Part shown: in pieces, positions 1 through 64,000 of the stretch | Position numbering within the stretch: position 1 is the stretch's first letter | Layout of the letters: every line of letters begins with the position of its first letter | Source: Mobula hypostoma | Taxonomy: Eukaryota | Assembly (NCBI RefSeq): GCF_963921235.1 | Contig: NC_086108.1 | Span: 64,172,001 to 64,236,000, forward strand | Direction: 5' to 3' | DNA length: 64,000 nucleotides | Made by a program: the position numbers and the translations under genes | Notes under the pieces: generated by a model | Seen by the model: only the letters and a program-made list of their open reading frames with translations | Told to the model about the DNA's origin: nothing | The model's database searches: none

Positions 1-200
1 ACACAAGAGATGGCAGATGAGGAAATGTGGCACAGATGCTGGAGGTCAGGCAGCATCCGTGGTAGGAAATGGGCAGTGGATGTTTCAAGTCACGATCCTT
101 CACTTGCAGCATGGCTCTCAACATCCAATGAAGGGTCTCAACTGTCCATTTGCCTCCACAGGTGCTGCTTGACCCATTAAGTTCCATCAGCAAATTTTCT
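1..200. mobile_element. Penelope-like element terminal remnants in inverted orientation
   Basis: gatgctggaggtcaggcagcatc..gtttc..ccttca (36-101) mirrors tgaagggtctc..gctgcttgacc..ttccatcagca (129-192). The same terminal motif ends the GIY-YIG-bearing copy at 7938-8760. Confidence 0.7.
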
Positions 201-2112
201 TCTTCAGCTGCTCATCAGCTTGGCTATTTTGGCTCTTTTTCCAACAGTCCCTTCAATCTTTCGTGAAAAGCAGAATGTGTTTATATAAGCTGCATGAAGT
301 CAAAATAAGAAAGAATAAAATACATGTAGGGATTCAGAATTTCAATAAACACTCCAACATAAGATTCATATTAAACTTTTGCTTCAAGGAAACTTCTCCG
401 TTAAATTTTTACAGAACCTCTAGCAGTGATTATTTGAAGCCAGTTCCTTAAAGCTGTGCTAAATGGTTCTCTATTGGACTTAAATTTGGTTTTGCATTGC
501 AACCAGCAACGTCCCACATGATTTGGATCTATTCACTGGGCACTCATCTGTTGCAGCAGATGCTTTAGTTAAAGTGATAGTCAAAGAAGTTAAAATTAGG
601 ACAGTTAATTTCAAAAGATAAATTATTAAATGCATTGGATTTGGGACCAGACTTGACTGGAGGATTAGAAATGGTCTGATTGGGTCAGAAAGGATAAGAA
701 GCCCCTAAAGCAGATTTTGAGGTGATGATCACTGTGCTATCTGTCAGTATTGAAGTTGAGATTGTATAGACTCATTCATGAGTTACAGGACAACTGAAGA
801 TTATGGCAAGATTTACAATAAACTGTCCTGACTCTCTGCGGATCTCCTGGAATACTAACTCTACTAAAATTCCAATTTCTTTCCCCATTTCAAATATTAA
901 ACTGCTATATATTTGTATATATGAGCCCAAGAGGTACATCTATAGTCCAGACCATAATTTCTTCCCTCGTTCGTTACTGAAATACATTTTGGAGCAAAGT
1001 TATTGGAACTTGATGACAGATGTCAAGTAAATCTTGGAAATTAGATCCTTGAAACTTCTTGCTTCGAAATGTTGTAGAGATTTACCTCTGTGTACAATTG
1101 TATACACAGGCTTAATCATGAGACTACCTTTTGTAAGAATTATGGGAAACTCTGTGAAGAGTTATGAAAAGATTCTTTGTAAGTAATGAGGAAGTGAAAG
1201 ACTAACTTGGGTAGAATCGATCTTCCATAAATCCTACTCCCAAAGGAATATCTCTAAAAAATCATATTCATTCACAGCAGCAACTAAAGGACATTTGTCA
1301 TATATTGCTTTGAAATAAAACAATGAATACAATGGAATTCTTACATGCAGTGGAAAAGCTGAAGGCTGATAAACTGAAGCAGAAATGATTTACTTACTGA
1401 AATGATTGATGTACAATGTCTGAATGAAGTAACAGTACTCTTTCATAGGAAACATTTCTTTCTTTTTGACTGGGACCAATAAGATGAAATCCAATGCACT
1501 GACAAATGATGTTAAAAATGAAGGTCACAAAAATATTACTTACTCTTGCAAAACTTTACGTTTGAACAGATATTATTGTTCTAGTTAAATTTCCCATGAA
1601 TCTTCACCGGACTACTAACTCGTAAAGGACTGCATGACTACATGCACCTGCTCAAGCAGGTAGATGTATTCTGCAGGCTGAGGTTAAAAGGAAAATAATT
1701 CTTCATAGGATAGTGAAATGAATGTTCTAACCTGCCATTATTTAATATCCATATTGCTGTATTTTCCAGTAAAAGGCCTTGATTAGAAATAGTGATTTGG
1801 AATTGAAGTAATGGTATTTACTTAACCCTATGGGTTAACACGAGCTGACCCAGAATTTCTCCACGACTTACACAAATCAAGAAACACACAGCTTATTTTT
1901 CAAATTGTCCTCTTTCCACCACCTATTGAGTACTTTTAATATTGGACTAAAGCAGAAAGTGAAGTGATTGCAGTTGTTAAACCTGAGCGGAAGTAATCAG
2001 TAGATTCAAATGTGCAGAAAAACCAATACACTATATTTAAAAAGATGAGGAAAAAAATTGAGAAAATATATCAGAGAAGAAATAGAATTCAATGCAAAAT
2101 CTAAATGAAGAG

Positions 2113-2735
2113 GTACAGACTGATCCTTATCCGAAAATCTCTTAAATCCCAAATTTCTTTGAGTGCTGACATGGCATCACAAATTGAAAATTCCATAAGG
2201 CGCCGGGAAGGTTCCCAGGCGATGTGCAGGTCCCTGCACACCACAGACAATTCTAAGAAATTACCTCAAGTATGTAATGAACAGTAGTTAATGAAAAATA
2301 GAAAACACTGCATAAAGCAAAAAATGAAGATCTCGATTGAAAGAGTGGATTTGTCAGCGTCGGAGTGAGCATATGCCACTTAGTAGTACACTGACCACAA
2401 AACAAGCAAAGATCTATCATGACAAACTGAAAACTGAAGGTAGTTATGACTACTTAGCAGGCTGGTTGCAGAATTTAAGAAAAGGCACGGCATTAATCTT
2501 TTGAAAAATTGTAGTGATCAAGTGTCTGCTGCTCAAGATACAGCAGAGAAATTCGTTGATGAGTTTGCCAAGATCATTGTTGATGAAAATCTAACACCAG
2601 AATAGTTTACATGCAGCCTGTTTTTGTTCCTACAGAAAATCTAAGAAAAAAGTAAAATACAAAAACAGTTCAAATCAAATCAATACAAATCAAAACACAG
2701 CATTGTAAGTGGAGACTGAACTCCTGCCATTGTTT
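2113..2735 (+). mobile_element. Tigger/pogo (Jerky/CENP-B-like) DNA transposon remnant
   Basis: Broken frames give GWLQ.FKKRHGI and AAEKFVDEFAKIIVDENLTPE-like peptides typical of pogo/Tigger transposases. TIR-like start near 2113. Confidence 0.75.
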
Positions 2736-2740
2736 AGAAT

Positions 2741-3005
2741 CACATAGTCATAGAAAACTGCAGCACAGAAGCAGGCCCATCACCCATCCAGTCTGTGCTG
2801 AACCAATAAATTGACTGGCCCCATCGACCTGCATTGAAATTGATATCGCGTGAAATCTATTCCCTCAAATTGTGAAGCTATGTCCTCTAGTTCGAGATTC
2901 ACTTATCACAGTCATAGAAAAATACAGCACAGAAACAGGCCCATCATCCCATCTAGTCTATGTAGAACCATTTAAACTGCCTACTCCCACTGACCTCCAC
3001 AAAAA
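2741..3005 (-). mobile_element. Two CR1 LINE 3' tail fragments
   Basis: catagtcatagaaaa..cagcacagaa(a/g)caggccc is the reverse-strand CR1 3' UTR and occurs twice. Confidence 0.65.
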
Positions 3006-3135
3006 GAACAGCTATAGACTTCCATTAGGCCTTGCCTTTCACCCCAGCATCCTTTGCAAACAAAATATTCTACTCAACCATCTCCAGTACGGGCCCACCA
3101 CCAATCACATTTTAACCTCTTCTATTATTTCTATC
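3006..3135 (+). mobile_element. Penelope-like ORF fragment
   Basis: YRLPLGLAFHPS..NHLQYGPTTNHI resembles the Penelope region between RT and GIY-YIG. Confidence 0.55.
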
Positions 3136-3188
3136 TATTGAAAAGGAATTTTGAAGGCAAAGTAGTATGTGCTAGTGTGACTGCTCGG

Positions 3189-3417
3189 TGTTGTGTCTGT
3201 GCACAACTGCATATTGATTAAATTAAAGCACGCACACAGGAGATGGCTTTAACTGGTGTATTCACATCGCAACAAGAGAGACAGAGAACAATGCACATGC
3301 ATAGACAACAGCACATGTCCAGACAACGGATCAGTATGCATATGTAGACAACAATCCTTACATAGTGCTAATGGGGTGGGGGTCATTGCTCTAAAAGAAA
3401 TCGATCCATACATTACA
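3189..3417 (-). repeat. Gypsy 3' LTR
   Basis: tgttgtgtctgtg...catacattaca; aligns with 7489-7727; flanked by the PPT aaaagggggagtaag on the minus strand. Confidence 0.9.
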
Positions 3418-3553
3418 CTTACTCCCCTTTTAGACTAATGCAACATAAAACTGCATATGTACAAAACATTTAATTTCTCTTTCATAAACACATATTCCAA
3501 ATAAACATGGTTTCAAAATAATAGTTCATAACTAACTCCATGGTTCTAAAGAT

Positions 3554-6500
3554 TCAGTCTGGTGGCATTCTGTTTCTTTCAGGATAGCGCCTTTGGACCT
3601 GTGGAGCAGCATCAGGTTTGGCAGGAGTCTGGTCTAAGAAAACATTGGAAGTTGTCCACCTTGTGCTGTAGAGAAATGTCTTCCTTTCCATCACTTTACT
3701 GGACCTCTTGAAGGTTTGGATAAAACTTTCACCTAACCCATTCATTGTTGGGTGGTGAGGAGATGACTTGAAAGGTCTGGTACCATTTTTCTTCATGAAC
3801 TGTCAGAATTCTTCTGACATGTACTGTGGTCCGTTGCCACTCACAATTTGCTCTGGTAAGACATTTCTGGCAAAGATAGTCCTCAGAGCAGAGATAGTCT
3901 TTGCTGAGGTGGTTGACTTCATTGGTGTAACCTCCAGCCACTTCGAATGAGTATCCACAGGAATCAGAAACATGGAGTCCATGAATGGGCCAGAAAAGTC
4001 AATATGTATTCTTTGTCATGGTGACAACAGCCACTCCCACGGGCATAAGAGTGCCTGTGGGGGGCATTTTGAACAGCTTTTAGTCAAGTCTTCAATCTGT
4101 TTATCTATCCCCGGCCACTGCGTGTAGCTCCAGGCGAGAATGTTCATCTTGACAGTACCCAGGTGTCCATCATGCAGATTTTCTAACACTGCAGTGCCTA
4201 GTTTCGAGGGAACCACAACACAGGATCCACGCATCAGCGTTCTTTGACATACCAACAGTTAATCTCGTTTCGCTGAGCACTTTGGAAAAATAGGGGTTAC
4301 CATGAGCTGGCCATCCTTGCATTGTGATTTCATAGTATTTTGAAAATGTCAGGTTATTTTTTGTTTCTCTTAGTATTTCGGAATTTGTTATCGGCAACTG
4401 GTCCACCAATGTGATGTGGAACACTTCTACTGGGTCACAGTATGAAGACTTTTCTTCTTCAGTTGCCGATAGTGGAAAATGTGACAAGTCATCAGTGTTG
4501 CTGTGTTGTTTGGTGCCCTTGAAATCTATATCATAAGAGTGGATTCCTAGGAATAGTGCCCAATATTGTAACCGGGTAGCAGTCATCCTGGGAATGAAAA
4601 TGGACGCAAGCAGCTTGTGATCTGTCAGTAGCGTCTTTACAGCCTTTGACTGTAGAAGTAGTGCTGGAACTTCTTTATTCCCCATACTAGACTAAGGGCC
4701 TCTCAGTCAATCTGTACGTATCTGTGTCCACAATGTGAGACTTCATTCTTTAAAAACTCACATTTCTCTCTCTTTGCATGCAGACCATACTCACTCAGAC
4801 CTGTAAACATTTTATCGCAGTTCTGGAGGTGCGCTTCCTCATTCTTGCCAGTCACAATGATGTCACCAAGGTAACATTGTGTTCCTGGGATAACTTGGAA
4901 CAATTGCTCCATTGCTCTTTGCCAAGTTGCTGGAGCTAATGCAACAGCAAAGATGAGGCTATTATACTGGAACAGTCCCTGAGGAATTTCCTGCTTGATT
5001 CCTCAATCTCCAGTTGCAGATAGGCTTGTGACAAGTCAATCTTTGAAAACCTCTCCCTGCCTGCCAAAGATGAAAAATTGTTTTCTATTCACAGCAGAGG
5101 ATACCACATATTATGCAGCACTGGGTTGATGCTCACCTTGAAATCCCCACATATGCAAACGGCTCCAGCCTTCCCTTCCTTGATCACAAGGGCAATGGAC
5201 CTACTCAAGCTTGGAGAGAATTCCAGACACCCCCAAGCTCTGCAGTTCAGCATCCACTGTAGGACGTCGTGTGTAAGGCACTGGACGTGCTTTATGGAAT
5301 CTTGGTGTTGCTGCTTCATCCAGTTCAATTCTGGTCTTCATGCCTTTGAGTTGACTAATCCTCTTCTCAAATCCTTGTCATGAGCACTAAGCAACTCTGA
5401 CTGTCCCTGGTTGGTGCTACCATTTGGGCTGCCATTTTCTGTTGATGTCACACTGAGAGTTTTGACTGAGTGCCAGTCTAGTTGGATTTTTCTTAACCAT
5501 TGCTGTCTGAAAATTACTGGCCCTCCACTTTCCAATATATAAATCTCTAACTGTTGTGTTTGGCCTCCATAAGTCACATTTACTTTCAATTTGCCTTTGG
5601 GAGACACTTTTTCACCTGTGTAAGTCTTTAGCATTACTGAGGTCTCTGTAATGGTATCTTAGAAAACAGCCTGTTGTAGTCAGCCTCTGGAATTCTGGAC
5701 AAAGCTGACCCTGTATCCAGCTCCATGTTCAGTTTTACACCGGACACACCTATTGTGATCCAAATGATTTTGTGATCTGCTTCAGTTATACTATGCAGTT
5801 CTAGGCATGACAGTTCAGCTTTGTTAGACTCCATGGTGTCTGATTCTGTTTTACATTTGGTAACTTTATGCATTTACATAGTTTTGTGTTTGCGACTTTT
5901 CACTTGGTTGTGCTTTTTGTCTGCCTTGCACATTTTCTCTATTAACTTAGTCTGTGACACTTACTGCAGAATTTTTCTTTAAAGCAACAGTCATTTGCAT
6001 CATGAGAGGATCAATAACACCATTTTTTTGCACTTTTCAGGGACATCTTGTGCATTTCACATTCTAACTTACTTTTCTGCAGTTCTGCTACATCCTTTGC
6101 TGCAATCTCTAACAATATTGCAATGGTCAATGCCTGGTCTAAGGTTAGGCCTCTTTTGTATGCTTTGACTATGCATGCTACATACAAGCCTGTCCCTTAA
6201 TGCATCAGAAAATTCATCTCTAAAGCCACAGTACTGGGAAAGTTTGTGCAGTTCTAAAATGTATTCAGAACTGCTTTCATTCTTTGAGTGGTTCCTTTGG
6301 TAAAATCTAAATCTCTCAGATATTACCTACAGGTTAGGGCTCTCATGATTTTGTAAAATTGTAACAATTTCATTGAACATCTTGCTGCTGGTTTTTCAGG
6401 GGTTACGAAGTTGCATAAGAGGCTGTAGTTCTTGTACCCATTAAACTAAGAAGTGTAGGGACTTTATTTTGCTCCTCCACATTGTTCGTGTGACATTACA

Positions 6501-6585
6501 GTTCTACTCTCTCGATTTACAACTCCCAGCCTTCATTAGCACTGTCAAATTTGTCAACTTTCCTGACTGAAGCCAGTGCCACGTT
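3554..6585 (-). pseudogene. Gypsy gag-pol, with frameshifts and stops
   Basis: Protease MELDTGSALS (5634-5873), RT CYLGDIIV (4703-4912), RNase H LLTDHKLL (4170-4685), integrase zinc finger LHDGHLG..WPGIDKQIE (4016-4255) and core SPHHPTMNGLGE (3554-3796). Confidence 0.9.
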
Positions 6586-6769
6586 ATTTTCACTTTAAGT
6601 TCAGCGTGTCTTTCACTGTCAGAATGCACTGTACTCACACCTTTGTTAGCACCCATGCCAGCCTTCTCTGTACTGTTTAACTCTCAGTGTTTTGTCCCAT
6701 AATCATGCCGTAACTGTCAGTGCAGTTCATGATATTATCTGACATTCAGGTCTGTACTTGTTCCCAATT

Positions 6770-7727
6770 TGTTGTGTAGTCCCCAGTAAGCCCTCAGCTC
6801 ACTTTTGTTTAGGAGGAGCATCCTTTGGCCTGCCCAACTGGGTAATCGAGTTTGTGTAGATGCTGTGTGATGTACCCCACCCCGCCAAATAACAGACAGT
6901 ACACCATATGTGATTTACAGAATACAATTTATAGATTTTACTGGAACTATGTAATTAATAGAGATACAATATAAAAGGAAAGTAAAAGGTGCCAAACTTC
7001 TTAGAGTTCAACCACTTTGAGCGCTACCTTTGGAGCTCAATGAACGGAGTCTTTTTTCCACCATTCGATCCCTTCCGACCTCCTCGACCCGCCGCCTGGG
7101 ACCAACCATGGTGGTTGACCAGACACTCCACACAAGTCTGTCCTCGTCTCCTCTCCTCGCCAAAGACTCTGGGCCTCGGAGTCCCGTTCGGGGTCCAGTC
7201 CATTGCCCAGCTTACATCATCGCGTCTCCTCTCTCTGTCCCCAACGTGCCTTCTGCCCCAAAGCCCGCGAACAACAGCTTACAGACACACAAGAAAGAAT
7301 AACATCAATCTCAATTGGTTAATAAATGAATACAATTCTCATTATCAGTAATATAACCCAAACAAACTGCTAGAGAGAGAACCACTGTCTCAGCAGTTAA
7401 CATCACAGAGAAGCCATTTTATTTTTAGCATAACAAAGAAGCCATTTTATTAGCCTTAGCAGTAACATAAAAGAAGAAACCCCTTACAGTTGTGTCTGTG
7501 TGCAACTACATATCAATTAAATAAAAGCACGCACGTGGGAGATGGATTTAACTGATGCATGCACATTTCAACAAGAGATAACAGTACGCATGCGTAGACA
7601 ACAGTACATGTGCAGACAATAGATCAGTATGCATGCGTAGACACAACTTAATACACATGTGTAGACAACAATCCCATACATAGTGCTAAGGTGGATCATT
7701 GCTCTAAAACTAGATCGATACATTACA
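6770..7727 (-). repeat. Gypsy 5' LTR, interrupted by a solo LTR
   Basis: T6770+GTTG, then resumes after the insertion at 7489 (gttgtgtctgtg) and ends cattaca at 7727. Confidence 0.85.
6775..7488. mobile_element. Solo LTR of a different family
   Basis: TGTAG...TTACA termini; 4-bp TSD GTTG at 6771-6774 and 7489-7492; no coding sequence. Confidence 0.85.
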
Positions 7728-7937
7728 CTCTGGATGAATCATAATCTGCAGAATGTTATGTTTGAATATATAAATACTCTTGAAGTAATAACACTTTCAT
7801 CAAAATTCTTCCATAACTCCAATGATATTGTTAGATTATTTGGGCCTTTTATGTGGATTGTTTCTTGAACTCAATCATTAATGATTGGTGAAAGGGATTA
7901 CATTTTGTTAATTAAGCAATTAATTTTTGTTTTCTTA

Positions 7938-8760
7938 AGCAACACATTCAAAATGATGCAGGAACTCAGCTAATCAGGCAGCATCAAGGGAAATGAATAG
8001 ATGGTTGATGTTTCGGAACAAAACCCTTCTTCAGAAATGAGAAGGAAAGAGAAGGTGCCAGAGTAAAAAGGTTGAGGGAGGGGAAGGAGGCTAGCTTGAA
8101 TGAGATAGGTGAAACTGGGTGGGTGGGAAAAGTTAAGGGCTGGAAAAGGAGGAATCTGATAGGAGAGGAGAGTGGACAATGGGAGAAAGTGAAGAAGGAA
8201 AGGATCCGGGGGAAGTGATAGGCAGATGAGAAGAGATAAAAAATCAGAGTGGGGAATAGGAGAATGTGGGAGTCGGGTGGAATTTATTTACCAGAAGAAG
8301 AAATCGATATTCATGCCATCAGGTTGGAGGCTACTGAGACAGAATATAAGGTGTTGCTCCTCCACCCTGAGGGTGGCCTCAGCTTGGCACAAAAGGAGGC
8401 CATGCACCGACAGATCAAAATGGGAATGGGAATCAGAATTAAAATGTTTGGCTACCAGGAGTTTCCGCTTGTGGCAGGTGGTGCAGAGGTGCTCGATGAA
8501 GCAGCTCCCCAATTTACAGCAGGCCTCACCAGTGTAGAGGAGGACACATCGCGAGCACCGGCTGCAATAAGCGAACTCAGCAGATTCGCAGGTGAAGTGT
8601 TGCCTCACCTGGAAGAACCACCTGGGGCTCTGAATGGAGGTGAGGGTGGAGGTGTATGAGCAGGTGTAGCACTTAGCCACTTGCTGGGATAAGTGCTTGG
8701 AGGGAGATTAGTGGGCAGGGTCGAATGGACAAAGGAATCGCAGAGGAAGCAATCCCTTCA
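7938..8760 (-). mobile_element. Penelope-like element 3' part (GIY-YIG endonuclease plus terminus)
   Basis: ORF 8288-8680 with YCSRCSRCVLLYTGE..FIEHL..EEQHLIF..QPDGMNIDF; terminus carries a CTGAAGA..GAAA hammerhead core. Confidence 0.88.
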
Positions 8761-8894
8761 CTATTAAGGCGGTGAGATGGGGTGAGCACAGTCAACAGGG
8801 GTAAATAAATAAAGTTTCATGTGCATTTAGTATAGGTATGGATTAAAACAAACTCAAACAGGAAAACTTTTTCCACTGATTTTTTTTCCCACAT

Positions 8895-9580
8895 GAGAGA
8901 TTTGATGGAGCGAAATTAAATTATGAGGTGTGTAGATAGGGTAAATGCAAGCAGACTTTTCTCACTGAGTTTGGCTGAGACGACAACTAGAGGTTATGGG
9001 TTAAGGGTGAAAGGTGAAAATCTTAAGGGGAACATGAGGGGAAACTTCATCATTCAGAGGGTCATGAGAGTGTGGAATGAGCTGCCAGTGCAAGTGGTGA
9101 ATGCGAGCTCAATTTCAGGACAGTATTTAAGAGAAGTTTGGTTAGGTACATGGATGATAGGGATACAGAGGGCTATGGGAGTAGGCAGTTTAAATGGTTC
9201 TGCATGGACTAGATGAGCCTGTGACTAGATAGGCCTGTTTCTGTGCTGTATTTTTCTATGACTGTGAAAGGTAATTCTCGAACTAGAGGACATAGCTTCA
9301 AAATTTAGGGGGATAGATTTAGAGATAAGAGAAACTGCTTTTCCTGCAGAGTAGTGAATCAGTGGAATTCTCTGCTCAGGGAAGAAATAGACGCTATCTG
9401 ATTAAATATACTTAAGGCACAGATAGATTTTTGCACAGCAGGGGAATTAAGGGTGATGGAGAAAAGGCAGGTAGGTGGAGATGAGTCCATGGCCAGATCA
9501 GCCATGATCTTCTTTAATGGTGGAGCAGACTCGATTGGCCAGATGGCATATTCCTGTTCCTATTTCTTATGTTCTGATGT
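8895..9580 (+). mobile_element. Two tandem CR1 3' fragments
   Basis: TTTRGYGLRV..RGNF..QRVMRVWNELP (8923-9216); second fragment from about 9270 ends in a cttatgttct tail. Confidence 0.85.
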
Positions 9581-9992
9581 TAACTAATCTTTTGTTGTAT
9601 TCCTTCTGACTTTGATTGCTGCAACCGGTAAACAGATGCTACTACTAAGTGTCTAAATGACATAATTAATGATGCCTGCCTCACGGATTCATTTGATTCC
9701 ATTAACAGCACACAGTCAGGATTTACTGTTTAATCCCAGCAGATATTTTTTTCCTCAAATGGAATGTTCCTTCTATTGTTTAAACCTGTTACTCATCCCT
9801 TGAACGACAACAAACCATTTTGATATTTTAAGCTTCCAGCACTGATTGCATAAGGTTTGATCACATATGAAGGAACTTGAAGTTTAACATGATAATTCTT
9901 CAATTAAAATTTAGTTTTTAATTAAGTGGTTATCCGTGTAAGAATTTGTTTACTAATCCAGCTTATTTTGTAACGACTGAAAACATTTCCAA

Positions 9993-10325
9993 CAGTGGTG
10001 CAGTGTAAGTGCTGCAGCCACACAGCTCCAGCCGCCCAGATTCAATATGAACTATCATGCTTTCCAAGTGGAGCTTGCATGGTCTCCCTGTGACTGTGTG
10101 TACTTTCTCTCGGTACTCCAATTTCCTCCCAGGTCATAAATTGGTAGGTTATTTGATTACTATAAATTACTCATAGTGTCATTGAATAGTAGAAGAATTT
10201 CATGGGAGTGGGCGGTGTTGATTGGAATATGCGAGAGAACAGGTTGCAGGGAAATAGGTGGAAAAAATCGGCCCAATGGAGAGACATCATAGATGTGATT
10301 GGTCAAATGGCCTCCTTTCTAAACT
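9993..10325 (+). mobile_element. tRNA-derived HE1/V-SINE-like element, diverged
   Basis: A/B-box-like head, gtggagcttgcatggtctccctgtgactgtgtg core and CR1-type tail ggtcaaatggcctcctttct. Confidence 0.7.
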
Positions 10326-10569
10326 GCGAGATATACGTTCACTAGGCCGGAGGCTGTACATGGTGAGCGACTCAGCAGCTCACATTGGCAATTTGTCAGC
10401 AGAACTGGCTTTTGTTCCATGCCAGAAAATGGAGCTGTTGATAGAATTTATTTTTGATTGTAAGTTTTTTTTTAGGTGGAATAAATTGCCAGCTGGTTGA
10501 AATGCAGCTACTTAAATAGGAAATATTTAAAAAATAAGCAGAAGCAGTCACTGGGATAGTTGAAAAAAT

Positions 10570-13000
10570 TTGCTTGGTTTATAAATGTCTTTTAGTAATG
10601 GAAATCTACCTTGCTTACATTGATGGATCTGAATTATATTCAGTGTTCCTTACAGCAGTATGCTTGATTCTTAGTTACTCTCTGACATGGCATAGAAAAG
10701 AGTTAGACCAAAAGCTGCAAACAAAAAGGAATAAAATAGATCAGATTACTTAGTATGGAATTAGGTGCCTTGCATGACAAAGACGCTCCATGCAGTCAAC
10801 CCGACAAAATCTTCCTCATCAGGCTGCACTTGGATTTCCACCAAAGCCCAATATCCATCAGAAGTGCAACATTGTCTGCAAATGTTTCCCAAACTAGCTG
10901 AGTCCTCAAGGACTCAGCCTCACTGCTGGATTGAGCTTGTAGCAGATAGTAAGAGTACTGATGCAGGGGACAATCAACCTCACCTGTACGCCAGTCAGAG
11001 ATGTACCACACAATCCTTGTGAAGAAGAAGTTACCACTTAACATTTGATGACGTTGCTTGGCATATTATCTGACACTGAACTCAGCAACTCAGGGGTTAA
11101 TTCTGCTTTAAAGAAATTCTAGGAGTAATATCGTGTCTATTAAAAAAAGGAAATGCCAACATTCAGTTAATTTCAATTTCAGCTGATTCCTGAGGTTCTC
11201 ACCATCAAGGTCGTTTACATTTTAATTAATTTTCAGGATATAAAAAAGGCTGAGTGCAATAAGTAGATAAATTACTGTACACATCAACATCCTCTTAGTG
11301 CAATGAAAGCGTATGCAAGATCTAGTTGTGACTTTTACATTCCACAACCATTATTTCAATACAGCTACAATGTAGCTAGCAAGGTGAATTTTGACCAAGT
11401 GTGGCATCAGGAAGCCCAGGTAATAATGAAGCCAATTGGAGCGAAAGGGAGGATAGTCCATTGGCAGGGGTCATTCCTGACACAAAGGAAAATTGTTGTT
11501 GTTAGACATTGACTTTCGCAGCTCTGGAGTTACTGAGTGCAGTGTTCAACGATCAAACCAGTTGCTTCATCAATGATTTTCTCTCCAATGTAAGTTTTCG
11601 GATAAGAAGATTTGAAGATACTGCATAGCCTTCAGTTAGTGAAGAAATCCCTCACCAAAGGCAAATGGTAACTTTAAGGCTTGCATGTTTAGGAACAAGT
11701 GCTAGTAATTGACCATTCCCCAAAATAAATTTCTAAGCAATTCGTACTGATAGTTAACAGGATTACCATTGTCTAATTCCCTTTCTTTAAGTTCTGGGAA
11801 GTTGGAACAGGTGGTAGAATTGACCAAAAAAAAAATCACAAGCTCTTTGACCAGGTACATAAACACTATGGAAACCAGAAAAGGTCAGTGACTCCATATT
11901 CTATAGAGACACCCACATTTTAACTCCCCTAACCCTTTCCTTCATTGATTTGGGGAGGAGTTGATGAAGAAGAATTTTGATGCCCGTCCACCCAGCCCAG
12001 GTACGAAGCTGGATTGCTCTGAATGCTGAGCCGATTTGCTGAGATTAAAAATGGCTTTGGGCTCTGCGGTCCATGTGTTGCTATGCCAGGGCCCAGGTCC
12101 TAAAGCAAGGCACTACTCAGCATCTGGACAATTTAATCGCTGGCCCAGATAGACTGGAAAGCCCAAGCATTGGGACTAGAGTCAAGGGTCAGGATGATTT
12201 CATTCACTCTCCTACAATGTTCATTCCTCTCTCCAGCAGCAGTCATCTCGGCGAGTTTCACAATGTTTTTACTCTGCTAGTATGTCAAACTGAGATTGAG
12301 GCTTGGGGAGCTGCTCTGGGGAGCGGATCTAATGACTCAATCTGGTTCGGAATGCTGTCCTTTGCTTCTATTGTCTGCATGATGTTTGTTTTATTCCCCT
12401 CTTTCTCTGTGCAGTGGTTATAGTCTTTATTTTTTCTAATTGGGTTCTTCGGGATTCTTGCTTTGTGGCTGCCTGTAACAATAAATGATGATAACTGTAC
12501 TTTGATTCTTTTAATCTGGTTGAGGACAGTTCTACTAGTGTCTGGTAGTATGTAAGAAGTAGCTAGTAGTATGTAAGAAGTTTGGTAGAATAAACCAACC
12601 TGTTTAATAGGGACTCCATCATATTATCATTCACTTTTCCCAACATGACTACACTGGGCACAGATTTTACCAACCCCAAACATACAACAGCAATTTGCCA
12701 AGAGGTCTTCAATAGTACCTCCCAATCTCACAACTTCCACCATTTCGAAAGACAATAACATCGGCGACACACCTTTAAGTTCCAATCCAAATTAATCATC
12801 ATATGACTTGAAAGTATATCATTTTTTTTTCATTCTAGATGTGTCAAAATGCTAAAACCATAACCAGAAATACCTTCACCACTCAGACTGGGTGATTCAA
12901 TAGAATAGTTCATCATCATCTCATTCAGGCTAATGAGGCTAGACGGACACTTCTTGTTGGCCTTTCGAGTGACATCCACATCCAATGTATGAGTAAAATA
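10570..13000 (+). mobile_element. Old CR1/L2-type LINE fragments, interrupted
   Basis: AFDQVWHQ-like RT peptide near 11385-11410, a LINE-type tail near 12900-13000 and 5' UTR-like sequence near 10570-10800. Confidence 0.45.
11955..12512 (+). mobile_element. Non-autonomous retroposon with Rex/L2-type 3' tail
   Basis: GC-richer body ending ttcttgctttgtggctgcctgt..aataaa..actttga; architecture similar to 55845-56657. Confidence 0.45.
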
Positions 13001-13129
13001 AAAGTCAACTGAAGTGATTAATTATTCTTCTCCACCTTTTTAACATATTTTCCTCATTAATCTATTTTTGCTTACAGCTTTCATAATCCTCTGGCTCCAG
13101 GTTTCAGCACTACAAAGCAAGACTTTGGT

Positions 13130-13900
13130 CTTGGCACTGTGCATTAGTTAGTATCCTTTCATATTGTTGCAAATCACAAAATTCTGCCAAGGCTAGTTTA
13201 GTCTTTGGTTTTATCTCCACTAAACAGTTGTTGTTTTTCTATTTGAAAACACTGCCCAACCAATTGAATTCTGACACATTTCCGTACTGTTTACTTTGCA
13301 TTAAAAAAAGTGTTTTTCTGTGACACCTTAGCAAAAACTATTGTCTGGATCTTCTTTGCTTCGGTGCCCAATTTTTCATTTACTGGCCTTCACAACTCCG
13401 TCTTTTAACTCCTGCTTATCCTTTACTGCCTTTGACATAAAATTAACGTTATCAACAAATGCAAAGTTGTTAATAATTCAGTCTTTCACTCCCTCCTTGG
13501 CACTCTTTAAGAGCATCAGTCGTGATCTTTTCAAGTATAAGTCAAACAGATGGAAAGAAAGTAAAGAGCCTTGTCTGCATCCTACTGTTGTATATAGCTC
13601 ATCTGCTAAGACCTGATTCTCCAAAAGTCTGATTGTATAATTGTTTTAAAAAGATCTTTGTTTCCATTCAAGCATTATATGGCTTTAAGACTGCCACCTT
13701 TTAGGGTTTCTAGGCTAATTCAAGGTTACATTGGTATAAAAAATTTACGTTAATTTTGCCAGTCGTCTGCCTTCATTGTCAAGTCAAAATCCTATTCACA
13801 TTCACTGGTTCCTGATTGAAATTAGCTTATTCATCTCATATGCAAGTGGGAAGCTTACTTCCAGCCTTCAAAACATATCAAGGCTGATTTCCATATTGAT
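13130..13900 (-). mobile_element. Ancient RTE-like LINE RT remnant
   Basis: Minus strand reads VGCRQGSLLSFHLFDLYL (about 13535-13590) and NNFAFVDNV (about 13445-13475), degenerate RT motifs. Confidence 0.55.
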
Positions 13901-14164
13901 CCAGGATTTGCTTTTGGACTTACTGTTTTATCATTATCAGTGTAATTTCTCTTTCTTTTGGAAAAGTCATGCTGAGTTAGTCAGATTAATTTTAGTTATC
14001 CCTCAAAACATTGTCTTGGCTCTGCATCAGTTTTGTCAGACTGGAGTGCCTTGGGATGTTTCACTTTATTGAAGGTGCAATATAAATACAAATTGTTGTT
14101 GCATATTAGAGAGCACAGATTGTGCATTAAGCTCACTGAAAGAAGTTGCTTTTATTTTTTTTTA

Positions 14165-14412
14165 GAGATTGAGCTCAGTAACAGGCCCTTCTAGATCAAC
14201 GAGCGCACATCACCCATTTACACCATGTGACCAATTAACCTACTGACCCACATAGCATGCCTTTGGAACATGGGAGGAAACCAGTGCGTCCGAAAGAAAG
14301 CGACACGGTCACAGGGAGAACTTACAAACTCCTTGTGGACAGTGTTGGAATTGAACGCGGGTCACTGATGCTGTAATAGTGTTGCACTAACCTCGATGTT
14401 ACCTTGCCACTC
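14165..14412 (-). mobile_element. HE1/V-SINE-like tRNA-derived SINE
   Basis: Minus strand shows gacccgcgttcaattcc B box, ggagtttgtaagttctccctgtgaccgtg core and agaagggcctgttac tail. Confidence 0.8.
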
Positions 14413-14642
14413 CAAATGTTCTGAGAATGTATTAGTTAACTAATTTCCTAGGATATTGCTGACAGGAAATAAGAACTGGATACCTTATAGCATTGACATT
14501 ACATTTATCTTTAGCTTCCTTGCATTTTCTACTTTTCTTTTTTTCAAATATGTTTGAGAACAGGAAAAGAACAAATTCCAAAGCATTAGCTCAGAAACAC
14601 TTAGTGTGTTGAAAAAGGATCTAGTGCCTTCCCAGTGTATAG

Positions 14643-14776
14643 ATGAATAGACTCTTCCTCGGGCTCCCAGCTGGGTACAGGTATCATTTCTGATGAAGAT
14701 GGCAGAAAATGTCGTCAAAACGTCGGCTATGATCGATACCTGCATCCAGCTGGAAGCCCAAGAAGAGTTTGTTCAT
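14643..14776 (+). mobile_element. Short hairpin element, probably Penelope-derived, enclosing a hammerhead core
   Basis: ~42-nt inverted arms at 14643-14685 and 14735-14776 flank CTGATGA-A-stemII-AAAA-CGTC. Confidence 0.7.
14690..14724 (+). ncRNA. Minimal hammerhead ribozyme core (G12>A variant)
   Basis: CTGATGA 14690-14696; stem II GATGGCA/TGTCGTC with GAAAA loop; AAAA in place of GAAA; CGTC. Confidence 0.65.
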
Positions 14777-15429
14777 TAAGTCTGTTGTTAAGTGACCCAG
14801 CAGTTCCTCCAATTCCACATGTGCATGAAAAAAGGGAAGTGTGGAACTATATTAAATAAATCTGACATTCCCTGGCATCTCTGAGATACTGCATCAAAAC
14901 GGTACATCAGGCTGTTAAATAAAAACCAAAAAAATTCCATTGAATTCTCAAAGAACTGCAGAATTATTCACTTTACATTAACCAATTGCAAACTAGACGT
15001 TATTATCAAGGAAAGTTACAATAATACTGTATTTATAGGTGGCTTGGTTTGCAGCTGCACCTTTAGCTCAATAATTTGAAACGTGAATTATTGAAACAGT
15101 GCCAACAGGTAAGCAATGCATCTGGGACACGATTAGTTAGAACCCTATATATCCATAACAAATAAGCTTGGAGGGCAGAACAGAGAGTGAGAAAAACTAT
15201 AAATTAAAATGTAAGTTTGTAATCAAACCAGGAGTAGAACAGAATGATAATAAAGAAAGAGTAAGAAAGTTTAAATTTAGAGATAAAGAAAAAAGTGGCA
15301 GAAAAAAGTTAAAATAAGCATCCATCAACAATTAATACTGGACGGAAGTTTGATACTTTATTTGTTATAGTTAATTTTCAATGTCAGAGCAGCTGATTGA
15401 TGATCATTTTCACATGACACGGTGTGATA

Positions 15430-15983
15430 TTGAAATGAATTGAATTGACTTTATTTCTTACATCCTTCATATACATGAGGAGTAAAAATCTTTACATTAC
15501 ATCTCCATCTAAGTGTGCAATGTGCAATTTATAGTAATTTATAATAAATAGTATGTACAACAGGACAGTCCATATAACATAAAAATACAATTGTATCAGC
15601 ATGAATTAATCAGTCTGTTGTCCTGGTGGAAGAAGCTGTCCCAGAGCCTGTTGATCCTGGCTTTTATACTGTGATACCATTTCCTGGACGGTAGCAGCTG
15701 GAACAGTTTGTGGTTGGGGTGACTCGGGTCCCCAATAATCCTTCGGGGCCTTTTTACACACCTGTCTTTGTAAATGTCCTGAATAGTGGGAAGTTCACAT
15801 CTACAGGTTTGCTCGGCTGTCCGCACCACTCTCTCTGCAGGGTCCTGTGATTGAGCAAAGTACAGTTCCCATACCAGGTGGTGATGCAGCCAGTCAGGAT
15901 GCTCTCAATTGTGCCCCTGTAGAAAGTTCTTAGGATTTGGGGACCCGTACTAATCTTCTTCAACCGTTTGGGTGAAAGAGCGT
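15430..15983 (-). mobile_element. Rex/Babar LINE 3' fragment
   Basis: TFYRGTIESILTGCITTWYG; PSHPNHKLFQLLPS..DSFFHQ; (caatt)n tail on the minus strand. Confidence 0.9.
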
Positions 15984-16181
15984 ATTTACTGCTGGTGGTA
16001 ACAAGACTGAGATGTCTGCAGTAGTTTAGTTTATATCCACAGCATAGTTATAGCTAGATGTTATTTGGGTAACTCATTACACCAAGACACAAACAACTAC
16101 AATAGGATATATGCTTTCTAATTGTTTTTCAGTCTCTTTTGAAAGCAGCGCCACTAGCCCCAGTCCTACTTTCTCTCTGAA

Positions 16182-17051
16182 TGTCATGGTCTGGATCAGT
16201 TTCCCTTTAAATTTACTTTGTTTATGTTATGATCCAGACCATTGACTCCCTGTTTCCCTTTGGTTCCCGGTTTTCCCGTGTCCTTTGGGCTTGGTGCTTA
16301 GAGGCAATTTACTCTCGGCTGAACCGGCAGTTTATAAGTCTCCGGCTTTCAGCTGTTCGGCGCGAGAGTGTTAATGAAGTCACCGAAGGTAGTGCGAGCC
16401 AGTGTCATCTGGCCGGAGCCAACTAAGTTTCTTGCCGGAGCAAACCTAGTCTCCTCCCAAAGCAAGTGCCAGCAAGCCGCCTTCCCTTGCCAGAGGGGGT
16501 CGGTCAAAGTTAACCCGCTGGGGTGAGTCAAGAGCTCGCCACGGCTTGGAGCGTACTTGTGCCCAATTATAGTACTGTCCATCGTTGTGTGGTCTCCATA
16601 TCCATGTCCTGTGTCTAAAAGGGGTCCCAGCCCTGTACCCTGGAAGGGTCCTGACCCTGTGTCATGAAGAGTCCCGACTCCGTCCTGTGTCTAAGGAGGA
16701 TTCCCGGCTCTATGTTTTATGTCCTGTGTCTGAGTCTGTCCCGTGAATAAGAAGAGACCCTGGTTCCGAGGTTTCAAGTATCAAGTCCTGGCTCTGGGGG
16801 TTTCAGGTATCAAGTCCTGGCTCAGGGGGTTTCAAGTGTCATGTCCTGGCTCCGAGGTCCATGATTCCGAGTCCTAGCCCAGACCCTTAGTCCCGGCCTA
16901 GTCCAGGGTCTGAGTCTTTGTCCATTACGTTATTTCTGCTTCTGCTTTGCTCTCCTTGTAACGAGCAATAAACTCAATTTAGTTAACCTCACAAACAGTG
17001 TTTTTGTGTCCTGCAGTTGGGTCCACCAACGCCCCCCCCCCCCGTGTGACA
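16182..17051 (+). mobile_element. Solo LTR
   Basis: TGTCA...TGACA termini; perfect 5-bp TSD CTGAA (16177-16181, 17052-17056); AATAAA near 16967; internal ~29-bp tandem repeats at about 16760-16880. Confidence 0.9.
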
Positions 17052-17289
17052 CTGAACTTATAACTTATCATACATACTCTTTCCCATCCAATACTGACCA
17101 TGTAGGATCAGCCAGTAGATCAACTTCTACTGTCTCTCTCTGTATATTTCTCCAGAACACCCAATGACTGAAGAGCCCTTGCTATTCATGAGCTTACTGT
17201 GTGTAATCATACTGACATCCGTCCCCACATGAAACCTTTGCATGTGGTTAGAACTGACACAACAGCCTTGCCCAGCTTGTCACTGAGAC

Positions 17290-17830
17290 TATTGTGACAC
17301 TTTTCACCATATCTAACCCTCTGCTTCTCCAGCACTTTCCTTTCTTCCAACCATTTCACCTCTCATGCCTCTTATTTTTCACCTCATACTCAAGTACCAG
17401 AAAAAAATAATCTTGCAGGATAAGCTCACAATTTTTCTCTGAGTGGACACATTACAACTTTCAGTAATGAACATTAAATACAATTCCAGCTAACCACATT
17501 TTTTTTTCGCTCATCTCTTCTGGTTTTTCAAATTTCATTTCTCTCTTCTTTAGTTTTCCTTTAGGCATTCCTCTGTCAGCCTTTTTCTTCAGCCATAAAT
17601 GGTCTCTCTCAGTTTTCCCACGCCATCAAAGACATAGCTCCTGCTGAGTATAAAATCATTCTCCTACCATTCTCCCTTCTGTTCAACTTAAAACTTGTTT
17701 CATTTCCATTTTCCCCACTTTTCGATATAAAATTACTGGGCTGAGATGCTGCCTCTCTTCCTCTTCACAGAAACTCAGTTATTGGCTGAGTATTTCAGCT
17801 CTTATGAAGTTATCATTTTTCAGCACAGCT
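17290..17830 (+). mobile_element. Old Penelope-like 3' fragment
   Basis: Degenerate GIY-YIG C-terminus (aagcatttt- and atgaacattaa-like segments), pyrimidine-rich UTR and gctgagtatttcagc end. Confidence 0.45.
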
Positions 17831-19146
17831 AAACTTTCTAGTTTTTCTTAAATTTTCCAACATCTAGCAATTCAATAAAACCCTTATATAATTCTTGCAA
17901 CATCTTCTCTCTTGTTATAACCCAACAATAAGTAGCCATTTGTTATCCCATGCATGCCTTCTGCCTCCTTCACTGCAGATTCCTATCTTTATGGCCTATG
18001 ACCAGTGCCATCTTCCTTTCTATTACATTTATGCTTATGGGATAGTATTGGATTGCTTTATCTTCCTTTTATCTTCCAATTAATAGTTCCTTCTCCTCAG
18101 ACACCAAACTAATTCATGACCTGGGCAAGATATTGTTTCTTTGTGCCCGACACCATTGTTGCTTTAGGCTATAAATATCAGGGATTTAGATTGCCAACTG
18201 AGCCTTGGAAAATTGCTGCTCTTGGGCTTTGTGTTGCGCAAGCAAGGTGGTTACAATGCTTCAATACTGGAGGAAGTGATTGTTTTGCCTTTATAGATGA
18301 TGTAACAATTAAGTAGATTGCTTTGTATTGCTATGACCATCCTGAGTGTTGTTCAAACTATTCTCATCTGAGCAAATAGACTATATCCATTATTCTCTTA
18401 ACATGTGCCTTAAGGATGGTAGCAAGACTTTAGAGGTTTAAGATCTGAGTCAGTTGCAATAGAATAATCTGCCTTTATCTAATTTATTAATTTATGTATT
18501 TAGTGTATGTACCTTTTGTTTGTGGTTAATTGTGACAGTGAGGAATATAGTGGTGATAATATTTCCAAATATCCAAGGGAATTCACTAGACCCTCCCTTG
18601 CAGAAGGTGGCATTGCCTGAAACTTACCTACAACTTATCACTTCAAATCTATATGTTGTCTGGGTGTTACTGCACACAAAGAAAGATTGCTTCATTATCT
18701 GAGGAATTTAACATGTAAGCATCATTATTATTGGCATTTTGATGGAAAGGAGATTACTGATTACGTTTTTGAAGGTGTTTAAGCCTTGACCTTTGCCCGA
18801 ACAAAATTCTGCAGCAAAGCCCTATGCAATGATGATTATCTCTGACATCATCATGTATCTTCCTGTGTGTGTGCAAATATACCAGGTAGCATTGACTATC
18901 GCCCCCTTTATTCCTGTTAGCCTATTTTATTCAAGAACATTGATGCTGCAATCAGAGATCAAGCAAGGGTTGGTTAGGCAATTGGGCAGACATTGGTCAA
19001 CTGATGGTTGGCTGTCAGGCAGAAGATGGAGGGTACCTGGGGTTGTGCAGATGATCAAGGTAAGGTCAAGCCTGGGGCAGGGACTAATTAATCAGGTTGG
19101 GCTGATTATATGATCAGCCTCACATACAAAGGGGTAGTCAGGCAAA

Positions 19147-19471
19147 GGTTCCTTAAGGTTGTTACTAGCTGGGGATGGTGGTGGGGAAAAGCTCCTACCA
19201 CCTATTAAATTACAAACAAGGGAAAATCTGCAGATGCTGGAAATCCAAGCAACACACACAAAATGCTGGAGGATCTCAGCAGGCCAGGTGGCATCTATGG
19301 AAAAAAGTACAGTTTTGGGCTGAGACCGTTCAGCAGGATGGACTGGTTACTACCTATTAAATGCTCCCAATTGGGTGCGCCTCAAATAGCCTCTGACAAC
19401 TATGTCCAACTCTTGGCCTTCACGCATGGCTTAGTTATTAAGCTCGGGGGAAATGTTTCTACTGACAGGAG
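19147..19471 (+). ncRNA. Degenerate HDV-like ribozyme with L3 hairpin insertion
   Basis: P1 GGTTCC/GGAAAT, P2 CTCTTG/CAGGAG, P3 GCC/GGG, L3 TTCACG plus hairpin, linker G-TTTCTA-CTGA. Confidence 0.55.
19211..19347 (-). mobile_element. Penelope terminal fragment inserted in element 1
   Basis: aacacacacaaaatgctggagg..gcatctatgg motif; 15-bp TSD TAC(C/T)ACCTATTAAAT at 19196-19210 and 19348-19362. Confidence 0.85.
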
Positions 19472-20345
19472 AAGGGGCAAAGGTGCCTTAAAACCTCTTG
19501 CTTCATGCAGATGGGGTCATCAGCCGTGGTTGGTAGCTCATCTACAAGAAGGAAATCTCTGATCTCAAACCTTCGCTGCCTTGCTCATGGGGAAGGCTTT
19601 GGGAGTTAACACCAAGGAAAAATCCAGAGCTGGATTCTCCAAGGCAGTCCTATGTTGAGTTCAACACTGACTGGAAACTCCTGAATGCTGCTGGTGACAA
19701 ACTATATCAGTCCCTGCCGTTCCTTTGCATTCATCAGTTGCATGGGGAGGGTAAGTGAGCAACAATTTATTCTCCTTATTGTACCACCCTGATTTGCGTA
19801 TCATGTAGACAGTTGCACACAGCATCCATTGTTGACTTCAACCATTGGAGGGTCTCATTAGTCAGGCATATACTGGGCAGCCAATGTCACTGGATGTTGA
19901 GGACCAGCAGTGAGGCTAATAGGCGACTGTGGAGAATGGTCGTGACAGAAAGTTAATGTAGGCACTTGGAGAAAGTTTAATGCCTCATATTCCCTGACTG
20001 TGACCAAGTTGGAGTAGAGTCATTTAACTCCACAGAGCTAGACTTTGACCCACTGATTGAGATCAGCCAGAACTTTTCCGGAATTTGTTTGGAAGTGGAA
20101 TTTTGCATTAAGTGAAATGAGTATTGTGTACCAGTTGATAGCAACACACCTGAATACAAGGCTCTGGGTGACTGCACATCACAAAAATGAAAGTACCAGC
20201 AAAAGTTTCAGCCCCCCGTCTTTTACTCAACCCTAAAAACAACGAACTCAGAAATAACATTTGCTCACTCCTGTTCAATGGCATCAGCAAATGAGCTCTT
20301 TTACTGTTCTATCGTCACCAAATAAACAACTTGTTCTATCCTACA

Positions 20346-20554
20346 GGGGATGGGTGAGTCTCAGACAGGACATTGTGCTCATTTAAGGAAGATGAAGGGT
20401 CTCTCATAGCCTCTCCTTTCCAGGTGTAGTGATCGCCGCAGGACCACTGTTTGGCTTGCCATGCAGGAGGTGACTCGCATATGGCCTTTCCTACACTACT
20501 GTGCCCATAGTAACGCCTTCACGCGGCATCCCTGTTTTTACTGAGTTTGCTATG
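20346..20554 (+). ncRNA. HDV-like self-cleaving ribozyme (no P4, long J1/2)
   Basis: P1 GGGGAT/ATCCCT, P2 CATAGTAAC/GTTTGCTATG, P3 GCC/GGC, L3 TTCACGC, J4/2 CTGA with candidate catalytic C20541. Confidence 0.78.
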
Positions 20555-20859
20555 TCACGGTAGGACCAAGTGTCCAGCGGTATAATGGGGCGGACAGGCT
20601 GGACTCATCAGTCTTGGTTGGCACCTGGTCTGAGAGAAGGACAACTGCAATTCCAAACCCGGGTAGATGGGACTTTTTAGCCTTGCCAGGCAGTCTGTCT
20701 AGGAGAAGGAAAACACCGATACTCAACCTATAGTCTTGCGGTCGCCACAGTCGTCAAGCTCACTCTGCCATTCTGGACATCCCCTGCCTAAAGAGTGGAA
20801 TCGGTCGGTGTGCACCGATCCTCACTATAAACCTACACAGCGCAGGCAGGAAGAAAAAT
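20346..20859 (+). mobile_element. Short non-autonomous RTE-related retroposon (element 2)
   Basis: 7-bp TSD TCCTACA (20339-20345, 20860-20866); duplicated tctaggagaaggaaaac-type motif; 3' stem ATCGGT/ACCGAT; GAAGAAAAA tail. Confidence 0.75.
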
Positions 20860-21299
20860 TCCTACAGCAATGGAGAAGGGCTCCTCTACAGTCACCAGCG
20901 ATCGTGCCATTGCCCCTGAGGACTCTTCTTTGCTCCTGATCTTCTCAGGTGAAGAACCAGCCATCATCATCATCATCCGTCGTATGGTGTCATCTTTTGG
21001 CATCTTCTTTGAAGCAGGATTGGTTCCCTGTCTTAACAGTAATGAAATACTGTAGTATGATGTAATAAAATTCTGTTGCTTCTGGTGGCTCAAACTGCCC
21101 GAAGGATTCTCAGTTTTGGTTAGTCGGTTCTGTTGTGAATCAAAATGAAAATACAAAATTAAAAATGTAAAAGTGTCTATAATTCATGGTGGTGACCATT
21201 TGTCAGCACTGAAGGGCAGACAGCAGAAAAGTGAGGTAAACCTGGGACATCAGAGACAGCCTGCTATCCTGTACTCCCTGTGGCTTTGTAAGTTTGTTT

Positions 21300-21445
21300 T
21301 TCTCCTTCTCAGTTCTGACGACATATCTCTGACCTGAAATATTCACTCCGCTTATTTTCCCATAAATGTGGTCTGACCTGCTGAGTATCTCCAGTATTTT
21401 CTGCTTTTGTTCTGCCTTAGATTTCCAGCATCTGTAGATTTTTTT
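21300..21445 (+). mobile_element. Penelope terminal fragment with hammerhead remnant
   Basis: cagttCTGACGA..GAAAtattc followed by ctgacctgctgagtatctccag..ttccagcatctg. Confidence 0.65.
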
Positions 21446-21534
21446 GACTTTTTTTGTTCAGAATCTATGATCTTAGATGTGTTGGAGTATAGGAAGAAGA
21501 TGGTTTAGTAATATGGCATTATGACAAAAATCTT

Positions 21535-22350
21535 TTCCTCAATTTCAGCAAAGCTAAAGAGCTGGTCATTAACTTCAGGAAGGCGGGAGAGGGGACAGTG
21601 CATATGTTTCTGTCTACATCAGTGGTGCTGAGGTCAAAAAAGTAGAGAGTTTCAAGTACTTAGTAGAGAAAATTGTCCCAATCTAACAACATACCTGTAA
21701 ATGCCACGGCCAAGAAAGTTAACCAATGCCTCTACTTCCTCAGGAGGCTACATGTCCCTATTGACCCATTGCCAATTTTTTTTGATGCATCATAGAAAGC
21801 ATCCTATCTGTATGCTTCACAGGCTGGAATAGCGACTGTTCTGCCACGACTGCAAGAAAACCCAGACAGCTCAGCACATCACAGAAACATGTCTTCCCTC
21901 CAAGAACTCTGTTTATACTTCTTACTGCCTCCATAAGGCAGCCAGCACAATAAAGGATCTTGCCCACCCTGGACATTCTTTCTTCCCCCTCCCCTATCAG
22001 ACAGAAGATACAAGATCCTGAAAGCACGTACCCACCAGGCTCAAGAAAACCTTCTATCCCACCGTTAAAAGACTATTGAATGCTTTCTTTGTATGGACTC
22101 TTGACTCTTGACTCTTGACCTCTCTTGACTCTTGACTGTTGGATTCTTGACCTTACAATCTATTTTGTTATGACCTTGCACCTATTGTCAACCTGCGGAA
22201 ATTTCTTTATAACTGTTACACTTTCTGATATTGTTTTACCTTATCCTACCTCAATGCATAGTGTAGGACAATTCATAATGAACTGTCTATGAACAATATG
22301 CAATCAAGCATTTCACTGTACCTCAGTACATGTGAGAATAATAAACTAAT
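21535..22350 (+). mobile_element. Rex/Babar LINE 3' fragment
   Basis: KAKELVINFRK, IESIL, HPGHSFF motifs; aataaac tail; internal (GACTCTT)n at about 22095-22152. Confidence 0.8.
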
Positions 22351-22904
22351 AACAAATCCAATTAGTATAATGATAAAGTCATACCACATAGTGAAGAGTG
22401 CCCAGAATATGAAGATGGGATTCTATCTCAAGAAAAGCTATACAATAGTCACTCTCACAAATACTGGGTAATAGGAGGATTAAAAACTGCTCTTGCCACT
22501 AGCCCAGTCTGGTGTATCAGTCTATCAGCATAGATTCAGTCTTACTGTTGATTATTCAATTCCTCTCCCAGATAGAATGACAAGAATGTTTATTATGCCC
22601 TACAAAACCCCATGAAGTCCCAAATTGATATATAATCAATAAGGTGCTTTTTGAAGTGTCATTACACCATGAGGTGTACAGTCAATAAGACCCTGAAATT
22701 AGTAGAAGCTGCAATTTAGGTGAACCATAGGTATTTACGGGAGAACTTATGAATGGCTGTATGTTTGGTACCATGTACCAGCTGCCCGCCGAATAAACGG
22801 AGGAATTGTAAACTGAATGATGTTTTCTGGTATTCCATGTGACAGGCAGAAAATGACCAGAGGCAAAGAAACTCAGGACTGCAGTGACATTACCTGTAGC
22901 AGCA

Positions 22905-23255
22905 CAAGCATTGGTATAGCAGCAGAGTGATATTGTTAGTAATCCAGTAAACCTCAGGAGGTGAAATCAAAATCCCACCACAGCAGTTGTGGAGTTTAAT
23001 TTCAAGTCATTTAGAATAAATTTTGAATTAAAGGTTACTGCTATTTGTAAAACTACTAGACTATTATAAATCATGTCTGGTTCATTCATGTCCTTTTTGG
23101 AAAGGAAATCTGCCATCTTTGCCCGATGAGCCCATTTGTTATCTGACCAGCAGCAATGTGCCTGACTTTGAGCAGTCGGATGATCATACAACTAAGAATG
23201 GCCAATAAAAGGTGACCAGCCAACATTGTCCATCTCCTTTGAGTGAATATAATAA
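22905..23255 (+). mobile_element. Old tRNA-derived SINE with LINE-type tail
   Basis: tagtaatccag..aaatcccaccacagcag head; ggaaggaaatctgccatc-type core; tail resembles those near 12900-13000 and 29650-29690. Confidence 0.55.
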
Positions 23256-25092
23256 ATGTGGATCTTTTGGCAGGTAGTCACACAATTCTGTATTTGTTTT
23301 CCTGAAGGAGCATTGTTTTTCACTTCACAGATTCATAGGTATGTGTTTCTGGGCATATCCACACTTTTGGCAGGATTTCTGTGAGGGAGCATTTCTGTGA
23401 GCCTGCCTCCTTCCATTTGGTTTCTCTGCAGCTGTAATTCCATTTGCTACCGTTTCCTGCTGTTTCCTCCTCCACCTGCCAGAGTGGGACGATCTCCGTC
23501 TGGACCACCGGAGGTGCTACTTCCTCTCTTGGCTGGCTTGACTGTTTTTACCCGGTGAGAGCCAAGGATGTGGGAACTCCTGAGTTGGCAAGTCTCTGGG
23601 CTTGGTCTTGCTTTGCTTCCACAGTGGTCGCATAAATCCGCTGATATGCATAAATGCAACACAGTGCAACAGATGACCCTTTCCTGCCTACCATCTTATC
23701 TTTGAGACCGCCCATGAGGTATGGCAGGAGGGTGTCACAACAACCCCAAATTTACTGCCTTGGTATATTCAAATCCTTCAATATTAATTCATTCATTTAT
23801 TGGAGTGAACATTCTATTGCCATGCATGCAGTATGAACAATATTATGGATTAATAATACACCTGTAAAAATCAATAGAGTTTATGATGTCTATTAATTTT
23901 TGAGAGAAACAAAATAAATGTTGCAGTTACAGTTCACTTCCCTCTGTAAAAATAATCTCTTTAAGGATTTTAGTAGACTGCTCCCATTCTGCATGGGGAC
24001 TTTTCAGTTGGCATCAAAGAAATAGGATGAACATTTGGTTTAAATTTTTGGCTCAGTAAATCCAATATGGTGGCAGGTTGCAAACTTGTCACATGTGCAT
24101 CTGAATTAACATATGGGGCAAGGTGCTTATGCACAGAAATGACATGCAGTGTCACACATAGCAATTAATAGAGGAACAGATCTCAGGAAGTTAGTCAAAA
24201 CTGTGCTATGATCCACAAGTTTAATGCTTGTGCAGGCAATAGAAATTGCTAATATTTCCAGATGGGAAAGAGATTAACCAGTCTCTTAAATATCTTATTT
24301 CCTGGCCTTTTGTTAAGCAAAACTGTAGTAAGCTTGTCCTTTGTTTGTATTTCAGCAGTTGTTCCGTTGTTTGTATTTGGTGAAGTAAACTGATTTAAAC
24401 TGTGTTGCATTATCTGTTGAGACATATTCTTAAAAGTCATTAATTAATTTCAATTTAGGAAATTGGTAAGCAAAATTGTAATTGAAAACTTGAACTCTTA
24501 GGGTAATAAATGATTATGTATCCAGTTTTTATTCTTTTTGTAAAACAAATATCTGCATCTCATACATATGTGACAAGTCTTCTAGCCCTAACTGGCAGAT
24601 ATACAGTACATCTTCAGCATGAGCTCGATTCTGTCCAGTTCAGCAGGGCTCTTATCATAGCAGCAGATCACAGCAGAATGTGGGCGGTGGGGGGGGGGGG
24701 GGGGGAGGGGAAGAGTATAGGTAGAGAAGGAGTAAGAGGGGATGGGTGACTTCTCTGTATTGCCTGAAAACTTGTTTTTTTTAAAGTATACTATTCTTTT
24801 CAGCAGAGCTTCCAACAACAGTTAAATGTGTTTATCAACATGGAAAATGATCTGGTATTTAGGTTTCCTTGTTTTTTTTGCTGTGTAATTTACCACATCA
24901 TCCGACTAAATGCACATTTTTACCTTTGGGTTTACTTGTAGAGGAAGTATTTTCTTTGTTTCTTTGCCATGTTTTTTTTTACATGGAAATCAAGTAAGAT
25001 GAAATAGACAAAAAGAAATCATTACTTAAGTTGTTTTCCTTCTTTCACAATTGAACTTCAGGTAAAGTGACCATTGATTATAAATGACACAT

Positions 25093-25290
25093 TCAAAGTC
25101 AAAGTCAGGTTTATTGTCATATGCACAAGTGCATGTATACATACTTACATTGAAAATCTCTCTTGTAGCAGCATCACAGCCACGAGGACACAACATACAC
25201 AAGAAAACAAATTATACAAAATTACTCAAGAAAGAACTCAATTGGAACAAAATTTATAATCAAATATCATTGTCAAAATTGTGCATGATA
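25093..25290 (-). mobile_element. Rex/L2-type 3' tail
   Basis: tcaaagtcaaagtcaggtttattgtcatatgcac reverse-strand tail. Confidence 0.5.
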
Positions 25291-25972
25291 TCATAGTGAT
25301 TACTTCAGGAATAAAAATCTTGTTACTTTAAGGTACTTATTCCTAGATAAGTCTGTGTCTATTTCTAAATATTTGTCTCACAATACGCCTAGGTTATTTT
25401 CTAGTTTATATGATTGCAAGCATCATATGACATAGGTATTCATTTAGAAAGAGTTGTCACTGTGGGTACAGGAAGGAAGGCTCAGGCACTCACTGGATAG
25501 ACAACTATAGAAAGACGTAGGAGGTGATTCAAAGCTGAATACGTCTGTTGTGCTTTGACCTGGCATACTGTCAGCAAGCTGCTTGTAAATTTTGGTATAG
25601 CTCAGCAATCAGAAGGGCAAAATTTAGCATCCCCGATGCAGGGCCTGAAGTACAAGCAGGTAGAAAAGGTAAAGTGTCTCAGGAAATAGCTACTGATGCT
25701 GACGTTTGTGGGAGTCATCCTTATCTCTGTATCCACAATTAGATAAAAGTTTATCTTTTTAGTGTTCTGCAGAGGTTTTATCAGGTCAGTTAGCTGAGCC
25801 AATCAATGCCTGATTCCAACAGGTACAGAATCTGCAAGTAGTACTCAAAAACTGAATCAGAATCCTTCCTTCAACGTGAACAGTAATGTAAGACCAAAAT
25901 CCATTTCATGTAGACCAGTGTATCACTCGGTCCTGGCATGCTTGAAATTTTAATTTACTGACTGTCATGACT

Positions 25973-26520
25973 TTAGAAACATAGAAATATAGAAAACCTA
26001 CAGCACAATACAGGCCCTTCGGCCTACAATGCTGTGCCGAACATGTCCTTACTTTAGAAAGTACCTAGGGTTACCCATAGCCCTCTATTTTTCAAAGCTG
26101 CATGTATCTGTCCAGGAGTCTCTTAAAAGACCCTATGGTACCCGCCTCCACCATCACCGGCAGCCCATTCCACACACTCACCACTCTGCATAAAAAACTT
26201 ACCCCTGACATTTCCTCTGTACGTACTTCCAAGCACCTTAAAACTGTGCCCTCTTGTGCTAGCCATTTCAAGTCCTGGGAAAAAGCCTCTGACTATCCAC
26301 ACGATCACTGCCTCTCATCACCTTATACACCTCTGTCAGGTCACCTCTCATCCTCCGCCGCTCCAGGGAGAAAAGGCCGAGTTCGCTCAACCTAATCTCA
26401 TGAAGCATGCTCCCCAATCCAGGCAACATCCTTGTAAATCTCCTCTGCACCCTTTCTATAGTTTCCACGTCTTTCCTGTAGTGAAGCGACCAGAACTGAG
26501 CACAGTACTCCAAGTGGGGA
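25973..26520 (-). mobile_element. CR1 3' fragment
   Basis: PHLEYCAQFWS..ERVQRRFTRMLPG; STRGHSFKV; tail nearly identical to 43421-43780. Confidence 0.92.
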
Positions 26521-28454
26521 CCTTCAGTGTGAACAGTTTGGCAAGTGACGCTATCCATCTGAAAGACATCCACTGCCAGGCCACAGTGTTGCATATTGAA
26601 AGATCTATTTTAGTACATAGCTACCTAAATTGAATTCCTAATTTCCATGTAGTTGCACTGGTCTTTTTTTATTATTACAGAATTCATTCTAATTTCTAAT
26701 GTCTGTAGAAGTGCTTACCAAATCTTAGCATGAATTACATTTAGAACATCATTTTGTGATGCCTAAAATAGGTATAGCATAATCCTGAATTGTTTATAAT
26801 GATTTTGAGTATTATTTTGTAATCTTCTAGAAGCTGTTCAAGGATTATTTAAAATAAACTTTTTGCTTATAGAGACAAACACTTCACATTTTTCCTATTG
26901 TTCAGGTGCCAAGGCCAGCAAAAATCCCAATTTAATAGTGAAATAGTTTGCACTTGACTGTAGGAACAAATTGTTTCAATGAGAAATATTGCATTGAACT
27001 TAGGCATGTGCAGATGTGGATAAATACAAATACTAAATAACAAATTAAACTTCAAAGTAAAATGTAGAACAGATCAAGCCCAGAAGTATACTATCTACTG
27101 ATCTCTTGTTAATCTTTTGATCTAAAAAAAATGTCTAACAGAATCTGATAATAAATTACATAATTTTACATATAATTGTGAAATAAGAAAGATTTATTAT
27201 TGCAAAGAATATATGCCAGTGCTTATGCATATAATTTTTCCCATTTTTAACAATACATTAGGCATTGTGCATAGCAGTGAGAGGGAAAAACTAAGAAGAT
27301 TACAAGTTCATTACTTGTGTTTCTCTGAAACAAAAGTCAAAAATAGATTTAAAACTATATTCCCACATATTGAATACTTATATTGCTGGCATCGCCGTAA
27401 CATCATGTAGAATTCAATTCAGAATCATGATGAGAACACTCTGAGTGTTTAAATTAAAATTCACAGTTCTTAAGTGTTAATTGCTTGCTATGAATGTAAC
27501 TTGCAAGTAGGAGAAACAAAGAAAGCACTTTGGAAATGAACGAGGAAGAGCTGGATTTAAAGCACATTCATACAGATTGATGTTAATAACTGTGAATAAA
27601 TGGATTTTACAAAAAAAAATGCAATCCTTACTTTTGGCTAGGTGTGATTGGTTTGGTTAGCTGTTAGATTTTAAATAAAGTTGAATGCCAGCTTTTATGA
27701 CTAATGTGACCAGAATTAATCTATTAGTAATCTAGGCCATCCTTTCTAAATATTGTTGCTTTCAACCTACAGAGTTAAAGTTTGTTGACTCTAATCTAAA
27801 TCTGTAATTCTCTATTTTGCTTCAGAACATTGCTCAATCACGGTATTATGGAGAGGACGATAGTGTACCTCTAAACATAATAACAAATGCCACAAATTCT
27901 CATGATTGAAATAGACAGCTTGGAAGACTTGCCTGGTGTATATTTACAAGATTTATTTTCATGATTTTCCAGCCGCAAAACTGGAAACATAGTAGGTGAT
28001 CTGTTTGATTGTATCCTTATTGGAAAAATGGTTTTCATTAAAGCTATGATCTGTCTCTATTGTTACATTCTTGACAGAATTCACAAGTCATAGCCAAAGG
28101 AAACAATTGTTTTTGCCAAGTTGCTACTCTATGACCTGATGCCTTGGTTAGGAATATAGGTGCCACAGTGAAGTGACATATAAATTGCGATTGTGTGGGA
28201 AACCTGCGGATAGGTTTACGTGATGAGAAGTATGAGTTTGCAAATCAAATGTTCAAGAAACTCAGGAAGAGAAATCACTTTCTATAGGCAATGTTCCAGG
28301 CTGTTGGTGAGGCTCACACAGGGAATTCGCACATCATCAATGAAGCTAATTCAGACAATGGAACCTGTGAATAACTTCCACTGTAATTGGGAAAAACTTT
28401 CACTGTGATGAATGTCAAACATTCTCTCACCTACCTGGCTCTATCTATGAGGAT

Positions 28455-28625
28455 TCGAGTTTCAAGATTGTTTATTGTCATTCTTCAGTACACTAGTGAA
28501 AAAGAGAACAAAACAATTGTTACTCTGGATGCGATGCAGCATTAATAAAGCACTATAAGTGTAACAAACACAATTAAAATACACATAAATATATAATATT
28601 AGCTTATATACATAACGTGACACAA
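28455..28625 (-). mobile_element. Rex/L2-type 3' tail
   Basis: ttcaagattgtttattgtcattcttcagtaca reverse-strand tail. Confidence 0.5.
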
Positions 28626-29049
28626 GGTACAGGAGCATGGATACACAAGGTGACTCTGACAGGAACTGATAGAGCAGCAAAGGAGAAAATCTTGGTGTTC
28701 CTTAAGATGTGACTTCTGCTGTTGTAATCTGGAACAACTCCATGAGGCAAAATTAATAGAATGTTCTGAGCTGCATCACAAAAATCAATCTGCACTTCAT
28801 GAATACATTAGACAGCTCATTGCCTTGCTCTTTGTTTATAAATTTGTTTCATAAACACATTAATGAGATTTCCCTGTGGATAATAAATAGAAACAGAGTA
28901 CCAGTGTTTCTCTTTTCAAAGTTGCAGAACTTTTCAAAGCTCACAAAGTATTGTCCAAGAAAAAACAAGCATAATTAATTACAGAGTGTTCATATAGTTA
29001 TACACAGGAAGATGTAAATCGATAATCACTTCCCCTGCAGATGGCCTGC

Positions 29050-29690
29050 CAATTTTCAACTTGAATAAAACATTTTTAGACTAAGGTTTCCCCAACACCT
29101 TGGTTCATTGCACTTATGTGACAGCTGCTCAGGGCAGCATCCTAGTCGAAACATCTTCTGCTGTTTCATTAATAACCTTTCTTCTACCATAGGCTCAGAA
29201 TTGGGGATATCCACTGATGATTGCACATTATTCATCTCGTCAGCAAATATGTTCACTATGTCTGCCTGTCACTACACAAAGGCAACAGTCAGATATGTGC
29301 GGAGAAGTAACATTTGTACCACAAAAGTGCAGGTAGAATAATCTTCAACAAGAGATTGTTTCATCATCTAGCATCAACAGTAAATGACATAAACTTTGTT
29401 AAATCTCCAGAATCAACTTTCTCTGAGTTACCATTGACTCTAAACTCAACTGGACCTGCTGCACAAGAACCATGGCTACAAAATCAGGTGAACGGGTAGG
29501 TATGCTATGATGCACGTTTCACCACTGACATCACAATGGTAACCAACCAAGACAGCACCTGAGGAGAGGGACTCCCAGCCTAAAAGCCCTGTAGAAGCAC
29601 CTTCACCAGAAGGACTACAATGGATAAAGGTTGTGTCTCACCATAGCCTTCTCAGTCAGGGATGGGCAATAACTACTAGCTTTCCTAGCA
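29050..29690 (+). mobile_element. Old CR1/L2-type LINE RT-to-3' fragment
   Basis: GQHPSRNIFCCFINNL..TDDCT resembles a degenerate QGS..FINDL..ADD RT segment; tail ggatgggcaataac. Confidence 0.55.
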
Positions 29691-29914
29691 GCTGGACCAG
29701 AGAAGTATTGAAATCCTGCTAAGTACAGGCTTAATGCAGTGCATGCTTATTTGAGAGCTAATACTGACATTTACAATCATTGATATGGGGAAGCAAATAT
29801 TTCATCACAGTATAAAAAACTACTTCTAATGCAAATTCATCTAACCTTCTATGCTGAACCATCCATAATATTCATTAGTGATGGTTGAGTTAACTTCTGT
29901 TAACTTAGTGTGTC

Positions 29915-30300
29915 ATAACGCAGTGGCCTCTTTATTAGGAGCACCTGCACATCTGCTTGTTAATGCAAATATCTAATCAGACAATCATGTGGTAGTAACT
30001 CAATGCATAAAAGCATATAGACATGGTCAAGAGGTTCAGTTGTTGTTCAGACCAGACATCAGAATGGAGAAGAAATGTAATCTAAGTGTCTTTGACCATG
30101 GAATAATTGTTGGTGTCAGAAGAATGGTGTGAGTATTTCAGAAACTGCTGGCTTTTGGGATTTTCACACACAGGTTTCCAGAGATTACAGAGAATGGTGT
30201 GTTAAAAAAAAAATCATCCAGTGAGTCGCAATTCTGTCGGTGAAAGTGCCTTGTTAATGAGAGAAGTCAGAGGAGAATGGTCAGACTGATTCAAGCTGAC
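29915..30300 (+). mobile_element. Tc1-like transposon 5' fragment
   Basis: TIR-like cagtggcctctttattagg; MEKKCNLSVFDHGIIVGVR..SISETA..GFS..YREW paired-like HTH N-terminus. Confidence 0.85.
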
Positions 30301-32439
30301 CAAAGTTATTCCATTCAAAATGTGTACATTGATTTTAGTTCCAATTGTGCCATCAGGCATTCTGTTTATACCACCTGCTGTTGCTTTATTCATCACTAAA
30401 ATGAGTGTTTTGGACACTGCAGCTCTGGGTGATAAAATAAATATGGGCAAAAATAGAAATCAAGGGTGCACTCAGATTTTATTAGTACATTCATAAAAGG
30501 AACTTAAGTCAGCAGAATTGTTCAAGTTTTACTTAACTTGAGAAATCTGGATAAAGACCAAACCCACATGCAGGACAACAGCAATTTGAAAAGAATAGGT
30601 GGCAACATGAACCTTGTTTGTCTCACGATTCCCACATTAAATCAGAGTTAGCAATCTCTTCTACTCCCAACACCATTTAAAAAAGTTACCAATAAAAAAT
30701 GACGATTGATTTGCATCAATTCAGAACAACAGTACAAACTTCTTTTTTCCTTCCTGACGCACCATCTTGTTTCAAGAACAGCAGGTCCAATGTTCTATTT
30801 TTGTTATTCCTTTCATTCCAGTTCTGATCCCAGAAATTAGCCCTTTAATAGATCAAATAACAATCCTATCAACTACCTTTGATTTTCACAAGTGAATAAT
30901 TACTTGCCTCACTTTTGGGAGTGAGACTCTCAGAAAGCCATTTGCTATGGAAAGGGCGCATAGCAGGAAGTTGTCAGGGAAGTAACTGTATTGTTGTTAG
31001 TAACCTCTATGATGGCCTGCATTTTTGCAAGCTTGTAGTTTAGTCAAATGCCCCTTCAAAGTGTGGATGCAGAAGTTGTATTAACTGAACAGAGTTTGAA
31101 AGAGAGATAACATTCGTAACATAGACAATGTGGACCTAATTTCACGAAGAAAAAAATTATAATGGCGTAAGTATTGGATTGGGCCCAAAAGCAAGGACAC
31201 AGACCAAGTTGTAGATTAGGTTGCTATCCAATAAGAAAGATTTTAATATATATATTACTTGCAAATTAAAATTATTCACACAATTAGGCAATGTCATACT
31301 TTTGCTATTGGCTCATGTCTAGCAGGGGTGGGGCAGTCTTGAAACTCCATTACATGTCTTAAAAACAGTCAGTGCTTGTTAGTATTAGGGAATATTCTAA
31401 CTACAGTGTATAAAACTGTTGAGATAGAAATTGTTGGGGAGGGATTAAGGAGGCAGCAATGTTCTCTGACACTGCTCTGAAGGTTCAAGGGCAGGATATG
31501 GAGGAAACAACATTCTACAATTCATATTTTACACTAATTTTCAGCTGCTCCCCTAGCTGGACTCTTCAACTACCAGGCACTTCACAAGACTTTCAGTCTC
31601 ATACAAGGCTTTTTGGCAAGAGGAAGATCATATCTGGCTTTTGAGAAGTGAGGGCCAATCCACCCACAATTATTCTTCCCCTCTTCCCCCACCACCCTCT
31701 CAGAACCTCCAGGCAATCGTTAGAGAGAGAGTGCAGAAAATATGTCTCTACTGATGCTAGAGGAAAGAAATAACTGGTTTCTATTTCATACTTCACTCTC
31801 CCTTACTCTAAAACATTTGCACGATAAGTGCAGAAACTTTCATAGCTATATTTTCTTCCCTGTTCTGCAGACACCACATGCTGGCCCTCTTATGTTTAAC
31901 TTCAGATGCTGGGAATGGCAATGAAAAATTGGATCAAGAAGAATAGAGAGTCCCTGAAGATGAAACTGATCTGACGCAAAGCTGAAGAAACGCAAACACT
32001 GATACCACACAGACTATGAAAGTGAAGTTATACAGGACTACACGTGGGGACTTTCTGGTGAGAAAAACATGGGGTCAATAAGATGTCACAGATATTTGGA
32101 GCCAAAAAAGCAGATGGATGAAATTAAAAATGAAAACAGACAATACTGGAAGAAATGTTAAGCTGAAATGTCAAATTAGTTTCTCTGCCTAACGTTGCTG
32201 AGTTCTTCCAGTCTTTCTGTTTTTCTGTTTAATATGTCACAGGTACCTTCTTATCTTATGCAATATTAGAGAAAGACTTTGCAGCAAATGTTGGCCTACT
32301 TTACAGAGATTATCTTGACTTATCTTTGGTGCATTTAGCACCCTGCCAGAGAGTTCATGAACACTGTTGCTCTGCTATGTTATTCTTTTCTTGTAACTCA
32401 TGTGGACTTAGAACATCAATTTTAAAAAATGCCTTTCTT

Positions 32440-34095
32440 GTGGAGGTTAGGGTTTGAAATATTACTATGACTGCAGACTCGGGTTGTGAGTACAATTCCC
32501 CTTTCAAAAACAGAAGTGGGGAAGATGCACCTGTAGGTACAATTGAAATGCAGAGGCCTTGAACTCTCCACTCCTGACTATCCTGCTGGTAAATGTACAG
32601 TCTCTGGAAAATAAAATTGAAGACTGCAGAGCAAGATGCTGTACAAGAGGGACATCAGGGACTGCTGTGTACTTTGCTTCACAGAATATTGCCATCCTCC
32701 ACCATTTTGGACACTGCAACATTGCATCCTGATGGCTTCACCATTCTTTGCGAAGATAGGACAGCTCAGTCTTTTAAAGGTAAAGGAGGTGGAGTATGTA
32801 TTATGATTAACTCATCGTGGCATGTGGTGGGTCTGTTTCAGTCTTTGTCAACTGACCTGGAACGTCAGGTGGTCAAATGTCATCTTTTTTTTCTGCCAAA
32901 GGAGTTTTCCGCCATCGTCCTGGTAGCTGGGTATATTCCACCTCGGGCCATTGTCAGGCAGGCACTGAAGGAGCCTAGCACCATAATCAGCAGGCATGAG
33001 CTAGCACACCCAGGCCAGCTTGACAAAATCTCTGAACAACTATCACCTGTGGAACCACTGTTATGCCACCATCAAGAACACTTATCTTGCCACCCCATGC
33101 CCACACATGGAAAAGTCCATTCACCTGGCTGTACTTCTACTCCCAGTGCATAAGCAGAGCCTGAAGATCACAGCACCAGTGTTGAGAACCACAAAGGTAT
33201 TGTCGAGGGAGGCAGAGGAGCACTTACAGGACTGCTTTGAGTTGATGGACTGGACGATATTCAGGGATTCATCTCTGGATCTGAATGAATACACCACAGT
33301 TGTCACCAGATTCATCAAGATCTATGTGGATAATTGTGTGCCTTCAAGAACATACAAACATACCCAAATCATGAGCCATGGATGAACCAGCAGATTGATA
33401 GTCTGCTGTGTGCTAGAACTGTGACATTCAAGAGCAGTGATCCAGAGTTGTAGAAGAAGTCCAACTGTAACCTACGGAAGGCTATCTTCAGAGTGAAAAA
33501 ACAATTCTGATTGAGGTTAGAGATGGAATCAGATGCCCATCAGCTCAGACAGGGTTTGCAGGCCATTATTGTGGTGTTTCACTCCCAGATGAGCTCAACA
33601 CATTTTATGCATGCTTTGAAAGGGAGAATAAAACTACACCTGTGTGAACCCCTGCAGCATCTGGTGACACTGTGACCACTGTCTTGGAGGCCAAAGTCCG
33701 AACATCTTTCATGACAGTGAACCCTCACAAAACATCAGGACCTGGTGAGGGCTCTGAAAACCCGTGTCATCTGACAGGTGGCAATGCTCAGGGATATCTT
33801 CAGTCTCTCACTGCTACAGCGCCAAGGAGGAAATACAGGAGCCTGAAGACACACACTCAACATTTCAGGAACAGCTTCTTCCCCCTGTCATTAGGTTTCT
33901 GAATGGACAATAAACCCATGAACACCACCTCACTATTTTTCCTCTCTTTTTGTACTGCTAATTTAATTTAATTGTTTTATATTCCTTTTATTGTGATTTA
34001 TATTTTTATTATTATGTATCGTAATGTACTGCTGCCACAAAACAAGAAATTTCATGACATATACCAGTGATGTTAAACCTGATCCTGATCCTGAT
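32440..34095 (+). mobile_element. Internally deleted Rex/Babar LINE
   Basis: APE motifs ILLVNVQSLENKI and GKGGGVCIMIN; LQDCFELMDW; VNPHKTSGP, then a jump to the C-terminal YRSLKTHT..FRNSFFP; (tgatcc)n tail. Confidence 0.85.
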
Positions 34096-34104
34096 TAACA
34101 TGTA

Positions 34105-34467
34105 AAACAAGAGATTCTGCACATGTTGTAAGTTCAGAGCAACACACACAAAATGCTGGAGGAACTAAGCAGGTCATGTAGCATCCATAGAAATGAAGAA
34201 GAAAATGTTTCAAAGTGAGGCCCTTCATCACTCCTGCTGAGTTCATCCTGCGTTTTGTTTCTGTTGCTCTAGGTTAACATCTGATATAGCCTCAGAAGCC
34301 CAGCAACCTTCAGGTAACTTTTATACATAATAGCATACCGTTCTGTTAGCTGAAAACTAAAATTTATACATCACAGTCATGAAGGGTCTCGGCCTGAAAC
34401 GTCGACTGTACCTCTTCCTAGAGATGCTGCCTGGCCTGCTGCGTTCACCAGCAACTTTGATGTGTGA
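34105..34467. mobile_element. Penelope terminal fragments (inverted pair plus a + strand copy)
   Basis: Inverted unit at 34105-34270; 34373-34467 reads acagtc-atgaagggtctcggcctgaaacgtcgactgt. Confidence 0.8.
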
Positions 34468-34974
34468 TGATCGATCATCCTACGGTATTGCTGAGTTTGT
34501 GCTGGCAGAGTCCCTCAACTATCTGCTGTGGTTGTGTGCACTGCTGTACAACAGACTTCTGAATCAATGTCTCTTCCTTTACACTACCAACCTAAGTGAA
34601 AATTACTTCCATTGTGTTCCAACTGTTTATTAGTTCACTACCGAAATCTCTGAAGTATCAAGCAATACCTAATGTTCAACTTTGGAAAGGATGATCTTCA
34701 TTGTTCCTCAAGAGACTCAAATGACAAGTATGTTTGGGAGGGAAGCATATATTCAAGATACTACTGACTTTTGCACTATAATGGTTCTGAACTGGAGTTT
34801 AGTTAACAAAATCATGTTGTGTCTAGCTAAAATTCTCAACTTTGAAGTAATTGATTAGCACTGACACCAGTGAAATAGTAAGTGCAGAATTTCAAACATC
34901 TCTGAAGTTAATTATCTTCTCAACGGCGAGACCATCAGAGTACTGGAGAGAGTAGCATTCTTGGTCCTGATGCT

Positions 34975-37150
34975 ATATGTATCTTGTCAATGACTTGGCC
35001 TCCACAGCCACTCGTGGCAACAAATTCCACAGATTTACCACCCTCTGACTAAAGTAATTTCTCCGCATCTCTGTTCTAAATGGACGTCCTTCAATCCTAA
35101 AGTTGTGCCCTCTTGTCCTAGAATCCCCTACCATAGGAAATAACTTTGCCATAACTAATCTGTTCAGGCCTTTTAACATTTGGACTGTTTCTATGAGATT
35201 CCCCTCCCCCCATTCTCCTGAACTCCGGGGAATACAGCCTAAGAGCTGTAAGATGTTCTCATACGGTAACCCTTTCATTCCTGGAATCATTCTTGTGAAT
35301 CTTCTCTGAACTCTCTCCAATATCAATATATCCTTTCTAAAATAAGGAGCCCAATATTCCAAGTGCGGTATCATGAGTGCCCTACAGAGCTTCAACATCA
35401 CATCCCTGCTCTTATATCCTACACTCTAGAAATGAATGCCAACATTGCATACACCTTTTTCACCACTGACTCAACCTGGAGGTAAACTTTTAGGGTATCT
35501 TCCACAATGATTCCCAAGTCCCTTCGCATCTCCGCATTTTGAATTCTCTCCCCATCTAAATAATAGCCTGCCCGTTTATTTCTTACACCAAAGTGCATGA
35601 CCATACACTTTCCAACATTGCATCTCATTTGCCACTTCTTTGCCTGTTCCCTTAAACTATCTAAGTCTCTCCGCAGGCTGTGTTTCCTCAACACTACTCG
35701 CTCCTCCACCTATCTTTGTATCATCGTCAAATTTAGCCACAAATCCATTTAGTCCAAATCATTGACATATATCGTAAAATGCAACGGTCCCAACACTGAC
35801 CTCTGTGGAACTCCACTGGTAACCGGCAGCCAGCCAGAATAGGATCCCTTTATTCCCACTCTCTGTTTTCTGCTGACCAGCCAATGCTCCACCCATGCTA
35901 GTAACTTCCCTGTAATTCCATGGGCTCTTATCTTGCTAAGCAGCCTCATGTGTGGCATCTTATCAAAGGCCTTCTGAAAATCCAAGTACACCACATCTAC
36001 TACATCTCCTTTGTCTACCCTCTTGTAATTTCCTCAAAGAATTGCAGTAGGTTTGTCAGGCAGGATTTTCCTTTCAGGAAACCATGCTAGCTTTGGCCTA
36101 TCTTGTCATGTGCCTCTAGGTACTCTGTAATTTCATTCCTAACAATCAATTCCAACAACTTCCCAACCACTGATGTCAGGATAACAGGTCTGTAGTGTAC
36201 TTTCTGCTGCCTCCCACGCTTCTTAAATAGCGGAGTGACATTTGCAATTTTCCAGTCATCTGGTACAATGCCAGAATCTATGGATTCTTGAAAGATCATC
36301 GTTAATGCCTCCGCAATCTCTCCAGCTACTTCCTTCAGAACCCAAGGGTGCATTCCATCAGGTCCGGGAGATTTGTCCACCCTCTGACCATTAAGCTTCC
36401 TGAGCACCTTCCCAGTCGTAATTTTCACTGCACAAACTTCACTTCCCAGATACTCTTGAATGTCCGGTATACTGCAGACATTTTCCACTGTGAAGACTAA
36501 TGCAAAATACGCATTCAGTTCCTCTGCCATCTCTGCATCTCTCATTACAATATCTCCAGCATCATTTTGTATTGGTTCTATATCTACCCTCGACTCTCTT
36601 TTACTCTTTATATACTTAAAAAATGCTTTTAGTATTATCTTTGATATTAGTTGCCAGTTCCTTTCATAATTCATCTTTTCCTTCCTAATGACCTTCTTAG
36701 TTTCCTTCTGCAAGTTTTAAAAGCTTTTAAAAGTTTAAAAGCTTCTACTTTGGCTCTGACTTCACTTCTCAGCCATGGTAGTGTCCAACTTCCCTTTGAA
36801 AATTTCTTCTTATTTGGAATATATCTGTCTTGCACTTCCCTCATTTTTCACAGAAACTCCAGCCATTGCTGCCCGGCTCTCCTTCCTGCAAATGTCCCTT
36901 TCCAGTCAACTTCGGCCAGTTTCCTTCTCATGCATTGTAATTTCCTTTATTCCACTGAAATACTGACACATTGGATTTTACTTTTTCCCTCTCAAATTTC
37001 AATGTGAACTCAATCACATTGTGTTCACTGTTCCCTAAGGGTTCCTTAACCTTAAGCTCTCTTATTAACTCTGGATCATTGCACAACACCCAATCCAGCA
37101 CAGCCAATCCCCTAGTAGGCTCAACAACAAGCTGTTCGAAAAAGTTGTTC
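34975..37150 (-). mobile_element. CR1 LINE ORF2 fragment
   Basis: EPTRGLAVLDWV..SEHNVIEF; KSPGPDGMHP; YLDFQKAFDK; GVPQRSVLGP; HLEYWAP; RTRGHNF. Confidence 0.93.
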
Positions 37151-37224
37151 TGAAAATCCGTACGCTTGTTGGTAATTTTGGAATATAGTTGGTAACTTGC
37201 CACTAACACTGTCTTGCGACAGTG

Positions 37225-40200
37225 ACCTTTACCATAGCTATGGAGAGGGACAGGAGAAGATGGTATGGGAAAGTATTTAATTGGGGGAGGGGGAATTATG
37301 CTATCAGGCAGAAACTGGGAGCGTAATATGGGAACAAATGTACTCAGGGAAATGCACAATGGAAATCTGGAGATTGCTTAGGGAGTACTTACATTGGGCT
37401 CTGGATAGGTTTGTCACATTGGGGCTGGGAAAGGATAATAGGGTGAAGGAATCATTGTTGACAAGAGATGAGGAACATCTTGTCAAGAGGAAGAAAGAAA
37501 CATACTTAAGGTTTAGGAAGCAAGGGTCAGACAAGCCTCTAGAGAATTACAAGCTAGCCAGAAAGGCATTTAAAAATGGATTTAGGAGAGCTAAAAGGGG
37601 AACTTAGGATGCCCTGGTGAGTAGGACTAACCATAAGGTGTTCTACATGTACATGAAGAGCAGAAAGAATTCCCGAGTGCTTGTAGGACTGAACAGTAAT
37701 ACAAGAGGTTTCATATGCATAGAGTCAAAGGAGGCAGGGGAGGTCCATAATGAATACTTTGCTTAAGTAGTCATCCATTGAGAGGGACGTTGATGAATGT
37801 GAGAACAGCATAGGACAGACTGATATGCTGGAACACAATGACGTTAAGAAAGAGGACTTACTGGAACACTTGGAAAACATTAGGTTGTTAAGTCGCTGGA
37901 GCTAGATAGGATATTCCTCAAGTTACACGGGAAGCCAGGGAAGAGGTTGCTGAACCCGTGGTGATGGTTGTTGCATCCTTACTGGCCACAGCATTGGAGT
38001 GTGGCAAAGGTTATTCCTTTCTTCAATAAAGGTAACGGGGAGCATCTTGGAAATTATCGACCAGTGAGTCATATGTCAGTGGTGGGCACACTATTGGAGA
38101 GGATTTTTAGAGACAGGATTTACAAGCATTTAGAGGAGCATAGTCCTAGTAGGAATAGATAGCATGGCTTTGTGAGGAACATGTCATGCCTCACAAGCCT
38201 AATCAAATTCTTTGAGGAAGTGCCAAAGTGCCAAATTAATGAAGGTAGAGCAGAGGACGTGGTTATATGGAATTTAGTAAGGTGTTTAAAAAAATTCCCC
38301 ATAGTTTGCTCATTCAGAAAGTTTTGGAATCAGAATTGGCTTGCCCTCAGAAGGCAGAGGGTGGTAGTAGATGGAGCATATTCTGCCTGGAGTTTGGTAA
38401 CCAGTAGTGTTCCGCAGGGACCTCTGCTTTTTGTCATTTTTATAAACTACCTGGATGAGGAAGTCGAAGGGTGGATTAGTAAGTTTTCAGATTGCATGAA
38501 GGTTGGTGGTGTTATGGATTGTATAGAAGGTTGTTGTGGTTACAATAGGACAATGGTAGGATGTAGAATTGGGCTGAATAATGGTAGATGGAGTTTAATT
38601 GAGAAAAATGTGAAGAGATATACTTTGCAAGGTTGAACTTAAAGCCAGAGTGCAGGGTTAATGGCAGAATTCTTAGCAGTGTGGAGGCATAGAGGGTTCT
38701 TGTGATCCCTTAAGAACAACAAGTCCCCTGGCACGGACAATATCCCTGCTGAGTTACTGAAGAACGGAGGGTACATGTGTATGCGCACCCTCTACCAGTA
38801 CATCACCAAGGCCTGGACTGATGAGAACATCCTACAGCAATGGAGAAATGCAAACATCGTTGTAATTTATAAGAACAAGGGTCACAAGGCCGTTTGCGGC
38901 AATAGTAGGGGCATATCACTCCTTTCTGTTGCTGGAAAGGTCCTGGCTAAGGTGATGCTTCAGAGACTCGTGAGCAACATCACCGAGTCTATGCTGCCTG
39001 AATCGCAGTGTTGATTTAGGAAGAACAGGAGTACGATCGACATGACCTTCACAGCCCAGCAGCTTCAGGAAAAGTGCTGGGACAACATCAGGACCTGTTT
39101 ATGGCCTTTGTCAACCTCTCCAAAGCATTCGACACTGTGCAAAGAGAGTTCCTATGGGATGTCCTCCTCAGGTTTGGTTGTCCCAATAAATTTGTTTAAC
39201 ATCCTCCGCCAGTTCCACGCTGGGATGACTGCTCGGGTGACCATAGGAGGACAAGAGTCCGAGCCCTTCCTAGTACACACAGGGGTGAGGCAGGGGTGTG
39301 TGCTAGCGCCAATGCTCTTTAACATCTTCCTTTTGTGTGTTACCAAACTTCTCCATAATGAGATTGAAGACAGCAATGGTGTTGCAGTGGATGTCAGATT
39401 AGATGGCAACCTCTTTGACATCGGGAGGCTCCACGCAACCATCAAACTCTGTAGAGAGTGGATCCTGGAGCTGCAGTATGCAGACGATTATGCTCTTGTA
39501 GCCCATACTCCGGAGGATCTTCAGACTGTCCTTGCTGTGGCGATGAGAGCGTACAGCAGGATGGGGCTTACTGCCAATACCACCAAGACAGAAGTGGTTT
39601 GCCAATGGAGTACCAGTGTTCCACCCACTCTACCTGCCTTCACTGTTGGTGATTAAAAGCTGTCAGTAGTGCCATCTTTCAAATATCTGGTGAGCATTCT
39701 CCCTGAGGATAGCGGCATTGACAACATCCAGAGCCGCATTAAACAGGCATCAGCTGCCTTTGGGAGACTTCGGCATAGAGTCTTTCAAAACAGGAGCCTT
39801 CGTCCCTCCACAAAGATCACCGTATACCAAACTGTCTGTGTCACCACCCTCCTTTATAGCTGTGAAGCTTGGGTAACCTACAGCCATCACATCAAGTCCT
39901 TGGAGCGCTTCCACATAAGCTGCCTCCATCGCATCCTGGGAATTATCTGGCGTGAGCAGGTGCCTCACACTGAAATACTTGTAAAGACTAACTGCAGAAG
40001 TACTGAGGCCATGATCACCCAGTGTCAGCTGCAGTGGCTGGGGCATGTGACAAGGATGCCCCCATGTCGGCTACCCCGCAGAGTGTTATACAGCCAGCTA
40101 CATCATGGTCGATGCTCAGCTGGAAGGCCGAAGAAGCGCTTTAAGGAAGTGCAAGATCAGACCTGAGGACCTGGAAGAGGTTGCTGCTGACCGTATCACT

Positions 40201-41120
40201 TGGCAACAGCTGTGTAGGGACGGAGTTCGTATTCTAGAGATGGAAAGAACAACCAGAAGGCGGCAGAAGAGAGCCAGGAGAAATGCGGCCACTGTGGCCA
40301 CCACTACCACATATACATGTCCCACCTGCAATAGAGCTTGTGGGTCCAGGATAGGACCGTATAGTCATCAAAGATCTCACTGTTAAAGGAGTGGACATCG
40401 TCATCGGATTTCGATGGACAACCAAAGAACAAGATCCCTCAAATTTGCAGCTCAAGTTGACAGGGTGGTTAAGAAGGTGTATGTTGTGTTGGCCTTTATT
40501 AGACAGGGGATTGTGTTCAGTAGCCTGAAGGTGATGTTGCAGCTCTATAAAACTCTGGTTAGACCACACTTAGAGTATTGTGTTCATTTCTGGTCACCTC
40601 ATTATAGGAAGAATGTTGAAGTTTTAGAGAGCGTGCAGAGTAGATTTATCAGGATGCTTCCTGGATTGGAGAGCACGTCTTATAAGGATAGTTTGAATGG
40701 GCTAGGGCTTTTCTCTTTGGAGCTGGGGGTGGGGGGTGGGGGGTGGGGGAAGGTAGTAGGTGATTTGATAGAGGTATAAAAGATGATAAGAAACATAGCA
40801 AAGCGGACAAACACATTTTTCCTCCCCAGTGCAGAAATGGCTAATATGAGGGCGGCATGATTTTAAGATGATTGGAAGAAAGTATAGGAAGGATGTTAGA
40901 GGTACGTTTTTTTTATACACACAGAGAGTAATGGGTGCGTGGAATGTGCTGCCAGGAGCAGCAGTAGTGGCAGATACATTAAGGACATTTAAGTGTTTCT
41001 TAGAGAGGCACATAGATAGAAGAAAAATTGGTAGCTATGGGGAAGGAATGGTTAGATTGATCTCAGGGTAGGTTAAAAGTTCAGCATAACATCATGGGCT
41101 GAAGGACCTGTACTCTGATG
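37225..41120 (+). mobile_element. CR1 LINE ORF2 fragment, interrupted by an RTE LINE
   Basis: GNYRPVS, SSVPQGPLLF, RPHLEYCVHFWSP, TQRVMGAWN; tail gggctgaaggacctgtact. Confidence 0.9.
38711..40432 (+). mobile_element. RTE-clade LINE, 5'-truncated, nested in CR1
   Basis: KSPG.D.IPAE, GNSRGISLLSVAGK, GVRQGCVLAP, LQYADD, WLGHV.RM and C-terminal CPTC..H..SH finger; GATCCCT at both ends (38704-38710, 40433-40439). Confidence 0.93.
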
Positions 41121-41239
41121 TCCTAACACAGTAGTATCTGACTAACTGAATTCAGTCAGATACATAAAGATTGGGTGCTTTGGCTGATGTTCTGGATAGC
41201 AACAGTAAATGTGGAAACATATGACCAGGTCAAAAGATT

Positions 41240-41850
41240 CAGAATTAGAAACAGGTTTATTATCATTGACATATGTCATGAAATTTGTTGTTATGTAGCA
41301 GCAGTTCAGAGCAAGATATAAAAATTAGTATTTGTTACAGAAATAAGTGATAGTGCAGAAGAGAAATAGTAAGGTAGTGTTCATGGACCATTCAAAAATA
41401 TGATGGCAAGGTAAAGAATCTGTACTAAAATGTTAAGTGTGGGTCTTCAGGCTCCTGTACCTCCTCCCTGATAGTGGTGACATGAAGAGGGCATGTTCCA
41501 GATGGGGGTGTCTTTAATGATGGACGATGGCTTCTTGAGGCCCCACCCCTTGAAGATGTCCTTAATGTTTGAGAGGGTTTGTCCATGATGGCACTGGCAG
41601 AATCTACAGTTCTATGCAGCCTCTTGCAATCCTGTGCATTGGGGGCTCCATAACAGGCTGTGATGCAACCAGTCAGAATGCTCTCCAATGTACATCTGTA
41701 GAAATTTGCAAGTCTTTGGTGACATATCAAATCTGCTCAACCTCCTAATGAAGTAAAACTGCTGGCATACCTTGTTTGTGATCACATCAGTCTGTTAGGC
41801 CCACAATAGGCTTCTAAGATCTTGATGACAAGGTACTTGAAGTTGCTGAG
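41240..41850 (-). mobile_element. Rex/Babar LINE 3' fragment
   Basis: NFYRCTLESILTGCITACYG; reverse-strand ctgaat-type tail. Confidence 0.85.
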
Positions 41851-43420
41851 CTAGAGTTAACAAAAAATTCTGATGAAATATGGTCGACCCTAAGGATTAC
41901 CTCTGTTCCTCTTTCCATTATTGCTGCCTGATTTGCTGAATATTTCCTGTATTTTCTTGCTTGTATTTGATGTAACATCAGCAGCATTTTGCTACTTCTT
42001 AGGTAAATTCAATACATTAGAGAGAAAGATGATGAGAAACAGGAAAGTAATCTTTAGGGAAATTGAATGGACATCTCAATCATAATAATAATAGCTATAG
42101 GAGAACTGTGCTCGGAATGATGAACCAATTGCATTAATTTAGTCATGATGCAAATAATCTAGTATAATTGCAGAATAAATCCCATGTGACAATATTGATT
42201 TCTTTTAACGGGATTGATGAAAGAAGGTAGATTTTCTGGCATTTTGATGAAGAAAAAGGATGTAATGAATGAAGGTTTTCAACATGAATGACTTATCCCT
42301 GGGGTGAAGAATTTTAACAGGCTCCTGATTTATTTCTTTGTGCAGGATAATACCTCAGGACAGCAGTAAATATGTACTGATGCCTTTCCACCTGCTGTCT
42401 TGGAAAACTGTGTTGCTTTTCCAGAGGCTTTAACTGCAATAAATGAGCCAATTTTAAAAAAGCCACATGATAATTTCTACTAATCGTTCATCACTGGGGA
42501 TTTTACAGCAGCACAGCTGTTCCACTGCAGGCATATCTGCCGAAATAGGAAACTGCTTTCCAGGTGAAAAAATAGGAGGAACAGAAAGGGCTGCTCATAG
42601 GTCAAACCATGGCTGCTTCTCCTCCCAGATGATGGATTGGAGAATCAGCAACACAGAACTAAGGCACGACTCTTCTATACACTGGAGAAGGTATCGAGTT
42701 AAGAACCTCAGACTATATTTTTCCATTTGTCTTGAAGTTACAAAGAATGCAATGAAGCTGATTAAGCGGGAAACTGTTACATATGTTTAATCCTTGTTTT
42801 GTCAGATGTGAAATTATAGCAGGGACAAATGGGAAGATGGCAGACACTCTTGATGTTGATATCCCCCACATGGTCTTAAATGCAGGCAGTTTTACTGGCG
42901 TTAATGAAAGATTCTGAATAGCGTTATTGCCAAGATGTTTGGCATTTTTCAGGGACTATCTCAATTATAGAGATAGTTTGCTATCACAATTCAAAATTTA
43001 GAGTGAATGAAATAGATATTGAAGTACAATTACTGAAAAGAAATATTCTTGTATTGATTAGGAAGAAGGAAGTGAAAGAATTGTTAAGAAATGAAGATTG
43101 AAAATTGAGGATTTTTGATTTTATTCTTGATGAAAGTTCTCCACATTCTATGTTTTTTTTCAAACGTTGCTAATTTTAACCAAACCTTTTAAAGAGGAGC
43201 TGCATTACGGCAAGCATATGTCCATGTATACAAAAGAAAATGCAGATGCTGGAATCTGTAGCAGCATGTGTCCCTCGTAAACTCCCCACAATAATGAGTA
43301 ATAAAGATATCAGAGCAGGTCAGTTGCTGGGGCATTGCTGAATGAACATGGCTGTAATGCAAAATATAAAATTAATGACTTCAAATGGTCATGTGAGGTA
43401 AGATTCAAGTATCAGATCTG

Positions 43421-43780
43421 GAAACATAGAAAACCTACAGCACAATACAGGCCCTTTGGCCCACAAAGCTGTGCCGAACATGTCCTTACCTTAGAAATTA
43501 CCTAGGGTTACCTATAGCCCTCTATTTTTCTAAGCTCCATGTACCTATCCAGGAGTCTCTTAAAAGACCCTATGGTATCCGCCTCCACCACTCTCACCAG
43601 TAGCCCATTCCACGCACTCACCACACTCTGCTTAAAAAAAAACTTACCCTTGACATCTCCTCTGTACCTACTTCCAAGCACCTTAAAACTGTGCCCTCTC
43701 GTGCTAGCCATTTCAGCCTTGGGAAAAAGCCTCTGACTATCCACACAATCAATGCCTCTCATCATCTTATACACCTATCA
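43421..43780 (-). mobile_element. CR1 3' fragment
   Basis: YKMMRGID..STRGHSFKV..AWNGL; near-identical to 25973-26330. Confidence 0.92.
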
Positions 43781-43781
43781 T

Positions 43782-44078
43782 CTGTCCTCTGTCCTATCAG
43801 ATTGCTTCTTCTTCAACCCATCTCCTCTCAGCTTGCTACATCATTCCCTTTAGACCTCTACCCTACATTCCTGCCTTCTCCCTCTCATCTGGATTTATCC
43901 ATTACCTGATAGCTCATGTCTTCCTCTACTCCCCCACCCTTTGATTCTGGCTTCTACCATTTTTTTCTTTCCAGTCCTGATGCACAGTCCCAGCCCGCAA
44001 CATCAGTTGTTTATTTTCCTCCATTGGTGCTGGCTGACCTGCTGAGTTCCTCCACCACTCCATGTTTGTTGCTGTACG
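43782..44078 (+). mobile_element. Penelope 3' UTR and terminus
   Basis: cctatcagatt.., cagtcCTGATG.. (degenerate hammerhead) and gctgacctgctgagttcctcc. Confidence 0.7.
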
Positions 44079-44151
44079 ATTCAAGTTCATATCTTTCACA
44101 ACATAGTTTTGTAGTCTCAGCTCACAACTGAAGTAAGACTGGACCTGGAGA

Positions 44152-44815
44152 AATACATAGAACATAGAAATCTACAGCACATTAAAGGCCCTTCTGCCCA
44201 CAATGTTGTGCCGACCATGTAACCTACTCGAGAAGCTGCCTAGAATTTCTCTAGCACATAGCCCATGTCACTATCCAAGAGGCTCTTAAAAGACGCTATC
44301 GTATCCGCTTCCATAGCCACCGCTGGCAGTGCACTCCATGCACCCACCACTCTGTGTGAAAAACTTACCCCTGACATCCCTTCGGTACCTATTTCCAAGC
44401 ACCTTAAAACTATGCCTTCTCACGTTAGCCATAAATCTATAAAGTTTTGATCTCCCTCCTAAAGAATAATATACCTCTGATAGACAATTGTTTGCTGAAA
44501 TGGGGAATTGTCTTATAAGAAAGTTTAAACAGGTTTGTCCTGCTCTCCTTTGAATTTAGATGAATGAGAGATCATTTCATTAAAACACACAAAGTTATTA
44601 CAGAGCTTTTTAAGACAGATGCAGCAATGATGTTTTCCTTGGCTGTATGTATAAACCAGGATTCATAGTCTCAAAATTAGGTGTTTGCCATTCAGGATTG
44701 AGATCAGAGGACATTGCTTCACCCAGACATTTGTGAATTGTTAGAATTCTCTGCCCAGAAGAGCTGTGGGGGATTAGTCACTGAAATTATTCAAGACAGA
44801 GATTGATAGATCCAT
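44152..44815. mobile_element. Two CR1 fragments (44152-44435 minus; 44495-44815 plus)
   Basis: Reverse-strand CR1 3' tail; plus-strand RGHS.KI..FTQ-like segment. Confidence 0.7.
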
Positions 44816-44849
44816 CCATCAACCTACCATGTACAGAAATTTAATGCAA

Positions 44850-45545
44850 GAAAATGCTGATTTTGAAAATCTGAAGTCAACGCACAAAATCCAAGATATA
44901 TTTGATACTCAGGTAAGGCAGCATCAATGGAGTGAGCAACAGAATTAATGTTTCAGGCAATATTAGTACACATTAGAGATAGCAACTTTTTAAATTGCGA
45001 GAAGTTAAACAGCAGGAAGGAAGGAATGAGTGAAATGGAATGTCTGTTAGGATAGAACTTTATAGAAATTAAATAGCAATTAAGATGATTATATAAATCA
45101 GATGAGTTAATAAAGGACAAATAAAGGAACAGACTATGGTTTGAGAGGACGTAAGAATGGTAACAGCAGAATTATTAACAGTAACTGCTGAGCCAAAAAG
45201 CTCAGAGCAGCAAATTACGAGGTGAAGCTGATAAACTCATTGAATCTCTCAGGCCTTCCTTGTGCTTCCTTGGTGAAAGTAAGAGAGCAAGGACACTGCG
45301 GTCAGAATGAGAATGAAAAACAGATTTGAAATAGCTAGAGGAAGGAGATTCAGGAAATGAAAATCAAAGCTTGAAATGAATATCAAAGCTTGATATCTGA
45401 AGGCAAAATCAGAAAATGCTGGTAAAACTCAAAACAGGTCAGGCAGCATTTGTGGAAAGTGAAAGAGTCTATATTTTGCACCCATGACTTTTTGTCAGAC
45501 CTATAATGTTGACACTTTCTCTTTCTGCAGATGCTGCCTGATCTG
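44850..45545. mobile_element. Old Penelope terminal remnants
   Basis: Repeated aaaatgctg..caggtcaggcagcat motifs and an inverted gatgctgcctgatctg. Confidence 0.5.
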
Positions 45546-45679
45546 AAGGAAATTCAGGCCTGGCTTGTCTGACTAGTGTCTTCCATATCACAGTTTCCCT
45601 ATCTGCATTTGATGGTTCTAATGTAGGAGAAACTACAAAATGAACAGCATAAGCAGTACACTAAATTAGGTGTACAAAT

Positions 45680-46045
45680 CAGAGAATTCCAACACGTCAG
45701 TCCACAGCCTCCCCTGTTGCCACAATGAAGCCACACTCAGGCTGGAGGAACAACGCCTTATATTCCATCTGGGTAGCCTCCAACTCGATGGCATGAACAT
45801 TGATTGCTCGAACTTCCGATAATTGCTCCCCCATCTCCTTCATCATTCCCCAATCCTATTTCCCTCTCACATCTCATCTCCTCACCTGCCCATCACCTCC
45901 CTCTAGTGCTTTTTTCCTTTCCCTCTCCTCCTTGGCCTTCTGTCCTCTCCTATCAGATTCCCCCTTCTCCGCTCTTTCACCAATCGCATTCCTAGCTCTT
46001 TACTTCACCCCCTCCTCTTCTTCCAGGTTCACCTGTCGACTACTG
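45680..46045 (+). mobile_element. Penelope GIY-YIG C-terminus plus UTR
   Basis: HNEATLRLEEQRLIFHLGSLQLDGMNIDCSNFR*. Confidence 0.85.
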
Positions 46046-47575
46046 CCTTCTACTGTGTCTATTTTTCAAATATTCCCAATCGAATATTTCTCCTCTAATT
46101 TGTCTCATCCCATTTCTTCAGAGTCCAACTATAATCAGTCCCTAATGAGTACCAATTCCATGATGAAGCACTCCGTGGGTGCCATCAAAAGGAAAGACTG
46201 TCACACAAGTTTGATAAGTTTTATATCGCAAGTATTCTCTGGGATGAGACTTCAAACTTAGTACAGGCTGATGACCAAACCTAGTATTTAATTGATCTAT
46301 TCCATATCAGTAATACAGTATAACACATAATACTTTGGCAGCTAACCTACAGATGGCGGTTATTATTGTTTAATTTTAAATCCTACCTCTATACTATCAT
46401 TTGCAGCAAGGTGTAATTTTTATGATGAATATTGCAAGTTCTATTTTCACAAAGGCTACTCTTTATAGTCAAATATTGTTACTTTTAACTCTGAATACTG
46501 CAATACTAGACTAGGCATTTCAACAGAACGTAAAATGGTAAATCCATCTTTAATTTGCCTTCTAGTTAAGTTCTACTGCCACATTTCCCAAGCTATGCTC
46601 TCCTAAATTGTAAAAATACAGCTGTCAAAACATTTATGTGTTTTCAGAAATGTATGCACATCGCAATATAGATTTAGCTTTATGATTTGAAGATTACATT
46701 ACAATTAATTCCGTTAATGAAATTCCTTCATAATTAATGTATTTGTTTTCATATTCTTAAAAGTGAGTAAGTTGCTTATTTATCTCACAGTAAACAATTC
46801 CTGCTGCTGGAACACAGTGGTAAGTACAACATGATAAACAATACAGTTGAAGAAATCCTACAACCTCATGGTGTAGGTTTATGAATATGGATCTCTAATA
46901 TATTTACAACATAATTTCCTGTCTGCGTGTGGAACTTGAGAACTATTTCATAATAATATTAATCTTTCTGTACTTTTAATTGTAAGACATAAATGGTAGT
47001 CACACCGTAATCTGTGAGTTCAAAATAGTTTAATGATTTGCCCTAGTGTAATTTTGATGTAAATATTATTCTAATTGAGTCAAAGTAAGTTTCAGCTTTG
47101 CTTTCACTGTGCCGAAGGTGCAGGGCATATACAGTGAAGATTAGAAGTCCCTATATAATTCTTTAATAAATATATTATTTTAGCTTTCCAACATGGAATA
47201 TACAGTATACGCATTCAGCTCCATTGACCTTCACTCATTATGTAGTTGTAGCATAATATGGATCTAAGAAAGTGATGGTTGCAAATTAGTGTTCTATTCC
47301 AATAATCAACTGCCCGTATTTTGTGTATAAATAAAAAGATAATTGAATTTTAAGTCTTTAGATATTGAGGCTTTTTGTGCATTACTTGGACACAACAAAT
47401 AATCTTGCTACGCATACTACACTACTCACTAATAATTTATTTTCAACCTTCTATTTAAAATGGCCATGAAAATGCACTTAAAGATGATTAAAATTAATTA
47501 ACCTTGTTAAAGTACTTTCTTCAGATGATCATTTTCAAGATACACTAATGAAAAAAACGACATTAAATAAAGTAC

Positions 47576-48078
47576 CAACACACACATAAAATGCTGGTGG
47601 AACGCAGCAGGCCAGGCAGCATCTCTAGGAAGAGGTGCAGTCAACATTTCAGGCCGAGACCCTTCGTCAGGACTAACTGAAAGAAGAGCTAGTAAGAGAT
47701 TTGAAAGTGGGAGGGGGAGGGGTAGATCCAAAATGATAGGAGAAGACCGGAGGGGGAGGGATAGAGCCAAGAGCTGGGAAGTTAATTGGCAAAAGGGATA
47801 TGAGAGGATCATGGGATGGACGGGAGGCCTAGGGAGAAAGAAAGGGGGAGGGGGAAGCCCAGAGGATGGGCAAAGTGTATAGTGAGAGGGACAGAGGGAG
47901 AAAAAGGAGAGAGAGAAAAATATATAATAATAAAAGATAAATAAATAATGATGGGGTGTGAAGGGGAGGTGGGGCATTAACGGAAGTTAGAGAAGTCAAT
48001 GTTCATGCCATCAGGTTGGAGGCGACCCAGACGGAATATAAGGTGTTGTTCCTCCAACCTGAGTATGGCTTCATCTTG
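47576..48078 (-). mobile_element. Penelope 3' end with hammerhead
   Basis: RLEEQHLIFRLGRLQPDGMNIDFSNFR*, then UTR and terminal motif. Confidence 0.9.
47639..47674 (-). ncRNA. Minimal type-I hammerhead ribozyme motif
   Basis: Minus strand reads AGTC CTGACGA A GGGTCTCGGCCT GAAA TGTT GACT. Confidence 0.72.
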
Positions 48079-51000
48079 AATTAAATAATGTACCCGATGT
48101 TTCTCAGTTGAAGTTAACTTTAGATCCTGTTTTGAAGTTAATGTGCGATCTGTCTTACTGTTTGGAAATGAAGGAAAAAAGTAAAAAGTAGATTTTGTTG
48201 CAAGCTGTGCTGATCAGATTAATTCTGTTAAACAACTCAAAATAGACAAAAATACAGCAGAAAGTGTCCTGCACGGAGTGCTATGGGATTGACCAAGGGG
48301 CGAAGATCACCTTAGATTGGTCCTCTGAATCTTACAAACATGTCACACTCTTCAGGCTTCCCTGCAGTACCCAATGAAACCTAGTACCTATCGATAAAAG
48401 TTCAAATACCAGCACAATGATTTAAACATGACAAGTGGGACATGCATGGAAAACAGCTCACAAAAGGCATTGGCAAGGGTGATGAAGCACTGGATCCTTC
48501 TGCTTGATGTTATACCAAGTGGTGTACAGCAGTGTATGCAATGATTTTTAATTAAGGAACACATTGTCTAGTACTGACTGTGTTTCGCGGCTGCAGCTTT
48601 TCATTTTAAGAAAGCAAAACAATAAAAATGAACCCTGTTTTTGAAGATTTATAATCTCTACTTCAGAATCTAAAGTGTCCAATGAAAACAAAGCATTCTT
48701 TTTATGAGAAAAAAGGTTTTCAAAAACAGTTAACCTACTCAAACAGAGTAAATATACAAGCTGGATGGTTTCCAATAGTAGTTTACGGTATTTCGCTTGT
48801 TCCATTGACTGTTCCTAGTAATTGGGAACTGGTAGTGCACAATAATTGTGTAATCCATGGGCATCATTGTATTGCCGTTACCAGTTTGAGATTATTACCT
48901 GCTGAGAACAACATGGAGCCAACAGACCTAATTTACACCACAGGCTCCATGACAAGAGCCTGCAAGGAGCTGCAACGCTGCTTTCACTGACCATTGAACA
49001 CAGCTTTATTTTTAATGTAAGCAAACAGCTAACGGTCTTACTTAAAACTTTTAAAGCACCTTCTTTGTATTATTGCAGTCAATTTTCAGGATGACGCATA
49101 ATGAGATGGTCCACTGCAAGTCATTGTGAAACACACACTACAGTCTGTGGTGATGAAAGGCTGAATCTATTTAGCATGTATGTGAACTGACTGCCCTTAT
49201 TACTTACATTGAAAAAACTAAGACCTAGGGAGCAATGCTGCAACTTTAGGTAAAGTTTTATTTTAGCATATGTATATGCTAATATAGATCTGATTATTAT
49301 TGTTTTCTATAATGCAGTACTACTTGCATTGAAGAACTTGTAAATTTCCAACATATGTTTTTCTTTACCAATTCGGTATGTACAACGAAATTTCAAGGAG
49401 ATTTTAAAGATATAATTCTGCCCATGTATACAAAAATCAGTGCAATTGTCAAGAAATTTATTCAAAGCATTCCTTAGACTCTTCCCTTAAAGGACATTAT
49501 TAAAAGAGAAAAGATGATGGTGTAATTCCAGTTCGGTGCCAGCATTATTATGCTCTTCAATGATGAACTCAATGGGGATGCATAGCAGTTCAGAATACAC
49601 AATATGACTGATGCAATTTGATACATCATATGATGATTCTTTATATTTCCTCCCTTCCCCCTCTTCCCCTGCAACCACCTACCTATCCACACCCCCACCA
49701 CGAACATCTTCCATCCTGACCCCAGTCATCCCCCAGCACAGAGGGAAATCAGACTCCTGATTTTATGCCTGAAACTTAAAATCAGCAGTCTGCATTCCCT
49801 CGGTGCTGGAGGTACATCTCTCCATTCACCTAATGGAGAGATAGGATATCAATGCTTGTTCATAGTTGAAGAAATCTTTCATTCACTCTTTAGTAAGAGA
49901 ATTCGATTAATATCATAGGTTTTTATTTCCATCCGCTCTTAAATCTGTCTACAAAGCAGCCTCCCTACCACTACCTTGTATGATTCACAACTACTCAAAT
50001 GAATAAATCTGAGCAGCATAAATGTTATGGCTATGTTAATTAAATGTTTTTATTGTCTAATTATCTGGGTATCATATTTTACTCTTTATTAATTAAAGAA
50101 CATTGCAATTAAATTACACCTTTAAAGGATCTGGTTATGAACCCCTTTCTCTTCAAGGTAAAGCTAGTCATGTCTGCACATTATAGACTGGATGGAAATT
50201 TAGACTGTTGATATTTATTGAGATTTATGTCTGAGCACATGACAAGATGTCACACTCATGGCCAATTGTACTGATTGTACATAGGGGAAAGCTATATGAA
50301 TGAATATCCAAACAGAGAATACGCACTAGCTATGGAAGCATTTTGTTACAAAAAATAACTTTATGAAGGAGCAAACACATTCGATCACATTTTTTTAAAT
50401 TTCCACATTGTGATTTCCTGTGATGAAGGGCCAAAATAATGGCATTGAAAGCTTAATGATTAAAAAAATAATGTACTATAAGTAACGATATAGTTTCAAA
50501 ACCAAAAGAATAATTTTTTTAAAATAGAAATCTTAGGTTCTCATAGTTCAATTTAAATCTCTCGGAAGTAGTTTAGATTTATTTAGATTGATGGACCAGG
50601 AAGTTTAATAGACTGATTGCTCTTCTATGTTTAGCTCTTGCAATTAAAATATGACATTGATTAACCCCGCTCTCCTATCCACTGAACTTGAGTGAATCAC
50701 GGATGACGCACTTCATAGTTCAGAAGTATAGCAAGAATCTGAAAATCAGTTTCTGTACAAAGTTTAGTAGAACTTAACCTATCGAAATCCATAGCTCATA
50801 TCAGCATGCTTAAAATACAGAAGTGTTAGTTAATAATTAATTGTTATTATTAACTTGCTGAATTTGTTATTTAGATACTGAAAGATTAATTGTTGTTGTT
50901 ATAAATGGCTTATTCATTACAGTAATTTTAATGACAGAACAGTTTCTATTTTGTATTCGATCGAGCCAGGACTGCTTTTAAACCAGCAGTACAAAGGGAG

Positions 51001-52299
51001 CGTTTCTGCCTTTTTGCTGAAAAATTTTTTGGGTAATACTTTAAAATCTTGAATGCACAGTTATTATTAATTTAGTATTGTGAATTCATAAAAGGAGAAA
51101 TATTGAATCATGTTTGATTTTTGTTGGAAAATCTGCTCTAATTTCCCTCCAACCACCAAAAGTTTTCCAAAGCAGATACATTAATTCCTCAAGGGACAGG
51201 TGGGCTGATTTCAGCCCTTTGTCACTGAACTAACCACTAGGAGGTGTAAAAGACAACCTGAAAAAAAACTAGAATCATTTTTCTCAAATTAGAAATATTT
51301 AAGACCTCCATCAACCCCAACTCTGCCCACAGCAATCAAACGACAATTGCTTTCGGTATTATCATGTTAGCCTTAGTAACATTTTGAACAATTCTGTTTC
51401 TCATAGAATCACTGATAACTACTGCAGTTACTTTAGCTATACCACCTGCATCAGCGTATTCCATTTACTTTATACTTTATATAAAGTATAAACATATATA
51501 CTGACATACAATTGTGCAGTTTGAGGATTACTGTTAAATAATTTCATTCCTTGGCAATTCAAGTAGTTTTGGAAACCTTTCAGTGGAATAGAGCTTGCCA
51601 AATATTTGTGGAAATCAAGATAATTTTATACCCTAGGCTACATCAGTCTGATTACTCATTATTTGCAATTGCTGACAGCTCATGCCAGGCAACTCCAAAA
51701 TTCCCAGTTCCTTATTTCTTGATCACAAGCAAGGAACTAGAATAATAATTTATGTAAAGAGATCCAAATTGTGGAATTGCTCTGGTTTCAATTAGTAAGT
51801 GAGTAAGCACAAGCTCAAGTCCATATGTTTGATGGCACGCTGGGACAGGAATCTAAACATTTTTTTAAAAACTTTGTACATTCATCAGTTATTAATCACA
51901 AAGATCACCAGCAGGTTTTATTTTGCAAACATGCTGCATATTTTCCGTTGTGTTTCAATGAAAGAGACAAAGCTTTGTGTTGCAAACTCATTGCCCTCTG
52001 TCCACACTGCCACTCAGACTCAATGCACTTTAATTTGAATACAGATTGAAGCATGAAAACCATTTTACTAATTGACTCAGTAATGAAATAATTTCTTTTT
52101 AAGTTTATAAAGTAAGTGCAGCTTTCCTGCCCACTGGAGGTGCCTTACACATGCGGATATTCAAAAGCGATCAACACCCCAACAATATAGCACTGTTTAG
52201 AGATTACCCTTAGGCATGGTACCGTTTGATCTGAAGGAAGACAGCAAGAATTGGCTATAGTGCAAAGATGCAGCTTGCTAGAAGGTCTCACTCTGATTC

Positions 52300-54560
52300 T
52301 GAATCCCTGAATAAGAGAGGCCAAGCATTAGAATATAAGAAATGGAAGCAAGAAAGAGCCATGGTCTGTGACATCTACCCTGCCATTCAATGGCATCACG
52401 CAAACCTTTTATTTCAGTATTATTTTCCTGAAGCAGCACTTAGTCTCCTAATTCCTTTAATAACCAAAAAATTATTGATCTATATTTTTAATGTACACAG
52501 TGACCAAACTTTCAAAGTCTTCATCATTGTCTGAGAGGAAATTTCTCCTCAAAACAACACATTTTTTTGGAATTGTGACCCCATGCTGATTCTCACATGA
52601 TAATCCCTCTTTCCAGCAATCAATTCAATGGATTTTCATTGCATTCCTTCTCTGAAGCTCCAAAATGTATCAAAATTCCTCTAGTTCTTTCTGTATTTTA
52701 GCCAAAATAGATAATCTTGTAATTTTTCCACATCATGTTCCAGCTACCATGTCTTCACCCATTGATTTGGATTAACCATATCCCCCTGAAGCTGCTCCAC
52801 ATCTTCTCACTATTCTCAGCGCTGTATCATCTGCAACCCTGTATATATTACAGTTAGTGACCCTATTTAAATTATTGATACAAGTTGTGAACAGAATCGC
52901 AATCAGAATCCAGTTTATTATCACTGGTATGTGACATGAAATTTATTAACTTAGCAGCAGCAGTTCAATGCAATACATAATATAGAAGTGAGCAAAAAAT
53001 AAACAAAATAAAAATAATAATAAATATGTAAATCAATTACAGCATACGTAATTTGAATAGATTAAAAACATGCAAAAAACAGAAATACTGTATACTAAAA
53101 AAGTGAGGTAGTGTCCAAGGGTTCAATGTCCATTTAGAAATCGGATAGCAGAGGGGAAGAAGCTGTTCCTGAGTCGCTGAGTGTGTGTCTTCAGGCTTCT
53201 GTACCTCCTACCTGATGGTAACAGTGAGAAAAGTGCATGCCCTGGGTGCTGGAATCCTTAATAATGGACGCTGCCTTTTTGAGACACCACTCCCTGAAGA
53301 TGTCCTGGGTACTTTATAGGATAGTACCCAAGATGAAGCTGCCTAGATTTACAACCCTCTGCAGCTTCTTCCGGTCCTGTGCAGTAGCCCCTCCCATACC
53401 ACACAGTGATGCAGCCTGTCAGAATGCTCTCCATGGTAAGCTAGAGAAGTTTTTGAGTGTACTTGTTGACATATGAAATCTCTGCAAACTCCTAATGAGG
53501 TATAGCTGCTGTCTTGGCTTCTTTATAACTACATCGATATCTTGGGACCGGATTAGATCCTCAGAGATCCTGACACCCAGGAACTTGAAACTGTTCACTC
53601 TCTCCACTTCTGATCCCTCTATGAGGATTGGTATGTGTTCCTTCATCTTACCCCTCCTGAAGTCCACAATCAATTCTTTCGTCTTACTGACATTGAGTGC
53701 CAGGTTGTTGCTGCAGAACCACTCCACTAGTTGGCATATCTCACTCCTGTACGCCCTCTCGTCACCACCAGAGATTCTACCAACAATGGTTGTATCATCA
53801 GCAAATTTATAGGAGCCTCAGCAATGATCACTCTGGCACCCCACTAATCACAGACACTCAATCCAAAAGATGACATGTTTATCACTACTCTGTGTTCTGA
53901 ATGTTATCTAATCCTTAATCCAAGCCGGTATATTAACCTCAAGCCCATGTGCTCTAATGTTGTTTAATAACCTCTAGTGTGACACATAATTTCAGTCCTT
54001 CTGAAAATCCAAATGTACCACATCCACTGCTTCTTCCATATTCATCATAGACATTGCAACTTCATAAAACATATTCTTCATATGATTTTTTCTTTCATAA
54101 ATCCATGTCAACTCAGCCCAATACTTCTGTTATGTTTGATTACTGCTTCGTCAATAACAGATTAATTTACATTTCCATGCTGTTCTTGTCAGGCTAATTG
54201 GTCTTTGTTCTTTTTCTTTCTTTTCTCTCTTTATTTTTCAGTCATGGGCTTATATTTACTGCCATCCAATCGATAGAAACTATTCAAGAATCCATGAAAC
54301 TTTGGAAGATAACAACCAGTGCGCTGTCTATATCCAAAAGCACTTCTTTCAAAATTTAAGATACAGTATAGGTCATCAGGTCCTGTGAATTCATTGGTTT
54401 TCAATCTCATTTATTTCCCAATACTATTTCCTCCTATATGCCAATTTCTTTCTGGTCTTCATTTATTTCAGTCCTTCATTTGTCTATTATTTTTGGGAGG
54501 TTTGTAATGTCATCTTCTGTGAGACAAACAGAAACCATTATTTCAATTCCTCTACTGCTT
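52300..54560 (-). mobile_element. Old CR1 fragment split by a Rex/Babar insertion
   Basis: Reverse RT motifs (tcatctgcaa.., ggcaccccactaatcac, ccttctgaaaatccaaatgtacc) on both sides of 52894-53812. Confidence 0.6.
52894..53812 (-). mobile_element. Rex/Babar LINE 3' part
   Basis: KFADDTT; WFCSNNLALNVSKTKELIVDFR; FKFLGV; gattctgatt tail. Confidence 0.9.
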
Positions 54561-55844
54561 CCCTTTCGCTTCATTATCAAAAAGCTGGTGCTTCCACTCT
54601 CCATAAAGTGATAGACACAATGTCGAATCTGGAAGAAATGCACATTTCTATAATTTTATATTTCAGCTGAATAAATTTAACTCACAACAGACCATGATCA
54701 AGTGCGAGGCCATGTTGATGCATGTCTTTCCAATCTACACAGAATTGTGCATTTACAAGTTATTTCATTACAAGAGTTTGAAATGAATTGGTCTGTATCT
54801 TGACTTCCATGCATTCTAATTACAATTGAGATTATGCTGGTGCACTTGATTATGATTTTGAATAAAAGTAATTACAGGAAGATGTAGCCTTGTATACAAT
54901 GTATTGTTAAAATGATAAATATGAACTTCCTAATATTTGCACGTATTTTTCGAATAAAATTTGCCTTTTACTCAAAGGTATGTGGCATAAGATATAAGAC
55001 TAAAAAAATACAATCTAGTACAGGGAAACAAATTATTTATTTCACAAACACTTAGGAAAGCTTATTTATTGAAAGTATAATGAGGGACAAATTAGGTTCT
55101 GGCAATCTAACAGGACACAGCAGAGTCAGTACTTGCAGATTTAGTGGTGAAGAACTGTGGATGATTAAAAATTCTGTATGAAAGGGGGAGTCAGATTCTC
55201 CTGTTGGTCCAGTATTCTGGTGAAAGGATTTGCAAGATCACCTAACAGCTGTCAGCAGTTTGCAGATCAGACAGATTATGGTCTCAGCCATTTTGTTATG
55301 TCATATTTCAATCTTACACAGCTAAAAATGTATGAAGGACCCTCCCCTCCAGATTATTGAAAGGAAGCAAGAAGTACTTAAAGATTAGCTTCTGGATTAT
55401 TGCATCTAACTGTTGATGGAATTCCATTCCTTTGCATTGTGTATAATTCTAGCCATCCACAGAGTATGGTATGATTGGTGCTGTGCTACTTAATTTGTTG
55501 CTTTGAATATTTGTGCAGAAACAAGTCATTTAGAGCCAGAGCTACGATCAAGGCTAGCCTTACCCTTGGAGTTGGGCCTGATTGGAAGAATAAAGAGCTG
55601 AAGAGGGAGGAGAAGGTCAGAAAGGATCGCAACAGGAAAGTATAACCTTGAAATAGACTTCCATCTTGTATCCATCTGGCTCAATCCAGGTTGCTGCTGA
55701 ATCTTCTTGGTGTCTGTTGAGAGCAGCATCGTTGGAGTGTGGACGTTGATTATTAATAGGCTAAGTTTATTTCTGTTTTAAATATTCATTGGTTTAATTT
55801 AGATTTGCAGCCAAGTACTTTACCTCGTATCATCACTTGGAGGG

Positions 55845-56657
55845 CAGAGCAAAGTCAAAATGTCGCTAAATGGCGAATCCTTTGCTTGCATCTTCAGAAA
55901 CATCTCCATTTCTATATTTGCTATCTCTTTTTTTTCCTTTTCAAGGTTCTTTGAAGACCCTGACCTGGAGTTACACTCTGACTTCGGTTCTTTGTGGGAA
56001 TGGGACCCAATCTCGGGGCCTCACAACCAGCCGCTTTTTGATATCCCAAGGACGCGGCCTGGAAGACTAGCATGCATTTAGGGTACCGGATTTTCATGGC
56101 TCTAGAGATAGGCTGATTCAAGGCCGATGCCCCTGACTGAGGTGTCGTGGGAGAACATGGAACATTGGGAGCAGCGGGTTAGCTGCTGTGGGTTGTGTGT
56201 TGAAACACCCGAGCTCTCTGGGCACAGAGCTCAGAAAAAGCAACACAACAGACTTTTAACATCATAAATCAGCGAGTTACCTATTATGTCTCCCCTCTCG
56301 CCATGAAACGGGGACACCTCTTTTTCCCTTATTAAGGAGAGAGGAAGAGCCTGAGGTATATCAAATTATGGGGTGAACGAGTAGTCTTTGGTGTACTGCA
56401 AGTCTGTGCCTTTATAGATGCTTCGCTGCACGCTTGAGTGCTCAGTGGAGTGCGCGATGTTTTTTTGCTGGTGGGGGGTCATTGCCTTGCTGCTGCTTGT
56501 GCATGGGAGGGGGAGCTGAGAGGGGGCTTTGGTGTTCTAATATTTAACTGCCATTCATTCTTTGGGGCACTCCTCTGTTTTCGTGGATGTTTGCAAAGAA
56601 GAAGAATTTGAGGATGTATATTTTACACATTAAACGTACCTATTGAACTTATTGAAA
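55845..56657 (+). mobile_element. Non-autonomous retroposon with Rex/L2-type tail
   Basis: GC/CpG-richer body, gtcaaaatgtcgc head and ctattgaacttattgaa tail. Confidence 0.55.
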
Positions 56658-56849
56658 CTGCAGTGAATAAGAAAGTAGCTAAGAAGCCTTAGTCCCTCAA
56701 GTAACTGGGTAACCATCTGGAACAGTTTAATTAAATGACAAAAATAAAGTGATATCTGGAAATATATGTCTGTTTGGTCAGCTAAACATAAAACATGTCC
56801 TCCATGCACTGATTGTGGACTTCAATGAGGTTAGTGTGATAGATCAAGA

Positions 56850-57210
56850 ATATAGAAAGTGGAACAGTACAGGACAGGCACAGGCATTTTGGCCCTGCAC
56901 ATCTATGCGGACCATGATGCCAATTTAAACTAATCCCATCTGTTTGCTCATGATCTGTAAGTGTTCATCCCCTGCCTGTTAACAGTCAGAGGACAGACAG
57001 ATCTAAATGCTTCTTAAACATTCCTATTGCATCTGATTTTACTTGCTCTTCAGACAGTGTATTCCAGACACCTCCTACTCTGTGTAAAACAAAATCTTGA
57101 ATTGTACACCTGCTGTAACTCTTTGCCCATCTCATCTTAAATCTTAAATCTTGTAGCTGATGTTTCCATCCTGGAAAAAAGATCCCAATTGTCTGTCCTC
57201 TCCTTGACAG
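56850..57210 (-). mobile_element. CR1 3' fragment, diverged
   Basis: Reverse tail gtacaggacaggcacaggcattttggccc; attccagacacctcctactctgtgtaaa. Confidence 0.65.
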
Positions 57211-57254
57211 TATTGTAATGAAATAAACTGATTAATTTAAATAAGCACTCTAAG

Positions 57255-57652
57255 ACGCATGGAGATATATATCTACCAAAGGAAGTGTAAGGCGCTCCTT
57301 CTCTCCGCTAGCCTATAGGTTTCCCTTGGGCAAGGTGTAGCACCTGCTTACATACTCTGATCAGGGTCACGTGAAGCCGCAGGAGCAGGTAGTGCATCGT
57401 CGTATGAGCAGCAGGTACGTATCACAAGCCCTGGTTATGTGACCACTGACACCAGGCAGACAGTCTCTGAAGAGTACCAATAATGGCTGGGGTCACCCGT
57501 CTTGTAAAGACACTGCCCAGAAGGAGGCAATGGCAAACCACTTCTGCAGAAAGATTTGCCAAGAACATTCATGGTCATGGATAGACAAAAGAACAAGAAC
57601 AACAGATGGAAGACCATGATTGTCTACGACAAGGCACATTTTGATGATGATG
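57255..57652 (+). mobile_element. RTE-related SINE-like element
   Basis: gaaggaggcaatggcaaaccacttctg..ttgccaagaac resembles the RTE/BovB-type motif; (GAT)n tail. Confidence 0.6.
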
Positions 57653-58374
57653 AAGGCAGGTAAGTCAGCTGAGATGAGCTACTGCAGCCATAGTAGTTCA
57701 GAGCTGATGCAATCTTTTGGGATCTATGGTGAGAACAAGCAAAACTTAAAATGTGATAATATCTCTGAATTACGACTAAAATAATGCACATGTTAATGAA
57801 GGGTAGTTAAACTCAGACAATTGGATATGTGGTTAGTGTTGGAGAAATGCATTTCAATTCATGGCTACTGGGAAAGATAGACTAAAGTAGACTGGTCCAA
57901 CGTCCTGGCAAATTAAACAAGCAAGGTGCATGCAAAGCTTTAATAAATGCTTTTAAAATTATTTATAAGAAATTTATAAAGTTAAAAATAAAGAACAAAG
58001 CAATAGTGTTGTGTAGTAGCATGGGTATTGATTATTTGCTATTATTTATGGACTGTTCATGCAAACTTAAGAGTACGTGCAATTAAAGTCAGAGAAGGGA
58101 AATAATTTACTAAAACAAAATTGAAGACTTTGTCCAAATGCTTACCACATTTGTAACACCACAGGTAAACCAACTGCCAAAACAAAAATAAATGGATTTG
58201 ACCTACAACCAATAGAAACACTGCTGCAAAGTAACCAGGCTTGCCAAGTAAAATATTCTGGGATAGTTAAATTCTCAGGGCATTAAATAGGCTTGATCAT
58301 CTTTAATTACTGTATCAATGAATTTCCTTCCACCATAAGCTTGGTATGATGGAAGGAATTTAATTAATACAGAA

Positions 58375-61030
58375 GTGCATGTAGGGGAACTAGTGATCAT
58401 AATTGTATTAGTTTCAAGATAATAATAGAAATGGATAGGAAAGATCCTCAGGTTGAGGTTCTAAATTAAAGAAAGGCCAATTTTGAAAGCATTAGAAAGG
58501 ATCTAACAGGTCTGGTTCAGGATAGACTGTTCTCTGGCAAAGAAATGCTTGGTAAGTGGGAGGCCTTCAAAAGTGAAATATTAAGAACACAGAAGTTGTA
58601 TGTTCCTGTTAGAATAAAAGACAAGACTAACAGGTTTATAAGAAACACAAGAGAACACTTAAGTCAGAAGGGCTAAAAGAAGGCAAAAGATTCCTCTGGC
58701 TGACAAGGTGAAGGTGAATCCCAAAGGGTTCTACAGGTTTATTAAGAGTGAAAGGACAGCAAGGGTCAAAACTGGTCCTTTTAAAGATCAGTGTGGTTGT
58801 CTATGCATGCAGCTGACAGATGTTGTGGAGATATTAACTGGATTTTTGTGCATCTGTATTTACTCTGAAGATGGATGCAGAGTCTATAGAACTGAGGCAA
58901 AACCGTAGTGATGTCATGGACTGTATCCAGAATACAGAAGAGGAGGTGTTTGCTGTCTTGAGACAGATAATGGTGGATAAGTCCCCAGGGCCTGACAAGG
59001 TGTCCCCTCAGCCTTTGTGGGAAGGTAGTGCAGAAATTGCAGGACCCCTGGCAGAGGTTTTTAAAATGACCATAACTATGGGTGAGGTGCCAAAGGACTG
59101 GAAGGTAGATAATGTTACTCCATTGTTCAGGAAAGGCCCTAAGAAGGAGTTGGGAAATTATAAGCTGGTGAGCCTCACGGCAGTGGTGGGTAAATTATTT
59201 GAAGGTATTCTAAGGGCCAGGATATACAAATATTTGGAAGACAGGGCCTGATTAGATAGTGAACATTGCTTTGCACATGGTAAGCTGTGTCTAACCAATC
59301 TTAAGATTTTTTTTTGAGGAGGCTACCAGGAAAGTCAATGAAGGAAAGGCACTGAATGCTGTCTACATGGACTTCAGCAAGGCCTTTGGTAAAGTCCCAC
59401 ATAGAAGGTTTAGTCATGTGGCATTCAGAAATAAATAGTACATTGGATTCAATATTGACTGAGCAGGAGAATCCAGAGAATAGTAGTAGATAGTTGCCTC
59501 ACTGATTGAAGGCCTGTGACTAGTGGTGTGTCACAGGGATCAGTGCAGGGTCTGTTGTTATTTGCCATCTATATTAATGATTTGGATAGTAATGTGGTAA
59601 ATTGAATCAGCAACTTTGCAGATGATTGGGAAGATAGTGGACAGCGAGGAAGGCTATCAAAGTTTGCATTAGGATCTGGACCAGCTGGAAAAGTGGGCTG
59701 AAAATTGGCCAATGGAATTCAATGCAGACAAGTGTAAGATGTTGCACTTCAGGAGGACAAACCAGCATAGGATATGCACAATGAACAGGAGGGCATTGCG
59801 TCTGAAAACAAAAGGGATCTGGGACTACAGATCCATAATTCCTTGAAAGCAGCATCTCAAGTAGGTAGGTAGGTAGGGATTTCAAGAGAGCTTTTGACAC
59901 ATCGGCCTTTTGACACAGACGGTTAAAGAAGTTTGGCATGAGTTCCCAAATCGTAAGGACTTTATACAGGGACATAATTGAGAGCATCCTGTCTGATTGC
60001 ATCATTGCTGGTATGAGAACTGTACTTCCCTCAAACACAGGACTCTGCAGAAAGTGGTGCGGGCAGCCCAGCACATCTGCAGATGTGAACTTCCCACTAT
60101 TCATGATGCTTACAGAGACAGGTGTGTAAAAAGGGACCGAAGGATCACTGGGGACCTGAATCACCCCAACCACAAATTGTTCCAGCTGCTACCATCCGGG
60201 AAATGGTACCGCAGCATAAAAGCCAGGACTGACAGGCTCCGGGACAGCTTCTTCCACCAGGCCATCAGACTGATTAATTGACACTGATACAATTGTATTC
60301 CCATGCTACATTGACTGTCCTGTTGTACATACTATTTACTACAAATTACTATGAATTGCCCATTGCACATTTAGACGGAGGTGTAATGTAAAGATTTTTA
60401 CTCCTCATGTATGTGAAGGATGTAAGAATTAAAGTCAATTCAATTCAATTCATCAATCAGAGTACTGAGTACAGGAGTTAGGGTGTTATGTTGAATTTGT
60501 TTAAGACATTGGTGAGGCCAATTTGGTGTATTATGTTCCGTTCTGATCATCTACCTATAGGGAATATATCAGTAATTGAAGTAGTACAGAAAATATTTAT
60601 GAGGATGTTACCAGCACTTGAGGACCTGATTATAGGGAAGGATTGAATAGGTTAAGACTTTACTCCCTGATACATAGGAAACTGAAGGGAGATTTGATAG
60701 AGGTATACAAAAATATGAAAGGTATAGATAAGTACAAGCAGGCTTTTTTCAATGAGATTGGGTGAGATTAGAACTAGAGGTCATAGGTTAAGGGTGAAAG
60801 GCGTAATATGTAAGGGGAACCTGTGAAGGAACTTTTTCACTCAGAGGGTGGTGCAAGTGTGGAATGACCTGCCAATGAAAATGGTGGATGCAGGTTTGAT
60901 TGAGAAGCTTGGATATGTACATGAATGGAAGGGATATGGAGGGCTATGGGCCAAGTGCGGGTCAACGGGACTAAGCAGAGTAACAGACTAGACAGGCCGT
61001 AGGGATTGTTCCTGGGCTGTCGTGCTCTAT
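58375..61030 (+). mobile_element. CR1 LINE ORF2 fragment, interrupted
   Basis: SDHN, DKSPGPD, GNYKLVSLT, YMDFSKAF, FADD and RTRGH motifs; CR1 tail near 61000. Confidence 0.9.
59906..60451 (+). mobile_element. Rex/Babar 3' fragment nested in CR1
   Basis: IESILSDCI; NHPNHKLFQLLPSGK..DSFFHQAIRLIN; (caatt)n tail; same family as 15430-15983. Confidence 0.9.
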
Positions 61031-62449
61031 GACTCATGAATATGACTTCATATGACTTCATGAATATGATTGCGCAATATTAAATTCAATGTGGAACTTC
61101 TCAACAAATGAAGCAGACCATTCCTGCGATTACTACCTGCATCGCAAAATTAGTAGGAAATAACCATCTCCGGCAAGAGAAATTAAACATATCCATATGA
61201 CCTTCAATGGATTAGCAAGTTCACCACTATCAATAGGTGACTATCAGAATTGCAGCTGGGCCAGTACCTGTGCAGCCTGGCTACATGAATAGGCTGGAAC
61301 TAGGGTGGCAGCTTCAACCTGAACTGCAGTTCTTAGACCGTCGTTGGATACTACGTGTACTGTAGTGAAACTCCCTAGCAGAATGTAGTAACGATGGAGG
61401 TGCCAGTGGACTACAGGATTAAAAAATATTAAAACGTTGTTAGATATAGGAAAGTTCAATTGATAGACACTGCTAGATACAGGAGTGTTCAATTGATCGA
61501 ACTTGCTGGCACATCCCCATGTCGTGGGGAAAATGTTTCAGCTCATAGGATGTCTCATTTGAAAATGAACTTAGTGAACTTGACAAACCGCATGTATTGT
61601 TAAATTTCTTCCTACTTTGAAATCAATTTCTGCCCTATCTTCATTTGTTAATTAATTTCTTCCCCAATTAGTCTAAGGCTTTTCAAGTTACCAATTTTTT
61701 GCAATCTAAAACTGAGTCTTAAATTTTAGTATTACAAAATCTGTAATATTATAAACATAATTCGAAATGTTGTGGAAGAGCTCTGACAGTGGAAGCAGTA
61801 TACCATTAGAAATGTAACTTCAAAACTGTCGTGTTGGATTTATATCAATTTTGACCTTGCACAGCAGTGGAACATTGTGTTCATAGTTTCCAATTCATAA
61901 TTTTGTTGTCCAAAAGATGAATGTGTTGTCCACAATCTCAAAGGTGAGTAAGCAATTTACTTTAACATGTAAAATCCTATCAATAGGTAAAGCTCTACGG
62001 GTTAAAATCTCCATACTATTACTGCCTGGTTTTCCTTTGCACTATCTTCATACATCTATGTAAAAACTATCAGGAGAAGGGCATTAAGAATTCCAATCAA
62101 CTGTTGTTGTGTCACATCAGAGAAAGTTTAAACTTCAGGCCTAGATATGACCTATATTAAATTCCATCTCTTCCCATTTGCTTATATTGCCTAGGTCCTT
62201 TGTTAATTAAACAAACCTCAGATTAATGTTGTCAGCAAATCTGAATCACATTCATTGTTCTTCTGACCATGACGCTTAGAGACTTGAACCGCTCCACTTC
62301 GTGCATCTGCTGTTTTCTATTTTTCAGCTGGTTACTCAGGCTTTTCAAGATTAACAGGCATACTCACTTCCAAAAGCATATCCAACAACATTCAAAGCTG
62401 CTTGAACCCCTTAGATACATTGTACTGTTGTGTTTTTCAGAATGTATTC

Positions 62450-64000
62450 AGTAAATGACTTGATGAGACTTGGATGGCTCAAGGGCAGGAATGGTTAGTT
62501 AGAGTGCCAGGCTTCAGAAGTTTCAGGTAGGACAGGGAAGGAGGCAAAAGAGGTGGAGGTGTGGCACTACTGATCAGAGATAGTGTCATGGATGCAGAAA
62601 AGGAGGAAGTCATGCAGGAGTCTCTGTGCGTGGATGTTAAGAACAGGAAGGGGTCAGTAACTCCACTGGGTGTTTTTTATAGACAGGGACATCGAGGAGC
62701 AGATCGGGAGACAGATTCTGGAAAGGTGTAATAACAAGAGGGTCGTCATGGTCAGAGATTTTAATTTCCCAAATATTGATTGGCATCTCCCAGAGCAAGG
62801 GGCTCAGCTGGAGTGGAGTTTGTTAGGTGTGTTCAGGAAGGTTTCCTGACACAATATGTAGATCAGACCACAAGAGGAGAGGCTGTACTTGATCTGGTAT
62901 TGGGAAATGAACCTGGTCAGGTGTCAGGTCTCTCAGTGGGAGAGCATTTTGGAGATAGTGATCATAATTCTATCGCCTTTACCATAGCATTGGAGAGGGA
63001 TAGGAGCACACAAGTTAGGAAAGGGTTTAATTGGAGTAAGGGGAATTATGAGGCTATCAGGCAGGAAATTGGAAGTATAAATTGTGAACAGATGTTCTCA
63101 GGGAAACGTACGACAGAACTGTCGCAAATGTTCAGCGGATATTTGCGTGACATTCTGCTTAGGTATGTTCCAATAAGACAAGGAAATGATGGTAGGGTAC
63201 AGCAACCGTGGTGTACAAAGGCTGTTGAAAATCTAGTCAAGAAGAAAAGAAAAGCTTACGAAAGGTTCAAAAAACTAAGTATTGATAGAGATCTAGAAAA
63301 TTATAAGTCTACCAGGAAGGAGCTTAAGAATGAAATTAGGAGAGCTAGAATGGGCCATGAGAAGGCCTTGGTGAGCAGGATTAAGGAAAACCCCAAGGCA
63401 TTCTACAAGTATGTGAAGTGCAAGAGGATAAAACATGAGAGAATAGGACCAATCAAGTGTGACAGTGGAAAAGTGTGTATAGAACTGGAGGAGATAGCGG
63501 AGGTACCTAACGAATACTTTGCTTCAGTATTCACTACGGAAAATGACCTTGGCAATTGCAGGGATGACTTAAAGCAGACTGAAAAGCTTGAGCATAAAAA
63601 CATTAAGAAAGAGGATGTGCTGGAGCTTTTGGAAAGCATCCAGTTGGATAAGTCGCCGGGACCGGATGAGATGTACCCCAGGCTGCTGTGGGAGGCGAGG
63701 GAGGAGATTGCTGATCCTCTGGCAATGATCTTTGCATCATCAATGGGGACGGGAGAGGATCTGGAGGATTGGAGGGTTGCAGATGTTGTTCGCTTATTCA
63801 AGAAAGGGAGTAGAGATAGTCCAGGAAATTATAGACTGGTGAGTCTTACTTCAGTGGTTGGTAAGTTGGAGAAGATTCTGAGAGGCAGGCTTTATGAACA
63901 TTTGAAAAGGTATAATATGATTAGGAATAGTCAGCACAGCTTTGTCAAAGGCGGGTCGTGCATTACAAGCCCGATTACATTTTTTGAGGATGTGACTAAA
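62450..64000 (+). mobile_element. CR1 LINE ORF2 (endonuclease to RT start), running off the window
   Basis: ETWM.QGQEW, GGGVALLI, DFNFPNIDW, PTRGEAVLDLV, DSDHNSI, DKSPGPDEMYP, PGNYRLVSLTS; few disruptions. Confidence 0.93.

Follow-up and report, generated by a model that had tools for sequence, protein, structure and literature searches.

A candidate HDV-like ribozyme with a 20-nt hairpin inserted in L3 at the 5' end of Mobula hypostoma retrotransposons

HDV-like ribozymes have been described at the 5' ends of the non-LTR retrotransposons R2, R4, RTE, L1Tc and baggins, and cleavage followed by copying by the LINE machinery has been proposed for such ribozyme-headed LINEs (PMC6765202, PMC5786205; papers cited by accession or preprint number are referred to here for the accessible parts of their text). 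They share an exact 5' end, the order P1-J1/2-P2-P3-L3-P3'-P1'-J4/2-P2', a G1 that pairs with a pyrimidine, a C-N-R-A motif in J4/2 and a long structured J1/2. Published descriptors set L3 at TYYHCG(N)Y, 7-8 nt in length (PMC4870747, including its supplement). U20, C24 and G25 are required residues (PMC6326823), U20-G25 normally continue the stack on P3 (PMC1874588), and antigenomic C29 is flexible or bulged out (PMC3386971).

We analysed 64,000 nucleotides of Mobula hypostoma DNA (contig NC_086108.1, positions 64,172,001 to 64,236,000, forward strand; hereafter the window), in which an element starting at 19147 carries a 5' head of the same build. These heads resemble the retrotransposon HDV-like ribozymes in 5' position, helix order, G1 pairing, C-N-R-A motif and J1/2 build and differ from them in a 20-nt hairpin insert, which brings L3 to 27 nt. 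All three required residues precede the insert, which starts at the position equivalent to C29. The L3 7-mer of the CPEB3 ribozyme (U20-U21-C22-A23-C24-G25-U26) and its weak P1.1 partners G37-U38 are identical to those of the heads, whereas CPEB3 has a P4, a short J1/2, an intron location and no insert (bioRxiv 10.1101/2022.09.22.508989). As in the heads, drz-Agam-2-1 has a base-paired J1/2 domain beside P1 and possibly an extended P2, and this J1/2 build was shown to speed cleavage; no L3 insert is described in the accessible text and the word 'insertion' is absent from its main text (PMC4908430). P4 is replaced by a few unpaired bases in silkmoth R2 (PMC3774820) and in the minimal and theta ribozymes (PMC10879173), as it is here, but these come from other hosts and contexts and the accessible text mentions no L3 hairpin; nor do the accessible parts of PMC11331408 and PMC9901934.

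A full-text literature search found no description of a hairpin in L3 of an HDV-like ribozyme, although the figures or supplements of Ruminski 2011, Webb 2009, Webb and Luptak 2011 and Jimenez 2015 could contain one. Within this limit, we regard the L3-hairpin form as a candidate new variant of a ribozyme class that is itself known. The window element, which we assign to a family A, is built like RTESINE1/2, WALLSI3, MAR4_MD and Bov-A, in which a 5' UTR is joined to a 3' tail, the ORF is deleted, the tail is a microsatellite and the 5' end is kept (PMC5786205). Family A may thus already carry a repeat name in Repbase or Dfam, while the ribozyme variant is still undescribed within the literature searched.

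Table 1. Features of the family-A element and of a neighbouring element, in window positions
Feature	Position	Strand	Comment
Left TSD	19135..19146	+	11/12 identical to 19859-19870
Family-A non-coding bipartite retroposon (5' UTR-like part and 3' tail)	19147..19858	+	Carries a nested insertion
P1 5' strand GGTTCC	19147..19152	+	First base is the predicted cleavage site (G1)
J1/2 domain	19153..19409	+	Interrupted in the window copy; 101-108 nt in uninterrupted families
Nested 138-bp repeat fragment	19211..19348	-	Orientation presumed; 14-bp duplication 19197-19210 / 19349-19362, 13/14 match
P2 5' strand CTCTTG	19410..19415	+	6/6 pairs with CAGGAG, one G-U
P3 5' strand GCC	19416..19418	+	
Canonical 7-nt part of L3 (U20 U21 C22 A23 C24 G25 Y26)	19419..19425	+	Fits descriptor TYYHCG-Y
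20-nt L3 insert	19426..19445	+	Carries a 7-bp hairpin, 19428-19444
P3 3' strand GGG	19446..19448	+	Mutated in the window copy, 2/3 pairs
P1 3' strand GGAAAT	19449..19454	+	5/6 pairs, one mismatch in the window copy
G-TTTCTA-CTGA	19455..19465	+	G-U are the predicted P1.1 partners; 5-nt linker replacing P4, then CUGA
Predicted catalytic cytosine C19462	19462	+	Majority C, frequency 1.0 in each alignment, all six lineages compared
P2 3' strand CAGGAG	19466..19471	+	
Right TSD	19859..19870	+	After one CTCAT tail unit
Family-B element with canonical 7-nt L3	20346..20975	+	Comparison only; 3' end approximate

The initial annotation had read from this stretch a 12-bp TSD with one mismatch, the paired strands of P1, P2 and P3 and a hairpin inserted in L3; these and all other features that it named are present in the window sequence where it had placed them (Table 1). 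The hairpin, GCTTAG-TTA-TTAAGC at 19429-19443, extends to 7/7 pairs at 19428-19444 when G-U is counted. What had been overlooked is that 138 of the 325 annotated bases are a separate repeat inserted into J1/2, with six other matches within the window and absent from 29/29 other family-A copies; the actual head of the window copy is ~172 nt once it is discounted. We presume both the orientation of this fragment and its likeness to the CR1-type LINE/SINE tails of sharks and rays. Because two core pairs are broken, one each in P1 and P3, and J1/2 is disrupted, the window copy is likely dead, which agrees with its earlier description as probably inactivated.

An 11-nt deletion just 3' of the ribozyme (window 19498 region) is common to the window copy and three other loci (L002, L005 and L014), and may mark a subfamily or a recurrent deletion. 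Another repeat has two copies in the window, at 3190-3350 and 7489-7643, which are 83-84% alike. The family-B copy at 20346-20553 keeps all core pairs and may still be able to cleave; its sixth P1 pair is U-A where the family has C-G, likely through two CpG decays that happen to compensate. A TSD was looked for around the 20346 element and none was found.

To describe the family, the 3.48-Gb genome was searched with a core query, which gave 2394 first-look candidates; 40 were scored, and 29 other loci were aligned with the window copy. Family-A elements are roughly 580 bp long, do not code for protein and have a short microsatellite as their tail. Its copies lie ~10% from the column majority, with decay concentrated at CpG sites, and every core pair is intact in only 1/30. 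In 45 of the 58 family-A copies with an ungapped core, the letters that close P1' and the one after them read CTG (15), CCA (10), CCG (7) or other letters (13), and the two CpGs flanking P3' split into the same three classes (CG/TG/CA). These CpG-decay classes at three CpG sites point to a source that read C-GGC-GGAACC-G. The earlier prediction that a consensus would restore GGC and GGAACC thus holds; this core stretch is intact in at least one of the genomic matches listed, and other copies restore P1, P2 and P3 pairing.

A strict core pattern with the 20-nt insert gave 1520 matches across the genome and its reversed form gave 0, so that the hairpin in the L3 region, as first claimed, is not a product of chance. 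We also chose a second set of 29 family-A copies with a downstream query, so that the head itself was not selected for. Seventeen of these reach to within 12 nt of G1, and two more do so by eye, with indels. Column agreement is 0.29-0.65 upstream of G1 and 0.82-1.0 from +4 on; the 17 copies have no upstream sequence in common, and G1 itself is present in 10 of these 17 full-length copies. The insert is kept in 22/22 of the downstream-chosen copies that span L3, the others being truncated (6) or partly deleted (1). A common 5' boundary of this kind fits self-cleavage, and could also be explained by an internal transcription start or a nuclease block.

About 500 nt of the window element align at 75-77% to the 5' UTR of an autonomous family, D. 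The autonomous partner of family A itself was not found, and the A tail gave no blastn match to long elements; by eye it resembles the family-C tail. Contigs from four organisms carry family-A letters, including both sides of a covarying hairpin pair (pair 4, see below).

The insert also occurs in other families. Family C, found with a pattern built to exclude family A, has P1 GGCTCC/GGAGCT and the hairpin GGCATAG-TTC-TTATGCC; its copies lie on average 3.3% from the column majority, and 10/30 have all core pairs. Family D was reached through a protein search starting from a C copy, and has P1 GGTTCC/GGAACT and the loop CCT, with the insert in 25/25 loci (the query included the 5' end). Judged by their copies, both C and D are young families that multiplied with the insert in place. 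Well-kept heads with the insert include L238 (G000:C9:1327058-1327239, minus strand) and L226 in D, and L130 and L142 in C. One D copy (L189) holds an open 1048-aa frame with PF03372 and PF00078 (AP-type endonuclease and RT); among the matches listed, the named homologues of its protein come from sawfish, sea star, coral, amphioxus, snail and shrimp, and for a related ORF the nearest of the named homologues is from sawfish, at 80%. A pattern scan of metagenomes gave 48 matches, 47 without the fold and one (L105) a true homologous head from another organism, with P1 GGGTCC/GGACCT, the loop TCT and a shifted outer hairpin pair. By eye, the upstream DNA (L105:241-1200) resembles a DNA-polymerase-type gene, now broken, from what may be a large DNA transposon. 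In the viral collection, protein scans and the final pattern scan found no relative, and another pattern scan gave 2 matches; among prokaryote genomes, two short contigs carry a related ORF with <220 nt upstream, hence no head.

Three further loci, L291 (G000:C2:58803642-58803876), L345 and L356, have heads unlike A, C, D and F (for F, see below) yet carry the insert or part of it, and are probably a further family (G). In one family-C copy (L128:1266-2495) the endonuclease region is joined almost directly to the C-terminal end; it is an internally deleted intermediate between the full-length and short bipartite forms, and Pfam gave no match on its three short frames. Within J1/2 of family C alone, an internal AGCTCC (L130 head positions 43-48) pairs 6/6 with P1' and is a possible alternative P1; a second P1-like strand as a family-A feature was rejected, with 5/6 pairs outside family C. 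We also rejected L214, L216 and L219 as another family with an L3 insert, their sequences being read as coding.

We then compared L3 length across the genome. A pattern for a 7-nt L3 gave 17 matches: 14 of the 20346 type (family B), one unrelated, L262 and L258. L262 (G000:C66:10552747-10552776) is a family-C copy minus exactly the 20 nt, apparently an independent precise loss of the insert. L258 (G000:C36 near 64959455, minus strand) belongs to an insert-free family, F, with further loci among L265-L288. Of the 30 loci returned by a query taken downstream of the F head, 19 combine a head of the A/C/D type with a clean L3 of 7 nt, 1 has a partial deletion, 3 come from insert-bearing families and 7 lack a head. 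Matches with a shorter L3 number 35 in the genome (reversed control 0): 5 are clean 7-mers, all of the F type, 4 are nine-mers and the remaining 26 carry other partial deletions. Thirty of these 35 were examined individually. The 27-nt L3 of A, C, D, L105 and L291 lies outside the published 7-8 nt, and F and B have 7 nt. By column majority, the heads of A, C and D are 87-88% identical to that of F. In a tree of heads built from 30 rows after removal of the insert columns, and without B, which could not be aligned, F groups with L105 at only 67% support, and both a loss of the insert in F and a single gain elsewhere would fit its history.

The predicted fold is conserved across these lineages. 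At the family level, P1, P2 and P3 lie in nested double-pseudoknot order with P3' abutting P1'; G1 would pair as G-C in the presumed A source and pairs as G-U in B, C, D, F and L105. Each of U20, U21, C22, C24, G25, G37, U38, the catalytic C and the A of J4/2 is the majority letter in all six lineages compared (A, B, C, D, F and L105), so that the residues expected of an HDV-like ribozyme (U20, C22/G37 of P1.1, C24, G25, the catalytic C and the A of C-N-R-A) are found in all six, while the heads compared are only 71-88% identical overall. Rfam returned no ribozyme family, either for the window at the gathering threshold or for six loci at E<=1, and it missed the canonical B and F heads too.

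Paired positions change together. At P1 pair 3, families A, D and F have U-A, family C has C-G and L105 has G-C. At hairpin pair 4, family C has A-U where A, D and L105 have U-A, and hairpin pair 7 is G-C or G-U across lineages. The loop triplet of the hairpin differs from lineage to lineage (CUA, UUC, CCU or UCU). In an 11-row alignment of well-kept related copies, 97.3% of cells pair, against 34-49% in slid controls, and 3/500 shuffles are as high; 1/17 pairs changes on both sides (P1 being outside this count), and 361/500 shuffles are as high. From these alignments the covariation support appears real, though the events are few, with one two-sided change in the hairpin. The initial annotation had proposed natural covariation between the window head and that at 20346. 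That comparison is weak, since the two heads align only in the core; the informative changes come from family C and L105.

Taken together, these observations make it probable, in our view, that in intact source copies the 5' head is a self-cleaving HDV-like ribozyme that tolerates a 20-nt hairpin at the 3' edge of L3; the heads fall outside the L3 descriptor, yet are predicted to work like the HDV-like family. In the mechanism that we infer, the element would be transcribed within a longer host transcript, in which P1, P2, P3 and a P1.1 of one or two pairs would build the nested double pseudoknot without a P4. Cleavage 5' of G1 would fall to the cytosine of CUGA, and an autonomous relative would supply the APE-RT protein that copies the freed RNA, giving full-length copies that begin at G1. 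The insert would follow the last of the active-site residues (U20, C22, C24, G25), at the place of the flexible base 26/27, and its helix would point outward. The hairpin could also take over the stacking on P3 that U20-G25 normally provide, which would be a structural risk. Moreover, the 5' arm of the insert contains a decoy GGC that could mispair with P3, and the 3' arm would sequester it; we propose that the pairing of the hairpin is kept while its loop drifts because the 3' arm hides this decoy, which may be all that selection preserves. The hairpin is thus most likely a tolerated add-on and not a needed part.

A different reading, which we consider unlikely, is that the insert weakens or abolishes catalysis and that the head persists as a stable 5' structure or a promoter region, G1 being a transcription start or a decay stop; in one version, the RNA has two states, and pairing of L3 with P3'/P1' is the off state. 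Fold predictions lend it some weight. In nested folding, the probability of P3 is near 0 and the competing L3:P3'/P1' helix is the minimum in the D and A heads. When P2 is added, a rough sum before any pseudoknot penalty puts the native form ahead by 3-7 kcal/mol in the presence of the insert, compared to 8.5 in F, a smaller margin. HDV-like folds, moreover, aid R2 templates by their stability as well as by cutting (PMC11331408). However, the catalytic-site residues and P1 pairing, the latter through two-sided changes, are kept in insert-bearing lineages, and since this would otherwise be hard to explain, we favour selection for the full fold after the insert arose. J1/2 is predicted as a long closing helix with an inner hairpin in every family.

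The true P3' might instead be the first GGC (19428-19430), so that L3 would be 9 nt long and 18 nt would link P3' to P1'. This register was raised by the initial annotation as the alternative that could overturn its model, and we consider it very unlikely. In decayed copies the first GGC does have a slight edge in pairing with P3 (mean 2.90 vs 2.57 of 3 in A); it is also the preferred register in the window copy and the one left in the four genomic copies with an 18-nt deletion. The pairing difference, however, follows CpG decay at the second GGC, and those four 9-nt copies are scattered single deletions that form no family. With the P2 strands held single, P1+P3+hairpin beats the first-GGC register in 7/8 heads by 0.2-4.1 kcal/mol, the window copy being the exception, and the two-sided A-U change in family C requires the hairpin. 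Known descriptors put P1' directly after P3', and because family F, without the 20 nt, has a GGC in the canonical P3' place, abutting P1', we take the second GGC to be the P3' register. Least probable of all is that the hairpin was selected for a positive role, such as binding a protein, signalling in translation or making a tertiary contact: exactly 20 nt are kept in four families and in the copy from another organism, and dead copies do suffer deletions in the insert (30/35 short-L3 matches are partial deletions), but each family has its own loop triplet, three loop nucleotides offer little scope for pairing, and family F has amplified while lacking the insert.

As for the ribozyme-bearing elements themselves, an autonomous relative with one endonuclease+RT ORF (L189), the TSD, the microsatellite tail and the 5'+3' build are those of RTE and its bipartite derivatives. 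No named RTE reference occurs among the 120 L189 homologues listed or among the cluster members, and the RTE clade name used here, based on architecture and on known motifs, is a presumptive one. F and D have about 400 nt of 5' UTR in common at about 75%, whereas the F ORF is 31-40% identical to the D ORF, compared to 60% between C and D (decay of F lowers these figures); the family-B ORF is about as distant as that of F, and the B head aligns only in the core. Since the F head and 5' UTR are like those of D but the ORF is so divergent, a ribozyme-bearing 5' module has likely been swapped between lineages. A broader proposal, which we find conceivable while leaning somewhat against it as a whole, is that of an active HDV-like ribozyme with a helix in its catalytic loop, carried on a ~400-nt 5' cassette exchanged between distant RTE lineages, present with and without the hairpin across marine animals and invisible to searches with a fixed L3, in which the hairpin may tune the cleavage rate.

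The window copy itself matters little, being in all likelihood a dead member of a large family. L3 has been regarded as the single element of the HDV fold with no room to lengthen; if these heads cut, that view no longer holds, surveys will have overlooked a group of retrotransposon ribozymes, and L3 would be a site for grafting RNA modules beside the active site. Families D and F, with the same P1, P2 and P3, with or without the 20 nt, form a natural pair for which no designed sequence is needed. The likely swap of heads, in turn, suggests that ribozyme-bearing 5' UTRs move as modules.
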